A stretch of DNA of 38,381 nt from a virus (lineage: Duplodnaviria > Caudoviricetes), in the IMG/VR virus record IMGVR_UViG_3300037851_001505, positions 1-38,381 of that record; one strand, written 5' to 3'. Of the stretch, positions 1-38,381 are shown piece after piece. Position 1 is the first letter of the stretch. Every line of letters starts with the position of its first letter. The translations under genes and the position numbers were made by a program. Under the pieces are notes generated by a model. That model searched no databases. It was not told the DNA's origin and saw nothing but the letters and a program-made list of their open reading frames with translations.

Positions 1-252
1 TCATTCAATGGGCTGAACAGTAATGATGATAAGCGTTGCGTTGGATTCTGGCTCATCGTATCCAATATCAAAACGCTCTGGGAGATGCGCTACATTGAGC
101 ACGGTCAATGGCTTGGTGATAGGTGGAATTTCTGGAACATAACGAAGCATCATTTGTTCGCCAATGCGCGGCGGGGTTGCATTGGTGAAGTAGGATGCAA
201 TGGACTCGCCATTTTTATCAACGATCCTAAATTGATAGTTGTATGCTGTCAT
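1..252 (-). CDS. Hypothetical protein co-transcribed with the repressor
   Basis: 83 aa ORF; its start overlaps the repressor stop (249-252). Confidence 0.6.
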   Translation of the reverse strand: MTAYNYQFRIVDKNGESIASYFTNATPPRIGEQMMLRYVPEIPPITKPLTVLNVAHLPERFDIGYDEPESNATLIIITVQPIE

Positions 253-614
253 TTGGCAGGCTTTGTTTGAGGGTGGGTCTTTCGATATTCTCGGTTGAGA
301 TGTTCGAGTAAGGATATTGCAATTTCTACCTCTGAATCGGGAAGGTCTTTAGCAAGATGAGCCAGTTTGCGTTTAACGGGGGATAGTTCTGGGTTGGGTG
401 GAAGGAAACCTGCTTTTTCAAAAACAAGGTCGGCTGGATAATTTAAGGCTTTAGCGATTGAAGATAATCCTTTTTCTCCAATCCATCGTTCTCCATTGAG
501 AAGCCTCGTTACCTGAGCAGGAGAGATTTTGCTTTGGCGCGAAAATTCGGCAGGCGACCAGCCCCGCATAAGTATTTCTTTTTTGAGCCAAGTGATAAAT
601 TCTTCTTTTGTCAT
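249..614 (-). CDS. XRE/CI-like HTH repressor
   Basis: N-terminal HTH (WSPAEFSRQSKISPAQVTRLLNGER...IAKAL); divergent from the early operon. Confidence 0.85.
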   Translation of the reverse strand: MTKEEFITWLKKEILMRGWSPAEFSRQSKISPAQVTRLLNGERWIGEKGLSSIAKALNYPADLVFEKAGFLPPNPELSPVKRKLAHLAKDLPDSEVEIAISLLEHLNREYRKTHPQTKPAK

Positions 615-712
615 AAGTCAATGAAATATTACTTATTTGGCAATTGATTGTGGGGGCTAATAAATTGCCTCTTGACAAAATGTACATTTCGCCTAAAATT
701 GACTATAGGCAA
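608..712. promoter_or_regulatory. Immunity region: three 14-bp dyad operators and a rightward sigma70-type promoter
   Basis: TTGTCATAAGTCAA (608-621), TTGCCTCTTGACAA (665-678) and TTGACTATAGGCAA (699-712) fit TTGnC-N4-GnCAA. TTGACA 672-677 / 16 bp / TAAAAT 694-699. Confidence 0.75.
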
Positions 713-746
713 TAAAATAGTGTTTGTGATCAAAGGAGAGCGCGAG

Positions 747-1019
747 ATGGAAGAAAGCAAATTCGAGAAGATTTCGGTGAAGGCAGAGACCAAGCGGCGC
801 GTGAAAGTGACCGCCGCGCTGAGCGGGGCAAAAGATTACCAAGTGACCGACGCGGCGGTGCGTCTGTTCTGCGACCTGCGCGATGCAGGGACGATTGAAA
901 AGTTGGGGGTCCTTGAGGCGGCAATTGACATTGACCCGAAGACGCTGATCACCCAGCTGGTGGATAGGGAATTCAAGAAGCTGGGCAAGACCGTTGTGCA
1001 ATCTATTCGGAACGGATGA
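747..1019 (+). CDS. Small DNA-binding protein in the Cro position (ribbon-helix-helix-like)
   Basis: AAAGGAG RBS before ATG 747; pattern KISVKAETKRRVKVTAALSG..YQVTDAAV; first gene of the rightward operon. Confidence 0.6.
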   Translation: MEESKFEKISVKAETKRRVKVTAALSGAKDYQVTDAAVRLFCDLRDAGTIEKLGVLEAAIDIDPKTLITQLVDREFKKLGKTVVQSIRNG

Positions 1020-1225
1020 GGCTGGAATGTCGCATCACTTTCAAAACTGCGGAAATGAGCGCGTCGGAGGAAATGCTCCTTCGTGCGATCTTCGAACGTT
1101 GGATTCGGGAATGGCTCTCAGAGAACGCCCCCATCCGCGACCCTTCCTCCCATGCGGGAGGAAGGGAGGACGAGGCGCTGGACGGGCGCGATGTCATAGT
1201 AATGCAAGTTTATGCAGTTGTGTGA
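1016..1225 (+). CDS. Hypothetical protein containing an in-frame palindrome
   Basis: ATGA overlap with the previous gene; 69 aa. Confidence 0.5.
   Translation: MRLECRITFKTAEMSASEEMLLRAIFERWIREWLSENAPIRDPSSHAGGREDEALDGRDVIVMQVYAVV
1128..1168. repeat. REP-like palindrome
   Basis: Perfect stem CCCTTCCTCCC (1141-1151) / ATGC / GGGAGGAAGGG (1156-1166). Confidence 0.65.
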
Positions 1226-1237
1226 GTTTTCCCCTAC

Positions 1238-1294
1238 GGAGCGATTAGGCGTTGGGCGCGTTGATTGGTGAGGGTTCGAATCCCAATCGCTCCA
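1238..1294 (+). ncRNA. tRNA-like remnant (acceptor stem plus T-loop; no D or anticodon arm)
   Basis: GGAGCGATT (1238-1246) pairs with AATCGCTCC (1285-1293), followed by A; GGGTTCGAATCCC T-arm at 1272-1284; only 57 nt. Confidence 0.4.
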
Positions 1295-1434
1295 CTGAGC
1301 CGCATGAAACGCGCGGGTCAAACTTCCTCCCCTAAGCCCTGATCGGCGCGCAAGCGTCGGTCAGGGTGAGGGAGAGGATGGGCAGAGACAAAGCTTTGCC
1401 GCAACAACAAATTTTTTTGGAGAGGAAGGTTCAG

Positions 1435-2412
1435 ATGCAACAACTAGATTTGAGTCAAGTAAGAGTAGCGCCAACACTGCACTGGTCAGAGGATTTTGCA
1501 TTGTGGTTGCATGAGCATGATCGCATGCCGAAGACGATCTCTGCGTACCTGCAAGATGTGCGCCACTTTGGCAAGTTCTTTGAGCGCGTCAATACCCCCC
1601 TAGGGGAAGCACACATGCGGGGAGTTAAGTTCAGCCCCGATCAACTCAATGCCACTGACATCAAGGCGTACTTCGCCGGGCAAGATGCAGACAAGTCCGT
1701 TGCGCCGACGAGCCGGAACCGGCGGCTTGCATCGTTGCGGGTGCTGGTCGAGTGGGCAGTGGAGCGCGGCATCCTTGAGTATGACCCAACCGTGTGCATC
1801 AAGCGGGTGGCAGTGGAGTTGGCTCCACGCGACCGCTCGGTGGATGAAATGGTCAAACTCGAAGGCGCGGTGTTGTCGCGGAGTCACATCCGGGGCAAGA
1901 CTGCCCGGCACGATTTGCTCGGCTTACGGGACGAGGTGATCTGGACTCTGTTTGCGGAGGCGGGATTGCGGATCCACGAAATCGCCGGATTGGACATCAC
2001 CGACATCGACATCACCGGAAGCGAGATCAACGTGCTGGGGAAGGGTGCGAAGAAAGCGAAGGTGATCATCGCGTCTGCATTGGTGAGTGTGTTGCAGGGA
2101 TGGATGGCGCAGATGCCAATGTCGTTGGATGGGGCATTGATCACCGATTGGAATGGGAAGCGAATTTCGACCGGACAGATTCGGAGGCGATTGTATTTGA
2201 TCGGCGAAGCGGCAGGGGTGGACGTGAAGCCGCACGACTTGAGGCACACCTACGTTTATCGATTGCTGGACACGATGCTCGAGCAGGGCAAGCACATGCC
2301 AGTGGCGTTGGATGCGGCTCGCAAGCAGGCGCGGCATGGCGACGTGAAGACGACGATGATGTATCTGCGATCGCGCGAGAGCCAGATCCGCGCGGCGGTG
2401 GAGGCGATGTGA
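1435..2412 (+). CDS. Tyrosine recombinase, XerC/D-like
   Basis: N-terminal SAM-like domain (KTISAYLQDVRHF; SRNRRLASLR). Catalytic R (GLRIHE), K (GKGAK), HDLRH, H (ARHG), Y (TTMMY). ATG 1435 follows GGAGAGGAAGG. Confidence 0.92.
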   Translation: MQQLDLSQVRVAPTLHWSEDFALWLHEHDRMPKTISAYLQDVRHFGKFFERVNTPLGEAHMRGVKFSPDQLNATDIKAYFAGQDADKSVAPTSRNRRLASLRVLVEWAVERGILEYDPTVCIKRVAVELAPRDRSVDEMVKLEGAVLSRSHIRGKTARHDLLGLRDEVIWTLFAEAGLRIHEIAGLDITDIDITGSEINVLGKGAKKAKVIIASALVSVLQGWMAQMPMSLDGALITDWNGKRISTGQIRRRLYLIGEAAGVDVKPHDLRHTYVYRLLDTMLEQGKHMPVALDAARKQARHGDVKTTMMYLRSRESQIRAAVEAM

Positions 2413-2516
2413 TGAATGCCGAGAAGGGGCAGGGACTGCTCGAGTTCGCATTGTTGCTGGCACTGCTCGTGTATGTGCTTTACACGATTGTCCGGTATTT
2501 GGTTCTAGTGAATTGA
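2412..2516 (+). CDS. 34-aa Flp/TadE prepilin-like membrane peptide
   Basis: MNAEKG|QGLLEFALLLALLVYVLYTIVRYLVLVN; start coupled to the recombinase stop (TGATG). Confidence 0.6.
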   Translation: MNAEKGQGLLEFALLLALLVYVLYTIVRYLVLVN

Positions 2517-2534
2517 TGAATTGGAGGTGCGGCG

Positions 2535-2687
2535 ATGAAACAGAAGTGCGCACGGTGCATGACAGAGATTGTGTATTTCACGCTGGTCTTGTGGATAGGT
2601 CCCAACGGCTTCCGGCGCTATCCGATGTGCGACAAGTGCAAGGATAAGACCAAGAAGGAACAAGTTCAAAAGGAGAAGAAGGCATGA
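2535..2687 (+). CDS. 50-aa CxxC..CxxC zinc-finger protein
   Basis: Hand-translated MKQKCARC...YPMCDKCKDK; GGAGG RBS; ATGA overlap with the next gene. Confidence 0.65.
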   Translation: MKQKCARCMTEIVYFTLVLWIGPNGFRRYPMCDKCKDKTKKEQVQKEKKA

Positions 2688-3136
2688 CAACTGCGATAAC
2701 GCAAGAGGATGTCGAACGACTCAAGACAGGGTGGAGCAAAGACCCCTGCTGGGATGTTGAAGAGACTGAAGGCTTTGAAGAATTCAAGGAAGAGTTGCTC
2801 GCTTGGCGCAAAGAACAGGAAGCGATTGCCGAGGAGCGTTACCTTGATCTTCAGGCGAAGCGCATCAAGAAGGTAGTGAATGAGACCGGGTGCGATGAAG
2901 AAGTTGCCCTGGCTCTCTCCACTTTTGGCGAGATTGATTTCGAGATCACACGCGCTGATGAAGAAGGCGGCAACAAAGCGCAGATTGCTCACGCGAAAGC
3001 GACTCTGCTTCTTGCGGCGCAGGTCAAGCGTGTGGCAGATGTTCTCGAAGCGATCAACGAACGCGAAGACAGCAACGACAGCCGCCTGTTGCTCGATGAG
3101 AAGAGCGTCCGCATTTGGGGAACGGGCGGTAAGTAG
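2684..3136 (+). CDS. Hypothetical phage protein
   Basis: 150 aa, AAGGAG RBS, acidic helical protein with WSKDPCWDVEETEGFEE. Confidence 0.75.
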   Translation: MTTAITQEDVERLKTGWSKDPCWDVEETEGFEEFKEELLAWRKEQEAIAEERYLDLQAKRIKKVVNETGCDEEVALALSTFGEIDFEITRADEEGGNKAQIAHAKATLLLAAQVKRVADVLEAINEREDSNDSRLLLDEKSVRIWGTGGK

Positions 3137-3178
3137 TGAGCGCGGGAATCTTCCTGCTACTGCGGAAGGAAGGTCGCG

Positions 3179-3499
3179 ATGAATGAAACGACGCTGATTG
3201 TGATTGTCGCCCTGGCGCAATTTGGGTTGCACTATTTTCCGTGGAAGCTGTGGTGCAACGGCAAAGAACTGCCGCGCCCGATTGCGTACGCGTTCGGCGT
3301 GGTGGGGTTGATGGTCCCGTTCACGGCATGGCTCATCGAGCAGAGCGAGATGTCCACAGCGTGGATGTTGTGGAAGGTAATCGTCGCAGGCGGAATGATG
3401 GTGCTGGCTCTGTATGGTCTTGACCACTATCGTTTGCTGATGTGGAAAGACAGAGAGGCAACTGAGCGCGAAGCGTTGAGGGATGGCGATGGCTCGTAA
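3179..3499 (+). CDS. Hypothetical membrane protein
   Basis: Three hydrophobic segments; purine-rich RBS. Confidence 0.65.
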   Translation: MNETTLIVIVALAQFGLHYFPWKLWCNGKELPRPIAYAFGVVGLMVPFTAWLIEQSEMSTAWMLWKVIVAGGMMVLALYGLDHYRLLMWKDREATEREALRDGDGS

Positions 3500-3731
3500 A
3501 GCGAAAGGCACAGGGAAGATCCGCGCACAGATGGAAGCGTCGTTGTTGTCGATGGCAGACATCAACGAATGCCTGCCGCTGATGCGCCTGCGAATTGAGC
3601 AGGCGATCCGTCGCGCTGGGCTGGGCGAGCTGTTGTCCCCGGCGTTGGATGACATCAAGCGCATGCAGATCGACGTGGCTGATGCACAGTCACAGGTGCG
3701 CACAGCCATCACGCAGTTGGTTGGTGAGTGA
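3483..3731 (+). CDS. Hypothetical protein
   Basis: 82 aa; overlaps the previous gene in operon fashion. Confidence 0.6.
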   Translation: MAMARKAKGTGKIRAQMEASLLSMADINECLPLMRLRIEQAIRRAGLGELLSPALDDIKRMQIDVADAQSQVRTAITQLVGE

Positions 3732-3838
3732 TGCGCGCGCTTAGGTTTGTATGCAGTAGCAGGAAAGATCGCGATCTTCCTGCGAAACGGGGCGCGGGCG
3801 CGGGTGTCCACAAAAACGCGGTGGATGGGCGGATAAGT

Positions 3839-3867
3839 ATGCAACATAACGTGGGGTTATGTTGCAT
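3839..3867. other. dif-like tyrosine-recombinase site (11-7-11 dyad)
   Basis: ATGCAACATAA-CGTGGGG-TTATGTTGCAT: perfect inverted arms with an asymmetric spacer; arm resembles the XerD arm TTATGTTAAAT. Confidence 0.6.
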
Positions 3868-3972
3868 GAATGGCAAGGGGGGGAGGGGTCTTCGGGGTTT
3901 TGTCCGAGCGACCCAGGGGGGCGGGGTGGAGGCACCGCAACCATTCCTACAAAATTCCTAAAAACGGGTTGA

Positions 3973-3992
3973 GAAACTTTCCGGAAAGTTTC
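3973..3992. repeat. Perfect 20-bp palindrome GAAACTTTCCGGAAAGTTTC upstream of the primase
   Basis: Read directly; half-site GAAAGTTTC recurs four times at 10754-10813. Confidence 0.8.
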
Positions 3993-4039
3993 GGAAAGAC
4001 AGAGCAAGTTTCTGAAAAATTCGAAGGACGGACGGGCGC

Positions 4040-7000
4040 ATGGATAACATCATTGAAGAGATCAAGGAACGGGTCAGGATCGAAGACCTGATCGAGGAGA
4101 GCGGCATCCCATTGGAGCGTCGGCATGGTCGCTATTTGCGATCAAGCGCGGGACGCGGACAGGGCTTGCACGGTCTGGTGATTGATACCTACAACAACAC
4201 GTATCACTTCAACGGGCAGGATGAGCACGGCGACGTTTTCAACTGGGTGATGAACCGGATGTACAAGGGCTGGGACTTCAAGGCGGCTCTTGAATTCTTG
4301 GCGAAGCGGATCGGGCTGGCTCTGCCTGATTACGGTGAGAAGAACATGCAAGCGCGGCTGGCAGTTCGGGCGCAGGAAGATGCGTTTCAGGTTGCGGCGC
4401 GAGTCTTTCACAAATGGTTGCTGAATAATGAAGCGGCGTTGACCTATGTGCGCGGGCGCGGGTTCAGTGATGAGACCATCGTCAGAGCGAAGATGGGATT
4501 TTCTGGGAGCGGTTCTGCTACTGACTTCAAAGAGATGGCGGCGGAATTTGCCTTGTACGGCGTTGACCCGACGAGCGCGGCGGCGGTGGCGATCACCGGA
4601 CTGCACCCTGCGAATAAGGCTGAAGGGGTGAGCGCATGGTGTCAGGCGCATGGCATTGAGCCGGATGGCGAGTGGTTGGATTGGGGGATGATACCGGGGA
4701 TGATGAGCAAGCGGACACCGCGGCTCGTTTATGCATCCCAGCTGGCAGGTCGGGTGATCTATTTGTTCGGGCGCAATCTCAAGATTCAAGCTGGCGGCGA
4801 AGTTGTCGGGAGCGATGATCCAAAATCGTATAACTTGAACAGCCGGTTGATCGGTTCGCGCAAGTTGTACTTCAATCCGCTGTATGGTCGGCGCGTTGAG
4901 GATGTTGTGCTGGTCGAGGGTCCCGCAGATGCGGAGACTCTGGGGCAATGGGGCATCGCGGCAATTGCCAACGGCGGAACAGCATGGAAAGACCATGAAG
5001 ATTTTTTGAAGGAACTACCGAAGCACCGCGATGAGCATGGACATGATCACGGTCATGATGCGATCTATCTTGGCGCGGATGCAGATGATGCCGGGCAAAA
5101 GGTGATCCTTGGGCGCGACGGCGAATTTCCATTGGCGGATGTTTTGGGACCGATGGTGCGCGTGTTGCGTTGGAAGGCAAAGGATGCAAACGACTGGCTC
5201 AAGGAGATGGTGAAGGAGGGTGTGACGGCGGAAGAGCAAGCCGAGCGGGTGCGCGAGCAGTTGGACAGAGCCAACCCGATCGTGGTGGAGATGGCGAAAC
5301 ATGCGGGACTGCTACCTGCTAAAAGCCAGAAGGCGATGAAGGCGGCGAAGCGCGCGGCGCAGGTGATCGCGCGGTTGGATAAGCGCGAGTTGAGCATCCT
5401 GCGCAAGGACATGGCTACTGCTATGTTCCCGGGTGCGAGCGATGCGTTGAGGCAGTTCAATAACTTGATCGGCGAGGAGCGCAAGGAAGCGAAAGAGGAA
5501 GATAAGCCGGATGTGATCGTTGAGATGCTGGGCGGATGGATGGCTCAGAAAGATGGCAAGGGCTGGTTGATTGAGTACACGTACGAGCCGGTTGAAAAGA
5601 AGGCGATGTTTGCTTTCCGCGATCCGGATGGTCGCATTGGGACGGCAAACTTCCTCGACATCGATGGGACGCGTTATTACCCGAAGACGCCGAATGCGCT
5701 GGTGATCGATGAAGGTATTTTGTTTCCAGCGGCATTGGGGAAAGAGAAGAGCACACGCGAGCTGGTGGCAATCGTCGAGTTGTTCATCGCGCGATATTTC
5801 CTGCTCGACAACAAGTTTGATTATCGCCTGGCGGCGTACTACGTTTTGCTGACTTGGCTGTATGACGCATTCGGCGCGTTGCCTTATTTGAGAGCGCAGG
5901 GCGATTATGGATCGGGCAAGTCGGAGTTGATGTTGCGCATTGGGCATGTGTGCTATCGGATGATGAAGACGAGCGGCGCAGGCTCCAGCTCGTCGCTGTT
6001 CCGCGCATTGCATGAGTATAGAGGCACAGCGTTTATGGATGAGATGGACTTGAGCCGAGGCGGGGATATGACGGACGACATCGTGAAGATTTTGAACATG
6101 GGCGCGATGAAGAGTCAGGCGAACATCTGGCGCACGAGCGAAGTGATGACCGCGAAAGGGACGCGTGATTTTGAGACGATCAGTTATTCGGTATATGGTC
6201 CCAAGCTGATCACGATGCGCGGGAAGTTTCACGACCAAGCGACGGAGAGCCGGTGCTTGACGTTCCGATTGATGGCGAAAGAAGCGATCGAGTTGAAACG
6301 CAAGGGCATCCCGTTGTTATTGAATCGTTCGTTCTACGATGAGGCGCGGGAGATTCGCAACCTGCTGTTGCATTGGCGGCTGAAGCGGTGGCAACCGGAA
6401 ATTCCGGCAACGGAAGATTTGATGGACTTGAGCGTGCCTGCGCGTTTGAATCAAGTGACGATGCCGCTGAAAGCGATCGCGCAGGACGATCCGGAATTGA
6501 TGAACGACATCGTGAAATTCGTCCGCGCATTGAACAACGAGTTGATCCTTGACCGATCGATGAAGCTGGATGCGCGTGTGATGGATGCGGTGGTGGCGAT
6601 CCTCGAGGACAAGCGGTATGCGCATCTGCTCTTTGAAGGGGAGGTGAATGGATACGGAGTCGTGAAGTATTCGTACACGCGGCACATTGCCGATGTGACG
6701 AATGCGCTCATAGACGAAATGAACATGAGCGACGAGAGAGACGACAAGGATGATGACAAGCGCCACAAAAAGAAAAAGGAAATCACCACCCAGACGGTGA
6801 GCGGCATTTGCCGCGAGACGTTGCAGTTCCACAGCCACCGACTCGGGAAGGGCTATGTAATCATCTTTGATACTGATCGTTTGGATACGCTGAAACTGCG
6901 GTATGGGCTGAATAAGGCGGGCGCTACGCCAGCGATGGCGGGGAATCCTGCTCAGGCGGTCTATCAGCCCGCGTTTGGCGAGGCGGAATCCGATGTCGAT

Positions 7001-7042
7001 GAACCGATGAACCCCGATGAACCTGATTCGGAGGGTGTATGA
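4040..7042 (+). CDS. DnaG-like primase fused to a C-terminal P-loop ATPase/helicase-like domain
   Basis: DnaG-type N-terminus (IIEEIKERVRIEDLI; HGDVFNWV; FKAALEFLA; YVRGRG). TOPRIM (VEGPAD, DADDAG, KDANDW). Walker A GDYGSGKS, Walker B FMDE. Confidence 0.85.
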   Translation: MDNIIEEIKERVRIEDLIEESGIPLERRHGRYLRSSAGRGQGLHGLVIDTYNNTYHFNGQDEHGDVFNWVMNRMYKGWDFKAALEFLAKRIGLALPDYGEKNMQARLAVRAQEDAFQVAARVFHKWLLNNEAALTYVRGRGFSDETIVRAKMGFSGSGSATDFKEMAAEFALYGVDPTSAAAVAITGLHPANKAEGVSAWCQAHGIEPDGEWLDWGMIPGMMSKRTPRLVYASQLAGRVIYLFGRNLKIQAGGEVVGSDDPKSYNLNSRLIGSRKLYFNPLYGRRVEDVVLVEGPADAETLGQWGIAAIANGGTAWKDHEDFLKELPKHRDEHGHDHGHDAIYLGADADDAGQKVILGRDGEFPLADVLGPMVRVLRWKAKDANDWLKEMVKEGVTAEEQAERVREQLDRANPIVVEMAKHAGLLPAKSQKAMKAAKRAAQVIARLDKRELSILRKDMATAMFPGASDALRQFNNLIGEERKEAKEEDKPDVIVEMLGGWMAQKDGKGWLIEYTYEPVEKKAMFAFRDPDGRIGTANFLDIDGTRYYPKTPNALVIDEGILFPAALGKEKSTRELVAIVELFIARYFLLDNKFDYRLAAYYVLLTWLYDAFGALPYLRAQGDYGSGKSELMLRIGHVCYRMMKTSGAGSSSSLFRALHEYRGTAFMDEMDLSRGGDMTDDIVKILNMGAMKSQANIWRTSEVMTAKGTRDFETISYSVYGPKLITMRGKFHDQATESRCLTFRLMAKEAIELKRKGIPLLLNRSFYDEAREIRNLLLHWRLKRWQPEIPATEDLMDLSVPARLNQVTMPLKAIAQDDPELMNDIVKFVRALNNELILDRSMKLDARVMDAVVAILEDKRYAHLLFEGEVNGYGVVKYSYTRHIADVTNALIDEMNMSDERDDKDDDKRHKKKKEITTQTVSGICRETLQFHSHRLGKGYVIIFDTDRLDTLKLRYGLNKAGATPAMAGNPAQAVYQPAFGEAESDVDEPMNPDEPDSEGV

Positions 7043-7310
7043 AAAATTTGTTTTGTTTTCCTGAGACTTGGCAAAAACCAACAAAACAAATGTTTTTTGC
7101 AGGGTTCCAAACGGGTTCATCAGGGTTCATCGGGTTCATCCAAGTTATACGAAGCGCGAAAAGTGCAAAAACAGGTCGTTTTTTGAAGTTGTCGATGAAC
7201 CCGATGAACTTCGATGAACTTTGATGTGATTCTGGGCTTTGATTTGCCTTGTGAAAAAGGGCGATGAATTTGGAAAAAGAGCGAAGTTCATCAATGTTCA
7301 TCGGTTCATC
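6998..7310. repeat. Iteron-like array, putative replication origin
   Basis: GATGAAC at 6998, 7006, 7016 and 7194, 7203, 7213; inverse GTTCATC at 7115, 7125, 7134 and 7286, 7296, 7304; A/T tracts in between. Confidence 0.75.
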
Positions 7311-7335
7311 GTGAAATGCAAAAAAGGAGCAAAAA

Positions 7336-7776
7336 ATGGAGAAATACGGGTTGGCAGGTTTTATCTTTATTTTCGGGCTAATCGTTATTGCGGCGGTCGG
7401 GCTGGGGAATAGCGATCAGATCGCTCCGGCTGTGGCGCGGGCGCAGATCGGGATGGCGGTTGGCGAGCCAGCGGCGGAAGCGTTCACTGGCGGGGCGGCG
7501 CTCGTTGTCCGCTTGTTGATCGGCGGGGTGGCGGCGGGAGTCGCCAGCGCGGTGTTCGTCGAGGCGCGGAAGGGATATCGCTTGTGGAAGCGTCAGGCGC
7601 AGTCCGGGCGCGGATGGAAGAGTGGTCCCAACGCGCAGTGGCAGAAGCAACCATCACAGCCGCAGCTCTCGCGCCAAGACTTGATGCTGTTGGCATTGAG
7701 CGGGAAATACCCGATTGAAAAGTTGAACCGCAAGGTCAACGTGCAAACGGAAGATGACACAGAATTGGAGTTTTGA
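7336..7776 (+). CDS. Hypothetical membrane protein
   Basis: AAAGGAG RBS; two hydrophobic segments. Confidence 0.75.
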   Translation: MEKYGLAGFIFIFGLIVIAAVGLGNSDQIAPAVARAQIGMAVGEPAAEAFTGGAALVVRLLIGGVAAGVASAVFVEARKGYRLWKRQAQSGRGWKSGPNAQWQKQPSQPQLSRQDLMLLALSGKYPIEKLNRKVNVQTEDDTELEF

Positions 7777-7777
7777 G

Positions 7778-8827
7778 ATGATGAAGAAAACTGCGGTGTT
7801 TTTGTTTTTGCTGGCGCTCTTGATGAGCGGGTGCGAAGGTTACTCGGAAGAGGAAATTCAGACGATTGCAACGCAGGCGGCGCGTGGCACTCCGCCGCCT
7901 CCGGTCTTGCAGACATCGGGCGCGGAGTATGGGTATTACTTTTCGACCTTGACGCCTACTGCCAGTGGTCTCAGCGCGGTGGAGATTGCGGCGACTTACG
8001 CATATAACAATCAGATGATGCAGTCGAACATGGCGGCAACGCAGAGCGCGTTCAACGCGCAGATGGAACGCGAGCGGATCGCGGCGGTGCAGAGAGAGTT
8101 GGATGCCAAGGCAACAGCGGCATCGATCCAATCCACTCAGGATTACATCCACGGGGTGCAGACGCAGAGCGCTCAAGCGACGGTGGCGCAGGCGACGGAG
8201 ATCGCGCGGGCTGAGTCTACGCGGCAACAGTTCGCGATCAATAGGCAGTCTACCGAACAGGCGTGGAGAGTGACCGAGGCAGTGTTCCCAACGCACAACG
8301 CGTGGACGCAGGAAGCGGTGAAGATTCAAATGACGATCACTGCAGGCGAGGCGGAGCGGGTGCGCTTGGAAGTTGAAAAGCAACAGGCGAAGAACCTGCT
8401 TGATGCGTACCTGCCCTGGGCGATTGTGGTCTTCACGCTGGGGGTCAGTTCGGAGGGGATGCGTAAGTGGCTGAAGACAAAAGTTTTCCAGCGCGATGAG
8501 AGCGGCAAGTCGCCGGTGGTGGCGATGGAGACAGACAACGGCAACCGGGTGATCGTGAGACCGGAGTTGATGACAACACCGACGATGGTGGTGACGCCGC
8601 AGGGGCAGATTGTGCAATATCAGCCGGGCGATCCGGTGGAGCAGAGCAATGTGACCAAGCGGTCACAGTTGATCGAAGCGATCTCGCAATTGCCGCCACA
8701 GATGGCACAGCAGGGCAGGCAGATGTTGGGCGTGGACTTCGGGCGATCCAAGACACCGACGATTGAAATCGGATCGGGCGATAAGGCGTGGGTCGAAGAA
8801 GCGGAAGAGAAGTTGGAGGACGCATGA
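7778..8827 (+). CDS. Putative lipoprotein with A/T/Q-rich helical region and an internal TM segment
   Basis: MMKKTAVFLFLLALLMSG-C lipobox; GGAG RBS before ATG 7778; TM-like AYLPWAIVVFTLGV. Confidence 0.75.
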   Translation: MMKKTAVFLFLLALLMSGCEGYSEEEIQTIATQAARGTPPPPVLQTSGAEYGYYFSTLTPTASGLSAVEIAATYAYNNQMMQSNMAATQSAFNAQMERERIAAVQRELDAKATAASIQSTQDYIHGVQTQSAQATVAQATEIARAESTRQQFAINRQSTEQAWRVTEAVFPTHNAWTQEAVKIQMTITAGEAERVRLEVEKQQAKNLLDAYLPWAIVVFTLGVSSEGMRKWLKTKVFQRDESGKSPVVAMETDNGNRVIVRPELMTTPTMVVTPQGQIVQYQPGDPVEQSNVTKRSQLIEAISQLPPQMAQQGRQMLGVDFGRSKTPTIEIGSGDKAWVEEAEEKLEDA

Positions 8828-10140
8828 ACATGAATTCCAAGTTGCTGGTAAAGGCAGAAAACGTGGTGCGGATTGTGGAGACGGTTTTGCAGAGCCGCAC
8901 CGGTACCGATCCGAACATGATCGAGCGTTGGGTGCTCGAGCGCGCGGACAACGGCAACGTGTGGTTGTTCGCGGTGCTGGACGATCAGCGTTTGGGAAAG
9001 TTCGAGCCCTATGAGAAGGCGGCGCATCACCTGTCGTCATCCCTGCGTGGGATGCCGGTGATCATCGGCAATCACACCGGGTTGCGTTACGGATTTTTAT
9101 TGACGCCAAGACCTGCCCTGCCGGATGTGGTGCAGTACGCCCAATGGAAGAAGGGCGTGATGCAGTTGGGCATGGGGATGCGCGGCAAGCCGATCGAGAT
9201 CGGGTATGGCGATCTATCGCACACGATCGTTGCCGGGATGACGCGCTTCGGAAAATCAAATCTGTTGCGGCTGATGGCATTGCAGGCAAAGCAAGAAGGC
9301 TGGCAGTTGGCTCTGGGCGATCCGGACGGAGGCAGGACGTTTGGAAAGTTTGCCAATGACCCGGCGTTGATTTGCCCGATTGGGAAGACCCTCGATGCAA
9401 CGGTGGCTGTCGTCGGCAGAGTGCAAGAGTTGATGCAGGAACGTGCGCGGCTGTTCGATGCCTTGTCCTCGATGCCGGATGATTTGGCGGAATACAACGA
9501 GACAGCGGAAACCCAACTCGCTCCGGTGCTGGTGATGCTGGATGAGTTCAACGGCACGGTCATGGCGACGGGCGGCGTAAATGGATCATTTGCGCAGGCG
9601 ACGACGATCATTGCCTGGCAGGCGGCTAAGTTTGGGATTCGCTTGGTGCTGGCGGGTCAGGACTTCAGCAAGGATATTGTGGGTCCCGTGCGCGAGCAGA
9701 TGATGACGCGGATTTGTTTGCGCGTGGAGAATGCGACCGTGAGTAGTGTTGTGCTGGGTCGCGCTGGCGCGGAGGCGTTGGCTGTGCCGGGTCGGGCGAT
9801 GACGAATCGGTGGGGGACGATCCAGACGTACTTTGTGGATAAGTCTCAGATCGGAAAGGATGCCATCGGGCTGACGAGCGAAGAGCGGACGATTGCGGAG
9901 TACATCATTTCCAAGCACAACGGCAGGATGACGCAGAAGGCACTGGAGGATTTCGGTATTACACAGCGGCGGGCGCGAGAAGTGCGGGCGGATTGGATGA
10001 AGCGCGGCTTGGCGGAAATCAAACCGGATCGGGACAATGCGTTGTGTTTGACCGCTATTTTTGATGCACCAACCGGTTCGTGCGTTCGTGCGGACCGTCC
10101 GGTTCGTGCAGAAAATCAGGTTGAGGAGGCGCAGGCATGA
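8824..10140 (+). CDS. FtsK/SpoIIIE-family ATPase (DNA translocase-like)
   Basis: Walker A GMTRFGKS, Walker B LVMLDEF, GIRLVLAGQ, TRICLRV, LG..GAEAL..PGRA; C-terminal winged-helix-like segment; GGAGG RBS. Confidence 0.85.
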   Translation: MNMNSKLLVKAENVVRIVETVLQSRTGTDPNMIERWVLERADNGNVWLFAVLDDQRLGKFEPYEKAAHHLSSSLRGMPVIIGNHTGLRYGFLLTPRPALPDVVQYAQWKKGVMQLGMGMRGKPIEIGYGDLSHTIVAGMTRFGKSNLLRLMALQAKQEGWQLALGDPDGGRTFGKFANDPALICPIGKTLDATVAVVGRVQELMQERARLFDALSSMPDDLAEYNETAETQLAPVLVMLDEFNGTVMATGGVNGSFAQATTIIAWQAAKFGIRLVLAGQDFSKDIVGPVREQMMTRICLRVENATVSSVVLGRAGAEALAVPGRAMTNRWGTIQTYFVDKSQIGKDAIGLTSEERTIAEYIISKHNGRMTQKALEDFGITQRRAREVRADWMKRGLAEIKPDRDNALCLTAIFDAPTGSCVRADRPVRAENQVEEAQA

Positions 10141-11027
10141 AAAAGAAACAGGTGAAGCGTGGTTTTGTGGAGAGCGTGGTGCTGGTGCTGGAGGGCGCAC
10201 TCAATTTGAGCCGGGCGTTCGAGCGATTACTGGTGGATGTGGTCGCGGCATTTGTGCCGTGGCTGGCGCCGATCATTCCGGCATATTTGGCATACGACAA
10301 TATCTACAATCAATTGCATCTCCCCTTGCCAGTCGCGGTGATCGGCGCGATCGTGGTCGAGTGTTTGGGTCTGGCGACGGTGACGACGGTGGTGCAGTTC
10401 GACGAGTTCAACTCGACTAAGGGCAATGACGATAAGTCTGCGCCGTTTTTGGTGGCGGCAGGAACAGCAATCTTTTACCTGATCGTCGTGCTGACGGTGA
10501 ACGCGATGCTGGACAATTCGGATGCATTGCATAAGGTGACGAAGGGAATGCTCTCGACGTTGAGCGTGGCAGGCGCGTTGACGATCTCTTTGCGCGGGCA
10601 ACATGCGCGGCGGCTGACTGCGAAGCTGACGCGGGATGAGCAGTCGGCGGCAAAACTGGACGCGCTCGAAAAAGAGGAGCGCGAGTTCAAGCGCAAGGAA
10701 AAAGAGGAGCGACGCAAGGAACGCTTCGAGTTAAAGAAGCTGGAACTTGAGAAGAAAGTTTCAGAGCCTGCGGAAAGTTTCCAGAAAGTTTCGCAGGAAG
10801 CTGCGAAAGTTTCCGAAGAACAATGGACGGATTGGCGGCATGTTCCGCAAGAAGAGCGTTTGAAGATTGCGACGATGAAGCATTGGAAGCAAGTGCAGAA
10901 GGCGTACCCGTGGCTGATCGAAAAGACGGCGCAGAATTGGTTGAAGCGCGCGGCGCAGGAAAGCGGGATTGTAGGCGAGGTGGCGCAGTTCCATCAACAC
11001 GATGAGGTGAGTGATGCCAGCATATAA
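10137..11027 (+). CDS. Multi-TM protein with coiled coil and possible C-terminal HTH
   Basis: About four hydrophobic segments, then a charged coil and a short helical C-domain; coupled to the FtsK gene (ATGA). Confidence 0.75.
   Translation: MKKKQVKRGFVESVVLVLEGALNLSRAFERLLVDVVAAFVPWLAPIIPAYLAYDNIYNQLHLPLPVAVIGAIVVECLGLATVTTVVQFDEFNSTKGNDDKSAPFLVAAGTAIFYLIVVLTVNAMLDNSDALHKVTKGMLSTLSVAGALTISLRGQHARRLTAKLTRDEQSAAKLDALEKEEREFKRKEKEERRKERFELKKLELEKKVSEPAESFQKVSQEAAKVSEEQWTDWRHVPQEERLKIATMKHWKQVQKAYPWLIEKTAQNWLKRAAQESGIVGEVAQFHQHDEVSDASI
10754..10813 (+). repeat. Four direct copies of GAAAGTTTC within a CDS
   Basis: Copies start at 10754, 10773, 10784 and 10805, in two different reading frames. 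Confidence 0.8.
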
Positions 11028-11418
11028 CTTTCAGAAACGATTTGTCACGAAGATCGTGACGGGTGAGAAGTGTCAGACGATTCGCAAGCCGAGGAAGTAT
11101 CCGACGAAGCCCGGTCACATGATCTATATGTATACCGGACTGCGGACGAAGAACGCAGTGATGATTGCACGATCTCCATGCATTGAAGTGACGCCAATGA
11201 TGATTTTTCCTGAATGGAAAAAGATAACTAACTTGCTGACAGACAAACCGTGCTCCTTCGTAGAGATATTTCAAATTGCTTTGGACGATGGGTTCGATGA
11301 TATCGGTTCATTCTTCGGTTTCTTCACGACAGCCTACAAAGAAAACATTCTTACTATGGAAATCATCAAATGGAACCGCAACCTGCTCGAGGTGAACTAT
11401 GTTGAAGAACAGCGATGA
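11014..11418 (+). CDS. ASCH/PUA-like domain protein
   Basis: F..KIVTGEKCQTIR...PG..IYMYTGLRTK and IALDDGF motifs. Confidence 0.65.
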   Translation: MPAYNFQKRFVTKIVTGEKCQTIRKPRKYPTKPGHMIYMYTGLRTKNAVMIARSPCIEVTPMMIFPEWKKITNLLTDKPCSFVEIFQIALDDGFDDIGSFFGFFTTAYKENILTMEIIKWNRNLLEVNYVEEQR

Positions 11419-11911
11419 TCAGATTGTGGTCGAGAACAGCATGAGCGCGGAGTGGACGCGCCGCCTGCATGTGATGGGCAACAAGCCGCCGATTGATGGC
11501 TGGTGCGATTATGTTCCGGATGGTGTTGCGCGGGAGTTGAAGCGTTACACCGAAGCGGGTGTGCATCACTTGGAGATCGAATGGCGGGCGCGTGAGGCGA
11601 CGGTCTTGCGCTTTCAGGCGATGGAGTTCGCGCTGACGCGCCATGCGGTGGTGTGGGCGCTGGAGCCGGAGAACCGCGTGAGCGTTGAAGCGCAAAAAGC
11701 GATTGAGGCGTTCCGGCATTTTTACGGTCATGCCCCGGATAACATTTGCATTAAGCGTTTACCGCGCGGTGTGGATGACGGCGTTGCCCTCACCCTGCCC
11801 TCTCCCGATGGGAGAGGAGAGGAGATTTTGCTTATTCAGGCGGACTGGGTGCCGGAGGGCTTTCTCTCTGTGAACGATGCGGCACGGATTGTGTGGACGA
11901 AGGAGATTTAA
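11399..11911 (+). CDS. Hypothetical protein with an in-frame REP-like insertion
   Basis: GAGGTG RBS; 170 aa; CCCTCACCCTGCCCTCTCCCGATGGGAGAGG at 11787-11817. Confidence 0.65.
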   Translation: MLKNSDDQIVVENSMSAEWTRRLHVMGNKPPIDGWCDYVPDGVARELKRYTEAGVHHLEIEWRAREATVLRFQAMEFALTRHAVVWALEPENRVSVEAQKAIEAFRHFYGHAPDNICIKRLPRGVDDGVALTLPSPDGRGEEILLIQADWVPEGFLSVNDAARIVWTKEI

Positions 11912-11912
11912 C

Positions 11913-12185
11913 ATGAGCGAACTGGACGGGTTGGCTCAATGGAAGTGTGAGCATGGGCATGTGCTCGGGTTTGTGGAACGGCGCAAGCTGGATCGATATC
12001 ATGTGATGGTGTTGCTGGCTCTGCGGCAGGCGATTGACCTGCAGGCGGAGTCGCCGATTGAGCCGGACGTGAGCATGATCCTCGACGGCGGGGCGACGGT
12101 GATCTGCTCGGTGTGCCGCGAGACGCGGTACTTCAGCCCGTCGCAGGCGGCGCTGGATCGGATGCTGGCGAGGGTGGCGAAGTGA
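11913..12185 (+). CDS. Small zinc-ribbon-like protein
   Basis: WKCEHGHVLG...VICSVC; AAGGAG RBS. Confidence 0.7.
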   Translation: MSELDGLAQWKCEHGHVLGFVERRKLDRYHVMVLLALRQAIDLQAESPIEPDVSMILDGGATVICSVCRETRYFSPSQAALDRMLARVAK

Positions 12186-12418
12186 AGTCAGGTGACGTGT
12201 TAAAAACAATGCGACCGGGCGATCATGGCACCCGGAAATATTTGGAGAAATATGGCGCGCGCCTTGTCGCAGTGCGCTATCGTGGAAATGCACAGAGGCG
12301 TGTGCGTTCGACGACGATTGAGATTGTCGTGGAGGAGAAGTTTTGGATGCCGCATCGGAGATCGATCGATGCGATGTTGATGGGATGTCCAGTAATGGAC
12401 AGTCCGTCAAAAACATAG
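12182..12418 (+). CDS. Small basic hypothetical protein ending at the attI-like crossover
   Basis: GTG coupled to the previous stop; KTMRPGDHGTRKYLEKYGARLVAVRYR...TIEIVVEE; the G of its TAG stop is the G of G|TTATGC. Confidence 0.65.
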   Translation: MKSGDVLKTMRPGDHGTRKYLEKYGARLVAVRYRGNAQRRVRSTTIEIVVEEKFWMPHRRSIDAMLMGCPVMDSPSKT

Positions 12419-12424
12419 TTATGC
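12373..12424 (+). other. attI-like integron insertion site
   Basis: CAGTCCGTCAAAAACATAG|TTATGC heads the first cassette, with no attC hairpin upstream; TGTCCA-GTAA-TGGACA dyad at 12386-12401. Confidence 0.65.
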
Positions 12425-12436
12425 CCCTTTCCTAAG

Positions 12437-12465
12437 TTGACAAAGTACGCTAAATAGTGTACAAT
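12437..12465 (+). promoter_or_regulatory. Cassette-internal sigma70-type promoter with overlapping dyad
   Basis: TTGACA 12437-12442 / 17 bp / TACAAT 12460-12465; near-palindrome GTACGCTAAATAGTGTAC at 12445-12462. Confidence 0.75.
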
Positions 12466-12487
12466 CTAAGAAAGGAGATAATAAGCC

Positions 12488-12949
12488 ATGAAAGAAACAA
12501 TGATTCGATTGTCAGATTTTCGGGAAGTTTTGAAAGACATCCAGATTGCCGCCCGTGTTCAGCGTGGAGAAATATTTGATTTGGATACAGTTTGGGAAAG
12601 TCCCGAAATCGTCTTGCTCAAATGGAGCGATGAAGCAAACCCCAACGGAGAAGGCGGTTTTATTTATGATGATGGCGGATGGGGCTTTGCTGGCTTTCAT
12701 CTTCCTACAAAAACATTCCACCGCTATTTTGAAGGCGATAGAGAACATTGCTTGCGAGTAATTGAAGCGCAAACCGTGAGCAAGGCAGAGTTTGCTGAAA
12801 ATCAAGGTAAGGTTTGGTCGTGGATAAATGCTGAAACTGGCGAAAAAGAATTATTGCCAATTCCTTATTTGCCATTGAACACGCCAGAAGAATATGCGGC
12901 AGGAATTGAAATGTTGAAACAAATCAATGCTGGAGCAAAGAAGGGATGA
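12488..12949 (+). CDS. Cassette 1 gene A, hypothetical protein
   Basis: AAAGGAG RBS; 153 aa; no recognised motif. Confidence 0.8.
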   Translation: MKETMIRLSDFREVLKDIQIAARVQRGEIFDLDTVWESPEIVLLKWSDEANPNGEGGFIYDDGGWGFAGFHLPTKTFHRYFEGDREHCLRVIEAQTVSKAEFAENQGKVWSWINAETGEKELLPIPYLPLNTPEEYAAGIEMLKQINAGAKKG

Positions 12950-13191
12950 CTTCTTCTGAGTTTCTCGAATTTCTATCCAAAGAAGTGGCGGCGGCAGGCG
13001 GTCAAACGCTTTACGCCGTCCACGTTGGTATCAGCAAGCAGTATTTGAATGACATCTTGAAAGGCAGAAAAGAGCCTGGCGTGAAGTTGCTGAAAGCAAT
13101 CGGCTTCAAAAAGATTGTCACTTATGAACCCACACGGGGCATAACACTGCTTGCACAGGATGGCGGGGATTCTCCCGCCAAAAAAACTTAA
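12946..13191 (+). CDS. Cassette 1 gene B, Cro/XRE-type HTH protein
   Basis: GGQTLYAVHVGISKQYLNDILKGRKEPG; ATGA-coupled; reads into attC1. Confidence 0.8.
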   Translation: MTSSEFLEFLSKEVAAAGGQTLYAVHVGISKQYLNDILKGRKEPGVKLLKAIGFKKIVTYEPTRGITLLAQDGGDSPAKKT

Positions 13192-13266
13192 TCTACACTT
13201 TGGGCTTTATCTGGTCTCAGGCATTTTTCTACACCCGCCCGCCACCTGTAAAGCCAGCCGTTGGGC
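13139..13266 (+). other. attC site 1 (128 bp)
   Basis: R'' GCATAAC ... R' GTTGGGC; arms GCTTGCACAGGATGGCGGG / CCCGCCACCTGTAAAGC pair with two extra bases on the left arm. Confidence 0.9.
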
Positions 13267-13295
13267 GGCTCTCGCTCAACAAGGAGAATTGAAAA

Positions 13296-13562
13296 ATGTC
13301 AGATAAAAAACGCGTGTCTCGCGCCCCTCGTGGTTATCGAATTGTTTTGTGGGCTGATGGTTTTTATCATGTGTATTTCGGCGGTGAGTGCATTGATGAA
13401 GTTTTGTCTCGGTGGGCAGGCATAGCGGTTTGCAAAAAACATAAAGCCGCCCAACAAGGCGTGTACTGGACGCAGGGGATTCACTCCGCTGAAATGCTTT
13501 TATCTCATCCTGAATATTCAACTACCGCGCAGGCTTTATCTACGCCCGCCCTGCGCCAGTAA
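13296..13562 (+). CDS. Cassette 2 gene, hypothetical protein
   Basis: AAGGAG RBS at 13281; reads through attC2. Confidence 0.7.
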   Translation: MSDKKRVSRAPRGYRIVLWADGFYHVYFGGECIDEVLSRWAGIAVCKKHKAAQQGVYWTQGIHSAEMLLSHPEYSTTAQALSTPALRQ

Positions 13563-13576
13563 CGCAAAAGTTAGCA
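13449..13576 (+). other. attC site 2 (128 bp)
   Basis: R'' GCCCAAC ... R' GTTAGCA; arms GCGT(G)TACTGG(A)CGCAGGG / CCCTGCGCCAGTAACGC pair perfectly apart from two extrahelical bases. Confidence 0.9.
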
Positions 13577-13599
13577 AGCCTAAGAAAAGGAGTCTTACG

Positions 13600-13938
13600 A
13601 TGGAAAGAACAATGAATGGTCGTGAATTGCGAAATGCACTTTTACACATGGCGCAAAATATCCATGATGACGAAACCAAGCCCGTTCAAGAATGGCTTGA
13701 TGAAGTTCATGGAACTATTTTGGGAACGAGTGACGGGGCATTGTGCCAAAAAGAAATCGTGAAAACCGTTGCTCAAATGGTTCTTGATGAGCCCAAAATG
13801 CTCAGGGCTTTGTCTGGTGAAATTGGCAATTGGTCGCCAGCGGCATTGGCACGTGCTATTCGTGAATATGGCAAAGAATATGGTTTGTCACTCAGCCGAA
13901 AGGCTGAAGGGTGGCAGGTCGCATTTGCGGCTTGCTAA
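13600..13938 (+). CDS. Cassette 3 gene, hypothetical protein
   Basis: AAAAGGAG RBS; its TAA stop lies inside R'' (TGCTAAC), as is typical for cassettes. Confidence 0.8.
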   Translation: MERTMNGRELRNALLHMAQNIHDDETKPVQEWLDEVHGTILGTSDGALCQKEIVKTVAQMVLDEPKMLRALSGEIGNWSPAALARAIREYGKEYGLSLSRKAEGWQVAFAAC

Positions 13939-14062
13939 CACAGCGTCGAGCGGACAGGTTGGATTCTGTGCGGTTTACAGGCTTGATACTGGCTTCGGGC
14001 TTTTCCTGCTCTCAGGCATTGTTCCAGCCCGCCAACCTGTCCGCTCACGCAAACCGTTGGGC
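13933..14062 (+). other. attC site 3 (130 bp)
   Basis: R'' TGCTAAC ... R' GTTGGGC; arms GCGT(C)GAGCGGACAGGTTGG / CCAACCTGTCCGCTCACGC pair with one extrahelical base. Confidence 0.9.
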
Positions 14063-14083
14063 GTTGTAGAGTAAAATACAACT

Positions 14084-14224
14084 ATGTTCTTATTCAGCAG
14101 ACGCGAATCAAAGCGAGCGATGCGCAAGTTGAGCGAGCCCAACAACCCCTGGGGCGAAATAGTTTTTTATCTGTTCATAGGCTTGATCATTTTCGGCGTG
14201 ATTAAGTGGTTATTGACAAACTAG
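14084..14224 (+). CDS. 46-aa single-TM peptide
   Basis: Hand-translated MFLFSRRESKRAMRKLSEPNNPWGEIVFYLFIGLIIFGVIKWLLTN; TAAAAT at 14072-14077 just upstream, so possibly leaderless. Confidence 0.5.
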   Translation: MFLFSRRESKRAMRKLSEPNNPWGEIVFYLFIGLIIFGVIKWLLTN

Positions 14225-14241
14225 AACGTATATTCTAAAAT
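14213..14241 (+). promoter_or_regulatory. sigma70-type promoter with a LexA-box-like dyad in the spacer
   Basis: TTGACA 14213-14218 / 17 bp / TAAAAT 14236-14241; TAGAAC-GTAT-ATTCTA at 14222-14237. Confidence 0.75.
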
Positions 14242-14311
14242 AGAAGGCAGAACAGCCAATATGCGGGCCCGCAGTCCCCATGTTGGCTGTTCGCATTTAA
14301 CGGAGGTGTGA

Positions 14312-14935
14312 ATGCCAGTAGCGCAACCAACCTATCAACTGCCGCTCGATCTGGATTTGCCGGAACCAGATGAGGAAAAGCAATCACCGGAAGAAGCGAA
14401 GATACGATCCGAGGCGGCGCGTAAGGCGCTCGAAAATATGTACGGGCGGATTGGCGCACCGCGCTGGATCGAAGAATACAACGAGCTGGTAAAGGGCGGA
14501 TGGCATTGGAGGGTGGCGGCATACATTGCCTGGGCATCAAGCCCGAAGGTGGCCCGAGAACCAAAGACACAAGATGACCTGGCGCGGATCCATTTGGGGT
14601 TAACGAGCGATCGCGCGATCAGCACATGGCGCAAGCGCAACCCCGCAATTGATGAGGTGGTGAGGATTATGCAGGCGGCTCCATTGTTCAAGCACCGCGC
14701 GGAAATATTCACCGCGCTCGTGGCAGTGGCGGTGAAGCCGGAATACAAGAGTCACAACGATCGCAAACTGGCGCTTGAGTTGATGGGCGATTACCTGCCC
14801 GCGAAGAAGGTGCTGGCGTCGCTCTCGAAGCGCGGGGATGACGACGATGTGTCCGCTTTGAGCGACGATCAACTTCAGGAACTAGCGAGAGCTTTGTCGA
14901 TAAGCGAGGATGACCATGACGATCACACCGGATAA
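14312..14935 (+). CDS. Terminase-small-subunit-like HTH protein, paralogue 1
   Basis: GGAGGTG RBS; WRVAAYIAWA..P...REPKTQDDLA...LGLTSDRAI..WRK shared with 19803-20447. Confidence 0.65.
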   Translation: MPVAQPTYQLPLDLDLPEPDEEKQSPEEAKIRSEAARKALENMYGRIGAPRWIEEYNELVKGGWHWRVAAYIAWASSPKVAREPKTQDDLARIHLGLTSDRAISTWRKRNPAIDEVVRIMQAAPLFKHRAEIFTALVAVAVKPEYKSHNDRKLALELMGDYLPAKKVLASLSKRGDDDDVSALSDDQLQELARALSISEDDHDDHTG

Positions 14936-16310
14936 GAGTAACGCGAACAAGGGTACGAAGCGGGGCAAGGAACTGCTCAAGCAATCACTGCAAGAACTGG
15001 GTGGAGGTCGATCCATACTGCTTGATAAAGATGGAAATATTATCGCTGGTAACAAGACCTTCGAAGCGGCGCAGGAACAGGGCTTGGACATCCGCATCGT
15101 TGAAGCTGGCAGAGGCGAGTTGATCGCGGTGCAGAGAAGCGATCTGGATTTGGATGATCCGAGCGGCGAAGCAAGGCGGCTGGCTTATCTCGACAATCGC
15201 GTGAGCGAGCTTGATCTGAATTGGGATGCAGAGCAGATCGCCGCGGACATGGAAGCGGGCATCGACCTTGAAGGCGCAGGCTTTCTCGAAGGCGAACTGC
15301 GCGAGATGATGGAGCAGGCTGGGCTTTTACAAGATGCTGGCACGGACCCGGGCGACCAAACCGATCGGGCGGACGAGCTGATCGAAAAATGGAAAGTGCA
15401 AAGCGGACAAGTGTGGGCGCTGGGAGAACATCGCTTGATCTGCGGTGACTCAACGATTGCGTCTTCAGCCGAGATTATCTTTGCAGGCGAACAAGCCTCA
15501 CTCGCTTTCACCAGCCCGCCGTATTGGGTGGGCAAGAGTTACGAAGGACAGACCAGCGAAGTAGAAATTGATGCTTTCATTTCGCAAATTGCCGATGTGA
15601 TGTGCAGTGTTGTTCGCAAAGATGAAAGTCGGATCGTGATCAACACTGGTACTGGGTTCACGACTGCGTTCGATAAAAAGGCGAAACGGCATGTGTTGCT
15701 GTTGGTCGATAAGTGGACGAATGCCCTGCGCGAGCGTGGATGGAATCTGCGGCATGTGAGACACTGGATCAAAGAAGGACAGTTGATGGCGACGTCGCCG
15801 CGAACCGATCTCATTGATCAGCATAATGAATTTTTGGCAACGTATGAAAACAAGGACGGCGAAGCAAAGCGGTTTGATGATCTATTCAACGACAGCGATG
15901 TAAGTATGCTGATGACGTTTTATCATCGCCAGGGGAAACAGCGCGGGCAGGAATGGACGGGATCATCGTGGTCATTGCGATCGTATTGGGATGACATCAA
16001 AGGGACCGCAAGGGCGAACGGTCATGTAGCGGCTTTTCCGGTTGAACTTCCACTACGGCATTTAATGTTGTACTCAAAGCGTGGTGAGATCGTGTTCGAG
16101 CCGTTCAGCGGATCGGGGACGACCATCATCGCTTGCGAAGTACTCAAGCGCCGGTGCCGGGCAATCGAGATCAACCCGGGCGATGTTGCGGCAACGCTGG
16201 AGCGATGGAACTTGATGACAGGATTGCAACCTGTGTTGTTGACCCCCCTGTCTGCTTCGCAGACATCCCCCCATTTTCAAGAGCGCGAAAATGGAGGGAA
16301 TCATGAGTGA
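14910..16310 (+). CDS. ParB-like N-domain plus beta-class DNA methyltransferase (SPPY)
   Basis: IIAGNKT...AYLDNR N-domain; HRLICGDS, FTSPPY, HVAAFP, FEPFSGSGTT. Confidence 0.9.
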   Translation: MTMTITPDKSNANKGTKRGKELLKQSLQELGGGRSILLDKDGNIIAGNKTFEAAQEQGLDIRIVEAGRGELIAVQRSDLDLDDPSGEARRLAYLDNRVSELDLNWDAEQIAADMEAGIDLEGAGFLEGELREMMEQAGLLQDAGTDPGDQTDRADELIEKWKVQSGQVWALGEHRLICGDSTIASSAEIIFAGEQASLAFTSPPYWVGKSYEGQTSEVEIDAFISQIADVMCSVVRKDESRIVINTGTGFTTAFDKKAKRHVLLLVDKWTNALRERGWNLRHVRHWIKEGQLMATSPRTDLIDQHNEFLATYENKDGEAKRFDDLFNDSDVSMLMTFYHRQGKQRGQEWTGSSWSLRSYWDDIKGTARANGHVAAFPVELPLRHLMLYSKRGEIVFEPFSGSGTTIIACEVLKRRCRAIEINPGDVAATLERWNLMTGLQPVLLTPLSASQTSPHFQERENGGNHE

Positions 16311-17535
16311 CTTGAAGTTTGACAAACACAATGCCAATCAAGGCACAGACAGAGGGCGTGACCTGCTCAAGCAATCACTCACGGAGTTGGGCGCAGGGCG
16401 ATCCGGACTCATCGATAAAGATGGCAACGTGATCGCAGGCAACAAGACTCTGGCGATGGCGCAGAAGCTTGGGCTGAAGGTGCGCATCGTGAAGACCGAC
16501 CGCGATGAGCTGGTCATGGTGCAACGCGATGATCTCGATCTCAACGATCCAACAGGCGAGGCGCGAAGGTTGGCATATCTCGACAACCGCGTGAGCGAGC
16601 TTGATCTGAATTGGGATGCCGATCAAGTTGCGGCGGATTTGCAGGCTGGCTTGGAATTATCCGCTGTCGGATTCTTGGACAAGGAACTGCAGGAACTGAT
16701 CAACTCGCTGGGGGCGGAGGGGCAAGTCGAAGCGGATGAGGCGGCTGAAGCGGAAGCGATCGCACACGCGGATGAATTGCAAGCGAAGTGGGGCGTCCAG
16801 GCGGGGCAGGTTTGGGAGTGCGGCGATCATCGGCTCATGTGCGGGGACTCAACGAACGCGGCGCACGTGGGGCAACTGGTGGGCACTGAGCAGGCAACCG
16901 TATGTTGGACCGATCCGCCCTGGAACGTTAACTATGGGGGGAGAGAGCATCCTTCGTGGAAGAGACGCTCGATGAAAAACGATAATCTGGGGGATAAGTT
17001 TCCGGCTTTCGTGAAAGCGGCAGTGGATAACATTTGGTCGGCATGTGTGCCGGGTGCGGTGATCTATTTAATGATGTCGGCGCAGGAGTGGCCCGTGATT
17101 GATAAGGCATTGCGCGACAAAGGCTTTCACTGGTCAAGCACGATCATCTGGGCGAAAAACCAATTGGTGCTGTCGAGTAAGGATTATCACACGCAGTATG
17201 AGCCGCTTTGGTATGGATGGAAGGGCGATGCGGCGCGGGTGCGTGAAGTGGTGGACCGCAAGCAGTCGGATGTGTGGCAGATCGATCGTCCCAAGCGATC
17301 GGAGGAACACCCGACGATGAAGCCGATCGAACTGGTGGAGAGAGCGTTGCGCAATTCAAGTTTGCCGGGCGACGTGGTGATCGATCCGTTTGGGGGAAGC
17401 GGAACAACGTTGATCGCGTGTGAACGAACGGGCAGGCGGTGCCGCACGATGGAACTTGATCCGGCTTACGCGGCGGTGGAGCTCGAGCGGTGGTCGTTGC
17501 TTACGGGAACTGCGCCGGTCTTGACTTCCTTTTGA
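16303..17535 (+). CDS. ParB-like N-domain plus beta-class DNA methyltransferase (DPPW)
   Basis: Same N-domain; HRLMCGDS, TDPPW, HPTMKP, DPFGGSGTT; GGAGG RBS before ATG 16303. Confidence 0.9.
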   Translation: MSDLKFDKHNANQGTDRGRDLLKQSLTELGAGRSGLIDKDGNVIAGNKTLAMAQKLGLKVRIVKTDRDELVMVQRDDLDLNDPTGEARRLAYLDNRVSELDLNWDADQVAADLQAGLELSAVGFLDKELQELINSLGAEGQVEADEAAEAEAIAHADELQAKWGVQAGQVWECGDHRLMCGDSTNAAHVGQLVGTEQATVCWTDPPWNVNYGGREHPSWKRRSMKNDNLGDKFPAFVKAAVDNIWSACVPGAVIYLMMSAQEWPVIDKALRDKGFHWSSTIIWAKNQLVLSSKDYHTQYEPLWYGWKGDAARVREVVDRKQSDVWQIDRPKRSEEHPTMKPIELVERALRNSSLPGDVVIDPFGGSGTTLIACERTGRRCRTMELDPAYAAVELERWSLLTGTAPVLTSF

Positions 17536-17578
17536 TGTAGCGGACTAATGGGGGCAACACTGAATAAAGGAGATCAAC

Positions 17579-17884
17579 ATGAGTAACGAAAAAGAACAAC
17601 TGGACAGATTGGCTGAAATAGAAAGTCACATTGAAGCGGCGATCCGAATCTTGCAAGAAGCGGAACGGATGTCAGCCAACTACGCGGAGCGCGGCACGAT
17701 GGAATCCTTCCGCGGGCAACTTGCCGAGATGCTGAATTGCGATCATGGCGAAGGCGGGCTACAGCCTTACATCACAGCGCGGGTTATGAAGTACCGCGCC
17801 AGCAAAAAGAACATTGTCTACAATCGCGAAGGCAAAGCGGTGAGCGTGACGATCCCCACCGACGATGAGGATGGCGAGGAATGA
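17579..17884 (+). CDS. Hypothetical protein
   Basis: AAAGGAG RBS; 101 aa. Confidence 0.75.
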   Translation: MSNEKEQLDRLAEIESHIEAAIRILQEAERMSANYAERGTMESFRGQLAEMLNCDHGEGGLQPYITARVMKYRASKKNIVYNREGKAVSVTIPTDDEDGEE

Positions 17885-18108
17885 AACACACAACGGTTTA
17901 CGCGGCAAAGGCAAACATGCAAGATAAGTACAATAAGCAGGTCGAGCGGATGCGCGCCCTGCTGGCGATGTTGCAGGAAGAGTTTGATAAGCAACCGACT
18001 CCGAGCTTGCGCTGGGAAGAGGTCTGGGATTTGAAACGCTCGAATGAGTTATTGGAGAGCGTATTGCTGACTCACACGGAGCGAGAGATTCCGCGATTGA
18101 CAGCATAG
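17881..18108 (+). CDS. Hypothetical protein
   Basis: ATGA-coupled; 75 aa. Confidence 0.65.
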   Translation: MKHTTVYAAKANMQDKYNKQVERMRALLAMLQEEFDKQPTPSLRWEEVWDLKRSNELLESVLLTHTEREIPRLTA

Positions 18109-18125
18109 CCAGCGTGCTATAAAAT
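18097..18125 (+). promoter_or_regulatory. Possible sigma70-type promoter
   Basis: TTGACA 18097-18102 / 17 bp / TAAAAT 18120-18125. Confidence 0.55.
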
Positions 18126-18131
18126 AATTTC

Positions 18132-18173
18132 AACAAACAAGCGACGTGCCCCCTCACGCCGCTTGTTCGTTTA
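18132..18173 (+). terminator. Hairpin, possible terminator
   Basis: AACAAGCGACGTG...CACGCCGCTTGTT followed by CGTTT. Confidence 0.5.
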
Positions 18174-18182
18174 ATGTGACTC

Positions 18183-18210
18183 TTGACATTTTTAGAACAA
18201 ATGTTAAAAT
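18183..18210 (+). promoter_or_regulatory. Putative late promoter with a LexA-box-like sequence
   Basis: TTGACA 18183-18188 / 16 bp / TAAAAT 18205-18210; AGAAC-AAAT-GTTAA at 18194-18207. Confidence 0.65.
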
Positions 18211-18270
18211 TAATTAACTGAATAACCCACCCGCAGACCCTTATTGTGCAGGGTCGTTCCACGGAGATGA

Positions 18271-18310
18271 GCGCCCGTCGTGCTTTTGCACGGCGGGCGT
18301 TTTTGTTTTT
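18271..18310 (+). terminator. Strong intrinsic terminator upstream of the lysis/morphogenesis operon
   Basis: GCGCCCGTCGTGC-TTTT-GCACGGCGGGCGT followed by TTTTGTTTTT. Confidence 0.8.
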
Positions 18311-18331
18311 CACCATTCAAAGGAGTTAACT

Positions 18332-18694
18332 ATGACGTTCGACAATTCACGCATTCGCATGTTGTTTGCGCTGTTGGCAGGCATTGCCTTCCTCGTGTTG
18401 CAGGCAGTCTTCCCGGACCTGCCCTTCACCGAAGAGCAGACCGTCGGCTTCTTCGGCTTGCTCGCGGCGTACCTGATCGGCGAAGGCTTGGAGGGTAAGC
18501 GCATCGCGGACAACCTCAAAGCGATGCTCGGCTCATGGAAGTTCCGCTCGCTGATCGCGGGCGTGATCGTGATCTTCCTCAAAGCCTTTTATCCCGACTT
18601 CCCGATCACCGACGAGCAAGTGATCCAAGCCATCGAATTATGCGGCGCGTTGATCCTCGGCATTGGCGCTCAGAGCGCCATGTCCAAATTCTAA
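18332..18694 (+). CDS. Holin-like membrane protein with an internal duplication
   Basis: Four TM segments; VFPDLPFTEEQ / FYPDFPITDEQ repeat; AAAGGAG RBS. Confidence 0.6.
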   Translation: MTFDNSRIRMLFALLAGIAFLVLQAVFPDLPFTEEQTVGFFGLLAAYLIGEGLEGKRIADNLKAMLGSWKFRSLIAGVIVIFLKAFYPDFPITDEQVIQAIELCGALILGIGAQSAMSKF

Positions 18695-18712
18695 AAACAG
18701 GGACGGCTTGTC

Positions 18713-18997
18713 ATGGAATACACGCTCGAATCGATTGGCGAACAACTCAATGCCCACATTGTCCGAGAGGAAGAGATGGGCAAGAAAGTTCACAGCCTTT
18801 ACGAGACGGTCGTTGTTGGCAACGGCAAGCCGCCTCTTAAAGCCGAAGTGGCTAGGCACAGCGACTGGATCCATGGCGTGAACCGTTTCATCTGGCTTGT
18901 GATCGGCGCTTTGGTTGGGCAATTCATTGTGACCAGTTGCTCGTTCACGATCATGATCCTCATTGTGCTGGTCAACAACGGAGTGATTGCACCATGA
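18713..18997 (+). CDS. Small membrane protein with C-terminal TM (lysis-module-like)
   Basis: Soluble N-terminus with a GNGKP motif, then a long hydrophobic tail. Confidence 0.6.
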   Translation: MEYTLESIGEQLNAHIVREEEMGKKVHSLYETVVVGNGKPPLKAEVARHSDWIHGVNRFIWLVIGALVGQFIVTSCSFTIMILIVLVNNGVIAP

Positions 18998-19806
18998 CAA
19001 TGATGACGCATTGGGTTGTGGTTCAGGCTCCACTGCGCGATGCTCCTGGCGGCAAAAAATATCTCGACTTGCCGCAGGGGGCAGTTGTGCGTTTAAGCGG
19101 CAAGCACGAGATGATTGACTATGCCGGTCAGGAAACAATCTGGGTTGAGGCAACGTTTGAGATTGGCACGAAGTTCTGGACGGGCTGGGTGTACTCAGGC
19201 TTTCTTGAACAACTGGTCATCTCACCGGAAATGGTCAGCATCCCGATCGGAACGCCGAGCCCGCAGGACGCGGCGCAATACTCCATCTGGGATGGCGTTG
19301 TGCAATACAACCTGTGCGGCGAGCTGTGCGTGTGCTTTATTGCTGAAGACAACATCGAAGGCATTCTGACCCAGTGGAAAATCAAACAGCCGAGTATGTA
19401 TCGGCGCGTGTTCGGGAGCGGCTTTGCGCGAGGCACAGACATCAGCGAACTGGATGAGATGCTGGCGATGTATGGATACAGAACCCCGTCGATCCGTTTT
19501 GCGGATGCGCTCAAAGATGCGGTGATCGGTCGTCCGCTGATCACGCCGCGCCGGGTGCAGATCATGTTGCGCACCTATCAAGCCATCGTCGGTGTGCGGA
19601 TTGATCACACTGGCTATCTGCGCAAGAGCGGCGTACTGCACTGGGTGGTGCTTGCGAGCGTTGAGCCGGAGGCGGTCAATCGCGGGTTGGCAAAAATCTA
19701 TAACCCGTTTACGAACCGGATGGAGCATTACACCTGGGACGAGTTGATCGCCTCGATGGGACCGTCGCCCTACGGGATTTGGGTTAAGCGGCAGGAAAAC
19801 CTATGA
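18994..19806 (+). CDS. SH3-like domain plus C39/papain-like peptidase, candidate endolysin
   Basis: APLRDAPG...WVE...TGWVYSGFL (SH3b-like); NLCG (Cys), LHWVV (His), IYNP (Asn). Confidence 0.6.
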   Translation: MTMMTHWVVVQAPLRDAPGGKKYLDLPQGAVVRLSGKHEMIDYAGQETIWVEATFEIGTKFWTGWVYSGFLEQLVISPEMVSIPIGTPSPQDAAQYSIWDGVVQYNLCGELCVCFIAEDNIEGILTQWKIKQPSMYRRVFGSGFARGTDISELDEMLAMYGYRTPSIRFADALKDAVIGRPLITPRRVQIMLRTYQAIVGVRIDHTGYLRKSGVLHWVVLASVEPEAVNRGLAKIYNPFTNRMEHYTWDELIASMGPSPYGIWVKRQENL

Positions 19807-20447
19807 AAGTCAGAATCATCTCGCAACTGGAACTGGAAGGCTTCGCCGAAGCGATCAAAGATGCGGATGCAGAGGGCGGCAACTTCAAGCCGTTATCGGT
19901 TGCCGAGATTCGTGAGCGGAGTATGGCGGCGCGGACAGTGCTTGAAACTCTCAAAAACGCCACCGCACAGCCGCAGTGGTTTGACCAATATCACCGCTTA
20001 ATCAACGCTGGTTTGCCGTGGCGTGTGGCGGCATACATTGCTTGGGCGACCATGCCGAAGGAACACCGCGAGCCAAAGACTCAAGACGAACTCGCACAGA
20101 AGGTGCTGGGATTGACAAGCGATCGCGCGATTGCATCGTGGCGCAAGAAATATCCGGGCATTGACCAATTGATCGCTGACTTACAGGCAGAGTCTTTGAT
20201 GGAATACCGTCCGGCGGCGTTTCGCGCGTTGGGCGAGATGGCGACCAAGGAACACTATCGCGCCGCGCCGGATCGCAAATTGTTTTTCGAGATGACGCGC
20301 GATTACACCCCGCGTCAAAAAATCGAAAGCGACAATGTCATTCGAAGAACGGATGACATGAGCAATGTGAGCGAAGCGGACCTGCTGGCGATGAGCGGCA
20401 AGCAAAACACACTGAAGCCCGCAACCGAAGACGGTGACGATGAGTAA
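19803..20447 (+). CDS. Probable terminase small subunit (HTH), paralogue 2
   Basis: Directly upstream of TerL; HTH-like KTQDELAQKVLGLTSDRAIASWRK. Confidence 0.7.
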   Translation: MKVRIISQLELEGFAEAIKDADAEGGNFKPLSVAEIRERSMAARTVLETLKNATAQPQWFDQYHRLINAGLPWRVAAYIAWATMPKEHREPKTQDELAQKVLGLTSDRAIASWRKKYPGIDQLIADLQAESLMEYRPAAFRALGEMATKEHYRAAPDRKLFFEMTRDYTPRQKIESDNVIRRTDDMSNVSEADLLAMSGKQNTLKPATEDGDDE

Positions 20448-20484
20448 CTCACCTTACGCAGTTTTGATTACCTTGCGCTTTTTT

Positions 20485-20577
20485 CCCTCACCCGTCCTCT
20501 CGGACACCCTCTCCCGAAGGGAGAGGGAACTTCCCTTCCCCCGATGGGGGCAGGTCGCCCGCAGGGCGGGATGAGGG
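20485..20577. repeat. Inverted pair of REP-like palindromes between terS and terL
   Basis: CCCTCACCCG..CCCTCTCCCGAAGGGAGAGGG (20485-20527) and the inverse CCCTTCCCCCGATGGGGGCAGG..GGGATGAGGG (20533-20577). Confidence 0.75.
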
Positions 20578-20589
20578 TGCGTAACATCA

Positions 20590-22152
20590 GTGAGTAAGAC
20601 AACGATTACTCCGCAAGATGCGCTTGCCGAACGCGCCAAACGAGAACTGGCGCGGCGGCGTTTTTTGCGTTTTGCCGAGTATGTCGATCCGCGTTATCCG
20701 GTTCATGCCAGACACATTGAATTGCTCACGAACAAGCTGGAGCAGGTTGCCCGTTATACCGAAACGAAAGGCGCGGAAGGCATCGGACGTTTGATGGTGT
20801 TCATGCCGCCGCGTTATTACAAGAGCAACACTGCCTCGCAGAAGTTTCCGGCATGGTTTCTGGGGCGCAACCCAGACAAGCGCGTGATTATGGTTTCGTA
20901 TGGCGCAGACTTGGCAAGCGAACACAGCAAGGCAGTCCGCGACATTATTCTCTCGGCTGAATATCAGGCGGTGTTTGGCGCGTTGTCTGCGAAGGATGAT
21001 CCGGTTGAGTTGAGCATGGACAGCCGCTCGGCGCAGAGATGGTCCCTGAGCGCTCCGCATATCGGCGGGATGTTGTCGGCAGGTGTAGATGGCGCGATCG
21101 TGGGCAAGGGCGGTCACTTGCTGATCATGGATGATCCGCTGAAGAACAGACAAGAAGCGGAGAGCGAATCACGGCGCGAGTTGATCCGCAAGTTTTATCG
21201 CTCGTCGTTTTATACGCGGCGCGAAGACGGCGCAGCGATCATCATCATTTTGACACGCTGGGATCAGGATGATATTGCCGGATACCTGCTCAACGAAATG
21301 GTGGGCGATCCGATGTCCGATCAGTGGGATGTCATTTTTCTTCCGGCGATTGCTCTGGAAGAAAAGGTGTATCCGAAGACTGAGGCGGAGTTCAAAGAAT
21401 ATCTTTTGCGCGGAATGTATGTGCCGATGGGCGGCGATCAACTGGGTCGCCAGGCGGGCGAGCCGTTATGGGAAGAAAAACATAGCGCCGGAGAGTTGGC
21501 GAAGATCCGCGCGAACATCGATGACTTTGAATTCGAGAGTCAATACCAGCAAATGCCGCGCTTGGCTGAAGGCGGGTTCTTCGATGACGATGATTTCCGC
21601 ATTGTGGAGCGGGCGCCGGATGGACTGCGCTGGTATTGGTACTTGGACTTAGCTTTGGGCGAGTCGGAGCGGAGCGATTTCAACGCTACGGCTGGCGTGG
21701 CATTGGACAAAGACGGCAATCTTTACATTCGTGATGCGCTGGTGGAGCGGGAGTTGGAGGGTTTCCTTGCTGATGTGCGCGGTCTGATGTTGTCCGATGC
21801 GGAGCGCGGATCGATTTGGGGCGTGGAAGATACCGCGTTTCAAAAACTAATTTTCAAAGATTTTATGAAAGACAAGGCTCTCGCCAACAAAGAAATCTTG
21901 GCGGTGAAGCCGGAGGGCGACAAGGTTGAGCGGGCGCGACCGTGGAGACGGCGAGCCAAGCAGAAAAAAGTATTTCTGGTGCGCGGCGCGTGGAACTTGT
22001 CTTTCATTCGCACGGCGGCATCGTTTCCAACATCGGCAAGGCACGACGATGAGATTGACATGGTCAGCGGCGCGGTGCAGATGATGGCGGAGGATGCTGG
22101 CGAACGCAAAGCCGTGACCATCCAAGCGCAAGTATCTGAATATGCATTTTGA
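20590..22152 (+). CDS. terL: Terminase large subunit
   Basis: Walker A MPPRYYKS, Walker B LLIMDDP, TRW, YQQMP, nuclease LDLA and HDDEID. Confidence 0.95.
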   Translation: MSKTTITPQDALAERAKRELARRRFLRFAEYVDPRYPVHARHIELLTNKLEQVARYTETKGAEGIGRLMVFMPPRYYKSNTASQKFPAWFLGRNPDKRVIMVSYGADLASEHSKAVRDIILSAEYQAVFGALSAKDDPVELSMDSRSAQRWSLSAPHIGGMLSAGVDGAIVGKGGHLLIMDDPLKNRQEAESESRRELIRKFYRSSFYTRREDGAAIIIILTRWDQDDIAGYLLNEMVGDPMSDQWDVIFLPAIALEEKVYPKTEAEFKEYLLRGMYVPMGGDQLGRQAGEPLWEEKHSAGELAKIRANIDDFEFESQYQQMPRLAEGGFFDDDDFRIVERAPDGLRWYWYLDLALGESERSDFNATAGVALDKDGNLYIRDALVERELEGFLADVRGLMLSDAERGSIWGVEDTAFQKLIFKDFMKDKALANKEILAVKPEGDKVERARPWRRRAKQKKVFLVRGAWNLSFIRTAASFPTSARHDDEIDMVSGAVQMMAEDAGERKAVTIQAQVSEYAF

Positions 22153-22163
22153 TGAGGTGACGT

Positions 22164-24437
22164 ATGAAACGAAAATTCAATGAACGCAGCGATGCCCAAC
22201 TCCTTTTGGAAAACGTAGAAGGCGGAAAGCGCATCAGAGCAACACAAGTGATCACCGCTGGGATTGTCAACGGCAATGCCCGGCGTTATCCAGCCAACGT
22301 GCTGACGGCGGCGGTGCAGGAACTGCGCACCCATCTGCATGAAAGCGCGGGGCAGGGGCGTATTGTTCAGGTCTTGGGCGAAGCGGAACATCCGTCTGAC
22401 AAGGCGAGCAAGCGACCAAACCTTTTGGAGACTGTCGTCCGTTGGGACGCAGTGGAGTTTGACGGGCAGACCGTCAGCCTGGGCGGAGTCATCCTGGGCA
22501 CTTCGAAGGGCAAAGACTTGCAAGCATTGCTGGAAGGCGGCGTTCTGCCGGGCGTGAGCCTGCGCGGATACGGTGAAACAAAATCCATCAAAGAGAATGG
22601 CAAGGCAATCGAAGAGGTCACGGCGTTGACGTTGACCGGATTTGATTTGGTGCTCGAACCATCGTTCGAGAGCGCTCAAGCCATGCTCGAATCCAAGACA
22701 TTCGACGAGGAGGTCGAAATGAATCTCGAAGAACTGAAGAAACTCTTGGCGGAAAACCCGGAGTTGTTCCAAGGCATCACCGAAGCGCAGTTGCAGGCGA
22801 TGTCCGAATCCCAACTGAAGAAGTTGGAAACGCAGATCCGCGAGGCGCTCGGCATTGACGCGAACGCGAATATTGTCGAGAGCCTGAAGCAGGCTCGCGC
22901 CGCGCAGGTGGAACTTGCTGAAACCAAGCGCAAGGCGAACGTCGAGAAAGCGATCGCGGAAGCGACCAAGGAACTCCCTTACGGCAAACTCAACACGCAG
23001 TTTGTGGAGGCGGTGAAATCTGCCAACCCGCAGGACGAAGCTGCAGTGAAGGCGATCATCGAGTCGAAACGCGCGGAATACGATGCCATCGCCGCAAGCT
23101 TGAAGCTCGAGGGCATGGGCTTCGTCACTGGCAAGAACATGCAGGTGCGCGGATCCGTGTTGGAGGGCGAGACCGGAACTCCGGAATTTGCGCGCGCCTC
23201 GTTCGAGCTGGCTGAGTCGTTGCGCCGTGTTGAAATGCATGCGCGGCGCGATCTGCGCAAGGCAGTATCGCCGAATGAAATCTTCACGGCGCTGTTGCTG
23301 GAGCGCTTCGACAAGATGTACCGTCAGCAGTTGATGGCGGAGAGCCGCTTGCTTCAGGAAGCAGAGACGGTCGGCGATCTGAGCCTGCCGTACAGCGTGA
23401 GCCGCGCGATCATCGAAGAGACGTTCCCGACGCTGGTTGCCACCGGCTTGATCGATGTTGGTCTGATGGATTCGCAGGTTGAGCGCATGTACTACGAAAC
23501 GTTCAGCGGCGAGACCGGATACACCGCGGCGATCACCGACGAGGCAGTGACCGCCGATCTCAATGAGTGGGTGGCTCTGGCGCATGCGCGTGTCACGCCC
23601 GGCTCGGTCGTGGTCACGAACAGCGGGGCAACGGTGACGTACACCGAGGGCACGGATTATGTAATCGACTATGCCAACGGCAAGATCAAAGCCATTGCCA
23701 CGATCACAGACGGTCAGTCGCTCAAGGTTGATTACGGATACACCGCGATCCGCAAGGGCGAGATGGCGGCGATCGAACGCGGCAAGTTGACTCTGGCGCA
23801 CAAGACGATCGAAGCGAAAGCCGATCGCCTTGCCGATCAGATCAGCCGCGAAGCCGTGGTGTTCGGTCGCTCCCAGCTTGGCTACGATGCTACCGCCCGC
23901 ACTCTGGCGAGCCTGTCCAAGCAGATCAAGCGCAAGATCGATCAGGGCATCCTGTATTCCGCGCTGGCGGCAGTTTTGTCCGTCGCCAACAACAGCGGCG
24001 GCTCGTGGGACGTGAGCGACTTGACCAAGCTTGATGACGCGGTCAGCTACATCGGCTTTGCCAAGGTGCTGGTCGCCAAGCGTTATTACGATCCGACCTT
24101 CATCTTGATGAGCGTCTCGAATGCCGATGCCCTGTCCAACTGGGACGGCTTCAAGCGCGATGGTTTCCCGACCGCATTGCTCAACTCTGCCGGGTTCGTC
24201 GGATCGGTCAAGGGTCTGCCTGTGTATGCGGCAACCGAATTCCCCGACACGCATGTGTTGATCGGCAACCGTCAGCTCGTCATGCATCGCGTGTTCCAGC
24301 CGTTGCAGTTCATGGGACCGTACCCGACCTATGACACGGACGGCAAGCTGATCGCCGCGAACCAGTACTACGGCGAAGAGTTTAACGCCACCGAAGCGCC
24401 AGTCGCTGAGAAGGGCGCGTACGTCAAGGTTGTGTAA
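22164..24437 (+). CDS. Prohead protease / scaffold / major capsid protein fusion
   Basis: NGNARRYP, LGEAEHP, GVSLRGYG, FDLVLEPS (T4 gp21-type protease motifs); acidic helical linker; HK97-fold-like C-terminus (GSVKGLPVY). Confidence 0.88.
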   Translation: MKRKFNERSDAQLLLENVEGGKRIRATQVITAGIVNGNARRYPANVLTAAVQELRTHLHESAGQGRIVQVLGEAEHPSDKASKRPNLLETVVRWDAVEFDGQTVSLGGVILGTSKGKDLQALLEGGVLPGVSLRGYGETKSIKENGKAIEEVTALTLTGFDLVLEPSFESAQAMLESKTFDEEVEMNLEELKKLLAENPELFQGITEAQLQAMSESQLKKLETQIREALGIDANANIVESLKQARAAQVELAETKRKANVEKAIAEATKELPYGKLNTQFVEAVKSANPQDEAAVKAIIESKRAEYDAIAASLKLEGMGFVTGKNMQVRGSVLEGETGTPEFARASFELAESLRRVEMHARRDLRKAVSPNEIFTALLLERFDKMYRQQLMAESRLLQEAETVGDLSLPYSVSRAIIEETFPTLVATGLIDVGLMDSQVERMYYETFSGETGYTAAITDEAVTADLNEWVALAHARVTPGSVVVTNSGATVTYTEGTDYVIDYANGKIKAIATITDGQSLKVDYGYTAIRKGEMAAIERGKLTLAHKTIEAKADRLADQISREAVVFGRSQLGYDATARTLASLSKQIKRKIDQGILYSALAAVLSVANNSGGSWDVSDLTKLDDAVSYIGFAKVLVAKRYYDPTFILMSVSNADALSNWDGFKRDGFPTALLNSAGFVGSVKGLPVYAATEFPDTHVLIGNRQLVMHRVFQPLQFMGPYPTYDTDGKLIAANQYYGEEFNATEAPVAEKGAYVKVV

Positions 24438-24448
24438 CCTGATCAACA

Positions 24449-24480
24449 ATCTTCCCCCGCTCGTAAGGGCGGGGGAAGAT
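24449..24480 (+). other. GNRA-capped hairpin after the capsid gene
   Basis: ATCTTCCCCCGCTC-GTAA-GGGCGGGGGAAGAT; no U-tract. Confidence 0.7.
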
Positions 24481-24491
24481 AAGGACAAACG

Positions 24492-25115
24492 ATGACGATC
24501 ACATTGGAAGAACTGACCGCGCGACTTGAAGAAGATGTGCCTGCGCGAAACAGCGTCCCGACAGCCACGCAATATGAACGTTGTGTGCGGGACGCGATCG
24601 AAGACTTTAGCGAACGCGCCGGGCGGACGAAGGTTGCCAGTTTGAATATTGTCGCAGGCACAGCGCAATATGAACTGCCAGATGATTTTCTGCGCCTCAT
24701 TGCTCTGGAGAGCATGGCAGGCGCGGACGGAGTCATTCTGTCGGCGAGCGGTATCATCCCTATGAGCGAAAGTTTCAATGAAACGTGGAATATCGTCAAC
24801 GGAAGCATCACGTTTTATCCAACACCAGCCTACACCGTGAGTCGTGACTATCAATACAAAGCGGGCTGGGTCGAAGGCGAGGGCGGGTATGAACTTAGCG
24901 AGCGCGAAGCTCGCATTGTGCTTTTGCATGCGGCGGCAAGCGCAATGACGCGCATTGCCAATGCGCTCTCCGGTGATGCCTGGCGGTACAGCATTGGCGA
25001 TGAGTCTGTCGATAAGACGAACCAAGCGGCGAGTCTTCGCGCACAGGCGCAGAAACTTGCAGAAGATTATTTGATCGCAGTTAACAGCTATGTCGGGGCG
25101 CAGGTGATCCGATGA
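24492..25115 (+). CDS. Head-tail adaptor-like protein
   Basis: Position after the capsid gene; YELPDDF and YSIGDESV motifs. Confidence 0.6.
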   Translation: MTITLEELTARLEEDVPARNSVPTATQYERCVRDAIEDFSERAGRTKVASLNIVAGTAQYELPDDFLRLIALESMAGADGVILSASGIIPMSESFNETWNIVNGSITFYPTPAYTVSRDYQYKAGWVEGEGGYELSEREARIVLLHAAASAMTRIANALSGDAWRYSIGDESVDKTNQAASLRAQAQKLAEDYLIAVNSYVGAQVIR

Positions 25116-25432
25116 TCGGTATCAATGATCGCTCCCAGATGCAATCTGATTTAAATGAAGTGCGCGGCGACCGAGAAGAGAGTGTCGCCTTGCGGCGCGG
25201 CGCGAACACGCTGGCGGAGCAGTCCGTGCGGATTGCCCGCGTGAGACAAGGTTTGCGATCCTCAAGCGGACAGGGCGGGGAGCGTCGGGCAGATGTGATT
25301 TTGCTGGGCGACGTTACGTTTGACGCGCAGGTGGATGATCGCTTTACGAGCGCGGGCGTTTTGTATCGCGTGAGTTTTATCCGACCGAACACAGACGCGG
25401 CTGTGATCGCGGAAGCGGTGGCAGTGCAATGA
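25112..25432 (+). CDS. Head-closure-like protein
   Basis: 106 aa beta-rich protein (DAQVDDRFTSAGVLYRV); position in the module. Confidence 0.55.
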   Translation: MIGINDRSQMQSDLNEVRGDREESVALRRGANTLAEQSVRIARVRQGLRSSSGQGGERRADVILLGDVTFDAQVDDRFTSAGVLYRVSFIRPNTDAAVIAEAVAVQ

Positions 25433-25854
25433 ACTTTCGGTGGATCACGCCTCCCGATCAGATGTCAAAAGCGCTTGAGCAATTTGCGAAGCGCGCGCTG
25501 GTGGCTGTCCGAGCGGTGGCGAGTTACTGGGCGCAGGGCGTTCAGAACGAGGCGCGTACTCAGGCGCGTTGGCAAGATCGCACAAGCAATGCCCGGAGCG
25601 GCATCTTTTATGCTGTGGACGGCTTCGATATGCCGCCGCTGGTGGGCGAAGTCAGCGTGCCGCGCAACTTGAAAAGCGATGTGGCGGTGGAAGCGGGTGA
25701 TGCAAACACGCTGATTGTCAGCGTGGCGCATACCGTGTTTTATGGCAAATATCTGGAAGTATCCAACGGCGGGCGGAACGCGATCATTATGAGCACGATC
25801 GAAAAGAACCTGCCGAAGCTGGAACAATTGGTTCAGGAAATATTCGCAGGGTAA
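25429..25854 (+). CDS. HK97 gp10-like tail-completion protein
   Basis: ARWQDRTSNARSGI and VFYGKYLE motifs. Confidence 0.7.
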   Translation: MNFRWITPPDQMSKALEQFAKRALVAVRAVASYWAQGVQNEARTQARWQDRTSNARSGIFYAVDGFDMPPLVGEVSVPRNLKSDVAVEAGDANTLIVSVAHTVFYGKYLEVSNGGRNAIIMSTIEKNLPKLEQLVQEIFAG

Positions 25855-25857
25855 CGT

Positions 25858-27138
25858 ATGGGAATCCGAGATTCAATCAATGCGCTTTTTCGTAACAAGC
25901 CCGTTTTGCAGACGACCGCGAATGCGCGGGAGAACGTTGCCGCGCAATCGACGATGGAAGTTTTGAATCGCTTTAAGGCGGAAAGCGAGCGGGCGCAGAT
26001 CATCAAGACTTGCAGGCAGATGTACAAAAGCGATCCTCGCGTCAAAAAGATGATGCGCTTGTTTGCGCGTGATTTGGTGCGGTCGGGTTTTCTGATCATC
26101 TCGAAACATGCGCAGGCAGTGGATGAGGCAAAGCGTCTGCAGAAGCGGCTCGATCTCAATCAGTGTGTTGAAGATTGGGTGCGCTTGACGGCGAGGGATG
26201 GCGATTCGTTTTTAGAAGTTGTTGTCAATGAAGCGTTGGATATTCAAACTGTGTCGCGCAAACCCACGCTCAAGATGCGGCGCAACTGCAATGCGCTGGA
26301 TGGTTTTGATAACGCGGAACGCGCTTTCTGGATGGCGGACGAGATCGCTGGCATGGTCCCGCCTGCGGATGCGATTTGGTTTGCAGAGTGGCAGATGATC
26401 CATGCGCGCTGGGAACATGATCCGGAAAACCGCTATGGAACACCGATGATGGAAAGCGCAATCATGGCGTACAAGCGGACGACCGAAGGCGAGACGGATG
26501 TGGCTGTGCGGCGCAAGACGCGCTCTGGTGTGCGTTACAACCATGTGTTGGAAGGCGCGAGCGAAGGCGATCTGAAAGCATACAAGGAACAGAATCACGC
26601 GGCGTTGGAGAATCCGTTCGCGGCGGTGTCCGACTTTTTCAGCAACCGCAAAGGCACCATCGAGGTGATCGAAGGGGACGGCAAGCTAGGCGAGATACAA
26701 GACATCCTGCATCACATCGCCACGATGTTCACAGCAGGCGACGTGCCGATGGAGTTGATTGCATACGGCGGCGAGCTGAACCGCGACATCTTGGGTGAGA
26801 AAAAAGCGGAGTATGCCGAAACGTTGGAGCAGGGCAGGGAATGGGTAACCAGCCAAATCTTGCGACCATTGCTCGAGCGGCAGTGGTTGTTGAAAGGCAT
26901 CCTGCCTGAGAGTGTAGATTACAACATCGAGTGGCGGCGAGCCAGCAACATGAGCGCCGCCGATATCCGCGACATTGCCGATGGCATTTCGCGCTTGCGT
27001 TTGCTGGGAGTGCGCGAAGACGTGTTGCGGACGTTGTTGGCGCGTTACCTGCCGGGCGTGGATGCTGAAGTGATGACCGACGATACAGCGATCGACACCG
27101 AGCGGTTCGCCGATATGTTGAAAGGGATCAGCATCTAA
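25858..27138 (+). CDS. Portal protein
   Basis: 426 aa; RDGDSFLEVV, MIHARW, RYGTPMMESA, GDVPMELI resemble portal motifs; followed by a minor head gene; no other portal candidate. Confidence 0.75.
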   Translation: MGIRDSINALFRNKPVLQTTANARENVAAQSTMEVLNRFKAESERAQIIKTCRQMYKSDPRVKKMMRLFARDLVRSGFLIISKHAQAVDEAKRLQKRLDLNQCVEDWVRLTARDGDSFLEVVVNEALDIQTVSRKPTLKMRRNCNALDGFDNAERAFWMADEIAGMVPPADAIWFAEWQMIHARWEHDPENRYGTPMMESAIMAYKRTTEGETDVAVRRKTRSGVRYNHVLEGASEGDLKAYKEQNHAALENPFAAVSDFFSNRKGTIEVIEGDGKLGEIQDILHHIATMFTAGDVPMELIAYGGELNRDILGEKKAEYAETLEQGREWVTSQILRPLLERQWLLKGILPESVDYNIEWRRASNMSAADIRDIADGISRLRLLGVREDVLRTLLARYLPGVDAEVMTDDTAIDTERFADMLKGISI

Positions 27139-28232
27139 TGACCAGCCTGAATACGATCCCGTTGACGAAGCTTGCTCAAGCGGAGGTTGCCGCCCTGGCG
27201 CGAATCCATTTGTGGACGACCAGCAAGACTCACGAGATGATGTTGCAGCTTGGCAAGGCGGCGCAAGTAGAACTGTTGCGCGGCGCACCTCAGGGAAGCA
27301 TGGATGGCGCGGATGGTTATCAAGTTCAACAGAGCCTGCTGAGGCTGTGGTCTGAAACGCATGAGCAATGGACAAAAATGTTCTTGAAGGCGCGTTTGCA
27401 GGCGGCGCGTTTGCCGTTTGCGTTATTGGCAGAGACACATCAACGTCTGATGAAACCGCTTGCGCTTGCTGAAGCAGTTGTGGATGGCGTGTTTGATCCA
27501 CAGATTCAGATTGTGCTGGATGCGGCTGGGCAGAAGATGTTCGACGATGGTCTCAATCTTTCCGGGCGGATTTGGAAACTGGATCGTGAGGCGCGGGCAG
27601 GCATACAGCAAGTGATCATGAACGGCGTGACGAATCAGTTAAGCGCGATGGATATGGCGCGGCAGTTGGAAGTCTTTCTGGGCGCAGGCGCGGACTGCCC
27701 GCGTTGGACATCGACGCGGTTGTATGGGATGACCAAGAAAGAAATTGCCAGCGGCGATCTGCGCGGATTGATGAGCGGCGAGGCTTGTGACGGGAGCGGC
27801 ATCTCGTATAACGCCCTGCGTTTGGCGCGCACGGAGATTCAAGCAGTGCATGCGATGGCAACCGACGCGCAATTGGCGATGAGCCCGTGGGTGGAGAAAG
27901 AACAGATCCATCTCTCAGCGGGACACCCTGAAGAAGATATCTGCGACGAGACGATCCGAAGCGGTGAAGAGGGCGCGGGAATTTATCCGGTTGGCACTGT
28001 GGCATTACCGCTTCATCCGAACTGCCTGTGCTACAAAACTGGCGTGACGATGAGTGAGAAAGATTTCATCCAGCAAATGAAGGGCTGGCTGAATGGCACG
28101 AGCGGCTGGGCAGAGATGGATGCCTATGCTGAAGGCATCGGCGGCGTTGATCGTGATTTGGGAAGCGCAACCCTCGCGCTGGGCGTGTGGTTGTTTGGCA
28201 ACAAAGATGAATTGGCAAAGGTGATGAGATGA
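27138..28232 (+). CDS. Minor head protein (SPP1 gp7/Mu gpF-like)
   Basis: NALRLARTE, DICDE and PLHPNCLC motifs. Confidence 0.85.
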   Translation: MTSLNTIPLTKLAQAEVAALARIHLWTTSKTHEMMLQLGKAAQVELLRGAPQGSMDGADGYQVQQSLLRLWSETHEQWTKMFLKARLQAARLPFALLAETHQRLMKPLALAEAVVDGVFDPQIQIVLDAAGQKMFDDGLNLSGRIWKLDREARAGIQQVIMNGVTNQLSAMDMARQLEVFLGAGADCPRWTSTRLYGMTKKEIASGDLRGLMSGEACDGSGISYNALRLARTEIQAVHAMATDAQLAMSPWVEKEQIHLSAGHPEEDICDETIRSGEEGAGIYPVGTVALPLHPNCLCYKTGVTMSEKDFIQQMKGWLNGTSGWAEMDAYAEGIGGVDRDLGSATLALGVWLFGNKDELAKVMR

Positions 28233-28642
28233 GCATTGTGACCATCATTCAGGAGATGATGCAAGGAAGCGCAGAACTTAGCGCATTGTTGACAGGCGGC
28301 ATTCATGCCGGAATTGCCGAAATCACAAGGCAGACTGCGCCGGGTGCGTTTGATGCGATTGGAGAAATAAAACCCTGTGCGTTGATTAAGACAAGCACAG
28401 AAACAAAACGCGGACCGTACTCCGGCTCGGTGCAGACGCCAGTCGAAATTTTCGTTTATCAGCGAGAGGGATATGACGTCATTGATGATGCAAGCGCGAT
28501 CCTTTTTGGCTTGCTGAACGGGGCAAAGCCCGAAGCAGGCATTTGGCGGATTGAATTCGATAGTCTGTCCGCAAACTTAGTTGATTCTGCGCTGGAGTGC
28601 AGTCTGGGTCTGGCGCGTTTCATTGCAATACGAATGCGATAG
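28229..28642 (+). CDS. Tail terminator-like protein
   Basis: 137 aa; position before the tail tube gene. Confidence 0.55.
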   Translation: MSIVTIIQEMMQGSAELSALLTGGIHAGIAEITRQTAPGAFDAIGEIKPCALIKTSTETKRGPYSGSVQTPVEIFVYQREGYDVIDDASAILFGLLNGAKPEAGIWRIEFDSLSANLVDSALECSLGLARFIAIRMR

Positions 28643-28653
28643 GAAGGAGGTCT

Positions 28654-28887
28654 ATGAAGATTAAATATGCGGGTCCCGCGACGGTGCGCGTGATCGATCC
28701 ATATCGCTGGTCGAAGGAGAATGGGTATGTGCAGGATGTGCCGAATGAAGTAGCGGCAGACTTGCTGACATCCCCAGACAATGAATTCAGGCTGGCAGAT
28801 GGCGAGAACGCAACAGCCGCGCAGGAAACGATCGAGAAAGTGATCGACAACATTCATCCCAAACGACGATCCAAGAAGACCAAGTAA
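28654..28887 (+). CDS. Hypothetical virion-region protein
   Basis: AAGGAGG RBS before ATG 28654; 77 aa. Confidence 0.7.
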   Translation: MKIKYAGPATVRVIDPYRWSKENGYVQDVPNEVAADLLTSPDNEFRLADGENATAAQETIEKVIDNIHPKRRSKKTK

Positions 28888-28898
28888 AGGAGAAGACT

Positions 28899-29420
28899 AT
28901 GGCATACGGAGATAAACCTTTTGGCATTCGCGACATCAAGCTCACCGACCTGGGCGGAAGCCCCACGCAGGTGGATTTGCCCGTCGCGCAGAAACTCAAA
29001 ATTGCACCGCGCATCAGCTCGAACGAGTTGAAGGGCGGCGACTCGCTGAAGTCGGTGGTTGCATTTGTTGAGGCGGCAGAATGGGAACTGGAAGCGGGCG
29101 GCATCAGCCTTGAAGCTCTCGCAAAGCTGATTGGCGGAACTGCAACCACCAGCGGAACCACACCGAACCGCACAACCACGCTCTCGGTCAAAGGCGGCAT
29201 GAACATGCCGTATGTGAAGATTTACGGCAAGGCGCTCGGCGAAGGCGCGGACGATATCCACTGCCTGATCTACAAGGCGAAGGTAACGGAGATAGATGGC
29301 GAGTTCGCCAACGGCGAGTTCTTCATCAGTTCGTGCAAGGGCATCGCGGTCGATGACGACACGAACGGCGTGTACGAATTCGTCCAGAACGAAACCGCAG
29401 ACGATCTGCCCGCCACTTAA
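28899..29420 (+). CDS. Major tail tube protein
   Basis: AAAGGAG RBS; 173 aa; followed by a hairpin, chaperones and the tape measure gene. Confidence 0.75.
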   Translation: MAYGDKPFGIRDIKLTDLGGSPTQVDLPVAQKLKIAPRISSNELKGGDSLKSVVAFVEAAEWELEAGGISLEALAKLIGGTATTSGTTPNRTTTLSVKGGMNMPYVKIYGKALGEGADDIHCLIYKAKVTEIDGEFANGEFFISSCKGIAVDDDTNGVYEFVQNETADDLPAT

Positions 29421-29434
29421 ACCGATCCTCATAC

Positions 29435-29460
29435 CGGGGCGGTGAGCGATCGCCGCCCCG
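29435..29460 (+). other. GNRA-capped hairpin after the tail tube gene
   Basis: CGGGGCGGTGA-GCGA-TCGCCGCCCCG; no U-tract. Confidence 0.65.
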
Positions 29461-29469
29461 CAGGAGAAC

Positions 29470-29835
29470 ATGATGAATTTACAGCAATGGCGCGAGAACA
29501 ACATCAAACCGCTGACGCTTCCATCCGGGCTGGATGTGAAAGTCCGCGAAGTGAAATTGCTTGATCTGGCATTCAACGGAAATATCCCGGTGACGCTGAA
29601 CGGCATGCTCGAGAGTTTGCTAAACAAGCCTGAAGTCAAAGCAGATGAACTCGCCAAGTTTGGCGAATTGGTGAACATGGTCGTGAAAGCGGCGATGATC
29701 GAACCCGCTGTAGCGGATGTTGCCGACGATACGCATGTTGCCGTCCAAGAATTGCCTGCCGAAGACAGGCTCCACATTTTCAACTGGGCGAACCGGGAGG
29801 CGACCCAGCTCACCCAGTTTCGCAACGAAGGATGA
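29470..29835 (+). CDS. Tail assembly chaperone (gpG-like)
   Basis: Between tube and tape measure genes; LTLPSG motif; AGGAG RBS. Confidence 0.75.
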   Translation: MMNLQQWRENNIKPLTLPSGLDVKVREVKLLDLAFNGNIPVTLNGMLESLLNKPEVKADELAKFGELVNMVVKAAMIEPAVADVADDTHVAVQELPAEDRLHIFNWANREATQLTQFRNEG

Positions 29836-30073
29836 GAACCTATATGCCTTGCATGCCTTGGGGCATATATATGGAAAGCGCCCGTCCGAAATTCTCGGCG
29901 TGGAAACGGAATGGGGCGCATATCAAATCGATGTTGTGACCCTGGTGCGCGGTATCCACTTTGAAAACAATCCGCGCAGTAAAGCGGCGAGCGGTTGGAG
30001 TGAGGACGATTTCAAATCTCCAAGAGGCAAAGCCATAAAGAAGGTCAAGGTCAAGAAAGACGGGACGTGGTGA
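29819..30073 (+). CDS. Tail assembly chaperone extension (gpT-like), probably reached by frameshift
   Basis: Open +1 frame from TTC at 29819 (FATKDENLYALHALGHIYGKRPSEILG) ending just before the tape measure gene. Confidence 0.6.
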   Translation, partial: FATKDENLYALHALGHIYGKRPSEILGVETEWGAYQIDVVTLVRGIHFENNPRSKAASGWSEDDFKSPRGKAIKKVKVKKDGTW

Positions 30074-30074
30074 T

Positions 30075-32900
30075 ATGGCAATCAAACTGGGAAGCGCTTA
30101 CGGCATAGTGACATTGGATGCGAGAGGTGTGCGCGAGGGCGTGAACAACGCGAACGCCGCGCTGAAGTCATTGCAAGCATCCGCGCAGTTGGCAAGCAAG
30201 CAGTTACAGGGCATTGGCAAGACCATGACATTGGGCTTGACTCTGCCTTTGGCGGCGTTGGGTACTGCCTGGACAAAAGCGGCAAGCGATTACCAAGAGA
30301 CTGCCAACAAGGTCAAGGTGGTGTTTGGAGAATCCGCTGATGCTGTCTTTGCATTTGCAAAAGATTCTGCCACCGCGCTGGGCATGAGTCAGCAGGCGGC
30401 GCTCGATGCGGCAGGGACTTTCGGAAATCTATTCACCTCGATGGGACTGGCGCGGGAAGCCTCGGCAGAAATGAGTATGGGGTTGGTGCAGTTGGCGTCT
30501 GACCTGGCATCGTTCAACAATCTCGATCCGACCGAAGTGCTGGTGAAGTTGCGAGCAGGATTGGTCGGAGAGGTTGAGCCGATGCGCACGTTGGGCGTGA
30601 GGCTCGATGCGGTGTCCGTAAAAGCCAAGGCGATGGCAATGGGTCTTGCCGATGCGAATGGTGAGTTGAGCCAAGCCGCGCTGTTGCAGGCGCGCTATGC
30701 GATGATGCTGGAGCAGACCGGAAATGCCCAGGGCGACTTTGCGCGGACAGCCGATGGGCTGGCGAACCAAATGCGCATCTTGAAGGCACAGGTTGAAGAC
30801 GCGGGCGTGAAGCTTGGAACAATTCTGTTGCCGTATGTGCTCAAAGGTGTGACTGCTATTACAGACTTGGTGGAGCAGATCGATTCATGGGATGCGGCAA
30901 CTCAGCAACAGATCCTCAGCCTGCTTGCGCTGGCGGCGGTTGTCGGACCGGTGATCATGTCAGTCGGCAAGATGGTCGCGATCTATAGTGCGCTGGTCCC
31001 GGCTGTGAATACTTTAACCAGAGCCTGGCAGGCTGGTCTCACCGTGCAGACATCGGTTCGTGCGGCGATTACAACACTGACAGCGGGAATGAATATGCTG
31101 ACGGTTTCAATCCTTGCCGCTGTGGCGGCAGTTGCCGCGTTGATCGCAGTCTGGCTCACATGGAAAGCGCAAATTGCAGATCGTGTGGAAGCAGGCATGG
31201 CGAAGAATATGGAGGTGTGGGCTGATGCAATGCAGAAGGTCGTCGATGCGGGCGGAAGCGCCGAGGACGTGCTGAAACGATATGTGAATGGTATCGAGGC
31301 AGTCAACCAAGCGCATGAAAAACACGGCTTGGTTGCCGAGCTATTTGTGGACAAACAACAAATTATCTTGAATGGGTTGGAACAGACCGAGCAGGCGTTA
31401 ATCGATGCCTCAGACGGTTACGCTGAATATAAGTCGAGCGTGATGTCTGCGGCAGATGCGGCAGGTTTGATGATTGACGCTGAGGGCAATTTGGTGCGGG
31501 TGATTCGTGGGCGGGGCGGCGTAGTGACCAAAGTTGTGGAAGAGAACTTCATGCTCTCCGAGAGCGGGTATCAGGCGGCAACTGCAGTAGAGACATTGAC
31601 AGCCGCAGAGCGCAGGGCTGAGACTGCGGCGCGGCGTCATGCAGGCGCGCTGAAACAGGTGACGAATGCCGCAATGGACGCGAGCGACATCATGTCGATT
31701 GTTTCATCGACATTGTCTGAGTGGGGGATGAATGCAGATGATGCGTCTGCCAAGACCGATGAGCTTGCAGTTTCACTGGGCGCAGTCAGCGGCGAAGCGC
31801 AACAACTGCAGAGCGACATACGTCTGATCACTCAGGCTTGGGCGGCAGGCGTGTTGAAGGGCGATGTCTATGCTCAAATGTTACAAGCCGCGAAAGATGG
31901 CACTCTCAAGTTGTCTGACGCGCAACGTGAGAGTTATCAGTCGGGTATTGACCAAGCGAATTTGCTGAAAGAGCAAGCGGCGTCGGCATCTGAAGCGGCG
32001 AGCGCCTATGCAGATATGGCGATGCAACTCAAAGATGCTACGAGCGCCCAGATTGCCAGTACCTTGATCGGCGAGATTGAGAAGTTGAAAGACGCTGGGG
32101 CAATCTCCCCTGATCAATTCCTGGAAGCGTTTAAAGATATTGCCATTGATTTCGGATTGGCTGATGAAAAATCATTAGCTCTTGCGGAACACATACCGCT
32201 GTTAACGGATGCCCTGGCAAAAGGTGTCTTGCCTGCGCAAGCAATGTCTGAAGCGCTCGGCGCGTTGATCACCGATGCCGCTGATGGGGAAGTGAACTTC
32301 CAAGCGATCATCGATAAGTTTGGAGGGATTCAAACAGAGGCTCCCAAAACAACCGCCGTACTTCAAACCGAAATGCCCAAGTGGGAAAGCCAGGCTGATA
32401 AAACAGCAAAAACTATCGCGCAAAAGTTTTCAGGGATCAACTGGGAGGGTGTCGGTTCCAGTATTGCGGACGGCATCGCGGCAGGTATCACGGCGGGAAC
32501 CCCCGCGATTGTAGCGGCGGCTGAGGCGGCGGCTCTGGCGGCGCTCGATGCGGCGAATGCCGCTCTGGGGATCCAGTCGCCGAGCAAGGAATTCATGGTG
32601 TCTGGAAAAATGACCATGTTGGGCATGGCGCTGGGCGTGACCAAAAACACAGCGACGGTGATCCGGTCTGTCCGTGATATGACTCAACAGATGATGGCTG
32701 AAGCGGGAGGAGTCGTGGCTGGCTCCGGTCTGTTGCCGACCATTCGCGGTGGGGCAGTTTCGCTGGCGCCGCAACGCTCCGGGTCGGGCGGGCAGTCTTT
32801 CAACGAAGACAACCGCACGAGCTTCTGGGCTCCGACAACGATCATTATGAACTCACAAGATTCGATGCATGACATCGTGAAGAAGGCGAGGCGGCGATGA
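30075..32900 (+). CDS. Tape measure protein
   Basis: 941 aa Ala-rich helical protein; DLASFNN, GDFART and LGIQSPSK motifs. Confidence 0.92.
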   Translation: MAIKLGSAYGIVTLDARGVREGVNNANAALKSLQASAQLASKQLQGIGKTMTLGLTLPLAALGTAWTKAASDYQETANKVKVVFGESADAVFAFAKDSATALGMSQQAALDAAGTFGNLFTSMGLAREASAEMSMGLVQLASDLASFNNLDPTEVLVKLRAGLVGEVEPMRTLGVRLDAVSVKAKAMAMGLADANGELSQAALLQARYAMMLEQTGNAQGDFARTADGLANQMRILKAQVEDAGVKLGTILLPYVLKGVTAITDLVEQIDSWDAATQQQILSLLALAAVVGPVIMSVGKMVAIYSALVPAVNTLTRAWQAGLTVQTSVRAAITTLTAGMNMLTVSILAAVAAVAALIAVWLTWKAQIADRVEAGMAKNMEVWADAMQKVVDAGGSAEDVLKRYVNGIEAVNQAHEKHGLVAELFVDKQQIILNGLEQTEQALIDASDGYAEYKSSVMSAADAAGLMIDAEGNLVRVIRGRGGVVTKVVEENFMLSESGYQAATAVETLTAAERRAETAARRHAGALKQVTNAAMDASDIMSIVSSTLSEWGMNADDASAKTDELAVSLGAVSGEAQQLQSDIRLITQAWAAGVLKGDVYAQMLQAAKDGTLKLSDAQRESYQSGIDQANLLKEQAASASEAASAYADMAMQLKDATSAQIASTLIGEIEKLKDAGAISPDQFLEAFKDIAIDFGLADEKSLALAEHIPLLTDALAKGVLPAQAMSEALGALITDAADGEVNFQAIIDKFGGIQTEAPKTTAVLQTEMPKWESQADKTAKTIAQKFSGINWEGVGSSIADGIAAGITAGTPAIVAAAEAAALAALDAANAALGIQSPSKEFMVSGKMTMLGMALGVTKNTATVIRSVRDMTQQMMAEAGGVVAGSGLLPTIRGGAVSLAPQRSGSGGQSFNEDNRTSFWAPTTIIMNSQDSMHDIVKKARRR

Positions 32901-35074
32901 TCCGAATCCAGTCGTTCAACGGAAAAACGCTCGACGCGGCGAAGTACACCATTGTCGCGCAAGTGCGAGATAACAAGCTCGCTCAGTCGGTGGTATCGGC
33001 TGAAGTCGTTTTGCGCGGGAAAGCTGATCCACTTCCTGCGCCATATACGCGGCAGGAAAACTATATTGTGCTGTCCATCGAATTAACAGTGGCGAAAGAC
33101 GATGTTGCGTACGCTTTCGATGAATTGGTCTCGATCTTCGATGTGGACGATGACGAACTGCACAGCCTGATCGGGCTGGATGACGATGATGTTGAGTGGG
33201 AGATCGAAGCCCGCCCGACGCAATACGTGATCGAGAATTCATATCTGCACAAGATCAATTTGCAAACCATGACCAAAGCGTGGTCACGCACGGCGCAAAG
33301 CAGCGACACATGGAACATCACAGCCAGCGGGCAGACGCATGTTATATCCACCAATGGCAATCGCAAAGTCCGTCCGGTGTTCGAGTTCACACCTTCTGTC
33401 AATAAGGGCTGGAATGGTTTTCTCAAACGCTACGATTACTTGATCTATAATCGCCAAGCCAAGCGTTACAACGGCGACATCTACTCGCGCGACATCACTG
33501 AAGGCGGGTTGAACACATCCACGCTGGTTGCCGATACGAGCAAGAGCAATCAGATCAACCAGGGGGGTGGCATTACCGCTGTAGCGACAACGATCCCGAT
33601 CGATACAGCGGTCGGCGGAGGACTGCCGTCCATTGGCATGGGCTATATAGACAGCGAGCAGATCGCGTGGACAGGCAACACGGGTACGCAATTAACAGGC
33701 GTAACCCGGGGCATCGGTTCGACTGTCGCGGCGACTCATGCTGATAATGCTGTCATCAAACGCAGTTGGATTAAAGCGGATGGTAGCGACGTGCGCGTGT
33801 ACTTGAACGATGTGTCCATTCCCTATTGGCTCAGCACGACCAGCCTCGCCGGATCATCCGCCACCAAAATTTGGATTAACTTGGATTTATCGCCGAAGCA
33901 GGAATTTGTTCTTGCGACAGCGATCGCATCAAGCGGAAGCATTAGCGCAATTGAATTCAAGAAGACTGCGAGCATTGTCGAGAAGATGCAGGCGCTGCCC
34001 GATGAAGGCGAATTGCTGATCGATAGCGAACGTTTCATTTATACGGATAAGGATGTATCCAAGAGAAAAGTGACGGGCATCACCAGAGCGGCACGCGGCT
34101 CGAGCATGGCAAGCCACAGTGTTGGAGGCACGATTCGTTGGATTGAGCATAATATTATTTTGGCGTTTGGCAACGAGACATTAGAGGCATCCGAGCAGGA
34201 TGAATCGATGAAGCCGTTGCTCAACCTATCTTCCAGCACAAACACATCTTGGGTATTGAGTGAATTCGCCGATGAGACGGGCTTGCGGGCGAACGCTTGG
34301 GTTGGCTCGGTGATCAGTTCTACTGGCGGCGAATCGAACGTATATACCGGATCATACGGCGCGGCGGCTGATCCAGCCACCGAGATGGGTATGTCTATTT
34401 TGGCATGGCAACAAAGCGGAGCATGGCGCGGTGAGACGGCTAAGCTGTCTTGGATATTCAGCCTGCCGTGCGGTTTCACAACGGTTACATCCAGCGGAGC
34501 CAAGTATCGCTCCTCTACTGAGTGGGCGTCAAAATCGGGTTTGCAAAAATCGAAAAACGGAAAAGACTGGGAGACTGTTTTCAACGAAGCGACGCCCGGA
34601 TCGACCGGAGCATGGGCAGCGTGGACGCGGAGCAGTGTCAGCTTAAGCGGAACATATCAATTCTTGCGGTTTATCTTTTTCGGGACAATTTCCGCCAAGG
34701 CTGATCATCAAATCTCATTTGAGGTGCAGTCTGTCACCTTGACATTGGACAGCGGCAATACGCCGGTTGGGACTCTCGTTGGAGACGCCGTAGGACCGTA
34801 TGAATTGGATGCGAAGATTACAAATGAAACCAATGGACTCTATTTTCGAGTGCATTTTGTGATGCGCACTGGACAGACGTTGCGGATTGACTGTGCGCAA
34901 TGCAAGGTGAAATACCTTAAAGACAACTCGGATGCCTTCGGGGCGATCAGCATTCCGGCTGAGTTTGATTGGATGTTGTTAGAGCCGGGTGATAATACAC
35001 TGACCTACGAAGACGATGGCACAGGCACAATCAGCCTCGTGACCAAATGGTATGAGCAAAAGGTGATGCGATGA
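32897..35074 (+). CDS. Distal tail (Dit-like) protein with inserted domains
   Basis: Directly after the tape measure gene; C-terminal LEPGDNTL motif; duplicated IDSE...TG.TR...S..A.H module. Confidence 0.65.
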   Translation: MIRIQSFNGKTLDAAKYTIVAQVRDNKLAQSVVSAEVVLRGKADPLPAPYTRQENYIVLSIELTVAKDDVAYAFDELVSIFDVDDDELHSLIGLDDDDVEWEIEARPTQYVIENSYLHKINLQTMTKAWSRTAQSSDTWNITASGQTHVISTNGNRKVRPVFEFTPSVNKGWNGFLKRYDYLIYNRQAKRYNGDIYSRDITEGGLNTSTLVADTSKSNQINQGGGITAVATTIPIDTAVGGGLPSIGMGYIDSEQIAWTGNTGTQLTGVTRGIGSTVAATHADNAVIKRSWIKADGSDVRVYLNDVSIPYWLSTTSLAGSSATKIWINLDLSPKQEFVLATAIASSGSISAIEFKKTASIVEKMQALPDEGELLIDSERFIYTDKDVSKRKVTGITRAARGSSMASHSVGGTIRWIEHNIILAFGNETLEASEQDESMKPLLNLSSSTNTSWVLSEFADETGLRANAWVGSVISSTGGESNVYTGSYGAAADPATEMGMSILAWQQSGAWRGETAKLSWIFSLPCGFTTVTSSGAKYRSSTEWASKSGLQKSKNGKDWETVFNEATPGSTGAWAAWTRSSVSLSGTYQFLRFIFFGTISAKADHQISFEVQSVTLTLDSGNTPVGTLVGDAVGPYELDAKITNETNGLYFRVHFVMRTGQTLRIDCAQCKVKYLKDNSDAFGAISIPAEFDWMLLEPGDNTLTYEDDGTGTISLVTKWYEQKVMR

Positions 35075-36132
35075 GCGATTGGCGTTTGACGCTTTTCAGC
35101 AACAAGGGCATCCCGCTGGCGGATGTCAAAACCCATGTCGAATGCGAATGGGTCTTGAACGATTATGGCGAGCTGACGTTTACAATCTCCAAAGAAGACC
35201 CCGCTTGTAAACCGCAGATTTTACGCAAAGGCAATTTTGTGTTTTTTCAACATAGCAAGGCGGGGACATGGGGCGGTGTGATTCGAGCGCCGCGAGCCTG
35301 GACGCGTAAAGCAATCAAGATTACCGCGCACAGCGGGGCGGTGCAGTTTGCGCGGCGCGTGGGTCCCAGTGAGGTGTGGACTGGAACCCCGGGGGTGTTG
35401 TTTCAAAAAGCGATTGATTATGGAAACGCTCAGGGCAACATGCGCATTCGGCGCGGCGATATTTGGACAGGCGGCGACGATGTGGAAGATGAGTTGCGGC
35501 ACGATTCCCTGATTGACTACATCAAAAATTTACAAGACATTGCGGATTGCGATTGGCAAGTCCGCGCTGTGTTGGACGACAAGAACCGCATTCAGTTCTA
35601 TGCCGACTTCAAGAAAATCGAAAATGTTGTGCCGCTTGTCTTGCGCGAAGGACCGAATAGCAATTTGAAGATCACCGATGAAGACGAAGTCTTGTTAGAG
35701 CAGGATGACATCGTCAATGAAGTGCTGTATTTCGGAAGTGATGGAGAGCAGTTTCGCACACGAAAGAAATCATCCTTGCGGAATGAAGAATCCATCAAGC
35801 GCTATGGTCTGGAACAAATGGCGGATGCTTTGCCCGAGCGCACTGCATCCTGGCGCAGGTTGTTGTTGGCGGCGTACAAGCGGCTCAATCGCATGAGCCG
35901 CGAGCAGGCAACCTATCATTTGACTGCGCTCAACGTTGGGCGCACGTTTGAGTTGGCGCGTGAAGGAAATATTGGCAAGGTATATTTGCCAGGATTTGGC
36001 TTTCGGAGCGAGTCGTCAATATCGTTGGATGGGGGCAGGACTGTGTTTGGAAACGGCGCAAAAGTGAGAGTGCTGGGGCGGGTGTTGAGCACTGCCGAAG
36101 ATACGATGGAACTGGCGTTGGAGGTGAAATAA
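35071..36132 (+). CDS. Baseplate hub/Tal-like minor tail protein
   Basis: Position; LNDYGELTFTI, WGGVI and SIKRYGL motifs. Confidence 0.65.
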   Translation: MSDWRLTLFSNKGIPLADVKTHVECEWVLNDYGELTFTISKEDPACKPQILRKGNFVFFQHSKAGTWGGVIRAPRAWTRKAIKITAHSGAVQFARRVGPSEVWTGTPGVLFQKAIDYGNAQGNMRIRRGDIWTGGDDVEDELRHDSLIDYIKNLQDIADCDWQVRAVLDDKNRIQFYADFKKIENVVPLVLREGPNSNLKITDEDEVLLEQDDIVNEVLYFGSDGEQFRTRKKSSLRNEESIKRYGLEQMADALPERTASWRRLLLAAYKRLNRMSREQATYHLTALNVGRTFELAREGNIGKVYLPGFGFRSESSISLDGGRTVFGNGAKVRVLGRVLSTAEDTMELALEVK

Positions 36133-38381
36133 TGGCTCGTGTTTTGCCGAAACTGGTTAACAAAAATAATCTATTCACCGCGCAAGATCGGCAAGGGCGT
36201 GAAATCGCCATGCTCAAACGCGGGGCAGTGAGAACGCCAAACTTGGAAGCCATCAGCCCAGAGCTGGGCGAGTATAAGTTTTTGCGTGAGGATGGAAGTG
36301 TGGCTGTGCGGATTGGAAGTTTCCCCGAAGAAGATGCTGACACTGGAACATTCACGAACTTAAACGGTCGTGATTTAAATGGCGCTTTGCAATGGGGCAT
36401 TGATAGTGACAATGGCGAGATCATCGCGGCGAACAAATCAGTTCGCTTAAATAAAAAGGGCATCGCTCTCTCGAATGGAGCGACAATATTTAATGCAGAA
36501 GGAGTCATGATGGACACACAAACAGTCAAAGGCTTTTCATGGGAAAAACTCGGCGCGGCGTTGAACGCTGGTGGATTGCCAATATACTTTACCGTTTATG
36601 CGCTGGGTGTCGATCGTGTTAATGACATTCTCTACGCGGGTGGAACGTTCACCAGCGCAGGCGGGAGCGCGATTTCGTATTTTGCAAAATGGCAAAACGG
36701 CACATGGTCGCGATGTGGGACTATTGATCCAAATGGACAAGTCCGATGTGTCCACGTTGATCGTAACGGGAATGTTTATATCGGCGGCTCGTTCACGCAG
36801 GTGGATGGTGTGTCCTGTAGCAAGATCGCAAAATGGAATGGAACCGTTTGGAGCGCATTGGGGACTGGAGTGGATGACACAGTCTATGGCATCGCAACAG
36901 ATTCGGGTGGCAATGTGTATGCCGCAGGAAGTTTCAATAACGCAGGCGGGTCACCCATTCGCATAATTGCGAAGTGGAATGGCTCGGCGTGGAGTTCGCT
37001 GGGCAGTGTCTTTCCATTGGCTTATGGCGCGATCCATGCCGTGGTGTGCGATGCCAGCAACAATATTTATGTGACCAACGATGCCAATAATTATCTGGGT
37101 GGCGTTTCCAAGTGGAATGGATCGGCGTGGTCGCTAGTTGGAACGATGGACGGCAGGGAATTGCTCTGCATCGATGCCAACAACAACCTGTACACGATCG
37201 CTTTTGATGCCGTGGTCGATTCACCAGATACGATCTACAAGTGGAACGGCTCCGTGTGGGAAATGATTGGCACAGACAGTTTTGATGACAATATTCGCGC
37301 CTTGGCTGTGGATATGAATGGCATTGTTTACGCCGGGGGCGATTTCCTGAACGTGGGCACGGAACCGATGAAATACTTTGCTCGCTGGGATGGATCGGAA
37401 TGGAGCAATGCTGGCGCATCTCCTGATGCCAGAGTGACGGCGCTTGCGATTGATCCTTTCACCGCAGGCAATCTTTACGTTGGCGGGAGTTTTACCAGCT
37501 TTGCGGCTGAGACAGTTGGCTATTTGATTAAACTCTGCGAAGTGGATGCTGACATCAAACGCGCTCAAGTGTTTGGCGTTGGCTCAGATGGCGACTGGAA
37601 AGTGACCGGTGTAATCACACTTAAACGGGATATGTATTTCAGAAACCTGTGGCTTGCTGGAGCAAGTGCGCGTGTCAAGCTCAACGGGTACAAGCTTTTT
37701 GTCAGCGGCATCTTGAAGATCGACAATGCCAGCGGATCCGTGGATGCTGATGGAGAGAATGGAGTTAATGGTGGATCGTATTCTGGCGGCGATGGTGGTA
37801 GTGCAGGAACTCGTCCATATACTGCCAGCCCACATTTTTCATTCCCGCTTGCGGGTGGGAATGGAGGAACTCCAGCCGGAGCAGGAACTGCTAATAGTTC
37901 AGGAGGTACAACGCCGGGGAAACCCTACACAGCGATGTCGCCATACACATTTCGCCCTGGGCAAAGCGGAGCGGGCGGTGGGTGTCATGGAGTATCGCCT
38001 GCTGTCGGTGGGTCGCCTGCCACGCAACTAGATTATGCAGGCGCAGGTGGTAATGGCGGAACTGCAACTGGCACGGCGAATAACGCAATGGGTGGTGGTG
38101 GTGGCGGATCGGGGGGCGGTGTTGTATGGGTCTATGCATATTGTATCGATAACGCAGGTCGCATATCTGCAAAAGGTGGTAATGGAGGAAGCGGTGGAAC
38201 AGGCGGTGGTAACAAAGGTGGCAATGGCGGCGGCGGTGGCGGTGGAACTGTTGTGATCTATTTCTCGACCATTGATGGAGCAGGCATTGGCACTGTCAGC
38301 GCAAGCGGTGGCGCAGCTGGAACCGCAGGCAATGGAGGAAGTGCTGGCAGTGCAGGGAGTACCTACGTTTATCAACTCTAA
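36132..38381 (+). CDS. Tail fibre/receptor-binding protein with beta-propeller-like repeats and a Gly-rich C-terminus
   Basis: About six repeats of YxGGxF...AKWNGxxWS; polyglycine-type tail (GGGGGGSGGGVVWV). Confidence 0.75.
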   Translation: MARVLPKLVNKNNLFTAQDRQGREIAMLKRGAVRTPNLEAISPELGEYKFLREDGSVAVRIGSFPEEDADTGTFTNLNGRDLNGALQWGIDSDNGEIIAANKSVRLNKKGIALSNGATIFNAEGVMMDTQTVKGFSWEKLGAALNAGGLPIYFTVYALGVDRVNDILYAGGTFTSAGGSAISYFAKWQNGTWSRCGTIDPNGQVRCVHVDRNGNVYIGGSFTQVDGVSCSKIAKWNGTVWSALGTGVDDTVYGIATDSGGNVYAAGSFNNAGGSPIRIIAKWNGSAWSSLGSVFPLAYGAIHAVVCDASNNIYVTNDANNYLGGVSKWNGSAWSLVGTMDGRELLCIDANNNLYTIAFDAVVDSPDTIYKWNGSVWEMIGTDSFDDNIRALAVDMNGIVYAGGDFLNVGTEPMKYFARWDGSEWSNAGASPDARVTALAIDPFTAGNLYVGGSFTSFAAETVGYLIKLCEVDADIKRAQVFGVGSDGDWKVTGVITLKRDMYFRNLWLAGASARVKLNGYKLFVSGILKIDNASGSVDADGENGVNGGSYSGGDGGSAGTRPYTASPHFSFPLAGGNGGTPAGAGTANSSGGTTPGKPYTAMSPYTFRPGQSGAGGGCHGVSPAVGGSPATQLDYAGAGGNGGTATGTANNAMGGGGGGSGGGVVWVYAYCIDNAGRISAKGGNGGSGGTGGGNKGGNGGGGGGGTVVIYFSTIDGAGIGTVSASGGAAGTAGNGGSAGSAGSTYVYQL

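Follow-up and report, generated by a model that had tools for sequence, protein, structure and literature searches.

The prophage analysed here, a provirus record of 38,381 nucleotides that is called the window in its full length, appears to carry an integron platform without its enzyme, and its cassettes are probably loaded and removed in trans by a chromosomal IntI of the host, which is likely to belong to Anaerolineae. Integrons are seen as devices by which bacteria capture genes, in many cases for use against phages; if the present reading is confirmed, phages can exploit a host IntI to reshuffle their own accessory genes. With three attC sites and neither an IntI nor a remnant of one in the record, the array is a CALIN by definition. 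Its cassettes are inserted at G|TT, at the early/late boundary of the phage, as described in the initial annotation of this DNA. Overlooked in that annotation was the predicted attI-like site that heads the array, at the G|TT of position 12418.

The three attC sites (attC1, 13139-13266; attC2, 13449-13576; attC3, 13933-14062; all + strand) are 128, 128 and 130 bp long with AAC and GTT ends. They fit the published definition of a site of 57-142 nt whose two ends carry AAC (in R'') and GTT (in R') (PMC2727003), and in the bottom strand of all three the R and L boxes pair on either side of an unpaired spacer, with extrahelical bases and a terminal structure that varies. Sites of this number, size and position had been proposed, and all six motifs quoted for them occur once in the window, exactly where they had been placed. 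A covariance-model search likewise matched exactly these three sites, at 55.4, 43.4 and 55.3 bits (E 1.8e-11 to 1.3e-8 for the bottom strands, the bottom strand being the predicted substrate in attC1), and the next-best match in the window reached 15.6 bits (E 0.058). The model was trained on 23 attC sites from Anaerolineae chromosomal arrays linked to intI, phage sites excluded, and the alignments of attC1-3 to its 16 pairs have zero non-standard pairs marked. In the host attC alignment, 10 of the 16 pairs show changes on both sides, a count that leans towards the model because the training sites were chosen by a purpose-written attC scanner and the structure was set by hand. Since that scanner produced false matches (for example at 6998-7150 of the window) and missed real sites, the covariance model is the basis of the attC counts. 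When folded without constraints, only attC3 forms the full attC hairpin, and the minimum-energy folds of attC1 and attC2 are partly different from it. At the first extrahelical position attC1 and attC2 have C and attC3 has G, as is also seen in host sites. An Rfam search of the window returned zero matches. The internal motifs shared by the three sites (GGATTC...CAGGC...CCCGCC) mark one attC subfamily only, their degenerate pattern being absent from the 11 family loci searched. The initial annotation had looked to host integrons for the integrase, and the family of attC3 is indeed present in Anaerolineae chromosomes: attC3 shares 75% identity with one attC in the G081 integron, and matches to attC alone, mostly attC3 and of up to 80%, occur in 19 of 401 Anaerolineae genomes.

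Each cassette start is the reverse complement of its own R'' end, as had been reported, over 10, 11 and 11 exact bases in cassettes 1-3; the naive chance of the 7+8+8 matching bases beyond GTT is ~1e-14. All cassette ORFs lie on the + strand and face attC, as expected of gene cassettes. Cassette 1 (12418..13259, 842 bp) contains a 153-aa gene and an HTH gene together with a promoter of its own. The promoter-like site (12437..12465, + strand; TTGACA-17-TACAAT) matches the consensus at 11 of 12 positions, and the palindrome between its boxes is likely to be an operator for the cassette's own HTH protein. This palindrome is kept in L111, L175, L176 and Rctr41k, all of which also have the head of cassette 1 and the HTH gene. 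The 153-aa gene (12488..12949) has a single homologue, 97% identical. The HTH gene (12946..13191) continues into attC1; it scores slightly below cut-off for HTH_3, has weak PHROG repressor matches, and its copies in other phages are 81-91% identical. Cassette 2 (13260..13569, 310 bp) has an ORF (13296-13562) that passes through attC2, and its leader also precedes a different gene in L176. Cassette 3 (13570..14055, 486 bp) has an ORF (13600-13938) that ends inside R''. A family match is absent for three of the four window cassette genes, including the 153-aa gene and that of cassette 3.

The attI-like docking site (12386..12420, + strand) consists of an inverted repeat, TGTCCA/TGGACA (12386-12401), followed by GTCCGTCAAAAACATAGTT, with the predicted crossover G|TT at 12418. 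Scored with a host attI profile, it comes first of all 1,236 GTT sites in the window, at a modest 10.3 (runner-up 9.6). The profile covers the 16 bases that precede GTT at 14 host attI sites, picked by first-cassette complementarity from 16 host loci; L155 and L158 were dropped as too far from intI, and L156 was retained although it is probably not an attI. It replaced a first profile (17 of 29 host loci) whose pattern had been fixed after the phage sites were known, and under which 12418 likewise scored highest in the window, with 15.4, where 30 shuffles gave 15.2 at most. There are zero attC-model matches upstream of 12418, and the docking site is a non-hairpin one. The TGTCYA...TRGACA repeat is absent at the attI of all 29 host intI loci. 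On the + strand, 11800-12418 has no sigma-70-like site that could act as a resident Pc promoter upstream of attI; one sigma-70-like site lies inside cassette 1.

The G of the crossover is provided by the TAG stop (12416-12418) of OrfX (12182..12418, + strand, 78 aa). OrfX has 1,620 relatives at E<=0.001 and no Pfam family match; its confident structure model found no fold match (best Z 3.1), which is not evidence for a new fold. Short relatives end at or just before a similar site in L012, L013, L014, L015, L018, L020, L031, L032 and L039, and L012 is only third of 339 under the host attI profile. The notion that OrfX is a regular integron gene gained no support, as it adjoins intI in only two of seven full-length loci; it is also absent from 130 loci fetched around integrase matches. 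The OrfX-attI module is probably host-derived, with similar integrase-less modules present in the host.

The region that contains the array is bounded by conserved phage genes. A small Cys-rich gene (11913..12185, + strand) anchors the family's variable region on the left; its homologues (29-45% identity) lie upstream of a terS-like gene in 25 of 80 family loci, and one directly precedes intI in L217, L220 and L231. On the right, the region is closed by a promoter-like site (14213..14241, + strand; 11/12 match) with a GAAC-N4-GTTC-like box between its hexamers, an arrangement also found in 14 relatives. The right anchor (14312..14935, + strand) is a conserved gene with no family hit, presumably small-terminase-like given the position of its paralogue before terL. 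The covariance model finds attC in 13 of the 80 family loci, always in one orientation and upstream of the terS-like gene, and in only 2 of the 25 relatives with both anchors visible. As the initial annotation had anticipated, the region before the terminase genes is empty in some relatives and holds other cassettes in others. In the complete relative L090/G405, OrfX and the same site are present with three other cassettes and without an IntI; L090 and L020 carry different cassettes after a matching site, and L188 and L189 share their attI sequence and differ in their first cassettes. The phage seems to keep a host-type attI at a fixed place, with the population varying at exact crossover points.

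The host is predicted to belong to Anaerolineae from the likeness of attC and attI and from matches to the phage family in 2 of 401 Anaerolineae genomes. A proposal that the phage could ferry cassettes between hosts found no support: the window cassette genes occur in none of these 401 genomes, which are incomplete and in which attC sites alone matched, and they were found only in viral and unassigned contigs. When 95 phage cassette frames were compared with Anaerolineae integrons, only attC-encoded stretches and one 37% methyltransferase match were common to both. The cassette genes appear to be drawn from a pool common to phages of the family.

In the proposed mechanism, an IntI would recombine the site at 12418, as double-stranded DNA, with an attC circle whose bottom strand is folded, and since the circle would insert there, new cassettes would take the first position. 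Transcription of the cassettes would come by read-through from the early operon of the phage and, for cassette 1, from the HTH-controlled promoter that it carries. IntIs act on the attI that belongs to them (PMC2727003), and a host-type attI in integrase-less members of the family favours a borrowed host IntI as the enzyme that would act on the window array. In the integrase-less L005, L090, L093, L015 and L020, the G|TT of the first cassette ranks first under the host attI profile. Rather unlikely is a variant of this model in which the platform is the same and the enzyme comes not from the chromosome but from a co-infecting or co-resident family phage of the Rctr41k type. Such phages exist, as intI without internal stops stands at the same place in L217, L220, L231 and Rctr41k. 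Moreover, cassette 1 is the first cassette of Rctr41k, where its attC differs from attC1 at only 5 of 128 positions; because the IntI of Rctr41k is intact, cassettes of this type have been within reach of a phage enzyme. The confinement of the cassette genes to phages also fits this variant. However, the attI sites behind phage-encoded IntIs belong to other types, which the host profile places lower (121/563, 76/503, 5/497 and 6/235), whereas the window site ranks first, and host IntI is common, being above cut-off in 64 of 201 genomes of class Anaerolineae. A chromosomal IntI remains the favoured enzyme.

Cassette turnover is indicated by a short form in the probable source run. A 55-bp contig of depth 3 joins 12392-12416 to 13569-13598 with zero mismatches and lacks cassettes 1-2; the skip of 1,152 bp runs from the G|TT at 12418 to that at 13570, within attC2. 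The evidence for this variant is a single contig of low depth, with 25 bases on its short side, from one run that was covered to about 75%. Depth is 11.6 and 11.3 in the flanks and 8.3-9.6 in the skipped part, and the arithmetic fits a minority short form. The two forms would be related by insertion of a two-cassette circle at attI or by attI x attC2 excision; neither a circle junction nor a single-cassette intermediate was present among the source-run contigs, which drop rare forms. It is quite improbable that OrfX, attI and cassettes were instead acquired once as cargo and later varied by homologous or microhomology recombination between phages. The mosaicism of cassette 1, with three middle-gene families and three attC types among five copies, resembles homologous recombination in the HTH gene, and the variant junction carries 5 bases of microhomology. 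Nevertheless, that junction coincides with both G|TT crossovers, close copies of cassette 1 in two other runs start exactly at the G corresponding to 12418 after attC right arms, and of the 49 stretches separating one attC from the next, 38 retain 9 or more of the 10 start/R'' matches.

The absence of an IntI, also noted in the initial annotation, extends over a provirus that is 93% complete; 7% is missing, but both array flanks are sequenced. Six-frame searching of the record revealed no tyrosine recombinase other than the XerC-like phage integrase at 1366..2412 (+ strand), hence no IntI, and no intI adjoins the array, as it would in a complete integron, in the sequenced 93%. The XerC-like protein is not an IntI: its TIGR02249 score is 42 bits, where the cut-off lies at 265, and it is 23% identical to a host IntI. 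Although it is the sole tyrosine recombinase in the record, it is very unlikely to move the cassettes, given that their sites are canonical IntI-type attCs of the host family, its score is far under the cut-off, its gene lies 10 kb from the array, the provirus requires an integrase for its own insertion, and a true IntI stands at the array in relatives. Least probable of all, and largely refuted, are chance hairpins or a phage contig into which host integron DNA was chimerically assembled, a concern raised at the outset: integron arrays often break assemblies and source-run contigs break at 12421 and 13569, but covariance-model E-values are 1e-8 or better, five overlapping contigs of the probable source run pass from phage genes through the array with zero mismatches and even depth, and the same layout occurs in independent phages.

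On a wider scale, it is possible, if on balance doubtful, that this Anaerolineae phage family has domesticated integrons as a means of accessory-gene exchange. Its members would have either phage-specific IntI clades with their own attI or a host-type attI, often in the OrfX module, with a borrowed host enzyme; the cassette pool would be largely separate from that of the host, with active gain and loss in nature, and new cassettes would arise by swapping genes into reusable leader/attC frames. The IntI tree behind the clades is a quick one with SH-aLRT support and 11 'familyphage' rows, of which L190, L191, L193, L194 and L230 lack any family marker of the early region within 8 kb, while L188 and L197 have just one weak marker match each within that distance. 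Gene swapping into such frames, if true, is a visible route of cassette genesis, and the mosaic cassette 1 offers a handle on how new cassettes originate. The family also provides natural pairs, with and without their own IntI and with two attI types, for work on integrase-attI specificity.

Among known systems, the closest published set is that of Qi, Rajabal, Ghaly, Tetu and Gillings (2023), the one survey of phage genomes found, which describes 17 scattered phage CALINs among 10,705 genomes, none of them in Chloroflexota phages (PMC9892861). With these in print, novelty is lower than the initial annotation implied. In that survey these clusters are rare, scattered and without sign of activity in the phage, illegitimate capture is suggested as their source, and attC sites were assayed only with IntI1 in E. 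coli (PMC9892861). Like the window array, they have at least two co-oriented attC sites, single-gene cassettes and no intI, as in Tetrasphaera phage TJE1 with its three attC, and DNA methyltransferase cassettes are common to them and to relatives of the window. The window differs from these in the host-type attI at the head of its array, in variation at one place and in a precise in-sample gain or loss form. Shewanella prophage M16-3 carries an integron that is complete as well as a CALIN, both of which have an attI, and is by the same text a direct precedent for an attI-headed array without its own integrase inside a prophage (PMC9892861). However, M16-3 is described there as a cryptic prophage with an IntI elsewhere in the same prophage and cassette turnover not shown, whereas the window has no IntI in the sequenced 93% and its arrangement recurs in a phage family.

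Closer to the window, sedentary chromosomal integrons of Anaerolineae (G081, L160) have the same attC family (129-130 bp) and attI type but, unlike the window, a divergent intI adjoining attI. Family phages with complete integrons (Rctr41k, KX853513.1, whose intI is labelled xerD/integrase-like in GenBank; L217, L220, L231 and L187) have them at the same position after the homologue of the 11913 gene, with the same attC family and with cassette 1 in common with the window. In these phages intI is co-oriented with the cassettes and a different attI follows right after its stop; the window has OrfX and a host-type attI where Rctr41k-type phages have intI and their own attI. Literature outside subscription journals yielded neither attI-bearing or active integrons in Chloroflexota phages nor Rctr41k by name. 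Phage attC clusters were already known; what is new is an attI platform that shows gain or loss within one sample, and a cassette pool that phages have in common.

The window is a tailed-phage provirus (38,381 bp, IMG/VR, completeness 93%) whose genes run from integrase, primase and FtsK-like early functions through two methyltransferases to terminase, head and tail genes. The cassette array occupies a GC dip (44–49% against about 55%), with the early genes on one side and a conserved gene (14312) on the other. A covariance model was built from 23 attC sites in 20 stretches beside intI genes of Anaerolineae-class genomes, with zero phage sites included. It matched the window bottom strand at 13139–13266, 13449–13576 and 13933–14062 (55.4, 43.4 and 55.3 bits, respectively; next best match in the window, 15.6). 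These are the three sites proposed in the initial annotation, whose quoted end motifs each occur once in the window, at the positions assigned to them. The cassettes (12418–13259, 13260–13569 and 13570–14055) each show complementarity of 10–11 bases between start and R''. The absence of a dedicated IntI was borne out as well: the sole tyrosine recombinase reaches 42 bits on TIGR02249 against a cut-off of 265, and a six-frame search of the provirus record (93% complete) found no second one. The array is thus a CALIN as IntegronFinder defines the term (PMC4889954).

Past the last attC (14056–14143), a 7-base start has its reverse complement 80 bases further, with no hairpin, which may be what is left of a fourth cassette; a similar remnant occurs in the related locus L005 (about 1372–1601). 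Cassette reading frames (12946–13191, 13296–13562 and many in relatives) frequently reach R'' with no stop and continue through attC, which thereby adds a protein tail. Elsewhere in the window, a short palindromic repeat at 11786–11817, within the ORF 11399–11911, recurs at high depth in unrelated contigs and is a REP-like element in coding sequence.

The model found no attC upstream of 12418 in the window. At this point ends OrfX, a 78-aa gene (12182–12418), with the last base of its stop codon serving as the G of the first G|TT. Host attI sites were located pattern-free, as the GTT complementing R'' of the first attC; 14 of 16 loci were retained, and a profile was made from the 16 bases that precede GTT. 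Under this profile, 12418 ranks first among 1,236 window GTTs (score 10.3; next 9.6), as do the first-cassette sites of L005, L090, L093, L015 and L020 in their own loci. On this sequence evidence, the first G|TT is attI-like. The same kind of site coincides with, or directly follows, the end of OrfX relatives in a second family phage (L090, the same locus as L014), the Caldilineaceae prophage L012, Anaerolineae genomes and metagenome contigs. A downstream attC was found by the model at such sites in L090, L015, L017, L018, L020, L031/L043 and L046; none was found in L012 (rank 3 of 339), although a cassette start there matches 10/10. The OrfX family is large and unnamed (1,620 matches), occurs in 13 of the 401 class genomes, and adjoins intI in only two of seven full-length loci. 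OrfX may be only a carrier of the attI-like site. Seven loci from class genomes (L013, L031, L032, L039, L041, L043 and L046) show a chromosomal module of a promoter, a shortened OrfX and an attI-like site, followed by cassettes, with no intI nearby. These modules, present in three copies in genome G190, look like satellite attI platforms.

Within the phage family, 80 viral loci were fetched with the 14312 protein, redundancy being kept and many matching through the paralogue beside terL. This protein matched no family, and the gene is termed terS-like since its paralogue is placed ahead of terL. The two paralogues (14312–14935 and 19803–20447) bracket two tandem ParB-like/methyltransferase genes (14910–17535), and such duplication is common in the family. 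The model gave 32 attC matches in 13 of the 80 loci, two of which (L110 and L111) apparently represent the same phage; every match has the same orientation and lies upstream of the terS-like gene. Across the array loci, including those that encode IntI, neighbouring attC matches delimit 49 intervals, of which 38 keep at least nine of ten start/R'' matches, and some of the remaining intervals probably skip an attC missed by the model. Both anchor genes are visible in 25 loci, only two of which carry attC, so arrays are a minority state. The locus varies among relatives, as the initial annotation had anticipated: L090, part of a genome that is complete and has terminal repeats, combines OrfX and the same site with three other cassettes and lacks IntI, and in two loci the gap between anchors is only 126–161 bp. 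In L011 (the same locus as L093), a single repeat at approximately 7113–7140, directly after its attC and with no array, resembles a type I-E CRISPR repeat and is possibly an RNA anti-CRISPR candidate.

Evidence of gain or loss comes from metagenome run X1, from which the window itself probably derives, so that the two are not independent. Five X1 contigs cover 12250–13750 with zero mismatches, which argues against a chimeric assembly. These contigs break at 12421 and 13569. A 55-bp contig, at depth 3, connects 12392–12416 with 13569–13598; it omits 1,152 bp, precisely the extent of cassettes 1 and 2, and its two sides have five bases in common, GTT among them. Depth is 11.6 and 11.3 in the flanks and 8.3 and 9.6 in the skipped segment. 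Such a bubble would be expected if roughly one copy in four lacked both cassettes; the junction is carried by one assembled contig of low depth. Loss of the two cassettes would need an attI × attC reaction, which is possible and less efficient. Gain, by a circle of two cassettes inserting at attI, would agree with the canonical attC × attI reaction (PMC2727003, PMC8618304). Close copies of cassette 1 from two further runs, differing at 10 of 402 and 16 of 502 bases, start exactly at 12418, behind attC right arms.

The sites, their layout, the variation and the junction are observed; in the proposed mechanism, an IntI supplied in trans would take attC sites as folded bottom strands and recombine them with the 12418 site in double-stranded form. 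A putative host IntI is the favoured source, with somewhat better than even support, because IntIs recombine their own attI (PMC2727003), the 12418 site is host-type, and IntI is common in the class (above cut-off in 64 of 201 genomes). The main rival is an enzyme from a family phage carrying IntI. Five relatives (L217, L220, L231, L187 and Rctr41k) encode a true IntI in the array region, in the same orientation as the cassettes and with attI right behind its stop. Scores are 420–442 bits for the first three and 383 for Rctr41k (KX853513.1; locus L279, 4002–9423), whose intact IntI is annotated xerD and accompanied by six attC sites; the L187 gene has one in-frame TAG. A quick tree places these viral IntIs in two groups (SH-aLRT 100 each) apart from 22 host IntIs. 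In L188 and L189, identical attI sequences precede different first cassettes. The attI sites behind phage IntI are unlike the host type, ranking 121/563, 76/503, 5/497 and 6/235 under the host profile. A phage-supplied enzyme is rather unlikely, and host IntI is preferred. The phage IntI at L175 (2389–3375, genome G402) has one in-frame TAG; a 219-aa product of equal length is on record from three contigs, so this form may be a real allele.

Cassette 1 carries a promoter of its own, whose boxes enclose a palindrome, together with a 153-aa orphan gene and an HTH gene, and is likely a self-regulated unit. Its head and HTH gene recur, as first cassette or further down the array, in L111, L175, L176 and Rctr41k, and the copies mix three middle-gene families with three attC types; in Rctr41k, an attC nearly identical to the first window attC follows a different middle gene. 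In L176, the cassette 2 leader stands before another gene. Homologous recombination probably also reshapes cassettes. Relatives' cassettes include DNA methyltransferases and small phage-type genes, with PHROGs matches for 6 of 26 tested. The proposal that the phage ferries cassettes between hosts found no support: a DNA search of 401 class genomes with the cassettes matched attC sites only, in 19 genomes, and when 95 frames from family cassettes were compared with 20 host regions, the matches were confined to attC-encoded stretches and one methyltransferase at 37%. By sequence, the pool looks common to phages.

Before the terS-like gene, a promoter-like site (14213–14241) holds a GAAC-N4-GTTC-like box, with one mismatch, between its -35 and -10 hexamers. 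Chloroflexota use GAAC-N4-GTTC as a LexA motif. The box takes the same promoter position in 14 relatives. In Firmicutes and Actinobacteria, too, GAAC-N4-GTTC is the motif of LexA (PMC3323433). If the box is a LexA site, the late-region promoter would be under SOS control.

Literature searches found no paper on the window's phage group and none naming Rctr41k. Among 10,705 phage genomes, Qi et al. 2023 (PMC9892861) report three complete integrons, one In0 and 17 CALINs, including an attI-headed one in the Shewanella prophage M16-3, and demonstrate IntI1 activity on five phage attC sites. Their survey left out partial genomes, and Rctr41k is labelled partial. The window array is real and belongs to this CALIN class; what it adds is a platform with attI at its head and no integrase, which occupies a fixed place in a phage family and for which one sample provides evidence of turnover.
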